Assembly (NCBI GenBank): GCA_951406725.2
Contig: OX597819.1
Span: 79,732,001 to 79,796,000 of the forward strand
Reading direction: 5' to 3'
Length of the DNA: 64,000 nucleotides
Source: Octopus vulgaris
Taxonomy: Eukaryota
Of this stretch, positions 1 to 64,000 are shown piece after piece. The notes under the pieces were generated by a model. It was not told where the DNA came from. It made no database searches and was given only the letters and a program-made list of their open reading frames with translations. The position numbers were made by a program, and so were the translations under genes. Every line of letters begins with the position of its first letter. Positions within the stretch are counted from its first letter, which is position 1.

Positions 1-485
1 TCTATGAATGTACATGTATGTTTGTGTACGTGTGTCAGTGCGACTGTGTCTAAACATATTTATGCATAAAACAAGCATCTGGAAATGTGTATACATTCGT
101 ATGCCCCCTTGTACATATCTATTACAGTAAAAAATATTATACAGGTCTACACTGAGTGCATGATGGATATATTTACAAATATATTTCAGGACTGCATACA
201 GAAACACATATATATGTGTGTTCGAATCTATCGTTACGCGTGCATCTCGGGACCTGAGTTAGTTTATTGTTATATAACCTATAATGTAATGCCCTTTGAT
301 CATATATGCTATATAATTGTCAATTCTGTGTATATCCTTATAACTTTGTAATAAGTGTGAAACACGATAATTGCGTTTGCGTATAATATTGTCTGATATA
401 TTTCGTATATATATATTCTGATTTTAAGCACTGCGTATAGCAACCTATATAACATGTATATATAGGTGTACATATACACGCGTAC

Positions 486-487
<2 letters not shown>

Positions 488-577
<90 letters not shown>

Positions 578-907
578 GTATGTATATATATATATATATA
601 TGTATATATATAAATATGTGTATGTGTGTATATATACATACACATACACATGCATATACATATATATATATATAAACATGTATATGTATGTATATAAGTG
701 TGTATGTGTATATATATAGACACATATATACTTATACAGAGGCGCATGCACACACACACAACACACACGTACACACACCCACCCACACCCACACCCACAC
801 CCACACACAGGCACACACACACACACACACATATATATATACTCAGACAGTATATATATATATGCGAATGAGACAGAGAGATTAATAGATAGATATATAA
901 ATAGTTT

Positions 908-983
<76 letters not shown>

Positions 984-994
984 GATAGATAGAT
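488..994. repeat. Compound microsatellite block: (TA)n, (CA)n, (GATA)n
   Basis: Pure (TA)n ~488-560, CA-rich ~745-830, (GATA)n ~908-994 read directly; source of the IYIY/YLSI pseudo-ORFs. Confidence 0.95.
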
Positions 995-1309
995 ACCCAG
1001 AAGCCCATACATATCTTACGTTAAAATTATTTGCCATATCATTTCAAAGAGGCCCCATTAAGCAGATTAAAGGGAGATCATCACCTAGATCTTTTAAGTA
1101 ATAGCCATACTGATTATTTTGCATTAGGTTGGAAACTTCAGTGATATACCCCCTATTACATTCGTCTTATTGAGTAGATATGGCAGTAGTTATAGATAAA
1201 GAAGCGATTGATTTAGTGCCCGGTATGAATGTGCCATCATTGATGGTTTTCATCACATATGATGCATTGCTGGCTGGGTTCATTAGCGGAGTTTATATAC
1301 GCTCACACA

Positions 1310-1444
<135 letters not shown>

Positions 1445-1514
1445 GTGTGTATGTGTATACATACATATATACATATATAAATTACATGTATATATATCTA
1501 CATACATATGTATG

Positions 1515-1557
<43 letters not shown>

Positions 1558-1953
1558 CATATATGTCGCTTCAAATACATCCCTTGCCGTATGTAGTTGC
1601 GTAGTCTTGCATCTAAATTTCATATTAACACCGCGCTTTCAATATTTCCGTTTTCTTCTACCACTGTTTCGATTAAGAATAAAATGAAGAGCTATATATT
1701 GGCAGTTACTACTCAAATTTGTAAGTTTTTTTTTCTCTGTGTTCAGGCTTACCATTAATATATTTAAAGCGAATTCGTTAGAGCTTCGGGTAAGATATCT
1801 TGTTCTATTGTTTCTGGTTTTTCTTTCCGTGTTCAAATACGACTGAATTTACGTTACCTTTTATCATTCCGATGTCGATAAAGTAAGATGTTTGGGAAGG
1901 TGGGGCATCTTCTGTAAATTTTAGGTCTTGACCTATGCTAGAAAATATTGTTA

Positions 1954-2002
<49 letters not shown>

Positions 2003-2003
<1 letters not shown>

Positions 2004-4090
2004 GTGACTGAGAGAGCAGTGCATGCCATCAAAGTGACGCTGGGGTAAAATATGCGAAGCCCAGTATACCCATCATGACTACCCGTCTGACAAGGGTACA
2101 CTAGGCACATGCATCACAACCATATGTGCGCGACATGGTGATCTCATATCAAGATAAAAAGCGCATGATCTTACAGGTGGGGCGCAGTTAGAATTTTCTT
2201 CTGGTCGAGTAGCCCATCCCGCTCAAAAGGTCCCTGAATAAGGATTGTTTAAGGATGTTGAACGAAACACCCATGTTTCCGAAGGTAAATTATCCAAACC
2301 TCAAAGAATTCCTTTCAACCCACGGATATGATGCTCCCCCACTACTTCTGCTCATGATCAGAGAAGCACATATCGTCAGCCACTAAGGGACATGGTCAAC
2401 TGGCTAAGGTCAAACAACTGACAAGCAAATCTGTGGTATTGAGCAGAATATTTGCTGTAGCCCATCTTTTATACCAAGACATAACAATGTACATGATAAC
2501 ACTTCCAATCAGTTAAGATCAGAAGCCATTGAGAGCCACTGACTGGTACTGCATCAGGGCATTTATTATTATTATTATTATTACTTTTTTTTTCTTCTTT
2601 CAAATTTGCTTCCATTTCTTGCCGAGTGTCTTCCTGACTCCTAGGGCAAAGAAACTCATAGTATACATTGGTAGGCCATTAAACCAAACTCAGTAGTTCG
2701 TTCATTTTTTTTTTTTTTTAAGTTAAATTAAAATACATGAGCAGCAACAGTTCTCACATCAACAATGCTCTTCTCAATACGTGTGATGTACCAGTTAAGA
2801 CAATCTTTTGCACTTCTTGCAGGGATGGTAAGCCAGGGATCATTCTCATATAATTTTCGGTTCCCTTCTTGATCATTCCTAGTGCTCCTACGATCACTGG
2901 TATTGTAACCGCCTTGAGATGCCACATTTTCTCAATTTCAATGAGTAGGTCTTTATATTTTCTGAGCTTGTCAAACTCTTTCGCTGAGATATTATGATCA
3001 CAGGGGATGCTCATGTCGATTAATAAGCAAACTTTATTGTTTTAGTCTTTCACAACAATATCTGGTTTATTGGCCTTGATGGTTCGGTCTGTATGTACTG
3101 GAAAGTCCCACAGAATGGTTACATTTTCTCCTTCAGTTACAGCCTCAGGGTGTATACCACTTGTCGGCAGTTTTGATATTGCAATGCCGACTTATTAGCC
3201 AGTGTAGATATTGGCCAACTCTGTCATGTCTTAATTTATACTCCACTGGTGCTAAGACTTTACATCCAGAGAATAGGTGGTCCACTGTTTCAATCATGTC
3301 GTTGCAGAATCGGCATTTTGGGTCTGCTCCATTTTTCATCACATTGGCCTGGTAGTTCCGGGTTAATAGGCTTTGATCTTGAGCAGCCAGGATGAAACCT
3401 TCGCTCTCTGCTTTTAGCCCTGAGCTCCGTAGCCACTGATGGATTTGCTTCTGGTCAACATCAGCTTGTTTGCTGCGGGACACATATTTGCCGTGCAGAG
3501 GTTTCTCCTCCCAACTATCAGCCAATTGCTCGTGCGCTTTTTTCATTGCCATCATTTTCACCTTCTTTGCAACAATAGTTGCCGTACTTCCCTCGGGTTG
3601 TTCAGTTTGGGTATCCTGCACGAGATCAATAGCAAATTTTTTGCTTTCCTTTATGATAGAATGAAGCTTCTTTCGTCTCTCGTGATTTTCCACGAGCTTT
3701 AGCATCCAGTCATTCGATATTTCGAGATATTTGGCCAGTCCAATTGTGGTTGTTTTGTAAGCTAGTTCAAATTGGATCAGGCCTCGACCTCCTTGGGCTC
3801 TGGGAAGGTAAAGGCGATCTACGTCTGCCTTTGGGTGGTGCATCCTATTACAACTCAGCAGCTTGCGTATTTTTCTATCTATATTCTTTACTTCACTCAT
3901 ATTCCAGTTCAACACATTGTAGCTATAAGTAACAACTGGAACTGCTAATGAATTTATAGCTAACACCTTGTTACGTGCATTTAGTTCAGATTTCAGGACT
4001 GCACGAACTCTCCTATAACATTCCTTCCTGATTTTCTCTTTCATGCTTGCATGCTGAATACCAGAGCCTTCATTTATCCCTAAATATATA

Positions 4091-4093
<3 letters not shown>
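2003..4093 (-). mobile_element. 5'-truncated R4/Dong-clade non-LTR retrotransposon inserted in (TAA)n
   Basis: Minus-strand RT thumb (YLG...RLYLPRAQGGRGL), CCHC knuckle (CRFC..DHLFSGC), RHD motif and restriction-like endonuclease (ILWDF..KPDIVV..LIDMSIP..KEFDKLRKY); flanked by (ATT)n at 1955-2002 and 4094-4180, the known Dong target; an internal (ATT)n at 2563-2583 splits the 3' region. Confidence 0.88.
2754..4093 (-). pseudogene. R4/Dong ORF remnant (RT C-terminus + CCHC + RLE endonuclease)
   Basis: ORF-track pieces 3145..4242 and 2754..3014 join through one frameshift near 3150 and one nonsense codon near 3043; the poly-N N-terminus of the track ORF is flanking (TAA)n. Confidence 0.88.
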
Positions 4094-4181
<88 letters not shown>

Positions 4182-4189
4182 CGTTACGT

Positions 4190-4410
4190 AAGCCTTGAGC
4201 TAGCAGAAACGTTAGCCAGCCGAACAAAACGTTTAACGGCATTTCGTCCGTCTTTACTTTCTGAGTTCAAATGCCGCCATGGTCGACTTTACCTTTAATC
4301 TCTTCGGGGTCGATAAAACAAGTACTAGTTGTGGATTTGGGTCGATGTAATCGACTATCTCCCTCCCCCAACTTCCAGGCCTTGTGCCTATAGTAGAAAC
4401 GATTATTGTT
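4190..4410 (+). mobile_element. SINE-like family B (core TTCTGAGTTCAAAT..GGTCGACTTT.CCTTT..TC.TTCGGGGTCGATAAAA)
   Basis: Same sequence recurs at 4503-4602(+), ~45880-46040(+), 48670-49345(-), 55515-55975(+); B-box-like GAGTTCAAAT; ends in (ATT)n. Confidence 0.75.
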
Positions 4411-4411
4411 A

Positions 4412-4490
<79 letters not shown>

Positions 4491-5039
4491 TATTAATGTA
4501 TAAGCCGGTGAGCTGGCAGAATCATTACCAAACCGTACAAAATGTTTTGCGGCATTTTATCCATCTTTACGATTTGAGTTCAAATTCCACCGAGTTCGAC
4601 ATTTGTTCGAGGCTCTGTCAATTCTGCTAACTGCCTTCTTCGCAACAGCAGCAATATTAACTGAATTTATAGTCTTTAGTAATCTTGTCACAATAATTTC
4701 AATCGTGGAGGAATCTACTGCTGAAGTACCAAGACCACCGATTCTCTTTGCTCTAAATGTCGAGCGTTTGTGTTCATTTATGAGAAATCAATATTATAGT
4801 TTTAGATAAATACTATACATGCAACCATGTTGTTCCGATGATGTGAAGAGCTAACTTTCTTTATTGCATTAATTTGTTAGCATACAGTTGTATTCTATAA
4901 AAACATTTATTCTACATAAACACGTACGTATAATTTCTTGCATACTGAAATTATATGGAAAAGGTAGCGAAACGGCTGTACTCCTATGGAAGTCACGTGG
5001 ATAAATGAATATATGATCACCTCCTAAATCTCTTTTCCT

Positions 5040-5380
5040 TAAGTGCTGACCGAAGCTCTATGAGTGTATGTGGTAGACGGAAACTGATAGAAGCCAGTCG
5101 TATATCTGTATCTATGTTTATACATACATACAAACATACATACATGTCTGTATGTGTGTGTGTGTGTCGTTGGTTTATTCTTGTCCCCCTACAACCGCTT
5201 GACCTGGTGCTGGTGTGTATACGTCCCCGTAACTTAGCAGTTTCACCATAAGAGACCGATAGAATAACTACCAGGCTTTTGAAATATAAGTACAGGGTCG
5301 ATGCATTCCACATTAAATTCTCCAATACACTGCCCCAGCATGACCGCAATCCTGAAACCGAGACAAGTAAAAAATAAAGA
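5040..5380 (+). mobile_element. tRNA-derived SINE family A, 5'-truncated
   Basis: Matches body and tail of the full-length copy at 59026-59440 (GGTAGACGGAAACTGA..., CCCCGTAACTTAGC..., CCCAGCATGACCGCA). Confidence 0.8.
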
Positions 5381-5795
5381 TGAACGATATCACATTGCAC
5401 CATAAAGCAACATTTTCCCTTGATTTTTTTTAATTAGAAATTTATTTGCAATGTCGGACACTTTAGAGGAGATCAAAGTTACAATAGTTTAAAACATAAC
5501 TCATAATTTCATTGGTATACATTTTGTTTATGCAGAAAGATTGAAAGCAAAATGGACTCACAATTGAGATTGATCTCCTACGGTTAAAACTCAGAAATAA
5601 CTGCTGTAAAGAATGCGTGTTGATGTCACTCTACAATCCACAACTCTAACAAAATAAACGCAATAATGGCGATATGAAGAATATCAACGGCAATAGGAAA
5701 AAAAATATAAGCGTAAATCAAAGCAACATCTTAACCATAATCGTCATAACAAACCAAAGTAACAAGATCAAAAACAATAACAAAAACAATAAAAC

Positions 5796-5796
<1 letters not shown>

Positions 5797-5828
<32 letters not shown>

Positions 5829-5887
5829 TAATAATAATAACAATAATAATAATGACAATGATGATGATGATGATGATGATGATGATT

Positions 5888-5944
<57 letters not shown>

Positions 5945-5990
5945 ATGATGATGATGATGATCAGGAGGAGGATGATAATAATAATAATGA
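5797..5990. repeat. (AAT)n/(GAT)n trinucleotide tract
   Basis: Read directly; gives poly-N/poly-D pseudo-ORF. Confidence 0.9.
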
Positions 5991-6154
5991 TATTAATAAT
6001 GTAGACGCTTGCGTCCATCTCGTTTCTTTCCCTTTTTATTCCGACCATTAATTTAACTATTCAATTAATGTCAGATGTTTCGTTTCTATTTCGGAAACTC
6101 AATGGAGTGTATTTTAATAGTAAAGCTGAGCAGTCAGTGAAACACACACACTCT

Positions 6155-6255
<101 letters not shown>

Positions 6256-7075
6256 CGACAGATATATATCTACATATATATACATATATATACACGCATC
6301 AATATATATACATATATATACATACATACATACATACATACATACATACATACATACATACATACTTATATATATATATATATACATGCATATATTCACA
6401 TATGCATATTCACATAAGATTTATGCAAATCTCATTATGTATATTTATCAATGCGTTTACACATAAAATTATATATGTGAGCAATTGTATGTATACGGTT
6501 ACATACATATATATTTGTGTATATATATATGTGTGTGTGTGTGTGCGCGCGCCCGCTTGCGTACACACACATACGCATACATATATATGTGTGTGTGCGT
6601 GTGTACACACACACACACATAGCGAAACGCACAAACTTTGTCGACAAACTGTCGAGCCATTCTCGTCTCAAGTTTTCCTTTTAGTCATTTCATAAAAATT
6701 GCTTATACACACACATTTCTTCGCGCCATTATATATTTGTAATCGTTTTATATATGCATTTGTACTTATATAAGCGCTATCATATATTCCTGTCTTTCTG
6801 ATTTTCTCTTCGTTTTCTTAAACTCTCTTCGTAAGTTGCTTTTTCTTTTTTTCATTTTCAGGCTGATATTTGTTGTTTTTGGATTTTCGCTTCTATTTTG
6901 TGTTGAAGTGATTCGCTTCAATAGTCTCAAGCGGTGCTTTAAAAAAAAGAAAGTTCAGCTGCTCTGTCCGCCATTTACATGAAGACTTTCGAGGAAAATG
7001 TCGGCGGCCACGAATTGCAGACAAGCAAGGTGAATGTTTGATGGGGTAGTGGTGTTGGCGACGTGGGTCAAAATT

Positions 7076-7147
<72 letters not shown>

Positions 7148-7516
7148 ATATATAGATGTATATGTATGCATGTATATATATATGTATATGCATATATATA
7201 TATATATATATATATATGCATGTATATGCGTATGTTTGTGTGTATGTGTGTTTACTTATACAGGAGTTGTGTGTTCGTTTGAGTGTATTTGTGAATGTGG
7301 GCATACATTTATGTGTAGATATGCTCGTGTGTGTATATGTGTGCGTGTGTGTGTGTACATTTACATGTAAAAATATATACATATATATATATATATATAT
7401 ACACAACACAGATACACACACGCGCACACACACAACCACATACACACACACATATATTCATAAGTGTTGGTAGATAGACAGATAGATAGAGAGATAAATA
7501 GATAGACAGATAGATG

Positions 7517-7582
<66 letters not shown>

Positions 7583-7667
7583 CATGTAGTTATATATATC
7601 CGTAAGAAGTTACGTTGATGCTTATGTATTTTAGTTTGAATACGACCATGTGTGAGTGTGAGTGCGC

Positions 7668-7717
<50 letters not shown>

Positions 7718-8260
7718 TCGTGCGCTTGTGTGCATGTGTTTGGTCGCCTATGTATTCGAGGATATAGGTGTGTGCTTCTTCCAGGCTGGAGACAAATTGT
7801 GGAAGCGAAGATAAGATAATCTATGATACTTAATGGTAAGTCGTTTTCTTACGATTATTAGTTTATTGGTCATGTTATTGGCGTTACTATCATTGTTGTT
7901 GTTTTTGGTTGTTTTTGTGTGGCGGTAATGGTGGCGGTGATGGTAATTGTGATGGTGGTGGCAGCTGTGACGGTGGTAGTGGTGGTGGTGGTCGTCGTCG
8001 TCGTGTTCGTGGTAGCGGTTGCTGGTGTTGATATCTACGATAGTGTTGGCAATATGACAGTTAAGAAGGTTCTGGGGAAAATCAGAGATTCGCAAATGGC
8101 CGTTCCAAGGCAAGCGTAACTTAAAACGAACCGGAGGGTGAAATGTCAGCAACAAACACACTAAATTTGCAGTCGGACACTACCTCTCCTTCTTTCCCTC
8201 GCCTTCTTCTTCTTTAATATTCTCTCCCTCAGTCACTGTCTGTCTGTCTATCTATCTGTC

Positions 8261-8313
<53 letters not shown>

Positions 8314-8644
8314 ACTGTGTATGTCTTTATCACTTTCACTACCTTCATCTCACTGTGTCTCCTTTGCTCTTCTATTCCGCTCTTTACTTTCTTTTTTCAT
8401 TCTTTTTCACTTTTCTCTTCCTTCTTGCATTCATTTTTCTTTCGATTTTTCACACCGATTAATGAACACAGACATACCTACATACCATGTGTGTGTGTGT
8501 GTGTGTATCTGTATGCATTATATACATATATATATATGTAACTATATGTATGTATATATAAATATATATATATCGTCGTCATATGTTTACAAATATATAC
8601 GTGTGTATGTGTGTGTTTGTGTGCGTAGGTGATATACAGATACA

Positions 8645-8762
<118 letters not shown>

Positions 8763-9205
8763 CATATATATATATACATATATACATATATATATTTGTT
8801 CTCTTATATATACATACGCACACATATACTCTTTTACTCGTTTCAATCATTTGACTGCGGTCATGCTGGAGCACCGCCTTATTCTATCAATCTAATTTGC
8901 TGAACAACTAAGTTACAGGGACACAACAACATCGGCTGACAAACGAGGATGGGGTGGGTGGGGGAAACACAGACACATAAATATATACACACACACTCAC
9001 ATATATATACATATAATTTTGTAATTATGTAATTTTGGTAAATATATCTGTTAAAATGAGATATCAGTGGTATTTACATATATATATATGTGTGTGTGTG
9101 TCTGTGTGTATATATATACACTACACCGCATGCATATAGGCCGGTGTATATGATGCATATTAACTTATAAACACAGTTTCGTTACTTATCAGAATACGCG
9201 CGCGT

Positions 9206-9241
<36 letters not shown>

Positions 9242-9479
9242 GCACACACAAACATATACACGATTTAGCATAGAAGAACCCGTATATTTGTATGAATGAG
9301 TCTACATCTTTACGTTGACCTACCTCCTTTAATTCTGTGTTATATTCCTACACCATTAGAACAGTTTAGCTTTATTTCTAGCAATGTAGGTGTTTTTTAT
9401 CACCCTAGTCACATTTAGTGACATATATATATATGTGTGTGTGTTTGTTTGTGCGTGTGTGTATGTTTGTGTGTGTGTA

Positions 9480-10750
9480 CATGCTGCGATGGGTAAATTT
9501 TCGCCATTATATACCTTTAATTTTGCGCATGCGCATGGTTCGATTTTGATTTTGTCGACCACACAGTATAGAAAGCGTTAGTTGGGTACCATCTGTGAGA
9601 AAAAACAGTACCATGACGCAATTCACTCTGCCAGAAATTTGGAAACGACAAGCTATACTGTTTGGCATTCGCACCGGAAGCTCCAATACGAACGTCTCAG
9701 AGTATTTGGGTGTCAAACTGAGGACACTGCAGAGAATTCGGAAGGGGTTAGAATAGTCTAATGGTGATTTGAAGGAACGGCAGCTCGTGCACTCACTCTG
9801 ATCGTTCTGATAAGAAAAGAAATCCTGAGTTTGTGGGTGAGATCCAGGCCATGACTGACAACGATCCCTCCAAATCAACCAGGCCCGTCATCAGGGACAT
9901 CGGAGTGTCTGAGATTCTTATCAGGCGTGTATTGCATGAAGACATTCGGTATACATCATACAAGATGAGAAAGGGCCAATTTCTATCCCAAGCCATCATG
10001 AACAAGAGGAAAGACAGCGCTACGAAGCTTTTGAACAAGCTCAAGCAGCCCCTGCAACTAAAACAGGCTTTGGTCTTTCTCAGACGAGAAAACTTTCCGC
10101 CAGGATCAGATGGTGAACACACAGAACAACCGTTGGTTTGTTGTGTCCCCAAAACATGTACCGAGAGTGATAAAAGTCAAACACCCAGTCAACATCATGG
10201 TGTTTTGAGTGATCACTAGTGATGGCAACGTTATGCCTCTATTCATCTTACCACACGGCCTCACAATACGGATGCCAACATCAAGTGCCCGGAGGAGGTA
10301 GTGCTGCCCTGGGTTAAGTGGGTGACTGCTGGAAGATCTTATGTCTGGCAACAGGACTCTGTACCATGCCACACAAGCTGGAGAACCAAGTCATAGCTGT
10401 CAGACAATTTCTGCGACCAAATCACTCGAAACATTTAACCACCTAACTCCCCAGACTGCAATTATTATGTGTGAGGCGCACTTGAGCGAGAGACCAACAA
10501 AACTCCTCGTGGCACCAAAGATGACTGAAGGCAAGGATCATGACAGCATTCACCAACTTAAACTAGGAGTCCGTCTAGAAGACCTGCAAGAGATTCCGAA
10601 GTCGTCTAGAGGCCGTGATTGAAACCAATGTCGATTTTCTTGAATAAATCTACTCTTTCGTATTTCAAGATATTTTTATGCAATTTTGGTAAAGATATCT
10701 GTTAAAATGAGATGTCAGTGTTATTTTCATGTTTGCGTAATTTCGACGCA
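9480..10750 (+). mobile_element. Degenerate Tc1/mariner transposon (maT/DD37D-like)
   Basis: Fragmented transposase: HTH region (IRDIGVSEILIRRVLHEDI), FSDEK at ~10078, NTQNNRW, YVWQQDSVPCH at ~10340, PNSPDCN at ~10442; stops and frameshifts; starts after a TA. Confidence 0.85.
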
Positions 10751-11308
10751 CACGCAACATGTGCACGCACACAAACACGTACGCATAAATATAAACAGTT
10801 GCCGTTAGGTTTTGATATAATTCTCAGATTAACAGGGATATTTTAATTAAGGAAATTTTGTGTATGGTTTGTGTATGTTAACTAAATTATGCAAATTAAT
10901 GCCACTGGCACATACTGTCTTTTTATTACTTTTTGCTTAAATTTTTTGCCAAACAGCATTGTCCAAAGACTTTTTGTAATATACCGATTTCTAGATGCAA
11001 ATCTCTTCTAAACTTTGACTGTCTTATATTGACGTAACTGAAGGAAATGTATTTTCCTTAGACTTGAAGTATATATCGGGCTATTCTTTGCTTAAGCCTC
11101 TAAATTGAGAAATTAATTATTAAACTTGAGAAATTAATAATTAATTCCCTGTAATAATCTTCTCTTTTCTTTGGGAGTTACTAGATAATCTTTTTCACTT
11201 TTCGTTCTCCTACTCAGAAAGAAATTTCAATTCTTTTTTTTCCCCTTATTTCTGTACTTTTTACTTAACTATATACATACGGGTATATATATATTTTTTT
11301 CTTTCATA

Positions 11309-11717
11309 TTCTTTTACTTGTTTCACCAATTTGACTGTGGCCATGCTGGAGCACTGCCTTTACTTGAACAAATTGACTCCAGGACTTATTCTTTGGAAGT
11401 CTAGTACTTATTCTATCGATCTCTTCTGCCGAACCGCCACGTTACGGGAACATAAACACAACCGCATCGGTTGTCAAGCGATGTTGTGTGTGTGTGGGGG
11501 GGGGTGCAAACACAGACACACATACATATACACACACATACATATATATATATACATATATACGACGGGCTTCTTTCAGTTTCCGTCTAGCAAATCCACT
11601 CAGAAGGCTTTGGTCGGCTCGAGGCTATAGAAAACACTTGCCCAAGATGCCACGCAGTGGGACTGAATCCCGAACCATGTGGTTATTAAGCAAGCTACTT
11701 ATCACACAGCCAATCCT
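11309..11717 (-). mobile_element. tRNA-derived SINE family A, near full length
   Basis: Head (GGCTGTGTGATAAG..GGTTCGGGATTCAGTCCC), CORE-like CTTGGGCAAGTG, internal (TA)/(TG) tract and tail all present. Confidence 0.85.
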
Positions 11718-11744
11718 ATATGTTTTTTTTTTCGAAATCTGAGA

Positions 11745-12110
11745 GCTCGCTTTAAAACCATGTGGTTTTGTCTCCAGTCCCATTGAACGGCAACTTAGGC
11801 ATGTGTCTTCTATTGTAGCACTGAGTCGACCAATGCTTTCAGAGTAAAGATGTTAGACGGGAACATTGTTGAACCTCGTTGTATATATATATATATATAT
11901 CTACGAATGTGTGTGTGTGTGTGTCTTTGTATTTCTGTTTACCTCTCACCCAATTTGACAACTCTGTTGGCTTGTTTACGCCCTTGTAACTTACCAGCTC
12001 GGCAAGAAACCGATAGAATAAGAACCAGAATTAAATAGAGTAAGCACTAAAACCTTCCAAGACGATGCTTCAAACATGGCATAGTCCAATGATTGAAGGA
12101 AATAAAGATT
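11745..12110 (+). mobile_element. tRNA-derived SINE family A, diverged copy head-to-head with the previous one
   Basis: Degenerate matches to all blocks of family A. Confidence 0.7.
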
Positions 12111-12873
12111 TATTAAAGATACGCACACATGCGTATGCGTGCGTTCGTTAGTGTGTGTGTGTGTATGTGTGTGTATGTGTATGCGTATGTGTGTGTGTAT
12201 GTGTGTGTTTGTGTTTGTGTATGTGTGTGTGTGTGTGATTTGTCCAAACTAGAGACTTAGCTGCTGAACTTCCTAACAAGGGCAGTTTCACATTCTTTTA
12301 TTCACTCGATGCCAAGAACATTAACTCTGTCAACCGTCGCTCATTCGATCTTGCCATTCCACCATTTTCCAGTTACAAATTTACAAAAATGTGCGTACTT
12401 CTGTTCGTTTGCGCATGCGCACCACTGACCAAGGTTTGTGTGGAACACTTGTAGCCGGCCATTTATGCAATTCTTACCCCGTTTCCACGACACCGATGTT
12501 TATCCGAAGAAAAAAAAAAACAGTCGACTTGCACGATTTTACATTGCACCAGTTTTGCCGAGAGTGTTTCTACCAGAATGCAAAGAGCTGGAACAATTAC
12601 CACAAAGGAATTTTGTCCAGTCTGCTAATAGTGCCATCAGTCTGCTATTTCTGGATTGGTACTATACAGTTCAAATGACTACGTAAGGACTCTGGTCCTG
12701 GTAATAATAATAGTAATTCCTGGTAGGAATAATAGTAAAGACGCAGATTACTCAGTGGTGGTGGCAGTGGTTGTGATGATGATAGTGATGGTGGTTACGA
12801 TTGTTCTTGAGAAGTCGTTAGATGTTGTAAACCGTTTACAATGTTGTTTCGTCCCAGGTCAGATGGGACTGGC

Positions 12874-13235
12874 AAACCCATGACCATCACATCGAATTGT
12901 TTGTTGTTCAATATGGCCTTCCTCTTTCGAAGACGTTAAGCAGAGAGTAATTTCAAGGAGATTTGGGACTCAGGAAACCCATGACCCTTACATCGAATTG
13001 TATGTTGTCCAATGTGGCCTTCTTCTTTCGAAGACGTTAAGCAGAGAGTAATTTCAAGGAGATTTGGGACTCAGGAGACTCATGACCATCACATCGAATT
13101 GTATATTGTCCAATGTGGCCTTTCTCTTTCGAAGACGTTAGACAAACCCTTGACCATCACATCGAATTGAATGTTGTCCAATATGGCCTTCATCTTTCGA
13201 AGACGTTTGGCGGGGAGTAATTTCAAGGAGATTTA
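12874..13235. repeat. Tandem repeat, ~101-bp unit, about 3.5 copies
   Basis: AAACCCATGACC..ACATCGAATTG..TCTTTCGAAGACGTT units start at ~12874, 12975, 13076 (shortened) and 13144. Confidence 0.9.
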
Positions 13236-14098
13236 GTTGCTGTATTTAGCCGAATAGAAGCTTTTTTTGTTGGTTCGATGTTGGCGGTAGTAATGATAAT
13301 ATTGATGATTATAGTGTTATTGATGGCTATTGATTATGTCTGTCTTAGTGGGTGGGCATAGAAAATTGAGGTTATCATTGTTGATAGTTACAATTATTTT
13401 TTGTTCGGTTATATTTTTGTCGAAGGTGGTGGTTATGGTGCAACTCTAAATGTTGTCGTTGTCAATGTTTTATTTTTAGTGGTGGTGGTCGTGGTAGTGA
13501 ATGGAATGATACTAGATATATTGTTGTTGTTGGTGGTGGTGGTAGTGGTGATGAGGTCAGTGGCAGTGGTGTTGGTGTATGTTGCGATGGTGGTACTGGG
13601 TTTGATGTTGGCGGTGGTAGTGACATGTGATAATGTCGGTGGCGAGTGATGGGGTTTGGTGGAGGTATTAAGGATGTTTGTTGTTGGTGTTTTTGTCACG
13701 GTGTTGGTTGTGTTGGCGAGTAATGTTTGTGGTAGTGAAGATATCATTTGCCTGTAGGAGATGGTGTACGAGGCGGTGCAAATGATAGCTATAGTTGTTG
13801 TAGTAGTGGTTGTTGTTATGGTAGTGGTGCTGGTAGAGAATTTGCAGTTGATGTTGGTGGCAGTAGTGGCGGTGCTAATAGTAGTAATGGTGTGGCGATG
13901 TTGATCATAATGGTATTGGTGGTAGCAGTGATGGTTATCTTGTGGATGGTGCTTGCGATGGTGTTGTAGTGATGCTGTTGTTGGTGGTAGTGGTGGTGTT
14001 GATGATGCCTTCAGCTAAAAGAAAATATTCCATTAATGAATTTGGCAGCAATGTCTTTCAAAGCGATAAAAGGTATGATAAAAAACAAACAGTAATAG

Positions 14099-14251
<153 letters not shown>

Positions 14252-14531
14252 CACATATATATATATATATATAAAACACGTCTGAATTGTTAAAATATTC
14301 TAATAGTCATACCTAGCGGTGTAATAAGCCATGAGCTCTGTTTCTCTGGGACTCAACAACAATCTGATTGACACGAAGATGTGACCGATTGTTACCCTTA
14401 TCTATATTACAGCTAAAGTTTAATTTGTACTCTAGTTGTTTGTATTATATTAATCTCTGAAGTTGGCAGCAGACCAAACATTGGTCGACTTAATCGGTCT
14501 CCCGGTTTAAAAGCAATAACATGATTCAGAC

Positions 14532-14900
14532 CAGTGGCTGGTTCTCAACCATTTTTTTGTTAATGTTTGGACCCCTTTGCTTACTATTTTATTCTCGTGG
14601 ACCCCTATAGTCATTTAGTGTTTAAAAGCTAATTTTATAGAGAATTCTTTCAAAATTCCTATTTCTTTTTTCACATGTTCACTTGCATAGATTTGCAATA
14701 GAATTCTTTGATAGAACTACTTAAAGCTTTGGAGAAAGGAACCTAGCTATTTCTTGTGATAAATACATCTAAAGTAAATTATTTTTCACGAACCTTTATA
14801 ACACTACTATGAATTCCCAGTTTACTATTTTTGCCTGCGTGGAAGCCACAAATTTATATTGAACCCCAGGTTCCATATGGACTCCGCTTAAGAACCGCTG
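14532..14900. mobile_element. hAT-like MITE
   Basis: Imperfect TIRs CAGTGG(CTG)GTTCTCAAC / GCTTAAGAACCGCTG, subterminal GGACCCC motifs, related 8-bp flanks ATTCAGAC / ACATAGAC. Confidence 0.6.
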
Positions 14901-15476
14901 ACATAGACCGTGATTAGCTTTAGCAGAGTCTATTCAGTTGTAAACACTCAGGCCACATCTTTCATCTGAGAATAACTTCTCAGTTTTATACCATCCTCAG
15001 TGTCGTGGAATCCGCCCTTCCACACCTGGCAAAGCGATAAAACATATACATTATTATTGTCATTATTTTTGATCGGGACAGCCCATGATAAATTAATTGA
15101 GCTTCTCGTTTATTTTCACTTTTATTTTTTCTTCAGGTGTAGTTGTATCTAAGATAATATTTGTGTAAATACTCTTTCGTATTTGTTCTATTCAAGATGG
15201 AGAGTGTGGTTTGAGAAGCATTTGGCTGCTATTTCTAGCTTATCTGTCGAGTACGTAAATACTTTCTGATTGTTTTAACCAGGTCATATATTTTCATGGA
15301 AGATATATAATCAGTTGAATTTCTCTTCGTATTACTGGTATTTTGTGTGGCAGTTTGTGCGAGTGTCAACTACAATAGGCTCAGCCTTGTAAGTGGACTT
15401 GGTAGAAACTGAAAGAAGCCTGTCGTCTATCTATTTATCTATCTATCTTTTTTCTTTTATACATATACGTATATAA

Positions 15477-15580
<104 letters not shown>

Positions 15581-16199
15581 GAGTGTATGTACCCAAAGAT
15601 AAAGACGTGTATGGACAACAAGCAAGTGTAATAGTTTGACGCTCAGGAACAATAAAAGAGTATTTGATGTTTCAAGCCTACGCTCTTCAACGGATAGGAA
15701 TAAAAAATATAATAAACGGAGAGAGAATGAAAATACCCTGCAGAATAATTAGAAATAAAGTATGAAAGAAAGGGCGATAATAATAAAAGAAATATATACA
15801 TATACTCGCGTGTGTGTATGTAAGAATGTATGTATGTATGAATGTATGTATATATATATATATGCATGAATGCTGCTTGCAGGATGTTCTCAATGCGCCA
15901 GATATTAAACTTATTAGAACGTATGTTTGAATGCCCTTATATAAATTCGCAAATATGTTAGCCTGAATGTGTACGTGTTTGAAAAATATAATGCTACAAA
16001 AGTATATGCGATTCGCTACAAATCTATTTAAATGAAACATAAACGCACACAGAAAATGATAGTCTTCAACTCAGAGATATATGTATATGCTACTATTCCT
16101 TTGCATATTTCTAAAAGTCCATTCGCGTACACGCGATTCTTCGTATGAGCGCAAGTGTAAGTATATGATTTAGATCTGTGAGAGCAAACTATAGGCTTA

Positions 16200-16278
<79 letters not shown>

Positions 16279-16529
16279 ATAAGTGTATATGTATGCATGT
16301 ATATATATATATATATACATACAATATATATATGTATATGTGTATATACATACATACATATAAATACACATATACAAACAATATATATACACACACATAC
16401 ATATATATATATATTTGTATGTATGTGTGTATGTGTGTGTGTATATATATATATGTGTGTGTGTGTGTAGTATATGTGTATGTGTGTAGTATATGTGTGT
16501 GTGTTTGTGTGTGTGTATAGTATATATGT

Positions 16530-16569
<40 letters not shown>

Positions 16570-17332
16570 TTACGTTTCCATGTCATTTTGATCGTGCTAA
16601 CGTGTTCTATATATCTGTTGTCTTTGTCTAGTAATGCCCTATTTTTCTTCCCACGCATGTCGTTTGCTCACTCTTCCATCGTGACTGTTTCAGCGCCCGA
16701 AAATTACTCGTTTGCCTCCAGATTCTAATATACCTGGCTGTTTTATACAGTAAAACTTCACTACGTCATTATCAGCTATCTGGAGATGACACTCGCCTTT
16801 AGAATGTGGCCATCACCCAATGTGTCGCTGTCACGATTCACATTCATTCAGCAGTCTGGCCATAACGTCGCCTGCTTTCCTCAAACACGTCAACAGGCAT
16901 TCATAGTTTGAAACGATGCGGGGCTTTAGTAAGAAATGACAATATATATATACAGGCACACGCAGAAATAGAAACACATATATTTAGAAACCCTTATAGA
17001 TACATGCACAGTAGGCATACAGATGCAGAAAATGAATGATACAGAGAGACCGATAGAGAAAACTGAGAGACAGATACTGAGACAGGGGGAGAAACTGACG
17101 AAAACAATATATAATATACAAAGCATTATACAATTCTTAATGCATAAATGTATGTAGACACGTATGAATTTATGTGTGTGTGTGTGAGTGTGTGTGTGTG
17201 CGTATTATATATGCACATATGTGTGTGTGCGCGTGTGCATGCGTGTGTGTGTATATGTATGTGGGCGTTTGTATTTATGCATATAGTTACGTGTTCAAAT
17301 GTACATATGTATATATTTTATATACATACATA

Positions 17333-17374
<42 letters not shown>

Positions 17375-17469
17375 TATGAATATAATACACGTACTCAAAC
17401 ATACTCAAACATGCATACACATATATGTTTATAATATACATATATTCACACACACACACACACACATAC

Positions 17470-17502
<33 letters not shown>

Positions 17503-18158
17503 CACGTGTGTGTGTGAGTGTATGTGTGAGTGTGTGTGCTTTCTGCATACAAGTGTGTTTACGAAGCTTAGTAATAGAACCAAGCATAAATATTCTGAAT
17601 CAAACTAATATCCCGAATACGGACACATAAACACACACGCACGTTCGCAAACAAACAAACACACACACACACACACCCACACACACACACATTATATTAT
17701 ATATGAATGTAGAGATTTTATGTAAGTATGAATATCAGTGGAATCGGTAAACGAGACAATGAAAAAATGTAAAATGCCTATGAGAGTTGTGAGACGAAGA
17801 GATTAATGTGACATAAAAAATCATGGCAAGAAGTTATGATAGTTTATACTGCAAACTAACTAGTGTTGGTTATAGTTGTAAAAATTGGCAGTATTTTCTC
17901 CTCCCTGATTCTTCGTATTTCCATTGAAATAAGTTTGTCCGTCTCTTCAATCTTCTTGTCTTCCTCTCCAAACAGACTAACATACACACATATATACACA
18001 CACACAAGCATATACATAGAAATATGCATGTATATATGTATACACACACACACGCACGCACGCACACGCACACACACACACACACATAATAAATGATTTA
18101 GAATCAGTTGAATTAGGTACTTAGGCACCAAGTCAGTCCGGTATCATCCGCACAGCTT

Positions 18159-18241
<83 letters not shown>

Positions 18242-18242
18242 T

Positions 18243-19125
<883 letters not shown>

Positions 19126-19876
19126 AGTAAAGATATTCTCTTTGAAATGAGTGGGATAGTAAACTTTTAGTATTAATACTAAATCTACATAAACAATCAA
19201 TCCAACGATGACCTAGTTTTAGGACTACGTTTCGCTTCAACTACATCACACATTACACGACTAAAGGCGGTGCTCCAGCATGGCCGCAGTCAAATGACTG
19301 AAACAAATAAAGCAATAAAAGAATATATATATGTAATCACATATACAGATGTAGGTTTCAGATGGTTACGTAACATATCTCTCACGCAGAAATCCGTTTT
19401 TTTTCCAGTTATAAACGAAGTACAAAGGTAGTTTCAAATTTGCTCCAATATATTTTAGAATGCATAAATTACAGAAAACTATGAGGAAAACAGTTTAGAA
19501 AGAAAGAGAGAAAAGAGAAAAATAGAAAAATGTTTAGATTAAAAGAGATAAGAGAGAATATAATTTAAAACTAAGGAAGAAGAGGAGGAGTAGTTAACGA
19601 TAACGTAATGATAAAAAATAAATAAAAAACGTTAACTTTCAACCGTAGAAGGAAATAAAATTTAATATTTGTACTGCAAAAGATAGGACAATTCATTCTC
19701 ATGAAGTCTGAGAAGTATGAGCCCACGTTAATAGAATATTAAAGAAATTAAAGATGTCCTCCCTTGCTTTCTGGACAATGACGTCTTTGAATATAAAAAA
19801 GAGTCAGTCCGTCACAGCCTGTGTCGTATTTATCCTACTTTTTATTCGCTTTGATGCCACACCCACGACTAACATT

Positions 19877-20095
19877 TTATTGCACCCTTCTATCGACATA
19901 GTTATGCCTGCGCTTGTACACTTTGAATGTTAGCTTACTGTATTCGCACAGGAGACGGTTAATACTTTGCTCTCCATTTCGACAGATTCCGGATTTGCTC
20001 TCTGAATGAATCATTTTATCAATCCTTGCCTTTATAAAATTCGATTTAATGACTTGTTCCTGAGCGACCATAATTACCGATTCAGTTTCTGAATC
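19877..20095 (-). pseudogene. Old R4/Dong-like fragment (AQEQ..CCHC remnant..YKRRH)
   Basis: ETESVIMVAQEQVIKSNFIKARIDK..C..YKRRHN aligns by eye with the AAQDQ..CRFC..YKLRHD region of the element at 2754-4093. Confidence 0.7.
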
Positions 20096-20692
20096 AGTAG
20101 GTGGTGTTTTGTATTAGTATCTTTTGTAATTTTTGCTCATTATCATCATAATTATTATGATTATCTTAGTTTATATCATCATCATCATCATCGTCGTCGT
20201 CGTCGTCGTCGTTGTCGTCGTCATCGTCATCATCATCATCGTCATTCCTCCTCATTATTATTAATGCCATTAATGATGCTGTCAATGACTTTTACTTTTG
20301 TTATTAATTAATATTTAATCCACTTCTCGTACTTCATTCTGCTTAAGTAGTACAACTTCAGCGTGTTCAAGATTTCATCAGCATGGGGGATCATATTTCT
20401 TAGCCTGCTTGAGAATGACTTGTTTTGTCTTTGGCAGTATAATTTATTATTCTTCTCTTTCCTTTTGCTTGTTATTCATTCTTTTTCATTATCTTTGTTA
20501 TCTTTTCTACTCCCATTTTAGATACCTCTACAATTGTATTCTAGCTTATCACTTTTTACAGGATTTTTTTTCTGTTTAACTAATTTTCTCTGTCTTTATA
20601 TACTTTTATCTATATATTTTGTGTAACTTTACTTATGCAGTCTACAGTTTCTATATAAAAATATATTTGAAACCACTAATGTATTTCCCTTA

Positions 20693-20756
20693 TAATAACC
20701 GAAGAAGGCGGGTATCTGCGTAAGATGTTATGTAACCGCTTGAAACATGCATATTA
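20693..20756 (+). ncRNA. Decayed HHR motif in a pseudo-LTR; diverged inverted partner at ~19345-19470
   Basis: CCGAAGA (20699-20705), helix II AGGCGG/CCGCTT, GAAAC-AT-GCA (U16 changed to C, probably inactive). Confidence 0.5.
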
Positions 20757-21329
20757 AATACATTCAAATTATCCAGAATTGATTTTTGTATTATGAGACT
20801 CATATTCTGTAGGCGTGGAAATAACAGCTAACATACGTTTACTATATATATATGTACACGTTAAAATGTTTTGTATAATCATTTTGTATAAAAGAATTTT
20901 AACCTGTAGTATGAATTTTTTATATGCATTTCAGTAGTACCTATGACCAGTAGTAGAGAATATTTTTCTACTGCCAAGAAAGTTTGAAATCTCGATACTA
21001 AATAAAAAGGACTATATTTTTCATCATTCTGGAATCATTAGAAATACTGAAGTGTAGTAAATATGCATTTGGTTCTTCTGCTTCCTAACCACATAGTTCC
21101 GTGTCCAATGTTACAGCGTGGGATCTAGGGAAAGTGCCTTCTACTATAGATTTGGGTTGACCAAACCTTTGTGAGTGGATAACCGGTGTTGGTGTCTTTT
21201 TGTTCTCAGAACTTAGCTGTTCGGCAAGTAACAGGCTTTACAGAAAAAATGATAAGCTCTGGAGTCGATTTGTTCGACTAAAACTCTAAAAAGATAAAAG
21301 ATATATACATACATACACACACATACACA

Positions 21330-21389
<60 letters not shown>

Positions 21390-21462
21390 CATACCAGTGT
21401 AGGCACATGAATGTGAAACAAGTTGGAAAATATAGTACTCGGATACCGGTGGTAGAGCAATA

Positions 21463-21622
21463 AGCTTTATCAATAATACTGCAAAGATATCACAAAGAGT
21501 AGTACTCAGAGTTTCACGTTCCCGTTCGTCGACAGTTTTATTTCAAAACAAACTGTCCTACGAACGGGATCGTGAAACTCTGAGTAACAGTTTTCATGAT
21601 GATTTTGCAGCTTTATTAAAGT
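21463..21622. repeat. Inverted pseudo-LTR pair with two minimal HHR motifs (21503-21539 minus, 21550-21593 plus)
   Basis: Plus copy: AAACTGT-CCTACGA-ACG/CGT-GAAAC-TCTGA-GTA-ACAGTTT (7-bp helix I; G5 mutated); minus copy has core CGACGA with one C missing. Confidence 0.7.
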
Positions 21623-21623
21623 G

Positions 21624-21667
<44 letters not shown>

Positions 21668-21750
21668 GGTCCCGGGTTGATTCGGGGTTAACCACAGTAA
21701 GTAAGGTACTCAATACATAGCAGAGTAAAATTAATTTATTATATAGAAGG

Positions 21751-21801
21751 AGCTTCTACAGGACTAGTACTGTTTCATTCAAGAGAAATCTTCAGGAAGC
21801 T
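21751..21801 (-). ncRNA. Type I hammerhead ribozyme (copy 1 of 4)
   Basis: AGCTTC-CTGAAGA-tTTC/GAAt-GAA-ACAG-TACTAGTC-CTGT-A-GAAGCT on the minus strand. Confidence 0.8.
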
Positions 21802-22146
21802 ATTTAACAAGAATTGTATTAGCATTTATACATTTAGGCAGGTTTAAAGGAGTGGTGGTGGGGGGACTTTTTGGGGGTAGGCATAGCGCAAAATATCATA
21901 CTTGGGGGAGTGGTCAAGGAGTCAGTGGTAAGTTAGATGAAAGAATAGATAAATAAAAAAATAAAAAAATAAAAAAATAAAAAATATATATAAAAAATAT
22001 AAAAAATATATATATAAGAATATATATATAAAAAAAGGGGGGATAGAGTTATAGGTAAATAAGGAGATTCTCACTTATACCTATACACACATGTATACGT
22101 ATCTACACACACACATATATATATATATATACACATACACATACAT

Positions 22147-22191
<45 letters not shown>

Positions 22192-23002
22192 CATATACAT
22201 ATATACACACATACATACATATCTACATACACACATACATACACCCGCCCACATATACAAATTTATACACATGCACATGCCTATACCTGTCTACACATAC
22301 ACACACGTATATATGCATACACTCACTCCCATGCATGCACGCATACACACATGTATATATATATATATACCCACGACCACACATACATATATACACATAA
22401 AAATATATATTCATACGCACATACACTCATGCACACACAACACACCTAGTTCCCTATATACACATATTTACACCTATATATACATACACCCACATACACC
22501 TATGTACATATATATATATATAAACATATACACGCATACATATATATACATGTGTGCACATACATACATACACACATATATACATACACATACACATACA
22601 CATGTGTACCTATACATACCTACACATACACACATACATACATAAAAATATACATATACATATATATATATACAATCCAATACAGGCCCATTCCCTAATT
22701 TTAATTTTATTATCTTCATTTATTACTTTTGTTATCTTTGATCGCTAGAGCTAAGAATCCTGGCAATGGCTGCATGTCCATTTGTCTGTCTACTAGAAGG
22801 CAAGTACTCATTCCCGCACGCACACTCATTAGCACGTACATTCACCCATTCGTACACTCATACACATACACGTACGCACGCGTTATATTCATACATACAA
22901 ACATCTACATACGTTCACGTATATACACATACGTACTCGTACCTACAGATTCGTGTCTACACTTTAGGAGGCTAGTCTATACATATACACCAATAAATAT
23001 AC

Positions 23003-23033
<31 letters not shown>

Positions 23034-23075
23034 TACACACACACACACATATATACTCCTACATACAGATACATA

Positions 23076-23136
<61 letters not shown>

Positions 23137-23154
23137 TTAATTTATTATATAGAA

Positions 23155-23206
23155 GGAGCTTCTACAGGACTAGTACTGTTTCATTCAAGAGAAATCTTCA
23201 GGAGCT
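23155..23206 (-). ncRNA. Type I hammerhead ribozyme (copy 2 of 4; helix I one base short)
   Basis: Identical core and helices II/III; the 5' strand of helix I is altered at the inversion junction. Confidence 0.7.
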
Positions 23207-23255
23207 TCCTGAAGATTTCTCTTGAATGAAACAGTACTAGTCCTGTAGAAGCTCC
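23201..23255 (+). ncRNA. Type I hammerhead ribozyme (copy 3 of 4)
   Basis: 8-bp helix I GGAGCTTC/GAAGCTCC, core CTGAAGA 23209-23215, GAAA 23228-23231, helix III ACAG/CTGT with palindromic ACTAGT loop, GTA triplet 23245-23247. Confidence 0.82.
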
Positions 23256-23518
23256 TTCTATATAATAAATTAATTTTACTCTGCTATGTATTGAGTACCT
23301 TACTTACTGTGGTTAACCCGTATCAACCCGGGAACTACATATATATATATACATATATATATTTTTATTTATCTATTCTTTCATCTAACTTACCACTGAC
23401 TCCTTGACCACTCCCCCAAGTATGATATTTTGCGCTATGCCTACCCCCAAAAAGTCCCCCACCACCACTCCTTTAAACCTGCCTAAATGTATAAATGCTA
23501 ATACAATTCTTGTTAAAT

Positions 23519-23569
23519 AGCTTCCTGAAGATTTCTCTTGAATGAAACAGTACTAGTCCTGTAGAAGCT
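23519..23569 (+). ncRNA. Type I hammerhead ribozyme (copy 4 of 4)
   Basis: AGCTTC/GAAGCT helix I, CTGAAGA 23525-23531, GTA triplet 23561-23563. Confidence 0.82.
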
Positions 23570-23583
23570 CCTTCTATATAATA

Positions 23584-23616
<33 letters not shown>

Positions 23617-23673
23617 ATATGTATGTATGTATGTATATATGCATGTATATGTGTATATATATATGTGTATATG

Positions 23674-23704
<31 letters not shown>

Positions 23705-23729
23705 GTATCTATATCTATCTATATATATG

Positions 23730-23787
<58 letters not shown>

Positions 23788-23789
23788 TA

Positions 23790-24130
23790 TAAATCCCGCC
23801 AAAAATGAAGGAGAAATGCAAAACAACAACAGCGCTAAGGACGTGGTACATGTAAAGTATTAGCAGACTCTCAGAAAAGGAAAGAAAGATGATTTAACGT
23901 TTTGAGTAACAACCTTCTTCATAAACAGGGAAAAGTCCAATAGAAAGGAAGACGGAGGAAGAACATTGCCAAAGATTCACATGTAGTTACATTTTGAAAT
24001 GACCGGAAGGGAATGGGTGAAGAAAAGTTCTTTCCAAGACAGGAGAGTGTAAGAGAAGGAGGTATGTGTGTGTACGTGTGGGTATGTGCGTGCACGCAAG
24101 TTAGTGTGTGTATTATAGCACGTGTGTGTG
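23790..24130 (-). mobile_element. Decayed pseudo-LTR homologous to 39880-40210
   Basis: Reverse complement aligns by eye with the HHR-bearing unit at 40 kb; its HHR core is mutated (ATGAAGA...AAAACGTT). Confidence 0.6.
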
Positions 24131-24168
24131 CGTATATGTGTGCATATGTTGTGTGGCCTGAATAACAA

Positions 24169-24199
<31 letters not shown>

Positions 24200-24206
24200 A
24201 ACAATG

Positions 24207-24303
<97 letters not shown>

Positions 24304-24365
24304 CAATAATAATAATAATTACATCGAAAAATACCTTAAGAACCCAGGTTCGAAAAATCCTCAAG

Positions 24366-24409
24366 ACACCTGTTGAAGGCTGGAGAGTATATCAGTCGAA
24401 ACATTGTGC
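24366..24409 (+). ncRNA. Decayed minimal HHR motif in a short repeat next to (TAA)n
   Basis: CAC-CTGTTGA-a-GGCTG/CAGTC-GAAAC-ATT-GTG. Confidence 0.5.
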
Positions 24410-24549
24410 TAACAACAAACGAGATGAGGAGAAATGTCCGTCAAATGTAAAAATGTAAATAAGCAATACTTTCGTTCTTATGAATAACGTTTAAAGTAAT
24501 CTTGGTGGCGATTAGGAAGAAGGTGTGTTTGACAGTTATTTTACTAATG

Positions 24550-24900
24550 AAGATGATGATGATGCTGATAGCGGTGGTGGAGATGATGATTTTGATAACG
24601 ATGACGATGATGATGATGATGATGATGATGATGACGACGACGACGACGCCGACTGCGAAGATGATGACGACGAGTATGAATATGACAACGACGGAAACCG
24701 TCATAATCATTATGAGCAACATCACCGTAACCATCACCGTGATGATGAAGATAGTGATGATAAATGAGGTTGATAATGATCGTGTTGATGAAGGAAGTGG
24801 CGATGATGGTGGTGGTGGCGGTGTTGGTGTTGGTGTTGGTGGGTGGGATGATGACGATGAGGAGGAGGTGGAGGGTTGGCTGTGGTGGTGTTGTTGGCAT

Positions 24901-24964
<64 letters not shown>

Positions 24965-24973
24965 CGTGATGAT

Positions 24974-25028
<55 letters not shown>

Positions 25029-25265
25029 AATGATGATAATGATGATGATGATGATGGTGATGACGATAAAGGTGATGACGACGATGATGATAATGAGATT
25101 ATGATAACAATGATGATGATTATGATGATTATGATGACGACGAAGACGTCGACGATGATGATGACGACGACGGAGATGACGACGACAATGATGATGATGA
25201 CGATGATGATGACGGCAATAACGATAATGACATACGATGCTGCTAGTAATGGTTCATGACGATGA
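24550..25265. repeat. (GAT)n/(GAC)n/(GGT)n compound trinucleotide region
   Basis: Read directly. Confidence 0.9.
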
Positions 25266-25394
25266 TTTAACTGAAAGTTTTGGCGAACAGAAAGCTATTT
25301 TCTCGGCGTTTCCCAGAATGATTTCATCACGGCTAAACCTCATTAATCTATTCTCGTCTCATCATATTTCGATTAACACATACACACACGTGTG

Positions 25395-25442
<48 letters not shown>

Positions 25443-25522
25443 TACATACATATATACGCAAACAACACACATATACAGGTATAGGCATATATATATATAT
25501 GTGCATATACGTACATACACAC

Positions 25523-25579
<57 letters not shown>

Positions 25580-26126
25580 AATATATACGCTTGCACGTAG
25601 CAATATGTAATTACATACACCAACGCAAAATGTTATACATATTCATACTCTCTTTCTCTCTCTCTCTCACTCACTCTAGTTCTCCCTTGCTCTTTCTCAC
25701 GCGTACCTCTATACTCACACACTTCTATATATTCATGTACACCCACACATGAATGTATGTTTAAAGTATATAAATTCCTCAAGAAAAATTTTTGGTCGTT
25801 GGGTAATATGTGCGTGCGCGTACGCGTGTATGTGTAAGTGCTTGTGTGTGTGTGTGTGCGTGTGTGTATGTGTGGTGGATAGGGGGACGTCACGAATATC
25901 ATCTTCGTCATCTGCACCACCTCAACCACCACAATTACAACCATCAACGTCACCACCAGCACCGGCGCCACCTCCACCACCACCACCATCGCCACCACCA
26001 CCATAACCACCACCGCCGCTGCCGCCGCCACTACCAATACCACCACAACCATAACAATCATCACTATCATCATCATCTTTATTATAACATTGTGACAGCA
26101 ACAATCTCATTATCAACATCATTCAT

Positions 26127-26167
<41 letters not shown>

Positions 26168-26889
26168 GATGCACAATGGTTCAGTGGTTAGGGCAGTGGA
26201 CTCGTAGTCGTAGGATAGCCTGGTCGGCCACGGCGATCACGGTGATATATATACATAGACATATATATGTGTGTGTATGTGTTACATAAATATATGTATA
26301 TATATATAGAGAGAGAGAGACATACACAAGCATACACACATATATATATACATAAACACTGGTTTGCATATTTAGTGCACACAAACACGCACACGGACGC
26401 ACTCACACATAGGTCTATCAAGAGCTCATTACTCGTAGTAACTCCGCTATCACTACTACCTCCGTATGAATTCGCGTGTGTGCGCCAGCGCGCATGTCCA
26501 TGCCTTTGTACGCAGGTGAGTGCTTATGTATGCATATATGCATGGATATATGTCTGTGTGTGTATATATATTTATATTTATGTATGTGTAACTCAGAAAT
26601 ACATCTACACCTCTAATTTTCTCTCATCTGATAACCAGGTACCGCTTTAATTGCGACCGGACGCTTTGATTTCCCGCAAACCAATAGGCTTTATCATTAG
26701 GTGGCCAAAGTTGGTGCGGTATTTTATTTCTAATAACCTGAATATTTGCTCCTAAGGACTCAATGACTTTGCGGGAAATTCTTAATCAGCTTTACCATTA
26801 TTTACCTGTTGCTATGCTTGTGAAACATATTGCAATTGACCATGATGTTCAAAAAAAAAATATTTCGAAAACAGAAACAATTTGCCTGT

Positions 26890-27051
26890 CAGGTGTGACG
26901 GTGTGGTAAGAAATTTGTTTCCCAGCCACATGGTTCCAGGTACAGTCTCACTACGTAGCACCTTGGGCAAGTGTCTTGTACTATAGCCACGGGCCGACCA
27001 TACCCTGGTGAGTAGGTTTGGTAGAGAGAAACTGTAAGAAGTCTGTCACAT

Positions 27052-27097
<46 letters not shown>

Positions 27098-27328
27098 ATA
27101 TACATAAATGTGTGTGTGTATTTTTGTGTCTGTGCTTGTCCGCGACTACCGCTTGACAACCCGTGCTGGCTTGTTTACGTCTCCGTAACTTAGCGGACCG
27201 GCAAGAGTAACCGATAGAATAAGTACCAGGCTTAAAAATACAAGTACTGGGGTCGATTCTTTCGACTAGAAATTCTCCAAGGCGGTGCTCCAGTATGGCC
27301 GCAGTCTAGTGACTGAACCAAGTGAAAT
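26890..27328 (+). mobile_element. tRNA-derived SINE family A, full length, diverged
   Basis: Head GGTGTGGTAAG, CACCTTGGGCAAGTGTCTT, tail GGCGGTGCTCCAGTATGGCCGCAGTC..GACTGAA. Confidence 0.85.
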
Positions 27329-28203
27329 ATATTACAAGCGTTCTTGTTAACCACACACCGATGTGGAAACCCATAAATGTTGATCTTTCAACGGTTCAGA
27401 TATATTTCTCCACCCTACTTTTAGTTCGGTTGCATCGACCCTTGTTATCTAGCTACCAATTCAATCCAAAACAGTTTCAAATGGCAGTGAGATTCACAAC
27501 AACAACAACAACCTAATGTCAGCTGTTCATTACTAAACAGATCGCGAACCTAAATATAGAACCCATATTTTTTAGCACTTGTTACTCGATATTGTCACAC
27601 TTGAACTTCGAGACAACCGTTGCAAACTGCAAGGCAATCCATCCGGCGGCATCGCGAGGTTTCTCTTTATATTTTCGTTTTGAATATATCATTCTCTCCA
27701 CCTCTTTTCTAATGTGAATCCTTTCATGAATACGCATTTTATCATTTTTAATAATATATTTTTTAAAATATTTTCTTTTTTTCCTTTTAATGTAAATTTC
27801 GTTTGAAATATATTGTTTTAAATATAGCGTTTTATCGATTTTGATAATATTTTCGTGAAATTTGAGCTAGATTTAGAACGAATAAGTGGTTTATCACTTT
27901 TATACATGTAGGCGACATATCAAAATAAATAGATGAATAAATAAATAAATATGAACAGCTTTCAATTTTTTAAGTTTCACTTGTATAAATTTTACATTTT
28001 TAAAAAACTGTAGCCGCTTTAGTTTCATTTAGTTGAGTGATGGGTGGGAGAGACAATCAAACATCTAAAAATCCAAAACGGGACGAATAGGCGCAGCTGT
28101 TTGGACGCTCAATATTTGGCTCGACTGACTGGGCATTCAGCCTGTTTTGGTGGTAGTGCTTATTAGCGCAGGAGGCAAAAACGCGCGCGCGTATACACAT
28201 GCT

Positions 28204-28264
<61 letters not shown>

Positions 28265-29282
28265 GCACGTGCACACACATACACACACATGGTCAGAAAT
28301 ATACAGATACAAATAGAAAGAGTGATAGAGAGAGAAGGGAAGCGGGACATTAGAATTCATTAATTGGTCAGGATTGACAGAATTCCTTCACTTCATCCAC
28401 GCAGAGAAGTAGAGAAAAATGCTCATAGACATAAACAGAAAGAGGGAAAGAGAGAGGGAGAGAGTGAGGGAGTGAGAGAGAGGAGGAGAGAGAAAGAGGA
28501 AAGGAGAATGAGAGAAACACTGCAACGTCTGATGTCAGATAAGTCAGAGCAGAACCACCAATGTCAAGGAGGCGGTGCCTAAATGGCTATGCCTAAATGG
28601 CTATGCCAAAACGTAACATATCCCTAAAGAATGTAAGAGGAAGATAGAAAGAAAGGGGAGAGAGGAGGGAGAGACACAAGTGAGAGAGAGAGAGAATAAA
28701 TCTATTAAATAGAAAGTATAAGTGTTGAAGAATTCAACAATATCACCATTTAAATGACTGTTCTGGAAAAATAATAAAAAAATAATTTTTCAGAGCTTAC
28801 CAATTCCGAATCAAAAATCAGATGGAGACTTTTGTGGAGGTTTTTGAAACGCACGATAAAATATTTCAAAAACAATAATTGAAGACAGTCTAATGCAAGG
28901 GAACTTAAAACATGAGAGAAACCAATACTTTGGCAAGAAATTGAAAGAAGATTCTCTAATACAAGAACACTTTAAACAAAAGAAAAAAAACAGGACGACA
29001 TTAGCTGCTTTATAAAGAACCAGGAAAACTAAGGAGATTTCTCAAATACATGCCACTTTTCATGAATTCATGAAAATGGTCCAAATAGGATTGAAAGATG
29101 TGATTAAAGAAAAGGATTTGAAGCAACTCAAATACTGGATCTAAGTTCACTTTTTGTTTTGGTGATGATCTGGTGGTACTTCTACCTATTTCCGGTTCGT
29201 ATAAACAACAAGCGTATACCCTCAATATAGTGTGTAGCGTTATATATACTCTTCCTCCTCCTCCTCCTCCTCCTCCTCCTCC

Positions 29283-29327
<45 letters not shown>

Positions 29328-31029
29328 CCATCAACAACAACATCATCGTTGTCATTAACATTTAATGTCCGTTTTCCATGCTGGCATAGGTTGGATGTTT
29401 TGAGAGGAACTGGCCAATCCAGTTGCCATAGTTTGTTTTGCTTTGGTTTCTACGATTGGATGCCCTTCCTAACGCCTTCCAATCCACAGAATATACTAGT
29501 TGCTTTTTACGTAGCATTAACACCCACATCAATACCACATATCTCGATACTGTGTCATCTCCTTCGTAAGGTTCAGCGTTGTCTTCCTGGGTCTCTCATA
29601 TATGGAAAAATTCAGATAAACATAAGTATACTTTTACTGTTGCAGTTATTTAGAACTTTTTGTTTGGACCATCGGAGGAATCTGTTACAGAGATCTATAT
29701 CTCTATAATGAAATGCAATAAAATGTTCCCCTAATGATCCAATACCGTTAGGCTACCAAATGCACTTGGAACATACGAGGCTGAGTTTTAAATAATTGTA
29801 ATGCTAAAACACATAATTTATACTTGTGTTTATCAGAATTTTCCAATATATATGCTCCGTACATCATAACTAGTAGCACTAGCAAATACAGTGGTAGACT
29901 AACTCCTACATCGGAAGCTGACTAGATAATAACATTCTAAGTAGAGCACTAACTCATACAGTAGTAATCGTGCATCTAATTGTTATACACAATGGCTGGA
30001 TACATACTAAGTCTCATTGCACAGCAAGTGTCTTAGTATAGACCCGAGTCGAATAATACCTTGTGATTGAATTCGATTGTCAGAAACTGTGTAAGCCTGT
30101 TGCATGTGTCTTTTTGTATGCATGTCCTCCACACCGCTTGACAACCAGGTTTTGTTTGTTTACGCCCCTGTAAATTAAACAGTTCGAGGCTTAGAAAAAT
30201 AACTCTTGAATGTGGAGCCCCAGCAAGGTCGCAGCCCACTGACTGAAAGAAGTAGAAAATGAAGCATAAAAGTATACATTCATATTAAGAGAAAATGAAC
30301 TTCGCAAAATAAACAAGAAACCCCCCCCCACCTCACAAAAAAATTCTTAAATGTCAATGTCCTACTGCACTTATTTATGTGTTCCTACTTAACGAAAGTA
30401 TATGATGCACAAGGAAGATAGCATGTCATGTAACTTAACTATCAGTTTTTATACTAAAAATCTCATAGAGTAAAATTATGAATAAATTTAGAAATAAATT
30501 CTTACCGAAAAAGCACATCAATGAATTTAAAACAAGTTTAAAGTAGAGAAACACTGTAAGATAAATAAATAGCTATGATCGGTTATTTCTTTATAGAAGT
30601 ATTGATATTAAAATTGATTCTTATATAAAAACTATATGGAAATAAGAAAACATTAGCATGACTTATAATAATGTCTACATTTTAATTTTTATCATACAAA
30701 CTTAATGCAATAGTGTCCCGACTAGTAAATTCGCGTACACGATACAGTTAACTTACCCTCTACATTATCTTAATATTCGGACAGAGTACAGATTTGAGTA
30801 TTTGTAGCTTAGGGGATTACGTGACCATTAATATTTCAGTACTCGCTGGGTTTAAAAGTCTGCTATTGAACTTATTACTGAAATTGGGTTTCTGATCTTT
30901 TAGAGTAAGAAAAGCTTCACGTTTAGTTTAGCATTCTAACCTATTATCAATTTTACTTCGTTTAGAAAGGAATTTATCCTCATCATTAATATCATTGGTT
31001 CTATCTATATTAGCTTTCCTGTATTTAGT

Positions 31030-31540
31030 AGAAATGGTGTCGTGTAGCTGCCCCAATATGAAGAACATTATAACTTGTAAACACAACCAAGAACCCACTC
31101 ATTGTTGTAACTGTCGAGACCCTGAAGCTTGCCCACTTGACCAGGCGTGTATGATAAACTCCGTCGTATATGAAGCAGAAGTAAATAGCAACCCTTCAAG
31201 ATAATCTAGCTGAAAAGAAATCCCCTTCGAATAACATTGAGTAATGCAAAGATGATTTCAAAAACCGTTATGCAAACTACCTCTCTACTTTTCGGCAAAA
31301 GTAACGCCGCTATGTTGGCTTACCACGCATGTAGTTTGAAGAGTATCTCCACACCGCTTCTAATCAAATGGAGAATCGTGAAGAAATCTAAACCATATAA
31401 TAAGGGTCTAAGAAATTCAAATTATGCGTAGCAGAAATATCATATATTTTTTTAGATCTAAGAATCCCACCACATGGCTTAATTCCAGATCTCAAATTTT
31501 TAGTAGGTGCAAGCACATGCACAGGTTTCTTTTATTGAAT
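31030..31540 (+). pseudogene. Penelope-like element GIY-YIG endonuclease relic (Naiad-type)
   Basis: SCPNMKNII..HN..CNCRDPEACPLDQAC (CxCx5Cx5C) ..VVYEAEV, then across frameshifts FKNRYANY..TFR, IKWRIVKKSKPY, KLC, LNSRSQIFSRCKH. Confidence 0.78.
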
Positions 31541-31839
31541 CGGAGGACACGAGCGGCTCAGAGTCGCGAGGATTATACTGGGAAATTTTCTAGACCTCGT
31601 TACATTATTGTTTGCTCTATTTGAAGACGAAAATTATCCGTAAATTCGCTTATGTGTAAAGCAACATATTATGTAGGGGTGGGATGGAAGCGGGAAGGAA
31701 ACACTTTTTACCATTTGGAAATATGTAAATGCTGCAAGCTCGGTGAGACTATACTATGTGCCAGAACACATAAATAATTATACCACGTGTACATATATAT
31801 ATATATATAAAATAATATGTTACATTTACTCAATAGTCA

Positions 31840-31902
31840 AGATAAAACTCTGAGTTTCAGATGCCGAAGTGGAAATCAACAACACCATCTCTTCGGTTAT
31901 CT
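31840..31902 (-). ncRNA. HHR motif (U4C core), left arm
   Basis: AGATAA-CCGAAGA-GATG...CATC-t-GAAAC-TCAGA-GTT-TTATCT. Confidence 0.65.
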
Positions 31903-32426
31903 GGCCATCTGAAAAACGCTATGAAAAAATACCGTTATATAAAGGGAAATTACTGTGTTATAATTCTGCTCGCGGTCCCACGTGCGTACTTATACGTCAC
32001 TATGAAAACGTACACATCTTTACTCGCATTTTTCGCCAAATATATACGCATATATATACAAACTCATACACACACGCATGCGTACCGTAAAAGTTCATAC
32101 ATACGTCTATATACGCACAAGCACAAGAAAAACCATGGTTAAAGGTAACAGAAAAAAAAACATAAGGAAGTATACAAAGCATAAAAACCACGTTCATATT
32201 CGGACATGCCCCTATATAGACGTATGTATGAACTTTTATGGTACGCATGTGTGTGTGTGTATGAGTTTGTATATATATGCGTATATATTTGGCAAAAAAT
32301 ATGCGAGTGAAGATGTGTACGTTTTCATAGTGACGTATAAGTACGCACGTGGGTTGCGAGCAGAATTATAACACAGTAATTTCCCTTTATATAACGGTAT
32401 TTTTTCATAGCGTTTTTCAGATGGCC

Positions 32427-32489
32427 AGATAACCGAAGAGATGGTGTTGTGGATTTCCACTTCGGCATCTGAAACTCAGAGTTTTATCT
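32427..32489 (+). ncRNA. HHR motif (U4C core), right arm
   Basis: Helix I AGATAA/TTATCT, CCGAAGA 32433-32439, helix II GATG/CATC capped by GTGGA/TCCAC, quasi-palindromic helix III ACTC-A-GAGT, GTT triplet. Confidence 0.68.
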
Positions 32490-32589
32490 TGACAATTGAA
32501 TAAATGTAACATATTATTTTATAGATAATTTTCCTCTATTTACATAATATTGAGGTCTCTTTCTTTCTTTTGTTATCTTACCGTTTTTA

Positions 32590-32637
<48 letters not shown>

Positions 32638-33439
32638 ATATATATATAAGTATGTCTATTTGTATACACACACACACAAACACATATATATATATACATA
32701 TATAGATAGATAGTTACAGATAGATAGATATATAGATAGATATAAATATTTTATTTTTTCTTTTCCTTGCTTCAGTCATTGAGCTGCGGTCATGCTGGAG
32801 CACATGCGTGCAGGTTTACGTCGAAAATTATGACCCCGGTGCTTATATTTCATGCCTCCTACTTCTCTTATCTAATTTGCCAAGCTCCTAAGTTATTCAG
32901 AGGTATTTAAATCAATACTCACACATACATATATACGGATATAAAACAGTCTTCTTTCAGCTTCCCTCTGCTAAATCAACTCACACGGCTTTGGTTCATC
33001 CGGTGCTATGCAAAAAGACATATGCTCACGATGCCAAACAGTAGTAAACCCAGAACCACATGGCTTGAGAAACAAACGTCTCCACCAGACAACATTCACA
33101 TATATACAAACATATGTGTGCATCTGCGTGTGTGTGTCGTACGAAAATCTATTGTACAGTATAGCATGGCTTACGAAATACCAGTTATATAACTGACACT
33201 CTCAACATCTGATACAATACACAAACTACCAATATGCGCACAAGTAAATACAGAAAAAACAGTTATATCATTTCTTTTTGACGACACGAAAATATGATAA
33301 TTGCTATATAACTAATCGAACATACTTCTCTATGCATATGTACATGTATTTATGTAAAGCAATTGATTTATGTATATACATATGTATACATATATATATT
33401 TACACACACACACACATATATATGCATATATAAACACAT

Positions 33440-33482
<43 letters not shown>

Positions 33483-33544
33483 CCCCAGCATGGCCACAGC
33501 TCGTGAGCTGAAACTAGATAAAATGAAATTTTAAAAAAATATAT

Positions 33545-33585
33545 GAGTGGATTTGGTAGACGGAAACTGAAAGAAGCCCGTCGTA

Positions 33586-33623
<38 letters not shown>

Positions 33624-33846
33624 TGTGTGTGTTTGTGTGTCTGTGTTTGTCCCCCTAGCATTGCTTGACAACCGATGCTGGTGTGTTTATGTCCCCGTTA
33701 CTTAGCGGTTCAGCAAAAGAGACCGATAGAATAAGTACTGGGCTTACAAAAGAATAAGTCCCGGGGTCGAGTTGCTCGATTAAAGGCGATGTTCCAGCAT
33801 GGCCGCAGTCAAATGACTGAAACAAGTAAAACAGTAAAAAGAGAGA
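33545..33846 (+). mobile_element. tRNA-derived SINE family A, 5'-truncated, well preserved
   Basis: Nearly identical to the 3' two thirds of 59026-59440. Confidence 0.85.
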
Positions 33847-33891
<45 letters not shown>

Positions 33892-33987
33892 TACATATAT
33901 ATTTTTTATTTTATTTTATTTTATCTAGTTTCAGCTCACGAGCTGTGGCCATGCTGGGGGATAAATCTCTCTCTCTCTCTCTCTCTC

Positions 33988-34047
<60 letters not shown>

Positions 34048-34050
<3 letters not shown>

Positions 34051-34560
34051 TATTATAAAAGGCAGATTTTATCTGCCTCCCTTTGTAAGTTATAGAAATC
34101 TACAATATAGGATTTCTTCAATTACAATTTACCTAGCATTTTTAAGAGTAGAATGCATCGGGTCATGCCAGGTCCAGTTTTTAAAATTTAAACTCCAATT
34201 AAGCAAAATTTACAGAAAACTCACATTCTGGTGTGTATGTCAAATGCTTTTCTTAGTCTGGTGTACAGCACACGCAAACGCACACACACAGTGTGCAACG
34301 GATAAAATGAAAGTAAATAGCGACAGAGTGATTTGAGGAAGACTAAACTGAAAGTATTTAAACCACTACTCAAAAAATAAAAAAACACAGCAAACAGAAA
34401 CAAATAAATACATAACGATTTACTCCTCACACAATTTCTTCAATTAGAGTGTACCCATGATTTTTCAGAGTACTTCAGTGGGTGATGCCATAAAAAATTT
34501 CCTTCAATTTTACCACCAATTAAGACAAAATTCGAGAAAACTCAATATTTTAACATATCA
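34048..34560 (+). mobile_element. Possible 5' part of a second non-autonomous Helitron-like repeat
   Basis: Starts A|TCTTATTATAAAA inside (TA)n and has internal repeats (CCAATTAAG.CAAAATT..AGAAAACTCA twice); no 3' hairpin-CTRR found. Confidence 0.35.
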
Positions 34561-35273
34561 CTCCGAAAGCATTGATGTACATGTGTGCGTGCGTGAGTGT
34601 GTGTGTGTCATTCCTCACACACACGCATACACATACATATACAACTACATACACATACAACTACATACAAACACGTGTGTGTTTGTTATTAGTAAAAAAG
34701 GCGCCAAAACACAACTCACTTATCATTCCAACACATTTGCAAAGACACACGGACGGTGGAATTGCTATAACAATACAGAAAAGGTAAATTGGTTTTTATT
34801 TTACTCTGTATATATTTTATTATATAATATTATATATAGATATATGTATATATAATTGTAGTATGAAACAGTGTTTATGTATAAACAGACGACACCTATA
34901 TATAGTTATTATAATAAGAGATTAATAAATGTATGCATCCGTTTAACCCTTTCGTTACCAAGCCGCCCGAATTTACCTATTCATATTTAAATGAGAATAT
35001 CAGAGCAAATCTCTTTAGTACATTCGTGAAAACACGTATTATACTTCGTAAACACTTCAACTACAGTTTTGTACAAAAATCGAAGTGTAATTTTAATTCC
35101 GTGAATTATGGGAGATTTTTTTCCGAAATTTGTTCCTATTGTGTTTTCAAAATTTGTAATTCTGACAAAAAATGGATACGAATTTCATTATATCAAGCAG
35201 CGAGTCAGAATTCGAAGGATTTTCTACTGAAGACCTTCATAAATCTAACTCTATGACTGAAAAAAAAAAAGCA

Positions 35274-35667
35274 TCTTTATATAAGAGTGAAGTTGTGTGT
35301 CTGTCTCCTACGATTTAGATTCCTAACTACTCCCACATTTTGCGGTGCAGTTTAACCAAAGGCGGGTATCTTATAGTCGTGATTCATATCGAGCCCTTCT
35401 GGGTATTAGCGTGCGTCTACGATGAGTCTACGATTTAAAAAAAAATTACCATCATATTTTTCCATTTTAATGCATTTTTTTCGCTTTTATATAAAGGAAG
35501 TAACTCTCTAAAAATATCTACGATGTGTCAACGATTTAAAAAAAATTTACCTTAATTTTTTTTCAATTTTTAATGCATTTTTTTGCTATTTTTTGGCTAT
35601 AACTGTCTAAAAATGCTTATATAGTTATTTCCCTTACAACCCGAGCAACGCCGGGCGATACTGCTAG
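35274..35667 (+). mobile_element. Non-autonomous Helitron
   Basis: 5' A|TC, 3' GC-rich hairpin CCCGAGCAACGCCGGG then CTAG|T, no TSD; two more copies at 56719-57625. Confidence 0.88.
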
Positions 35668-35821
35668 TATATATATATACATACATACATACAGGACTTA
35701 TTCTTTGTAAGTCTATCGGTCTCTTTTACCGAGACGCTAAATTATGGGGACGCAAATACACCAATATCGGTGTCAAGCGATGCAGGAGGACAAACACAGA
35801 CACACAAATACATGCATACAA

Positions 35822-35907
<86 letters not shown>

Positions 35908-36336
35908 TGTTATACTTGGGTTATATTTTGCCAATTAAACACACGCATTATATATCTGGACTTCACTTCAGCTTTGTTATTATCATTTTAAATTCTTTCT
36001 CATACAAATAAATACTCACACACGCACAGACAAACACGTATATAAGTATGTGTATGCGTGTATTTATACATATATCTAAATGTGAATGTACGCACACGTG
36101 CATACCCACACAGAGGCATGAAAATATATATGCACACACACATATATATGTATTTATGTATGTAAAGCTGCAAAAATTTATCAATTTCCCAGATATAAAT
36201 GAACGTACATATGGAAGAGAAATGTAGCAAAATTACTATCAACTTTGCTCTTTTCACATTTCAGGGAAACATACACATATATACATACATCGAAGCATGC
36301 ATTTATATATACAGCGTATCCATATGTGATGTATAA

Positions 36337-36382
<46 letters not shown>

Positions 36383-36411
36383 GTGTGTGTGCTTGTGCGT
36401 GTGTATTTACG

Positions 36412-36457
<46 letters not shown>

Positions 36458-36505
36458 TATGTATGTGTGTGTTTGTGTGTGTGTGTGTGTATGTGTGTGT
36501 GTTTG

Positions 36506-36538
<33 letters not shown>

Positions 36539-36962
36539 ATATATAGATATGCCGAAAGAGAAGCAAGTGTAAAAATGGAGGGAAACGGATGGAGAGGGAG
36601 ATAGAGAGAAAATTGCGACGTGGCATGTATATAATATATAAAGACACAAATGTATTTGATCGTATTGTGAAGTTGTGAAGTAGCCAATTACGAATTCCAT
36701 GTAAAGTAATATAGAATCGGATATGTAGTATTTATGATAGCTTGGCAGGTGTTGCTCAAGGAATACTTCGGTAAGCTTCATTAACACTTACATGTATCAC
36801 GACCAGAATTTATGTAGCAGGTATAGTGGGTTTCTGTAACATAAATCCATCTGCCCCTTATATATAAATTTGAAGGATATATATTATATGTAAATTAAAA
36901 GGATATATGTATATATATATATATATATATATACATTATGTCTGTGAGCTTATATATATCCT

Positions 36963-37006
<44 letters not shown>

Positions 37007-37216
37007 TATAAATATATTTGTTCATGTATATATATATATATGCATATGTACATAGGAATGTATGAACATATAAACACATAAACACGCGCACACACATATT
37101 CACTCACACACACTTATATACACAAGCAAACGCTCAGACAGACATACACTTAGACAGACAGTCAGGCAGACAGATACACAGCTAGCTCGTTTGACAGATC
37201 GATAAATTGACATGTA

Positions 37217-37790
37217 CAAGGTGTCCCAAAAGTCATTGAGAGATTTCCACTTTTTAATAACTTCCTTAAGTTACAAATGAATGCATGAAATTTTGATTCA
37301 GTATAAGGAATATAATGGCAATTAATATGTACAAGTAAAATTTTGCAACACCACTGCATCACATATAAAAAAATGGCAGCGCTGAAATGGCAGCAATTTT
37401 CAGTTTCACACGCCCGTACTCTTTCGAAAACTTTGCACCATAACACCCTGAAGAGTTTCGACCCCCACTTCTCTGATTTCAGTATTGATGTTCTCCTTCA
37501 GTTGCACCAGGGTCTCCGGTTTGCTGACGTAAACCCTATCTTTCAGGTATCCATGAGTGAGACATTCAGGGCCCCGCTAATCAAAGTAGACCTCACACAT
37601 GATTCCAGCAAGATGGGGAAACTCCTCATACTGCAAGAGAAAAAAAATGCAGTTGCTACAGCAGTGTTTTGAAGAGAGGATAATCTTCCGTTGCGGCAAT
37701 GTCAATTGGCGTTCCCGTTCCCCAGACTTGACAAGCCCGGATTTTTTTCTTGTGGAGAATTGCAAATGATGGTCATATTTGATAAACAGG
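37217..37790 (+). mobile_element. Rearranged Tc1/mariner fragment
   Basis: Left end TA|CAAGGTGTCCCAAAAGTC; LRGNVNW(R)SRSPDLTSPDFF motif at ~37690-37750. Confidence 0.65.
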
Positions 37791-37976
37791 CGATAGCAAA
37801 GATGGATATGCGCATCATGTGTATACATGGAACTGAACCCGAAACTATGTGGTTGCAAAGTGAACTACTTACCGCACAGCCACGCCTTACTTTGGAGTAG
37901 ATTCTTCTGTTTCCCTCAACCATTTGATATTGTGTGTGCAGAAGCGAGCTGCTATCATATCTAGCAGATGAAGTGT

Positions 37977-38027
37977 TCAGTACTGAGGAGCGGCAGACAT
38001 AACCCGAAACCAGGACTGGTCTACTGA
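37977..38027 (+). ncRNA. Type I hammerhead ribozyme with canonical core and GUC cleavage triplet
   Basis: Helix I TCAGTA/TACTGA, CTGAGGA 37983-37989, weak helix II G(C)GG/CCC, GAAA 38006-38009, helix III ACCAG/CTGGT, GTC 38019-38021. Confidence 0.8.
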
Positions 38028-38190
38028 TCCCGTTGACGGGATATGGTAGGGGTCCGCTCCCCTGATACCAATTTTATCGGAAGCAGCTATACATCGTTAA
38101 CCAACTAAGGTGATGCCTTCTTGGGGTTAAAAATGGCAGTAGATTCCGCTCAACGGACAGCCATGCTAACGCGGCTACAAGTATTACTTG

Positions 38191-38273
<83 letters not shown>

Positions 38274-38280
<7 letters not shown>

Positions 38281-38720
38281 CAAAAAAGAAAAAAAAACTA
38301 CAGAAGGCTTGTGTTATATGGTTAAAGAATATATATATAATTCGTCATGTTAGAAAAATGTTATTAGATTTTGCGTATAGTAACATTGTTTTTGGAGAAA
38401 TAACCGGTTTCGTATTTTCTTTTCAAATTTCTCAAATTTCTTCACCGATAACGTGTCATGTCTTTCCTATTTTATGAAATATTGAGTTCCTGACAGGCTA
38501 TGGTAATCAAGGAATTTTCCGGTGTAAGGGAGATAATCAAAAATGTTTGGAATGACTAGGTTTTATTAATTTAACATGATTTGGTTAAGAAGGAATAAAA
38601 TCCAGTCCTTCCCAACATTTTTGATTATCTCCCTTATACCGGAAAACTCCTGATTAAATATATTCTTTAACCATATAACACAAACATTCTGTATTTTAAA
38701 AATTCTTTTTTGTCTTTTAT
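38274..38720. repeat. Nested inverted repeats
   Basis: Outer arms ~38274-38335 / 38657-38720; inner arms ~38505-38570 / 38594-38657. Confidence 0.8.
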
Positions 38721-40082
38721 CACCCAACCACGTGCTTCACATACCAACTCTTTCACCTATATATGTATATATACACACATGCATACACACACACACATAC
38801 GCACATGCATGCATACATACATACATACACACACACATACACACATACACGCATGCACACATACATACATACACACACACGCTTACACACATACACACAT
38901 ACATACATACACACACACATGCATACATACATACACACACACATACATACATACATGCACACACACATACACATATACACACACACATACTTACATACAC
39001 TCATACGGACATACATACACACATACATGCACACCAACACACTCACACATACACACATACATACACACACACATACCTATATACACACTCGCATGCACAC
39101 GTACACACATGCATGCGCGCGCGCACGCACACATACACACATGCATGCACGCACGCTTTTGGTGGCTGGCTTTATTTCGGGATCGCGTCTGCGCTTGTGC
39201 GGGTGGGCCTGCGGTTTCGCACGCGCCCGCACCACTGATAGTCTTTTCCATCTTTCCTTCAGTTGCGAAGTGTGTCCTTGCGTGCATATGTATGCACGTA
39301 TGCGGGCATATGTGTGTGTGCGTATGTTTGCAAACATATAAACACACATTTGTACGCACGCGCACATACATACATTCACTCCCGCGCACGTACGCGCACA
39401 CATTCACATATAATTACAATACACGCACACACACATACACACGTACAAACACCCACTAATTCACATACACACCGACACATATACATACACACAACATATA
39501 CCTCCACGCGCACGCACACATACACATACGTACACACATATAAGCACAGACACACAGACATTCGCACACTCGCACACAATCATACATACGTATATATACA
39601 CACACACGCACGTACAGGCACACACGCACACATACACTAAGTCTAAGCACAGTTACTCGCCATACACACAAAAAAACATACACGTACACGCACACATACT
39701 ACAACAAAACACCCACACGATACATATACACGCACACACACATACCTCCTTGCTGCTGACCGCCTCTGACTTGCTAGGGCACCCCCACTCACTCCTTAAT
39801 TCCCTACTGCTTGCTACTGCCATCATCCACCATTCCGCCACTGCTGCTAGTAGCCTCGTCCACCATACACACACATACACACACACGCACACACTCACAC
39901 GGACACCCTTATCATCTCGCACACCTCTTTTACCATTCATTCTCTGACCCGCTCTTTTGTTTTTAAAAAACACTTTTCCTTCCTTTTGACCACTTCCGTC
40001 CTTTCAGTATGTGACCTAGTGTAGACTACCTGCAATTTTTTTTCCTCTGTCCTTCCCATCTCGGGATGTTTCTTTCTCCTAT

Positions 40083-40117
40083 GTTTCCGACGAAGAGCTC
40101 CGCTCGAAACGTCAAAC
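40083..40117 (+). ncRNA. Minimal HHR motif (U4C core) in pseudo-LTR ~39880-40210
   Basis: GTTT-CCGACGA-a-GAGC/GCTC-GAA-ACGT-C-AAAC; helix III reduced to the ACGT palindrome. Confidence 0.72.
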
Positions 40118-40208
40118 CCTCCTTCTTCCCTTCTTTCCTGAGCGTCCAATAATACTTTATTTGTTCCACATCCTTGCGTTGTTGCTTTTTGCTTTCTTGT
40201 TTGGGTTA

Positions 40209-40259
<51 letters not shown>

Positions 40260-40599
40260 CGTCCATCTTTCTTTTCCTTCAGTCTACAGCTACACAACCA
40301 GACGCATTCTTATCTGTCTCCATCCTATCTTTTCTCATATCAAAGAATATACTTCCAGCGATCGCCATCTTACCTCGTCTGGCCTTATGACCCTCCCTGT
40401 TTGTTTTCGTTTGGTTTGGTTTGTTGTATGTCCTGTTGTGTTACCAACTTTGACCCTCCGCAAATCCCATATCCTATTCTGGTTTGCGGGAGCAGCCGTG
40501 GAATCTTTGGCAAGTCTCTTCTACTATAGCCTCCTATAGCCTCGGGCCGGCCAAAGCCTTGTGAGTGGATTTGGTAGACGGAAACTGAAAGAAGGCCGT

Positions 40600-40645
<46 letters not shown>

Positions 40646-40800
40646 TGCATGTGCATGTGGATATGTTTCTGCGATCGCTTGACAACCGATTTTGATGGGT
40701 CTACATCCCCGTAACTTAGCGGTTCGGCAAAAGAAATCGATAGAATAAGTAATAGGCATTTAAAGAAGTCCAGCATTTTGACCATCCCGAAATACAACAA

Positions 40801-40865
<65 letters not shown>

Positions 40866-41637
40866 TTATTTATCTATGTGTATGTGTGTGTGGTTGTGTG
40901 TGTGTATTTTTATGTATATGTATGTTCACTATCCATGAAAACCAAATACATGTCTACGTTTGTCCTCAACCACATCGGTAAGTAGACTTGCTTGTTAGTA
41001 TATTTATCATTAACAACGCTTTATAAAACCATTTGATACTAGAATAGACACCAAAAGATTCCATTTCTTTATTCTTGATCAACTTTATGCTCCTTTAACC
41101 TCCAACTTTTCTTTATACACACATGTGAATGTGTGTATGTATATATATATATGTAAGAATATATGTGAAGATATGTATATGTGAGTTCGTGTTTCTCTGC
41201 GTGCGTATATGTGCACGGTCCTATGTTTTTGTGTGTGTGCGTGCGTGTGTATGTGAGTGCACGTGTGTGGGTGTACATCTCTTTATATATGTACTTTATG
41301 TAAGGGTATTTGTATGTGTGTGAGTGTGTGTGTGTGTGTGTGTTTGTGTGTGTGTTAATGTTGGTATGTGTGGATGTTTGCAATGAAAGACTCCCTAATT
41401 AAACAGTGAATAACAAACTCTAAAATATCAGTTTTAAATCGCTTTTAAGCGAGAAGCTCTTATCAGTGACACCATTTGTAAACACCTAATGAACACCGAG
41501 TAATTAAAGTGGAAAAATTATCACACACACGCACACGCACACATGTAAGTATTTCATCCTTATATGAATACATATAGGTGTAAAGGGATATATATGTATA
41601 CATCGGAATATAGAAAGCGGTAACAAATACACACATA

Positions 41638-43114
41638 CGATGCGTTATCAAAACGTTCCCGGACTAGTTCCGTAGCGCACCAACAGCCGGCAGCACATGG
41701 TTGCGTGCGCAGTGAGAGTTAGCAGTGGCCTTCATGAAGCAATGTGCCGACTGACATAGCTGTATTTATTTCGCATGTTGTGAAATTTGTATTAGGTTGT
41801 CCGGTAAGTTCGTGCCGATTTTTAAAGGAAAGAAAAAGGTCAATAAATAGTTGCCATTACATTTTTAATCAACCAAATATGAACCATTTTGTTGCACAAT
41901 GCGTCTCCATCTTTCCTTTAACTTGAAAATACCCCCTTCCCCGAATTGAGGTGGTTTCATGGCAAAGAATTCATCAATGTATCTTTTTACGTCATCCAAG
42001 GAATTGAAATTTTTACCGTTAAGACTATTCTGCAGAGACCTAAATAAGTTGAAATCCGATGGAACAATATCTGGTGAATATGGAGGGTGAGGCAACACAT
42101 CCCAGCCGAGCTGCAGCAATTTTTGTCTGGTCCCCAAAGCATCAAGTGCCGAAAATGAACTTTCTTATCTTCCATTTTAAAGGGTTACAAATTTAACACA
42201 GATTATAGGAACATAAACCTTCTTTCAGGAAAAGATAGCTTAAACTGTGCTCTAAATGGAGGTGTAGTCAAATCCTATTTTATGGACTCAACCATGTCCT
42301 AAAATAAGTCGAAATGTAAGCTACTATAAATCGGCACGAACTTTCCGGACAACCCAATATTTTTTTGATCATGTAGATGCTGTAGTGTGCAAATTTTATT
42401 ATAGACAGGAATTTGGAACAAAGAGCCAACGTGAAAATTTGCGTTAAACTTAGGAAACCTGCTACAGAGAGATTGAGCATAATTCAGCAAGATTATAGCG
42501 AAGAGGCAATGGGTCGTACGCGATGTTTCGAATGGCACGGGTACTTCAAAAGTAGAAGAACGTCCCAGGAAGACCATGAACGATGTGGAAGACTTGCCAC
42601 GAGCATCATCCCCGGAAACGTGAAGAAAATTCATCAGCTTGTGCATGAGAATCGTCGGAGGAGGATCAATGATGTTTAGAAGCGCTTGAGGGAGGACATT
42701 CGGCAAAAGCAACCGGATCTGTGGAGTGCGAAGAATTGGATTCTTAACGACGACAGTGTACCTTGCCACAGAGCTCTCCTCACTCGTGAGTTTCTCGCCA
42801 AAAACAATAGGATATCGCTCTGCCATCCACCCAATTCACCAGATTTGGCACCTGCGGGCTATCATCTCTTTCCCGAGACGAAAACGCAGCCCAAAGATCA
42901 CATTTTTAACACTGTGGTCGGGATCAAGAGCGAGTCACAGAGGGTCCTCAAATTTCAGGCCGGATTCCAAAAGTGACAGAAACACTGGGACTGGTGTATT
43001 GATGCACAAGGTGACTATTTCGAAGGAGACGATGTTAAGATGTAGGTAAGTTGCTTATGGTTTTTCTGTTTTTGATAAGCATAACCAGTCCTGAAACTTT
43101 TTGATAACACCTCG
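41638..43114 (+). mobile_element. Internally deleted mariner (outer element)
   Basis: TIRs CGATGCGTTATCAAAACGTTCCCGGACTAG / CCAGTCCTGAAACTTTTTGATAACACCTCG with TA flanks; EQRANVKICVKL HTH region joined to WILNDDSVPCH..HPPNSPDLAP. Confidence 0.88.
41792..42357 (-). mobile_element. Internally deleted mariner nested in the previous element
   Basis: TIRs TTAGGTTGTCCGGTAAGTTCGTGCCGATTT / AAATCGGCACGAACTTTCCGGACAACCCAA, TA TSD; MEDKKVHFRHLML N-terminus fused to LGWDVLPHPPYSPDIVPSDFNLF C-terminus. Confidence 0.92.
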
Positions 43115-43379
43115 TACACGTATGTAGTCATGGATAACTACATATATATACTCATGCGCACATAGAGAAACGTACGTGCAACCACCTCGATACAGATATG
43201 CATGCACAGACACACACATACATACACACGCACATATGAATACATATGGAGATTTATTTTACATTTATACATTCACACATATGTGAATCAATGTGTGTGT
43301 GTGCGCGTGCGCGTGTGTGTATGAGTGTGTGTGTGTATGTATGCATATATGTATGTATGTCTATATATATACATGTACA

Positions 43380-43658
43380 TATAGGTTTTATACACAGAGA
43401 GGAGACCCTTGACAGGACGCCTTACATGCTAGAAAGAGCAGTCAAACACAAACCACGAAAAAATAGTAATTCCAAAAGAGAATGAAAATAAATATTATTT
43501 ATAGCTAACCCCAAACTCGAGTTTCAGTATTAATGATCAACTAAATTAATTTGTCATCCGTACTTCGTCAGTTTTCTTCGTGGTTTGGGTTTGACTGTCC
43601 TTTTTAGTATGTAAGGCCTCCTGTCAAGTATCTCCTCTCTGTGTGTAAATCCTATACG
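43380..43658. repeat. Inverted repeat (~85-bp arms) enclosing a minus-strand HHR core at 43513-43572
   Basis: Arms ~43380-43465 / 43572-43658; minus strand CTGACGA-AGTA...TACT-GAAAC-TCGA-GTT, helix I not formable. Confidence 0.72.
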
Positions 43659-44217
43659 CTGTTATATATGAAAATATGTTGTCTATTGACTCTTATTATG
43701 CATGCTAACCATACATAATAATTTTTTTAACCCTTATACTTTTCACATGTATATATAGGTATGCATGCTTGCAAGACAGATACCGAAGACAAAAGTGAGT
43801 GGTCACAGGAGGCAGTATTTCCATCAATTGATTTCTTCTACGGTTCTTTAATTGGAACATGGAAAATTGTGCATGAGTATTTAAACATGCGAACTGCTCT
43901 ATAATCTCACACGCTCAAACACACACGCGCGCACGCACACTCACATACACGTGCAGCATACATACACGAACACACACACATATATATATATAACATAAAT
44001 TATTTATGGATACTTATGCATATATATGTAAATATATATACATAGATATGCTTATATATATATATATATATATATATAAATGTATATATAAGTATATACA
44101 TATACATAGATATATACTCACGCACAAATATGTACGCATATATACGCACATATATATCTATACATATAGAGTCATAAATATATTTGTACATAGATATAGG
44201 CGCATATGTATATATAA

Positions 44218-44274
<57 letters not shown>

Positions 44275-44347
44275 AATATATATATATATTTATATTTGCA
44301 AATATGCTTTGATATATATACATAACTGTATATATGTATATGTATAA

Positions 44348-44392
<45 letters not shown>

Positions 44393-44929
44393 TTATATTA
44401 TATTATATTATATTATATTATATTTATATATACCTATAAATATACAAAAATGTATACATATATATATAGAGAGAGAAAGAGAGAGAGAACGAGGGAGAGA
44501 GGGGATAGAGAGATACATAGATAGATGTACACATATATGTATAGTGTACATATGTGTGTGTGTGTGTGTGTGAGTGGGGAGTGTTTGTGTGCGTGCATGA
44601 ATATAAACATGCGTATATATTTCGTAAACAGATGTATGTACATGTGTGTATGTGTGAGTAGGTGTGTCGTATATGCTTATTTGTTCTCAGTTCAGTAATG
44701 CAGCAGGCAAGAAGACTGGTGCATCTATCTCACCTGGAAAGGTCACATGACGTAATTAGAGAAAAATGCTGCGAGGTGTTGCCTTGTGCCGATTGGAGCG
44801 TTGATTTATGATCGGAAATCTAATGTCAAAGTTGAGCAGAATTACTGACTGAACGATATTATTTTAATCGGGGAAATACTAATTCAGATATATGAACAGT
44901 CATTCTCCTCCCTACTCCGCCTCGTCTTT

Positions 44930-44930
44930 C

Positions 44931-44962
<32 letters not shown>

Positions 44963-45870
44963 TTATTATTATTATCATCATCAGCAGCAGCAGCATTATC
45001 GTGTTCATCATCATCATCATCATCATCATCTCATAATCATAACCACCACCATCACCACAACCATCACCACAACCACCACCTCCACTCCCCACCAACTCCA
45101 TTCCCCATCACCTCACTAATACCATCCTCATCATTATCATCATAATAAAAATCATGATAATCATCGTTACCATTGACGTCGTGGCCTTCATCTTTCATCA
45201 TCATCATCATGATAACGACCACTACTTCCATCATCATCATCATCCTCATCCTCATCACCGCCACCGAAGCCACCATCAGCACCAACACCATGATTTTCAT
45301 GGTTGTAGTAGTTGTCGCCATCATCATCACTATTATTGTCGTCGTCGTCATCATCATCATCGTCGTCGTCGTCGTCGTCGTCATCATTATCATCATCATC
45401 ATCATCATCATCATTGTCGTCGTCATCATCGACATCATCGTTTAACGTCATTATTAATAGCAAAATAGCAAAATCGGTAACTGAAACAGCATCTAACACA
45501 GCTTCCAACTTTATCACCTTATCACTTACCACTTATCCGTCGTGTCACCTACACCCAACTCATCTCCCCCGTTGTTTTCGTCCTCCATCGAACCATAATC
45601 ATCATTATGGCCACTATTAAAGTGCTTGTCATTACTGTCCTCATCATTTTTACCTTACCCAATTTCCTACTATTTATCATCGTCACCACTATCATCACCA
45701 TCATGATCACCACCACGAACACAGACACGACGACGACGACGACAACAACGACGAAGATGACGCCGACGACCACCACCGCTACCACCACCACAACTCCAGC
45801 ACCACCACCATCACCGCCGCTACTGTCATCACCATCTTCGCCATCATCGCAGTCGTCACCATCCACAGCA
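44930..45870. repeat. (CAT)n/(CGT)n/(CAC)n low-complexity region
   Basis: Read directly. Confidence 0.85.
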
Positions 45871-46095
45871 AAATCAACTTCAGCATTCGATTCTATGCTC
45901 TAGGTTCCAGTCACGCCGAAATCAGCTTTGCTTTCCATTATTTGGGGGTGGGGTAGATAAAATGAGCATCATTTGAGCACAGGCGTCGATGTAATGGACT
46001 TATCCGAATTTACAGGACTTGTACCAAAAATTGGAACCAATATATGTATATAAGTATATGTATATACGTATACATATATGTATATATATATATAC

Positions 46096-46184
<89 letters not shown>

Positions 46185-46195
46185 TGTGTGTATGC

Positions 46196-46376
46196 GGGGG
46201 CACATGGCCTAGTGGTTAGAGCAGCGGGTTCGCAGTCGAGGGATCGCGGGTTCGAATCTCACACCGGGTGATGTTTGTGTTTATGAGCGAAACACCTAAG
46301 CTCCACGCGGCTCCGGCAGAAATGGCGGACTTCTGCTGACTCTTTCGCCACACTTTCCTCCTATATGTTGCAGCTC
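46196..46376 (+). mobile_element. tRNA-derived SINE head and body (family C)
   Basis: A box TGGCCTAGTGG, B box GGTTCGAATCT; related heads at ~26165-26220(+) and ~63220-63303(-). Confidence 0.78.
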
Positions 46377-46390
46377 GTTCTCTCTCAATC

Positions 46391-46426
46391 CTTTCTGTCG
46401 AAGGGCGTTGGCTCGAAACGTCAAAG
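46391..46426 (+). ncRNA. Minimal HHR motif (A6U core) in a pseudo-LTR tail ending in (TA)n at ~46512
   Basis: CTTT-CTGTCGA-a-GGGC/GCTC-GAA-ACGT-C-AAAG. Confidence 0.62.
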
Positions 46427-46517
46427 ACTTTTCCATTCTTCCCGAGCGTTAAACTAATACACCTATTTGTTTCCTCAAGTGTCTTAATGTTTTGTTTCCT
46501 GTAAATTTTAACTATAT

Positions 46518-46549
<32 letters not shown>

Positions 46550-46571
46550 GTGTGTGTATGTGTGTGTGTAT

Positions 46572-46890
46572 CAGTGGAATAAAGTTACAACTTGGTCTGG
46601 TTTTCGCTTCACGTTTTTATTATTGTATTTAAAAAAAAATTACACTGTTGAATTGTGTTAAACATTAAAAAGCGTATTTAGTAGTGTTCAATTATTGACA
46701 GTTGTCAAGAATTCAACTGTCAGTCAATACATTTTGAAATCTGATGATTACCACGAACGTAATTGAACTTTATGAAAATTGCTAAAAAAAATTTTTTAAT
46801 GCTTAACAAACTTGAAGGGTGTGAAAAAAAATTTAAATACAATAATAAAAAAACTTGAAAACCAGACCGTGTTGTAACTTTATTCAACTG
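46572..46890. mobile_element. MITE-like fold-back element
   Basis: CAGTGGAATAAAGTTACAAC.TGGTCTGGTTTTC / GAAAACCAGACCGTGTTGTAACTTTATTCAACTG, with imperfect pairing continuing for ~110 bp. Confidence 0.7.
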
Positions 46891-46926
46891 TTATATTATT
46901 CTATATACATTTTCACAAATTCAGAA

Positions 46927-46968
<42 letters not shown>

Positions 46969-48145
46969 ACTGATTTACGCAGACTCACACGCATAAAAAT
47001 ATAGATAACCAGATAGAATAATCACACAAGTACTCAAATTCAAATAGAAGCCGGCATATATGCTGAAGTGTTTAGATAGTTAACACTTAACACATATCCT
47101 GCTTAATCGATTCTGTAATACTTCGTGCGAAATTTATCCGGTTTGTAGAGCGCCTGTGCACATGCTGAAACGGTTCCAATTGTAAACCGAAACCGGGACG
47201 TAAAATTCGCCTAAGCGGATATATATTGAATTTAAAATTGTACGGAAATATATGTGCGTGCACGTGCGCACAGACACACATATACGTACACAAACACGCA
47301 CACTGATACAGATAGATATGCATACATACATACGTACAGCTTTTGAATGTTACATTGTATCACTCAGACAACACGTGCTGTACAGTAAAGAAAGAAATGA
47401 ATACATTCTATGCATACTTAAAATAGAGAGTAACATCTTCAAAGTTGGAGACGAGCTACTGAACAGGTACTCTCAGAATACATCCCAAAGAATGTTGGAC
47501 TCGCCTATCTGAGCAAAAGCTTGGAGGGAAGCAAGCACCATACCAGTAAAAAAGCCATGCATAGTTGCGTATCCGTAAGCTAGAGGATAACGACATTGAC
47601 AGGAAGTGTAGCTTCTCCTGGGCCCGTGATAAAGGCATTACATCCCACCTAGAATGATACTATAGAGTAGAGCAGCTCTACTCCATATCCGCGGGCCGAC
47701 TAATGCTTTGCAAGTTAATTTGGTTGGTGGAAACTGTGTGGAAGCTTATCATATTTCTCTCTCTCATTATCTATCTATTGATCGATCGATATTTCTATCT
47801 GTATATTTATATATCTTTCTGTCGGTTTTGTCCCCTACCGACGTTTGACAGCCGGTTTGGTTTATATACATCTCCATAAGCAACCGGCGCTGCAATAAAG
47901 TCTGATACAAGTATCTGACTTTATAATATATATTAGCACTTGGTGCCCCATCATGGTTGCAGCCATGACTAAAACAAGTAAGAACTGAAAAATAAAAGAT
48001 ATAATTTTCTACATATTTCCAATAAGATTACTTTACTTCTTCTCTTTTTAACTTTTAAATACACCAAGTTTGCCGGAAGCCGATGAGACGCCAACAATTG
48101 CGTGGTAAAACACCGTGGTAAAATCTATAAAAAATTAATTGAATA

Positions 48146-48646
48146 CCGTAAATCCTCGTGTATAGTCTGCCCTTGAGTATAATACGCAGAGAATTTTTAG
48201 GAGGCTGTACCTCTGAAAAACCTAAACCTTGTGTATAATACGCACCCATTCTCTAACTTGAGTCAAGGAGGTCTATATAACGTCCTTGGTTTGTAAAAAT
48301 GTATACGGTAACGCCCTTTAGTATTATTGTATATATAACATATGCAAGCGTGTAGCTTTTTTGTGCATTTTGTTTGCAGAAAATAAAGAAATAACAGTAA
48401 TAACGTTTAATAAATGTTGCTTACTGCAAGTTATGGATGATTCTTTTATGACTTCATTGCTTTCAGGCTTAGCTTAAGGTATTTTCACGCCCGACATCAC
48501 CAAATGCGTCTGAATAAACATCGCCGGACAGCAAATAGAGACTTAGAGAAAATATTCTTCATTTTTAATCTCGTATATAGTACGTACTAGGGATTTTGAC
48601 CTTTAAATTCGAGGAAAAAAGGCGGATTATACTCGAGGATTTACGG
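48146..48646. mobile_element. pogo/Tc2-like MITE
   Basis: TIRs CCGTAAATCCTCGTGTATAGTCTGCC / GGCGGATTATACTCGAGGATTTACGG with TA on both sides. Confidence 0.85.
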
Positions 48647-48669
48647 TACTTTATTAATTTATTGATAAT

Positions 48670-49345
48670 GATTTCAAATTTTGAAACAAACCCAGCAATT
48701 CTAGGGAGGGAATAAGTTGATTGCATCGACCCAAGTGTTTAACTGGTACTTACTTTATCGACGCCGAAAGGAAGAAAGGCAAACTCAACTTCGGTGGAAT
48801 TTGAAATCACAATATAAAGACGAATGAAGTGCCGCTAAGAATTTTGCCCGGCATACTAACGATTCTGCCAGCTGGCATCCATTTATTGATTGATAATAAA
48901 ATACTGCTGCTTAATTTTGTCAATGCCATCAGCTTTTGAGGGCGTGGTATGTCGATTTTATCGATTCAAATGATGCTTTATATCATCGACCCCAAAGGGG
49001 CGAAAGGCATATCAACCTCAGTGGTATTAAAAATCAAAACGTAAATCCGAAAGAAAACACTAAGCATTATGTCCGGAGCACAAGCGATTCTGCCTGCTTG
49101 ACACCTTTATTGTCAATGATATAACCGCTTTTATTGTAAACACAAGGCCTGAGATTTCTGGGAGAGAGAGCTTATCGATGACATCGTCCCCAGTAATTGA
49201 CTGGTATGTAATTTATCGACCACGAAGCGATGAAAGGCAAAGTCTACCTCGGCGGTGTTTGAAATCAAAACATTATCCCGGAAGAATTATGTAATGGAAT
49301 TTTGTTCGGCGTACAAAATGACTTTGCCAGTTCGTTGCCTTTACT
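48670..49345 (-). mobile_element. Three adjacent diverged copies of SINE-like family B
   Basis: TTTATCGAC..CGAAAG..GAAAGGCAAA..C.ACCTCGG.GG..TTTGAA block recurs at ~48755, ~48983 and ~49212. Confidence 0.75.
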
Positions 49346-51024
49346 AACAGGAAAACAATAAATTCCGACCAGTCTGTGTAATTTCAAAAGGTCAGAATTA
49401 CCCACTAAAACCACAGCAATAAAGAATTCCTTTCCTGGAAACTACATATTAAATAAACACAGCTGTTGCACTTGTGCTTATTGTTGCATAGATTTAAATC
49501 ACGTCTGATGAAATTAAGCTATGACTAAAGACATTCCAGACCTGCCAATCCAGCCTTTTCTGTTTCAGTCATAGTGTGTCTAGGATTACATTCTCTTATG
49601 CACTTTAATCTTTATTAGTGCGTATGGTGTCATTTGAGGAATATTTGGCCGTTATTTCCTGCTGGTGGGACGAATTAGTGGATGCTTACATGCGAATTCT
49701 GTACAGTAAAGCAAATATGGTCTTAAGGTAACACATATCGCTACTTTAACGTGGGTGTTCTCTAACAGATGATAATACTGTCGGTTTAACCCCAGGAACA
49801 CATGTCCTGGTTTATCCAGTGCACTTTCGCACTCGAGACCACGAAACTACGTTAGTCTAACCTTGCTTGCAATATATAGAATATACAGTGTCATACAATC
49901 ACTGATTTTGTAACTAGGAAATATGTCCGTTTGAAAATTTCTGTTCGAGATAGAAGCAATATGCGAACCAAAAAGGTAGTGTATGTCGCCACTTTATAGT
50001 ACTTTTGGCATTTGCAATTTTCATTTTTTAATCCTTGAGAGAAAAGATGAAAAAGTTATCACGTGGTTTGAACTTGGAAACAATACTGAAATTAACTGTT
50101 GTAGACTAATTATCTCGTATATACCCCCAATTTTATTGTTGTTGGTGTTTACGATGATGATGAGGAGGAGGTTGATCTTATTGACGATGACGACGACAAC
50201 GACGACGATGACGATGATGGTGATGATGATGATGCAATGATGACGATGACGACAACGACGACGACGACGATGATGGTGATGATGATGATGCAATGATGAC
50301 GATGACGACAACGGCGATGTCGCCGATGATGACGATGACAATGACGACGATGACGATTTTCTTCATGATGATGGTGATGATGATGATCATCATCATCATC
50401 CTCATGATCATACTGACCATGATCGTGTTGGCAACAATGACGATGATGACCACGACGACGATGATGACCACGACGACGATGACGATGATGATGATGGTGA
50501 TGATAATGACTACGACAAGATGACGATAATGATGATTAAGTTGATGGCTAATAACGTCGACGACGACGGCAACGATGATGATTGTGATGGTGATAATTGT
50601 GTTTTATGATGATGATGATGATGATGATGACGATGGTAGGGGTGATAGCTGTAATAGTCTTTAACGCTACCGACTACCCCCACCAACAAAACACCACCAC
50701 TTGGGCAACTTTTGCGACATCAGTTTCTTTTATAGTGCAATTAATCATATATTAAGGGTGCAAAGTTTTTGACAGAGGATGGAGAAGGGGAGAAAAAGAA
50801 AGAGAAAGAAAGAAAAAGAAAACGAGAAAGATAGATGATGAGGATGATGATGTCGATGATGATGATGTTCATGATGACGATGATGTTGATGGTGAGGATG
50901 AAAGTGGTGGTGTAGACAACAGAAGAGAGAGAACGTAGTGTATGTAGGTGGAGGAGATTTATGAGACAGAAACGTATGGTAGGTGAAGGCTGAGAGAGAC
51001 AAAAAATGTGTAAGAATAAAATTT

Positions 51025-51060
<36 letters not shown>

Positions 51061-51491
51061 AAGAAAGGGAGAGAGAGAGAAAGAAAGAGAGAGAGGTTGA
51101 ACGAGAAATAGTGTGAGAGAGAAAAATGTGACGTCGAGAAATAGATACGCGTTAAAGAGAAGTGAGTGAGAGAGAGAAAGAGGAGTGGGAGAGAAGAGGA
51201 GAGGGAGGGAGAAAGAGAGAAAAGTACAGTGATTTATGAGAGTCAAAGAGATGTGCCGAAAGAACGGAGAGAATGAGAATGATGGAGAGAGAGAGAGGGG
51301 TATAACATCAACTATAGTGATTTATGAGAGGAGACACTAAAGAGAATAGGGAATGAAGAGAGAGAGAGTGGGAGAGAGAGAGATAGTGACAGAATATAGA
51401 AAATGAGAGAGAAAGGGAGATGCAGAGAGTGAAAGAAGATTGAAAGAACTCGGGGTAACAGAGGTAGATGGGGAGAAAAAGTGTACTTCTA

Positions 51492-51532
<41 letters not shown>

Positions 51533-52316
51533 AGAAATAGAAAAACAATGTGTTTTTTGCAAAGTGAGGGAAAATAGAAAATACCATGGGAGTAAGTAAT
51601 GTTGTTAGATAGACAGATAGATAGATAAAGGGAAAGAGAGAAAGAGAGAGAGAGAGAGGGAGAGAGAGAGGGGGAGAGAGAGGATTGGGTAAATTATTAG
51701 GAAAATGAAGGGATTACTAAAGCTAGCAGGAGTAAGTACCAAGAGTTTGAGAGACTGAAGGAGAGAAAATTTTCTTAGAAAAGTGTAGACGACGGAGAGA
51801 AAATGGAAGAGAAGTGAGTGTGTGTGTGCGTGTGTGTGTATGTGTGTGTGTGTGTGTGTGTGTATGCGTGTGTATGCGTGTGTGTGTGTGTACGTGTGTG
51901 TGCGTATGTATGTTTATGTGTGTGTATCAGTAAAACATGGTGTAACAAAAATGGCGTCCATGACTTAGAGAGAATAGAAGAAACATACGGAAGTTTTAGT
52001 GAGAGTTTGAAATTGAACTAGAATTACCTAATGTAAAGGCGGAGAGAGAGATTGAGAGAGAGGGAGAGAGGAGGGAGAGGGAGAGAGGAGGGAGAGGAAG
52101 AGAGTGACAGACAGATGGACATGAAGGAAGATAAAGAGAGAGAGAAAGCATGGATTAGGCTGTAAGGTAGTGAGAGTTAAGTAGTAGAAAGAAGTAATGA
52201 TTAAATAAAGCGAGGGGGTGATGTAATAAAAACAAGAACTTGAAAACAATAAATATGGAGAGATTTGTAGGTTTTTATGGGAAATAGAAAAGACAAGCGA
52301 GAGAGGGAGGATAGTT

Positions 52317-52408
<92 letters not shown>

Positions 52409-52420
52409 GAGATAGATAAA

Positions 52421-52451
<31 letters not shown>

Positions 52452-52771
52452 AAATGTTTTATCGGGTGAAAGAGAAAGAGAGAGAGAGAGATAGACAAGC
52501 AGAGGAAGAGAGGCAGTGTGAGGCCTAGGGAGAAGGATAGAGAACGGCAGAATAAAGGAATGTAGAGAGATAGAAGACAAAAAGTTATGCGTAAAGTGAG
52601 AGAGGAGATAAAAAGGAAGAAGGAGAAGTTTGTGAGATTTATGAGAAATAAAAGTACTTAAAACAAAGAGAAAGAAAGGAAAGAGAGAGAGAGAGGAAAG
52701 GGGAGCTTAAGTATGAGAGGTGCAAGCTGAGAAGCGGAGAAAAAGTAAATAAAAGAAAGACAGAGAAGTGT

Positions 52772-52822
<51 letters not shown>

Positions 52823-53019
52823 GGGGAGAGTTATTGGTGATAGGAGGAAAAGGAGACTATTAAACAGAGTGAAATGGGTAATTATTTGAGAGAGAGGAAC
52901 TCAGAAGAGATGAGGGGAAATGTCAGGGTTGAAAGTACGATATAGATTTATGAGATAGTGAGAAGAAAGATAAGAGAGACACGGAGATAGAAAGGAGAGA
53001 ATGAGAGAGGTGAGACAAG

Positions 53020-53325
53020 GAAATGGAGAAGAAGAGAGAAGAATGCTGAGGTAAAAGATTAACATTATGATAGTGAGAAAAAGGATAGCAGAGACACAGA
53101 TTGAAAGGAGAGAAGTGAGACTAGGGAACAGAGAGAAAGAGAGAAAGGAAGAGAGAAGAATGCTGAGGTAAAAGATCAACATTATGATAGTGAGAAAAAG
53201 GATAGGAGAGACAGATTGAAAGGAGAAAATGAGAGAAGTGAGACAAGGAAATAGAGAGAAAGAAAGAGAGAGAGAGAGAGAGGGAGGAAGAGAGAGGAAT
53301 GCTGAGGTAAAAGATCAACATTATG
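53020..53325. repeat. Three ~120-140-bp tandem units
   Basis: GAATGCTGAGGTAAAAGAT(C/T)AACATTATG at ~53041, 53158 and 53297. Confidence 0.85.
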
Positions 53326-53384
53326 TGATGTAGAAATAGAGACTGAAGAAAAAGATGCAGGCGAGAGAGAGGTGGAAAAAACTG

Positions 53385-53665
53385 AGAAGGGAAGAGAAAT
53401 GTGCGGAGAAGTGGAGGAGGGAAGAGAGATGTGCGGAGAAGGGACGTAGGAAAGAGAGAGATGTGTGGAGAAGAGGAGGAGGGAAGAGAGATGTGCGGAG
53501 AAGAGGAGGAGGGAAGAGAGACGTGTGGAGAAGAGAGACGTGCGGAGAAGAGGAGGAGGGAAGAGAGATGTGCGGAGAAGAGGAGGAGGGAAGAGAGATG
53601 TGCGGAGAAGAGAGACGTGCGGAGAAGAGGAGGAGGGAAGAGAGATGTGCGCAGAAGAGGAGAAG
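53385..53665. repeat. 30-bp minisatellite with 17-bp deletion variants
   Basis: Unit GAGAGATGTGCGGAGAAGAGGAGGAGGGAA, about 10 full or partial copies. Confidence 0.9.
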
Positions 53666-54123
53666 AGGATATAGAAGTGGTGGCAACAATTCAGGGTTGA
53701 AACAAATATTTGTGTAGTGGCACTCAAGAAAGAGAAAAAATTAAGGGTGGAGGGCATAGAATGAAAGAGAGAGAGAGGGGGTATGGAAGGAAGGAAGGAG
53801 TGAGAGGAAGGGAAAAAGGGGAGAAAGTTAGATAGGGAAAGAAACGACAAAACTCTAGAAGAAAAAGGACATCAACAATCTGAGAAACAAAGGTTAGTAC
53901 GAAACAAACCTTGGAAAGCCAAGAGAGAGAGAGAAAGAGAGAGAGAGGAGAAAAAGGGAGAGAGAGTGGAGAAAAGGAGAAAGAAAGGGGCGGGAAAGAA
54001 AAAGAAAAGAGAGAAGGGGAGAGAGAGGAATGGAAAGTGAGAAAGGTTGAAAGGGGAAGAATCTAGACAAAAATCTAGGAAAAAAAAACATGAAAATCGA
54101 CAAAGTATGAGAAACAAAGGGAT

Positions 54124-54191
<68 letters not shown>

Positions 54192-54674
54192 AGTAATATA
54201 AACCATGTGAAGCTAAAATAGTGGGAGAGAGAGAGAAAGAGGAGGTGGGTAGACGCATATAGATTTATGATAGAACAAGCGCGGAGATAAAAAAAAAGTA
54301 CACATACACAAAATAAATATAAAAAAAAGAACGGAATGGGATAGAACGGAAAAGAGAGAACGGGATACATCAGACAGGGAGAGGAGATATATAGAGAGAG
54401 AAGGAGAGAAGGAGAGAGAAAGAGAAAAAGAGAGAAGGAGAGAGAGTGGTAAAGAGAGCGTGTATGATGAATAAATCAATAGAAAACGTGTATTCATCAT
54501 TAAAAAAAATGATGAAAGTGCAAATATCAAACGAGCGATAGATCGGTCAGTGAGATGTCGTAATTCTGAAGATGTCACCATCTTTATGCCATATTATTAA
54601 ATTAAAACCAATCCATTATTATATAGCATCATCACACTGCCCCGTACCATAGTTTGTGAATTATTGCATTGCGG

Positions 54675-54816
54675 CAACAACAGCAGCAGCAGCACCAGCG
54701 GCACCATCGGCACCAGCGGCACCAGCAGCAGCAGCAGAAGCAGAACATCGAGAAAGGTATTAGCAGCATCACCATCGGCAGAAGCAGTAGAAACAACACC
54801 AAGAAGAGTATTAGTT

Positions 54817-54902
<86 letters not shown>

Positions 54903-55086
54903 GGTGGAAGTAGTTTTGATAGTTGTAGTTGTGATGTTGGTGACAGTTGTAGTAGAAGTAGTGATGGTGATGCTGGTGGTAGTGGTGGTGGTGGTGGCGG
55001 CGGCAGTAGTAGGATTTATGGCAGTAGTGGCGGTGGTAGTTGAAGTAGTAATAATAATGGGGGTGGTTAGGGTATTTGTAGTAGTC

Positions 55087-55122
<36 letters not shown>

Positions 55123-55390
55123 GTGTGGTGGTGGTGGTGGTTTTGATAGTTGTAATAATTGTGGTAGTGCTGATGACAGAAGTAGAAGTATTGGTGGTGG
55201 GGGTGGCGGCGGCGGTAGTAGTAGAAGTTGTGGCAGTAGCGGTGGCGGTAGTAGTAGTAATAATAATAATGGTGATGGCATTGTTATTTGTGGTAGTGGT
55301 GATGATGGTAATAGAGGATGAAGTGGTAGTACTGCGGCAGCAGTAGTGGTAGTAGTAGTAGTAGTAGTAGTAGCAGCAGCAGCAGCCGTA

Positions 55391-55437
<47 letters not shown>

Positions 55438-55475
55438 CGTAGTAGTAGTAGTAGTAGTAGTTGTTGTTGTTGTTT
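54675..55475. repeat. (CAG)n/(TAG)n/(TGG)n compound trinucleotide region
   Basis: Read directly. Confidence 0.9.
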
Positions 55476-55514
55476 GGTGTGGTTGTTTGTTACTGTTGCT
55501 GTTAGAACCATAAT

Positions 55515-55760
55515 TTAAGACGGAGAGCTGGCGGTATCGTTAGCACGCCGGGCAAAATGCTTAGCGATATTTCGTCCGTCTTCACGTTCTGAGTTCAAAT
55601 TCCGCCGAGGTCGCTTTTGCCTTTCATTCCTTTTGGTGTCGATAAAATAAAAACCAGTAGAGTAGATGTAGTGGCAATAATTTAGGATCGAAACAAATAT
55701 CAACTTGGCTCCTGACCCATAACAGCTGAGCTTGTGGTAAAATTTGAAACCAATGTTGGT
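55515..55760 (+). mobile_element. SINE-like family B, well preserved; another decayed copy follows at ~55830-55975
   Basis: GAGCTGGC..ATCGTTAGCACGCCGGGCAAAATGCTTAGCG..TTCTGAGTTCAAATTCCGCCGAGGTCG. Confidence 0.8.
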
Positions 55761-56301
55761 ATCATAATTATAGTTATAATGTACGTTGGTGGTGGGAAGT
55801 AACAGAAGCGCAACTGAAAAGCTAGCAAAACTAGACTTTCAGTACTGAGTTCAAATCTCGCCGATATCAAATTTCTCCTTTTATTTTCCCGGGTCCGACA
55901 AAACAAAATACCAAATATTGGTGTGGCGGGGGGAGGTCATCTTGTGCGTAACTATGTTAGAAATATATTATTGTTATCAAATATAATAGAGAAAGATGAG
56001 CAAAGAATCATTCCTGCTGTCGACGTTTGGCATTGTCGTTTCTTATAATTTAAGCCAAAGAATTGTTATTGGTTACCTTTTACATATTTTAATCATTGGA
56101 CTGCGACCATTCTGAGGCATCCCCACCCAAAGCATTTAGTCGAACAAAGCGATCCTAGTACCTACATTTTAAAGCTTGGTGCTTATTGTATCTGTGTCTT
56201 TTGCCCAATAGCTACCGGAGCGAAAACAATCAATAGCAATTGATAAGCCGTGTGGGAGACAAACAGTAAATACATACGCATAGATGCATAATACATACAT
56301 A

Positions 56302-56351
<50 letters not shown>

Positions 56352-56548
56352 AATGGATGAATGAATTATCCTTTGTTTACCGTTAACATGGAAAATTCAG
56401 TAAACAGTTACCAGGGTAGCAAAATTCACGCAAGTAACAAGGATGTAGCGACCTATTCAAAGGTAGAAACTCCGGGTTAATGTGCAGTAATTTGTATAGT
56501 ATAAGTAAATAAATGGAGTTGAATGCAGGTGTTATTCAAATTCTTTTA

Positions 56549-56634
56549 CTTTCGACATATGTTTCGAAGACAACATTGGTTTTATTCCAAAGGAATAAAC
56601 GGCGTAAAATAATGTTATCTTCTCACCAGGAAAG
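56549..56634 (-). ncRNA. HHR motif with long helix II (A6G core), between inverted repeats 56499-56542 / 56670-56713
   Basis: CTTTC-CTGGTGA-GAAGATAACATT/AATGTTGTCTTC (inner TTTATTCC/GGAATAAA)-GAA-ACATATGT-C-GAAAG. Confidence 0.72.
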
Positions 56635-56718
56635 AAAGAGAACCCATCTCAACAACAAGACATTATAACAATTTTGAATATCATCTGCGTTCAACTCCAT
56701 TTATTTACTTATATCATA

Positions 56719-57119
56719 CTAGCAGTATCGCCCGACGTTGCTCGGGTTTGTAAGGGAAATAACTATATAAGCATTTTTAGAGTTATAGCCAAAAGATAGC
56801 AAAAAACTGCATTAAAAATGGAAAAAAAATGATGGTAAATTTTTTTTTAAATCGTTGACTCATCGTAGACATTTTTAGAGAGTTACTACCCTTATATAAT
56901 AGCGAAAAAAATGCATCAAAATGGAAAAAAATGATGGTAAATTATTTTTTAAATCGTAGACTCATCGTAGACGCGTGCTAATACCCAGAAGGGCTCGATA
57001 TGAATCACGACTATAAGATACCCGGTTTTGGTTACACTGCACCGCAAAATGTGGGAGTAGTTAGGAATCTAAATCGTAGGAGACAGACACTCACACAACT
57101 TCACTTTTATATATATAGA
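56719..57119 (-). mobile_element. Non-autonomous Helitron (same family as 35274-35667)
   Basis: CTAG end at 56719-56722 with subterminal hairpin; TC start at 57119-57118. Confidence 0.88.
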
Positions 57120-57625
57120 CTAGCAGTATCGCCCGGCGTTGCTCGGGTTTGTAAGGGAAATAACTATATAAGCATTTTTAGAGAGTTACTTCCCTTATAA
57201 ATTCGGGCTTTCTTAGCCATTTTTGTTTTGGTGTCTTCAAGCCATGAAGTCGTTGTTCTAAAAGAACGCTGGTTTCCTTCACAACGCATTACGACGTTGA
57301 TTTCTTTACACTCCCTTCCCCACAGCTTCACGAGGGAGGGAAGGGGGAGAAGCAAACAGGTGCAGCTGTGAGCGTGGACGCCAACTCCGCCGCCATCGAC
57401 ATACGATGCATTTTATGCATTAAAATGGAATAAAAAATGATGTTAAATTATTTTTAAAATCGTAGACTCATCGTTGACGCGCGCTAATAGTCAGACGGGC
57501 TCGATATGAATCACGACTATAAGATACCCGAATTTGGTTAAACTGCACCGCAAAATGTGGGAGGAGTTAGGAATCTAAATCGAAGGGGACAGACACTCAC
57601 ACAACTAGAGTTTTATATATAGAGA
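57120..57625 (-). mobile_element. Non-autonomous Helitron variant with a different internal segment, head-to-tail with the previous copy
   Basis: CTAG at 57120-57123 abuts the TC of the neighbour; unique segment ~57200-57410. Confidence 0.88.
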
Positions 57626-58049
57626 TATATATATGTGTGTGTGTGTGTGCGTGCACGAATAGACATCCCAAAATTAGGGAATGGAGTAGGTAAAATCCAG
57701 ACTTCATATTTTTCATAGCTAGTGGAATCTCGGAAATAGTAAATTATCCAAACGAGGATTAGACTGCAAGTAGACCGTAATTTACATTGTCGTTAGGACA
57801 TCCTGTGTTGAGGATTTGATAGAAATGCTCCAATAAATCACTATTGTTCCTGAAACTTGTTATATATATATAAGTTGTCATATATAAACTTAGATAAACT
57901 TAGATATGTTTCGACCAAAGATTGGTCCAGGCCATGTCTAACTTAATAGCACCACCTGATAGGATTATTCGAATCCTGTTTGGGTGAGTTGTATCCAATT
58001 ATGGGTTGCTTCTTTGAAGGAATCTATCCAGACTCCGTTTAAAGTTGAT

Positions 58050-58088
<39 letters not shown>

Positions 58089-58104
58089 TGAGGTTATCAG
58101 AGGT

Positions 58105-58300
58105 AGTGGTGTTAATAAGACCCAAAGGTGTCAGGTAATGCTGAGTAAGTGCTATGGACAGACCATAAAACCCTCGATTCAATAACACCGTGTACAAACT
58201 CTATACTTGGTATGACCAATTTTAAATAATTTTGGAACTTACTCACAAGGTACTGGAATCTTTTATGTATACCAGTCTGCCTAAATAATGGATCTACAGA
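58105..58300 (+). pseudogene. Possible very decayed Penelope GIY-YIG remnant
   Basis: SGV..C...KCYGQTIK and KVLES..LNNG pieces in different frames, upstream of an HHR on the same strand. Confidence 0.35.
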
Positions 58301-58402
58301 TGCAATATCCCTACATATTTCACATTTATTTTCATTCCTACATTTCACTCTCTATTTCATATCTTGTCTAGAATAACTATTGCTTAACCATTTTCTCACC
58401 CC

Positions 58403-58450
58403 GTTTCCGAAGAAGGGATATATAAAATATCCCGGAAACTGCTGTAAGAC
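58403..58450 (+). ncRNA. HHR motif (U4C core)
   Basis: GTTT-CCGAAGA-a-GGGATAT/ATATCCC-g-GAAAC-TGCT-GTA-AGAC. Confidence 0.65.
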
Positions 58451-58502
58451 CTATTTATAAATGTTCTAAAATCTTTCACAGCCTTGGTTTTTTATCTCAT
58501 TC

Positions 58503-58534
<32 letters not shown>

Positions 58535-58600
58535 CTGCTTTCGGTGCGAATTGTTTTCTTATACGGCACTACGGCGCCGTATTTTACAATCCTGTAAATA

Positions 58601-58957
58601 ATAATAATGCTATTTTTCATATAAGCTTAAAACTTATGACGATCACCATGCAATAACTAAGGAAAATAGTCTAATAACGGGGCATATAAGCCCTCGACAG
58701 GAAAAAAGAAGACTTTCCTATCTGCGTTGGACTCGAACCCATATACTTTTGTTAACGCGACGAAGTGTATAAGTCGCGTTAAGTGTGTAAATGTAACAGT
58801 CGCATTAACAAAGGGATGTGGGTTCAAGTCCCACGCGGATAGGAAAGCCTTCTTTTTTCTGTCGGGGGCTTATATGCCCCGTTATTAAACTATTTTCCTT
58901 AGTCATTGCACGGTGATCGCCAAAAGCTTTAAGTTTATATAAAACATACCATTATTA
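58601..58957. repeat. Fold-back element with tRNA-like B boxes in both arms
   Basis: Arms ~58601-58761 / 58799-58957; GGGTTCAAGTCCCA (+) and GGGTTCGAGTCCAA (-). Confidence 0.8.
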
Positions 58958-58969
58958 ATATATATTTAT

Positions 58970-59025
<56 letters not shown>

Positions 59026-59027
<2 letters not shown>

Positions 59028-59440
59028 TCTTTACTCTTTACTCTTTTACTTGTTTCAGTCATTTGACTGTGGCCATGCTGGAGCACCGCCTTTTAGTCGA
59101 ACATATCGACCCCGGGACTTATTCTTTGTAAGCCCAGTACTTATTCTATCGGTCTCTTTTGCCGAACCGCTAAGTTACGGGGACGTAAACACACCAGCAT
59201 CGGTTGTCAAGCAATGCTAGGGGGACAAACACAGACACACAAACACATACACACACATATATATATATACATATATACGACAGGCTTCTTTCAGTTTCCG
59301 TCTACCAAATCCACTCACAAGGCATTAGTCGGCCCGGGGCTATAACAGAAGACACTTGCCCAAGATGCCACGCAGTGGGACTGAACCCGGAACCATGTGG
59401 TTGGTTAGCAAGCTACTTACCACACAGCCACTCCTGCGCC
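59026..59440 (-). mobile_element. tRNA-derived SINE family A, full-length reference copy (CORE-like)
   Basis: A box TGGCTGTGTGG, B box GGTTCAGTCCC, CTTGGGCAAGTG block, internal (TA)/(TG) tract, 3' stem-loop CAGTC/GACTG and GTAAA(A)GA tail repeats; further partial copies near 8830, 15350, 19260, 21080, 30020, 32760, 35690, 40500, 47690 and 56080. Confidence 0.9.
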
Positions 59441-59456
59441 TATATATATATACACC

Positions 59457-59493
<37 letters not shown>

Positions 59494-61322
59494 CTACATA
59501 TATATATATATACACCTACATATACACATGCACACACAGAAGCTTCCTCACAGTTTTCGTCTACCGAATTCACTCAGAAGGTACCAGCTGGCTCGGGGCA
59601 GTAAGTGGTACTGACTATGACAAAGCTATACGTTGAAATTATAGTACTGTCAGAATGCTTGTTTCGCTTGTCGAAATCAAAAGCATTTCCAGATCTCTGA
59701 TCGACAAAAGTAGCAACAATGACAAAAGCAACTAACACAATTTAAAGGACTGAGCAGAAAAAAAATCTAACATCCCCCAAAGAATAGTTGGAATAGGAAA
59801 GTATGTACATTATGTTGTGATTGTCATCATCCTGTTCTTAACTTCTGGTCTGTCAAAAATAGAACAGCAACAAATTTCACAAGACATAGAAACGGTGCAT
59901 AAAAGCGAGGCAGCATCTCATCACTGATCAGTGCCATTTCCAAATGTTTCTTTGCGGCAAAGGCTCAGCCATGTATTTCAGTGGTAAATTCTATTACCGC
60001 ATTATATCACTAGGTGAAAGAGACAGATTTCAGGAACATGAACTTGATTGCGGCAAATAAGATGTAAAACACCAAGCTGTAAAAGGGTTAGATTATTCTA
60101 AGAATAAAAGAATTCTAAAGAATGGCAAATAACCTTTGATCCTTTACCGAAAGATATTGACAGTGGCTCAAAAAGTGTTATATAGATGTAGGGAAATTTT
60201 ATTAGCTGTGTCAACGAGTAAATCTGAAGTCTCATGTTTCATTGATATGTAAGAATGCAAACACCAGGTAACATATTGTCATTTATTCTTTTAACTGTAT
60301 GATTGGTTTGAGCAATGAAGGAAAGAATCATTTGACTTATTTTAATAGCAATTAGGGCGTCTAGAGTTACCAACACACTATTGATAGAGAGATTTTAGGC
60401 TCACAACACAGTTGCACATTCTTTGGTCTTTTTAGAAAGACGGAGTATCTGTATTCCTTCAGAAAGATCCAGACATAAAGATAGGGGTTATTTTAGTACT
60501 ATGACTGGTCAATAATTTTAGATGTTCATAGCTGTAAAATATACGCTCAAAGCTAAAGGCCCTTTTTGTTGTGACGTACAATGGATGGCCAAAATTTTTC
60601 AGACAGATGGAAATAGTCTTGAAAACACTGAAATTATTAACGTTAATAAAGAACCGAGTAGATAAAATTGTGTTAAGATATCAAATAAGAGTTATAAGAA
60701 GCTCTTCAATCTCTTTAGATAGTACGAAACAGATATTGAACAGATTTCCTGAATACGCTGGTGAAAACATGAATAATTGACAGTGGGTCACCCAAATGAT
60801 ATTTAGATTGTATCTTAACGTTTGATGTTGCCGCTAATTTGTGCCAAGAATTTTCTGAAATAGAAAATAGTGGGGCAAAATAGAGTGTTCCAATTCATGA
60901 GCAGTTGTAAGTGGCACAGTCAATACTAATAAGATCTCTAAACAGAGAATCTATTTGCTGAAAATATTGACACAGTAGTGATTCAATGAGGTGAGATCCA
61001 TAGCCAGTCAAAGAACATTTATATAACTTATCTTATAGGAATTCAATAGAAAGACGAGACGGGCCAGATGGAATGAGACATCTGTACATTCATTGGATTA
61101 AAGTAACATATGCTTGTACATCAAATACCCCACTCCCTAAGCATCAGTAACTGGAATCCAGTGAGGAATAGTGCAAGATGACAGTCAGGTACATTAACCG
61201 CGTGTTTAATAACAAGGTGCTGTCTCTTAGAATTTTCCCACCAAAGGATATTTATATGTCAGGAGGGATATGAAGAAAGCATATTTGTACACTGCTGGAT
61301 AGCAGGTGAGTATCATGACTTC

Positions 61323-62218
61323 CCCCCTTCAAAGTCCAACCGTTCTCATCACCGTGGTGCTGGGGGTGACAACGGCGTATGGTAAGTATGCAGGCTAAAC
61401 GGCTCTGGCCTGGGGAAAGACCTGGTCACCCCCCCCCCCCAGTATCTTGACCAATATACTCTATGGATCAAAAGTGTAAGAATTCTAATATGATGGTACC
61501 AAGCGGTGGGACTCCCGGGCTGCGAGGTACCACATTGGCTACTGGGGAAGAGCGCAAGGATAATCATAATAGCGGCGGTATTGATGATGTGGATGGGACA
61601 AAACCTTCTGGACACCTGCCTGTTGATGTAGCCACCAGCGAACTGAGATACCTGTGCTGCACAAAAGTCATGAAAATTGGAACATGGAACGTAAGGGGAA
61701 TGAACATTGAGAAGTTGGACACCATCAGGAAGGGAAATGAATCGGTTAAACATCGATATCCTAGGAGTCAGCGAAGTTCATTGGACTGGCAATGGCTTCT
61801 TCAACTCTGGTGATCATACGATGTACTTTTCGGGCAATAGTAAGACCAGACAACATGGAGTGGGATTTGTTCTATACAAGAAAATATCCAAGTGTGTTGA
61901 AAGTTTCCAGACCATCAGTGATCGAGTGATTACCATTCGCATCAAAGCCAAACCCAACAACATCACATTCCTACAAATCTACGCACCAATTTTGGTCATA
62001 TTATGCGGTGAAAATCCCTGGAGAAGGACATCATGCTCGGAATGGTCAGTGGCAAGAGAGGAAGAGGCCGACCAAGAACTTGCTGTCTTGACACCATCAA
62101 TGGTTACACGGGAATGACCATGGCCAATCTGAAAGAAGCGACTCACGATAGAACTGGCTGGAGAACACTGATCCATCGAGTAACCGAGACGACTTCGACT
62201 GATCGGATAGATAGATAG
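61323..62218 (+). mobile_element. Internally deleted RTE-clade LINE with 11-bp TSD
   Basis: APE endonuclease N-terminus (KIGTWNVRGM..DILGVSEVHWTG..HGVGF..QIYAP) joined at ~61990 to the RTE C-terminus (FGHIMR..GKRGRGRPR..DRTGWR); (GATA)n tail; ATCATGACTTC at 61312-61322 and 62219-62229. Confidence 0.9.
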
Positions 62219-62348
62219 ATCATGACTTCATTCGCTCTTTAACGGATTTTTCTTTTTATGCTACAGAGTGTCGACGACCTGAACATGCAAAAGTTTCTTC
62301 GTGTTAGGATTCATGTCATCAGTAATTCACTAGAATTGGTTGACATGC

Positions 62349-62428
<80 letters not shown>

Positions 62429-62429
62429 G

Positions 62430-62462
<33 letters not shown>

Positions 62463-62475
62463 ATACATATTTATA

Positions 62476-62568
62476 TGCGTGGCACCTTGATCAAATGTCT
62501 TCTACTATAGCTCGGGCCGACCAAAGCCTTGCGAGTGGATTTGGTAAACGGAAGCTGAAAGAAGCTCG

Positions 62569-62620
<52 letters not shown>

Positions 62621-62826
62621 ATGTTTGTATATGTTTGTGTGTTTGTCCCCCCACAACATCACTTGACAACCGATGCTGGTGTGTTTACGTTGACGTAACT
62701 TAGCGGTTCAGCAAAAAAAACCGATAGAATAAGTACTAGGCTTAGAAAGTCCTGGGATCGATTTGGTAGACTAAAGACGATGCTCCAGCATGGCCGCAGT
62801 CAAATGATTGAAACAAGTAAAAGAGT
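62476..62826 (+). mobile_element. tRNA-derived SINE family A, head-truncated
   Basis: GCGTGGCACCTTG.. through GCAGTCAAATGATTGAAACAAGTAAAAGAG. Confidence 0.85.
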
Positions 62827-62845
62827 ATATATATATATATTTGTG

Positions 62846-62917
<72 letters not shown>

Positions 62918-63042
62918 ATGTATAACTGTAAACAAGGGAGAGAGGATTGAACAAACACTCTCAATTGCATAAAACTACAATGATCATACCCAGATTGAAT
63001 TTATATATACGTGTGTGTGTATGTGTATATACGTAAATATAT

Positions 63043-63310
63043 ATCACGTGATCAAGTGACCGACCAAGCTGTTAGATGTGGTTATTCATCGCTCGTCACA
63101 ATGCATTGTTTTAGCCTTCAATGACGTCAAACCGCTGGCTAGGCGTGCGGGCCAACATTCAATATTGATCGAAAGGGAGATGGGAGCAATGTGAAATGAA
63201 GTGTTTTGCTCTAGGTACAAAACGCGCCGCCCATTCAGGGAATCGAACCCACGATCTAGCGATCATGATTGCAACAGCCAAAACACTAGGCCACGCGCTT
63301 TCACACGTAA

Positions 63311-63354
<44 letters not shown>

Positions 63355-63480
63355 ATCACGTGACCGACCAGACCATCAGATGTTGCTACACATCGCTGGT
63401 CACAATGCGCTTCACATCGTTTTAGCCTTCGAATGACGCCACCTCGCTGGCTAAGCGAGCAGGCCAACAGAAGAAAGAGT
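63043..63480 (-). mobile_element. tRNA-derived SINE (63043-63303) plus an isolated second 3' tail (63347-63480)
   Basis: Head GTGGCCTAGTG..GGGTTCGATTCCC; both tails end in GGTCGGTCAC(G/T)TGATCACGTGA within (TA)n. Confidence 0.78.
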
Positions 63481-63829
63481 GTATATATATGTAAATGCAT
63501 ATATGTATACATACAAACACACACATACATACATACATACATACATACATACATACATACACACATGCATACACACACATACATTTATATATAAATACAT
63601 GCACATATAGGTACGCCTATGTGTGTGTCTGCATGCTTGAAAAGTGAGTAATACAGATTTCAGTCATACAGGGCAATAATATGTATTTGAATTGTTAAGT
63701 ACTCTTTTTAATGAATGTACATAAGTGTATATATATATATATATATATATATTTATGCATATATACATATCAATGCATGTAGATATGTATATAAATATGT
63801 GTGTATATCTATGTATGTATGCCTCTATG

Positions 63830-63877
<48 letters not shown>

Positions 63878-64000
63878 CATACATACATACATATATATAT
63901 ATATCTGAACACATGCATCCATAATATATTAGGTGTAGGTAAAGAGCGCAATGTATGGAAACATAATCCTGCATTGTTTTCGAAGATATGGAGTTATTTT

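Follow-up and report, generated by a model that had tools for sequence, protein, structure and literature searches.

We asked whether four type I hammerhead ribozyme (HHR) motifs, found on both strands between positions 21751 and 23569 of a 64,000-nt stretch of the Octopus vulgaris genome (the window), encode a small self-processing RNA or descend from a protein-coding retroelement. The first-pass annotation of this DNA had proposed that the plus-strand pair forms a non-coding retrozyme, excised as a 316-nt RNA that circularises and spreads. Our analysis supports a different answer, to which we assign a probability of about 0.88: the locus combines three pieces, each truncated at its 5' end, of a Penelope-like element (PLE) that encodes a protein and carries HHRs. 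The pieces likely derive from two separate insertions, and the 316-nt stretch is a junction between them that is present in a single copy.

Four hammerhead motifs in the window

A motif scan identified three type I HHR cores, with C3 at 23209 and 23525 on the plus strand and at 21795 on the minus strand. The fourth (C3 at 23201, minus strand) was recognised by its 100% identity over 67 nt (23137-23203 compared with 21731-21797); the scan's helix-I filter passed it over, as an alteration of its 5' helix-I strand leaves 2 bp followed by a bulge. HHR1 lies at 21751-21801 on the minus strand, with predicted cleavage 3' of 21757 (minus strand) and a helix I of 6 bp. HHR2 (23157-23207, minus strand, predicted cleavage at 23163) has a helix I altered at an inversion junction, and its arm ends at about +27. 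On the plus strand, HHR3 (23200-23256) has predicted cleavage after 23247, a helix I of 9 bp and a tail that follows to 23339, and HHR4 (23519-23569) has predicted cleavage after 23563 and a helix I of 6 bp. The previously reported spacings of 316 nt for the plus-strand pair and 1406 nt for the minus-strand pair are correct, and in formal terms the plus pair is a permuted form of 21665-21965.

The motifs have CUGANGA, GAAA and UH at a three-way junction, with helix I as the open end. Their helices are as first described, with a helix II of 3 bp closed by U-U and a helix III of 4 bp with the palindrome ACTAGT. The G10.1-C11.1 pair that closes helix II is absent and U-U takes its place; U...U flanking helix II is listed for the Hydra-1_aJap and Hydra-1_cRog HHRs in File S2 of PMC8557442. 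A short helix III with a palindromic loop, the feature looked for in hammerheads that act as dimers, is present, and a second subfamily retains its inner CTAG. The core is not a chance occurrence, because its 47 nt have 1716 exact matches in this genome and a control has 0. The Rfam hammerhead models had no match to the window, either at the gathering threshold or among the 84 matches at E <= 10. The Rfam matches with the best E-values were miRNA models on palindrome and microsatellites, and were rejected.

Three pieces of one element

Subfamily markers distinguish the pieces of the locus. In other copies of the element, long-U is linked to a GGACC tail (31 of 31) and short-U to a GGAAC tail (26 of 26). 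Piece A (21664 to about 23080, minus strand) is a 5'-truncated PLE arm comprising the distal 1.4 kb of the 3'UTR, segment U, HHR1 and a full tail (to about +95). It belongs to the long-U subfamily, and its 5' end is blurred within the element's own (TA)n tract. Over 1410 nt, piece A shares 95.5% identity with the 3'UTR of a copy with an open reading frame (L072), so the 1406-nt interval taken for cryptic microsatellite is conserved element sequence; the microsatellite-rich 3'UTR at 21964-23080 (minus strand) is common to copies and is not host sequence.

Piece B (23134-23339, 206 nt) is a separate mini head-to-head insertion with a short arm on the minus strand and a tailed arm on the plus strand. 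HHR2 and HHR3 are the arms of a single 137-nt palindrome within it (23137-23273, 97.8% perfect). Its tail is of the short-U type (GGAAC), and it resembles the mini-palindromes at four other loci (L002, L010, L088 and L091). A TA-rich spacer (23340-23357) leads from the B tail to piece C (23358-23586, plus strand), a short arm of the long-U subfamily that ends +23 past the cleavage site and is followed by (TA)n. Pieces A and C share their markers; with 99.1% identity to A across 230 nt and an end at +23, C makes up a normal head-to-head pair with it. The left flank (21624-21663) is a (TA)n target tract and the right flank (23587-23761) is (TA)n with a TATG microsatellite. Two separate insertions thus likely lie behind the locus, which in itself is ordinary PLE debris.

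The whole-window repeat search was dominated by microsatellites, and long 'ORFs' across TA/TG tracts were rejected as low-complexity artefacts.

The 316-nt stretch as a single-copy junction

The retrozyme proposal has a reasonable starting point: two intact HHR cores stand in direct orientation 316 nt apart, within the 150-450 nt range of animal retrozymes (PMC7229834), and two cuts in a read-through transcript are conceivable in principle. Sequence definitions of non-LTR retrozymes (bioRxiv 10.64898/2026.07.22.740005 and PMC7229834) ask for a tandem of two or more consecutive units that each carry an HHR; a retrozyme unit would also be expected to have spread as a family. The window's 316-nt stretch differs from the animal non-LTR retrozymes described in those sources in not being a tandem unit. 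TRF found no 316-nt period in the window, and the repeated part of the stretch is only 68 nt. The B-tail/C junction, searched in the long-U form that stands in the window, has 1 match in 2.8 Gb. With different subfamily markers in the B tail and in C, and a single occurrence of the junction joining them, the 316-nt unit must be called a chimera of two subfamilies and not a family, and it is likely an accident in which one copy inserted within another.

Two further observations weigh against excision. The unit lacks the ORF-start segment (to at least about +180) that all five genuine mini units, described below, have kept. Folding calculations with a monomer model also predict that the HHR fold is not the minimum in long contexts, at a penalty of 3.6-10.9 kcal/mol: forcing it would cost 3.6 kcal/mol in the native pLTR context, compared with 10.9 kcal/mol for HHR3 in a transcript from 23100 that includes the palindrome. 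Consequently, we regard the retrozyme reading of this stretch as very improbable and as largely refuted at the level of a family. Nor is the family non-coding, as had been supposed, since its parent carries a 713-aa ORF with reverse transcriptase (RT) and endonuclease. Other parts of the proposal were upheld: the motifs are type I HHRs of the PLE kind, and they belong to a young family of retroelements.

A census of direct HHR pairs, limited to exact motifs and gaps of 150-500 nt, returned 74 matches, of which 55 fall in three arrays and 19 are isolated pairs of varied length, the window's included. The locus therefore serves as a warning that nested (TA)n insertions yield HHR pairs resembling retrozymes, with 19 such one-offs in this genome. 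A back-spliced join of 23563 to 23248, suggested as a sign of the circle, is not diagnostic, because it recreates the upstream-HHR-tail sequence of ordinary family 3' ends. Contigs from four sequencing runs, three of them presumed and none recorded to be RNA, cover the shared family parts, and no RNA data set was listed as holding the sequence. No contig spans 23340-23367, a part in which the search tool passes over repeats, so that this speaks neither for nor against the junction; contigs also carry no information on RNA ends. An origin of the four-HHR layout in misassembly of palindromic, TA-rich DNA is hardly credible: palindromes and microsatellites do make assembly difficult, but the same architecture occurs at more than 50 loci with distinct flanks and distinct junctions, and B is not a duplicated read of A because three of their tail positions differ.

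The parent Penelope-like element

The full element reads HHR, tail, 713-aa ORF, a microsatellite-rich 3'UTR of about 3 kb, and HHR. The HHR 3' strand with its tail has 2242 near-identical matches in the genome, exceeding the 1716 exact cores because a second subfamily has one loop-III change, which was found in 20 of 20 sampled loci without the exact core. When 11 long copies were extended upstream, 10 were head-to-head inverted duplications, and some reached the end of the protein gene. At C1:68.81-68.82 Mb, ORF-bearing copies stand in tandem in the order HHR-ORF-UTR-HHR.

Among 13 copies that span the boundary between RT and endonuclease, only L072 has an open ORF, of 713 aa from the first Met. 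The other 12 (L053, L054, L065-L068, L070, L071 and L074-L077) have the frame broken at the same C-run between the two domains. Three causes could account for this: programmed frameshifting, a systematic error in the assembly, or a shared defective lineage mobilised in trans. The L072 protein contains RIRWR at residue 36, DKT at 116, CNCHDKTTC (CxCx5C) at 567, YIG at 603, CDLC (CxxC) at 667 and CMH (CxH) at 695, as well as YRDDG. Pfam and NCBIfam searches with this protein returned no RT or GIY-YIG match, and a PDB sequence search with the ORF returned nothing meaningful. Its predicted structure, modelled from 106 sequences, has a pLDDT of 93.5, and a fold search with that model gave telomerase RTs as the top six PDB matches (best E-value 3.9e-9). 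Homologues numbered 1082 among 8000 scored candidates, and some of them carry the Pfam GIY-YIG domain (for example P0037, residues 599-639).

On the basis of its sequence motifs, the element likely belongs to the Hydra clade. Like Hydra-clade PLEs (PMC8557442), it has a single ORF with a telomerase-like RT followed by a GIY-YIG endonuclease at the C terminus, the DKT motif, a CxCx5C linker and the endonuclease CxxC and CxH; it also has an HHR in the pLTR, near the 3' end, and (TA)n targets. The Naiad clade was ruled out because the endonuclease is C-terminal. Three features depart from the descriptions in the same source. The HHR-to-HHR unit measures 5.2-5.7 kb, compared with generally less than 3 kb for Hydra PLEs, because of the long 3'UTR; the ORF itself is of ordinary size. 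The motif at the Hydra RWK position reads RWR (in RIRWR at 36), and the tail is about 70 nt long compared with 30-40 nt in other PLEs. A cephalopod member, Hydra-1_Obim, is listed there, and its HHR sequence is unlike that of this family. The family, new but of a familiar kind, is very young; a single copy has an open ORF, and insertion follows a nearly strict two-ended rule.

An open 842-aa ORF at L033:816-3341 (minus strand) was considered as the parent and rejected, as it belongs to a second, related PLE family with about 39% identity.

A two-end rule for insertion

At 56 of 57 head-to-head loci, one arm is tailed (to about +95 past the cleavage site) and the other is short (to about +23). 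The 57 leave out 15 others that were duplicates, the window itself or arrays, and many were picked for having a tailed arm, for which only the state of the other arm is a test. The 20 stretches of C1 that were chosen on the core alone (L043-L062) follow the same rule. Classified by their ends, the 167 arms comprise 81 that finish with the tail, 66 that stop at +17 to +27 (+23 in 49 of them), 16 that extend into the ORF and 4 of other kinds. For the first 100 cores on C1, neighbours within 11 kb gave 32 divergent (-,+) pairs, 3 (-,-) pairs and 0 convergent pairs, at a chance of about 0.008 for an HHR neighbour within that distance; 10 of the 32 divergent pairs are mini-palindromes. All inspected ends adjoin a TA-rich microsatellite.

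Much of this layout has precedent. Partial tandems, a head-to-head inverted 5'-truncated arm, a palindromic junction, a tail at one end only and AT-rich targets are shared with the Adineta Penelope (PMC3846280) and Anolis PAc (PMC11167929) elements, and in PAc reverse transcription also starts at two internal sites downstream of the HHR (PMC11167929). The layout and the two internal starts are thus already published for other PLEs (PMC3846280, PMC8557442, PMC11167929). Relative to canonical PLEs, what differs here is that the rule of one tailed and one short arm is counted, and that it holds for multimer arrays too. The ATG lies about 138 nt past the cleavage site in this family, compared with a position inside the HHR in PAc (PMC11167929).

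A mechanism consistent with these ends would begin with endonuclease nicks on the two strands of a (TA)n tract. Reverse transcription may then be primed from each nick, beginning at one or other of two fixed internal sites, one per strand, on a template of uncut or re-ligated RNA. A point against one start site per strand is that RT starts of the Anolis PLE did not differ between strands in vitro (PMC11167929). The two cDNAs would stop early and be joined at their 3' ends, which could have produced A and C, and a later event of the same kind would have placed mini-palindrome B within the TA tract where A and C meet. An excess of copies starting at the cleavage site was not found among the tailed ends: 66 of 2242 differ in the preceding 6 nt, a level close to background divergence. 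Therefore, cut RNA is seldom the template, with the reservation that re-ligated RNA would look identical.

Alternatively, the head-to-head arms of the same element could have arisen by fold-back self-priming on an antisense template, and not from two nicks. Self-priming has been proposed for rotifer Penelope from palindromes at inverted junctions (PMC3846280), and the junctions of mini copies cluster here at the self-complementary 5' edge of the HHR, with the same single-base-shortened palindrome in 10 of 26 and a perfect one in 3. Self-priming alone, however, leaves unexplained why one arm almost invariably ends at +23 and its partner at about +95, each abutting (TA)n, and the arms are often unequal in length with only partial overlap. 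We consider this alternative unlikely and infer priming from two nicks, with one start site per strand. Examples of such clustered junctions are the mini-palindromes at L002, L010, L084 and L091, together with the single-arm locus L008; the shortened palindrome common to 10 of the 26 could reflect cDNA fold-back on helix I.

Tandem mini arrays elsewhere in the genome

The retrozyme idea that failed for the window's unit fits other loci of the family. Three arrays consist of tandem mini units: L063 on C2, with 277-nt units and 6 + 8 HHRs; L064 on C5, with 333-nt units and at least 19 + 3 HHRs; and L098 on C8 (C8:91474300-91484200), with 271-nt units and 5 + about 24 HHRs. Each unit is made of the HHR, the tail and the ORF start joined to an upstream segment. 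The units are near-identical to one another and about 99-100% identical to segments of the parent PLE, and each array was found at one locus only. Two-HHR units of the same make-up occur at L099 (332 nt) and L102 (340 nt), and all five mini units retain sequence to at least about +180. Because their tandem units lie in the 150-450 nt range, carry a type I HHR apiece and lack an intact ORF, the three arrays fall within the sequence definition of a retrozyme.

All three are built head-to-head, with one arm tailed and one short, and several units in both arms share an identical private deletion junction; therefore, the template was already multimeric or circular at insertion. The arrays were likely copied from small RNA circles, a circular template having been proposed earlier for PLE hammerheads (PMC4209133), a proposal that the arrays fit. 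In such a scheme, internally deleted two-HHR derivatives would occasionally be cut and circularised, and the circles would be copied repeatedly by rolling-circle reverse transcription from the same two start sites, producing the 271-, 277- and 333-nt arrays. The fuller claim, that we see retrozymes at birth in at least five internally deleted HHR units generated independently by one active PLE, three of them rolling-circle-copied from both RT starts at once, stands at even odds.

A somewhat less probable account, yet a serious one, is that the arrays grew by unequal crossover or slippage at the DNA level, or through repeated jumps of the RT along linear RNA templates, so that neither a circle nor an active HHR was involved. 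Variant units recur with a 10-unit period in L098 and with 7- and 11-unit periods in L064, as expected of block duplication. In vitro cleavage by PLE HHRs is poor, and insertion in the Anolis system can do without them (PMC4209133, PMC11167929); of 9 Xenopus dimers assayed, 8 showed no cleavage (bioRxiv 10.64898/2026.07.22.740005). This account is opposed by the private junction shared between arms in every array, together with the tailed/short end signature. The recurring variant blocks nonetheless point to some DNA-level expansion or assembly effects within the arrays. One variant unit of L098 is common to opposite arms.

If copying from circles is correct, the arrays would document directly in the genome that circular RNA made by HHRs had been the template of a PLE, and their shared core (HHR, tail and the first ~45 nt of the ORF) would define the minimal cis element. 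Our literature search found no demonstration that PLE hammerheads make circular templates. The mini arrays make the head-to-head build and hammerhead circular templates testable in one system.

Other features of the window

A fifth, unrelated type I HHR motif lies at 37974-38030 (plus strand) in an older dispersed repeat, which has 699 first-look candidates at 75-86% identity, often in inverted pairs. ORF similarity was absent at 8 of 8 of the repeat's loci, and the motif is likely the end of another PLE family. Decayed fragments resembling the PLE protein occur on both strands at 30820-31407 and 31802-32527 (E about 1e-5), adjoined by a 172-nt inverted repeat of 98% identity; they are likely another head-to-head PLE remnant. 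A 101-nt tandem repeat (2.6 copies, 92% matches) occupies 12874-13140. The region 50001-56000 shows a strong G-over-C skew (0.45-0.77) together with an A-over-T skew, and probably consists of simple repeats.

Follow-up and report, generated by a model that had tools for sequence, protein, structure and literature searches.

The question raised by this locus is what kind of element carries the hammerhead ribozyme motif and chain of hairpins found at 37977-38193 of a 64,000-nt stretch of Octopus vulgaris DNA (contig OX597819.1), the whole of which is referred to here as the window. The original prediction offered two answers, an integrated monomer of a structured retrozyme or viroid-like RNA, or the ribozyme-defined 5' UTR of a LINE. 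The reading reached here, to which we assign a probability of roughly 85%, is that this stretch represents one copy, decayed and 5'-truncated, of a dispersed non-coding 361-nt retrozyme, likely inserted in AT/CA microsatellites by the reverse transcriptase (RT) and GIY-YIG endonuclease of a Neptune-type Penelope-like element (PLE).

The canonical ribozyme core was confirmed by a descriptor scan, with CTGAGGA at 37983-37989, GAAA at 38006-38009 and GTC at 38019-38021, as was the 6-bp stem I, in which 37977-82 pairs with 38022-27. This type I hammerhead (37977-38027) is the sole descriptor match on either strand of the window and so is present there as one ribozyme in one polarity only. A 5-bp helix III had also been proposed; the pairing segment is present, but in the monomer it would form 4 bp plus a loop because 5 bp would leave a loop of 2 nt. 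The segment is a near-palindrome, and its predicted energy is -16.9 kcal/mol as an intermolecular duplex versus -2.0 kcal/mol as a hairpin. Palindromic helices III suited to dimers have been described in metazoan hammerheads (PMC4209133). Stem II is weak in the window copy (1 bp by strict count, with a private change at 38002), and Rfam gave no hammerhead match at the gathering score in the window, nor at E<=5 in 37800-38200.

Comparison with other copies in the genome, which are referred to as family A, showed that the 5' boundary first placed at 37977 is wrong, as homology reaches 50 nt further upstream, to 37927. The window copy is 265 nt long and 86% identical to the family A consensus, and spans unit position 267, through the cleavage site, to position 173, making it a sub-monomer of the 361-nt unit. 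Its parts are as follows, B and C being two sister families described below.

37927-38191, + strand: whole element, a 5'-truncated family A copy with 231/268 identity to the consensus.
37927-37982, + strand: 5' strand of the rod, ending in the 5' strand of stem I; homologous in other copies, paired with 38022-38073 in the consensus fold and absent from the original prediction.
37977-38027, + strand: type I hammerhead motif from the descriptor scan; core intact, stem II weakened, cleavage predicted after 38021.
38009-38020, + strand: near-palindromic stem III, with predicted pairing between two ribozymes (a dimer); palindromic also in families B and C.
38022-38073, + strand: 3' strand of the rod, holding the first two hairpins originally described, which are partly private to the window copy.
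38080-38095, + strand: hairpin H1 of the family fold; decayed, with no fold in the window copy, and covarying across families.
38097-38130, + strand: two-tier hairpin H2, the best conserved helix across A, B and C, with compensatory pairs.
38145-38176, + strand: hairpins H3 and H4 of the multibranch domain, whose closing strand lies beyond the 3' end of the window copy.
38180-38191, + strand: 3' end of the copy, falling in the first of the two fixed end sites of the family (unit 164-178), a 15-nt span in which 37/83 family segments end; putative start of reverse transcription.
38195-38275, no strand assigned: insertion-site microsatellite of (AC)n followed by (AT)n, the same context as at most family 3' ends.

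The absence of an ORF held up, with none of at least 120 aa on the + strand over the element, as did a GC content above the surroundings (0.49, versus 0.44 in the 500 nt upstream and 0.36 in the window; 12/294 tiles are equally GC-rich). Several other repeats were seen in the window. Upstream of the element, 37581-37755 and 37827-37887 are fragments of two very abundant repeats, which we take to be a Tc1/mariner-like remnant and a tRNA-type SINE. Directly after the microsatellite, 38273-38720 is a MITE-like fold-back element; its terminal inverted arms are long, and it contains a 58-nt inverted repeat. A weak match to the body of family A (69% over 105 nt, E 4e-4) at 49892-49996 on the - strand is possibly a much older relative. 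LINE-like fragments lie at 3145-4266 (- strand; weak zf-RVT match) and 61451-62117 (+ strand; no Pfam match), the latter presumably an endonuclease-like start, judging by its motif.

The possibility that the sequence is single-copy was removed by searches of the 2.8-Gb genome with two parts of the unit, which returned 683 and 714 first-look candidates. The best non-self matches were 85% and 88% identical (among the best 40 of 683 and the best 40 of 714, respectively), the best 40 from the first query having 77-85% identity over most of the query. There are 40 exact matches to a 20-mer from the hammerhead (control 0), 10 of which fall among the 40 best loci of the first search. This suggests that family A comprises a few hundred copies. 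An exact search of the genome for a 50-nt pattern gave no match, as expected because the copies are about 11% diverged. At other loci the same sequence recurs on the upstream and the downstream side of the ribozyme, and a period of 361 nt is seen in the pile-up consensus. The unit is thus circularly permuted and also occurs as partial tandems, 12 of 83 segments being longer than one unit. No long tandem arrays were seen among these 83 segments from 52 distinct loci, the longest of which is 621 nt. The criterion of Li et al. for an 'active' retrozyme is tandem units with at least two complete hammerheads. Two tandem loci of family A (L021 and L045) have two hammerhead regions each, three of the four decayed, and the window copy does not have two hammerheads.

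Family A is old. Segments of at least 150 nt differ from the consensus by 11% on average and by a minimum of 5.7%, and no young copy was present among the best 40 of the 714 candidates obtained when the other half of the unit served as query. The core of the hammerhead is intact in 17/46 alignments spanning it. Substitutions affect 8.3% of paired sites (851/10290) and 8.1% of unpaired sites (500/6167; p 0.72), and 20% of CpG sites. Selection on structure after insertion was therefore rejected and, because paired and unpaired sites mutate equally, the copies are considered to be fossils that decayed regardless of pairing once inserted. The window locus is most likely such a fossil. Its membership of a structure-preserving subfamily was also considered and rejected, as 2 of its pairs are compensatory, 16 are singly broken and 2 doubly broken, placing it mid-to-low among 37 copies; no closer relative of it was found among the best 40 of the 683 candidates. 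A contig of sequencing run X17 (organism D) matches window positions 37762-38028 with 5 differences in 267 nt and, since this contig spans the 5' junction of the element, the insertion is also present in organism D. Among the sequencing runs listed with contigs matching families A or B, none is on record as RNA. Contigs of runs presumed to be RNA match family B in pieces and, in two runs, family A through a single listed contig per run, which represents another copy; they show no readable junction or start site and so speak neither for nor against expression. Family B is present in runs under five organism labels.

The six consecutive stem-loops of the original prediction do each fold alone, but only 38097-38130, 38145-38157 and 38159-38176 are helices of the family. 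Private mutations of the window copy underlie the other three, namely 38028-38041, 38177-38191 and, within 38044-38070, the outer stem. In the consensus fold 38022-38073 is instead the 3' strand of a long rod, paired with 37930-37982. The folding energy of the 217 nt first delimited is unconvincing (z -1.73; 11/200 shuffles as good), and the true extent folds at z -1.32 (20/200 shuffles as good). The circle of the family A consensus has a predicted energy of -135.7 kcal/mol, with 0/100 and 0/60 shuffles as good (z -6.1 and -7.1), and is made up of a branched body plus a rod, about 50 bp long, with the hammerhead as its cap. The retrozyme reading is therefore supported at the level of the family by the 361-nt unit, the type I hammerhead, the terminal redundancy and the folded consensus circle, but the locus itself is not a ribozyme-led monomer. 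It is a sub-monomer spanning the cleavage site, and its chain of hairpins is partly mutational noise.

Further evidence for this fold came from the sister families B and C, which were found beside PLE loci. Family B is young and has a unit of 360 nt and 2888 candidates, its best copies are 95-97% alike, and it occurs in tandem up to 2.6 units, with segments of up to 944 nt. It has a U3-A8 variant of the hammerhead core and a 6-nt palindromic stem III (an example lies at L104:2939-3490). Family C has a unit of 357 nt, 3022 candidates, copies about 5-7% from the consensus (for example L098:5076-5320, and L128) and a C.A mismatch at the base of stem II. A hammerhead-like motif in an AT-rich repeat (L096:2470-2541, - strand) has a stem III palindrome identical to that of family C. 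The three families are colinear and mutually 51-54% identical, the circles of B and C fold at z -6.7 and -8.5, and in the predicted folds of all three the rod holds together the ends that cleavage leaves on the monomer. Of the 116 pairs of A, 97 lie within two columns of a pair in the own fold of C, and 63 in that of B. RNAalifold on the three together found 23 pairs changed on both sides yet kept in every one of them, compared with a mean of 10.5 and a maximum of 16 in 40 column shuffles, a result based on three independent sequences and below an R-scape-grade test. Projected double changes are clear for C (22, versus 6-12 when slid) and modest for B (16, versus 6-12), and in 13 real copies a compensatory change was seen in 14/30 predicted pairs.

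The manner in which the copies end provides the link to PLEs. In family A, 62/83 segments end at their 3' side in two windows, unit positions 164-178 and 214-238 (40 of 361 nt), these windows having been drawn after the data were seen and the first 30 A loci and the main arms of B and C having been chosen by queries ending at such sites. When loci were picked only by the hammerhead 20-mer, 26/37 3' ends fell in the two windows. The 5' ends are scattered, with 9/83 in the same windows, and within 10 nt of the cleavage site there are no 3' ends and two 5' ends. The 3' ends usually adjoin (TA)n or (CA)n, and those of B and C lie at places homologous to the two end sites of A. Tail-out inverted arms were seen at 23/52 A, 11/25 B and 6/25 C loci. 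Where both arms end at fixed sites, different sites are used in 19/21 loci (A 9/10, B 6/7, C 4/4), a test biased by the choice of queries. Laps and arms of one locus have private non-CpG variants in common at 3-4 times the rate seen between loci (0.19 and 0.17 versus 0.05 in A), which could arise from gene conversion or local duplication; tandem laps of family C had 0 private variants in common in 4 pairs. It has been reported that tandem and inverted insertions with a microsatellite bias are marks of PLEs (PMC8557442), and that two internal RT start sites produce the PLE tail (PMC11167929). All of these PLE-type features, namely partial tandems, an inverted 5'-truncated arm, two 3' registers and a microsatellite target, are present here.

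A candidate partner is abundant in this genome. There are 6136 GIY-YIG candidates, many, among the best 150 scored, in open frames of 781 aa. The frames match RT and GIY-YIG in Pfam, the RT scores lying just below the Pfam cut-off, and carry a cysteine motif in the linker. A linker cysteine motif is described as marking Neptune and Nematis (PMC8557442), and the partner clade is accordingly named here as putatively Neptune-type, on this motif rather than on a tree. A Neptune-type family ends at (TA)n in two registers, 4/18 copies having an extra tail of about 36 nt. Abundant young families of this type, with intact ORFs, (TA)n ends and an optional tail with a small hairpin, were seen at L091-L093 and L254, where a descriptor scan of the 3' regions found no convincing hammerhead. 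Two direct fusions were found. At L013:1446-3233 (the same as L181:2033-4440) a left arm of family A ends at the second site in (AT)n, and in the right arm a piece of A, 82 nt long, passes with an overlap of 2 nt into a PLE that extends as far as its own (TA)n terminus. This PLE is 86-88% identical to a relative with an intact ORF, and there is no further PLE match to the left. The reverse arrangement is found at L128:888-1737 (L128/L182), where a piece of PLE is joined within 3 nt to 1.2 laps of family C. Direct fusions thus occur in 2/195 retrozyme locus records (one in A) and any PLE protein match in 9/195, some records being duplicates. We read both fusions as probable template switches during a single insertion event, although a later deletion could mimic a fusion. 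An earlier nucleotide scan for abutments of PLEs and retrozymes was discarded, as two of its queries held common short repeats, and was replaced by a later one. Because of the insertion ends, and because one copy is fused directly to a PLE, it is likely that PLE-type enzymes spread family A, which on these grounds belongs to the known class of animal retrozymes.

A scheme of the following kind would account for these observations. Tandem transcripts of the circularly permuted unit are predicted to self-cleave via hammerheads acting as dimers through the palindromic stem III. The monomer, its ends held by the long rod, would then be ligated into a circle, a step we give about an even chance. 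The PLE protein would nick (TA)n and prime cDNA at either of two fixed internal sites of the RNA, which lie about 55 nt from each other; in many cases each DNA end would use its own site, and tail-out inverted arms would result. The footprint of the copies shows that synthesis crosses the cleavage site, sometimes proceeds beyond one unit, stops variably and is able to pass on to PLE RNA.

A circle and an uncleaved tandem transcript are about equally probable as the template. The same element and PLE machinery could have used an uncleaved linear tandem or read-through transcript, with no circle and with a hammerhead dispensable for insertion, and this is a serious contender that we place somewhat short of even odds. 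Hammerhead cleavage was reported to be unneeded in vitro by an Anolis PLE, for which unprocessed RNA was the main substrate (PMC11167929), copies spanning the cleavage site fit uncleaved RNA as well as they fit a circle, and family B has recently spread with a U3-A8 core variant. A circle is favoured, however, by the rod joining the two ends of the cleaved monomer in every family, by the private variants common to laps within a locus and by the description of analogous mussel repeats of 350-390 nt that accumulate as circles (PMC7229834).

Derivation of the unit from an autonomous PLE elsewhere in the genome, as its solitary pseudo-LTR, is unlikely. PLE pseudo-LTRs are described as bearing type I hammerheads with palindromic helix III (PMC4209133), 24/57 Xenopus retrozyme families are reported to match known elements, nearly all PLEs (bioRxiv 10.64898/2026.07.22.740005), and the survey here scored the best 150 of the 6136 GIY-YIG candidates. 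Against this, what lies upstream of the unit is the previous unit and never an ORF, in segments of up to 621 nt in A and 944 nt in B. Retrozyme sequence was not found as a pseudo-LTR in 43 GIY-YIG locus records, whose two matches are insertions in their own right, nor in the fused PLE family (29 copies), and these records and copies are a small part of the PLEs of the genome. The unit is likewise not an autonomous PLE, having no ORF with RT plus GIY-YIG. An origin by reverse transcription of a viroid-like RNA, whether exogenous or replicating autonomously, is still less probable. The size, the rod-and-branch fold and the heterogeneous source variants do resemble small ribozyme circles, but there is one ribozyme in one polarity in the window, and three related families of different ages, with thousands of candidates and several organism labels, fit genomic elements. 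A SINE identity does not fit the circular permutation; ARAGORN, which misses decayed heads, found no tRNA-like head in 8 loci. The 5' UTR of a LINE, to which the ribozyme near the 5' part of the window copy and the LINE-like RT fragments within the window might have pointed, can be dismissed because no downstream ORF or common body exists: copies break off at set positions, some 170 or 225 nt past the cleavage site, and run into microsatellites (in which the long downstream frames lie), downstream flanks are unshared except in duplicate records and three locus pairs, and 3' ends are fixed while 5' ends vary, with the same 361-nt unit upstream of the ribozyme.

The window locus itself is an ordinary fossil repeat, and the family matters a little more. 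The copying of animal retrozymes by PLE enzymes and through RNA circles has so far been proposed more than shown, and the most useful addition made here is the fusion of a retrozyme to a PLE. The double fixed start sites, the fold kept across three families at about 52% identity and the seamless fusion with a specific PLE family suggest a named enzyme and a named RNA signal that can be tested jointly. It is conceivable, in a conjecture that we think rather more apt to fail than to hold, that ribozyme RNA circles have persisted over a long time as one lineage comprising A, B and C, and that their covarying hairpin domain is a structural signal by which a Neptune-type PLE protein is brought to the two fixed start sites, one for each DNA end, the fusions being direct template-switch products that name the partner enzyme. 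If this is true, rolling reverse transcription of an animal RNA circle could be reconstituted in vitro. A literature search found no description of a cephalopod retrozyme, and the main text of a repeat annotation of Octopus vulgaris (PMC13282606) contains neither 'ribozyme' nor 'retrozyme', although its supplements or repeat libraries may list these families under other names.

Non-LTR retrozymes have been described in animals (Cervera and de la Pena, 2020; PMC7229834) and linked to PLEs (Li, Clavereau and Pollet, 2026; bioRxiv 10.64898/2026.07.22.740005). As characterised in those accounts, they share with family A a type I hammerhead, a unit within 150-450 nt (350-390 nt in mussel), the lack of an ORF, a highly self-paired predicted circle (for the consensus, not the window copy), coexistence with PLEs and dispersed monomer derivatives. 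Family A differs in that it is old and that its dispersed copies are mostly sub-monomeric, no long arrays having been seen; its GC content is 47% where theirs is below 45%, and it is known here from sequence alone. That literature proposes mobilisation by PLEs from common features, co-occurrence and pseudo-LTR homology, whereas the proposal made here derives from insertion ends and a fusion. With EN+ PLEs of the Neptune/Nematis type, as described by Craig et al. (2021; PMC8557442) and Frangieh et al. (2024; PMC11167929), family A has in common 5' truncation, partial tandems, inverted 5' arms, two 3' registers (the tail) and microsatellite or AT-rich targets. Unlike them it has no RT or endonuclease, its tail is about 45-60 nt versus 30-40 nt, and it has no sequence match to the PLE ends examined in this genome. 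The minimal hammerheads of PLEs set out by Cervera and de la Pena (2014; PMC4209133) resemble that of family A in the palindromic helix III and an unpaired base close to where stem II begins, and that of sister family B in the U3-A8 core variant; in family A, unlike in those ribozymes, helix III is longer and a rod of about 50 bp carries the hammerhead at its tip.
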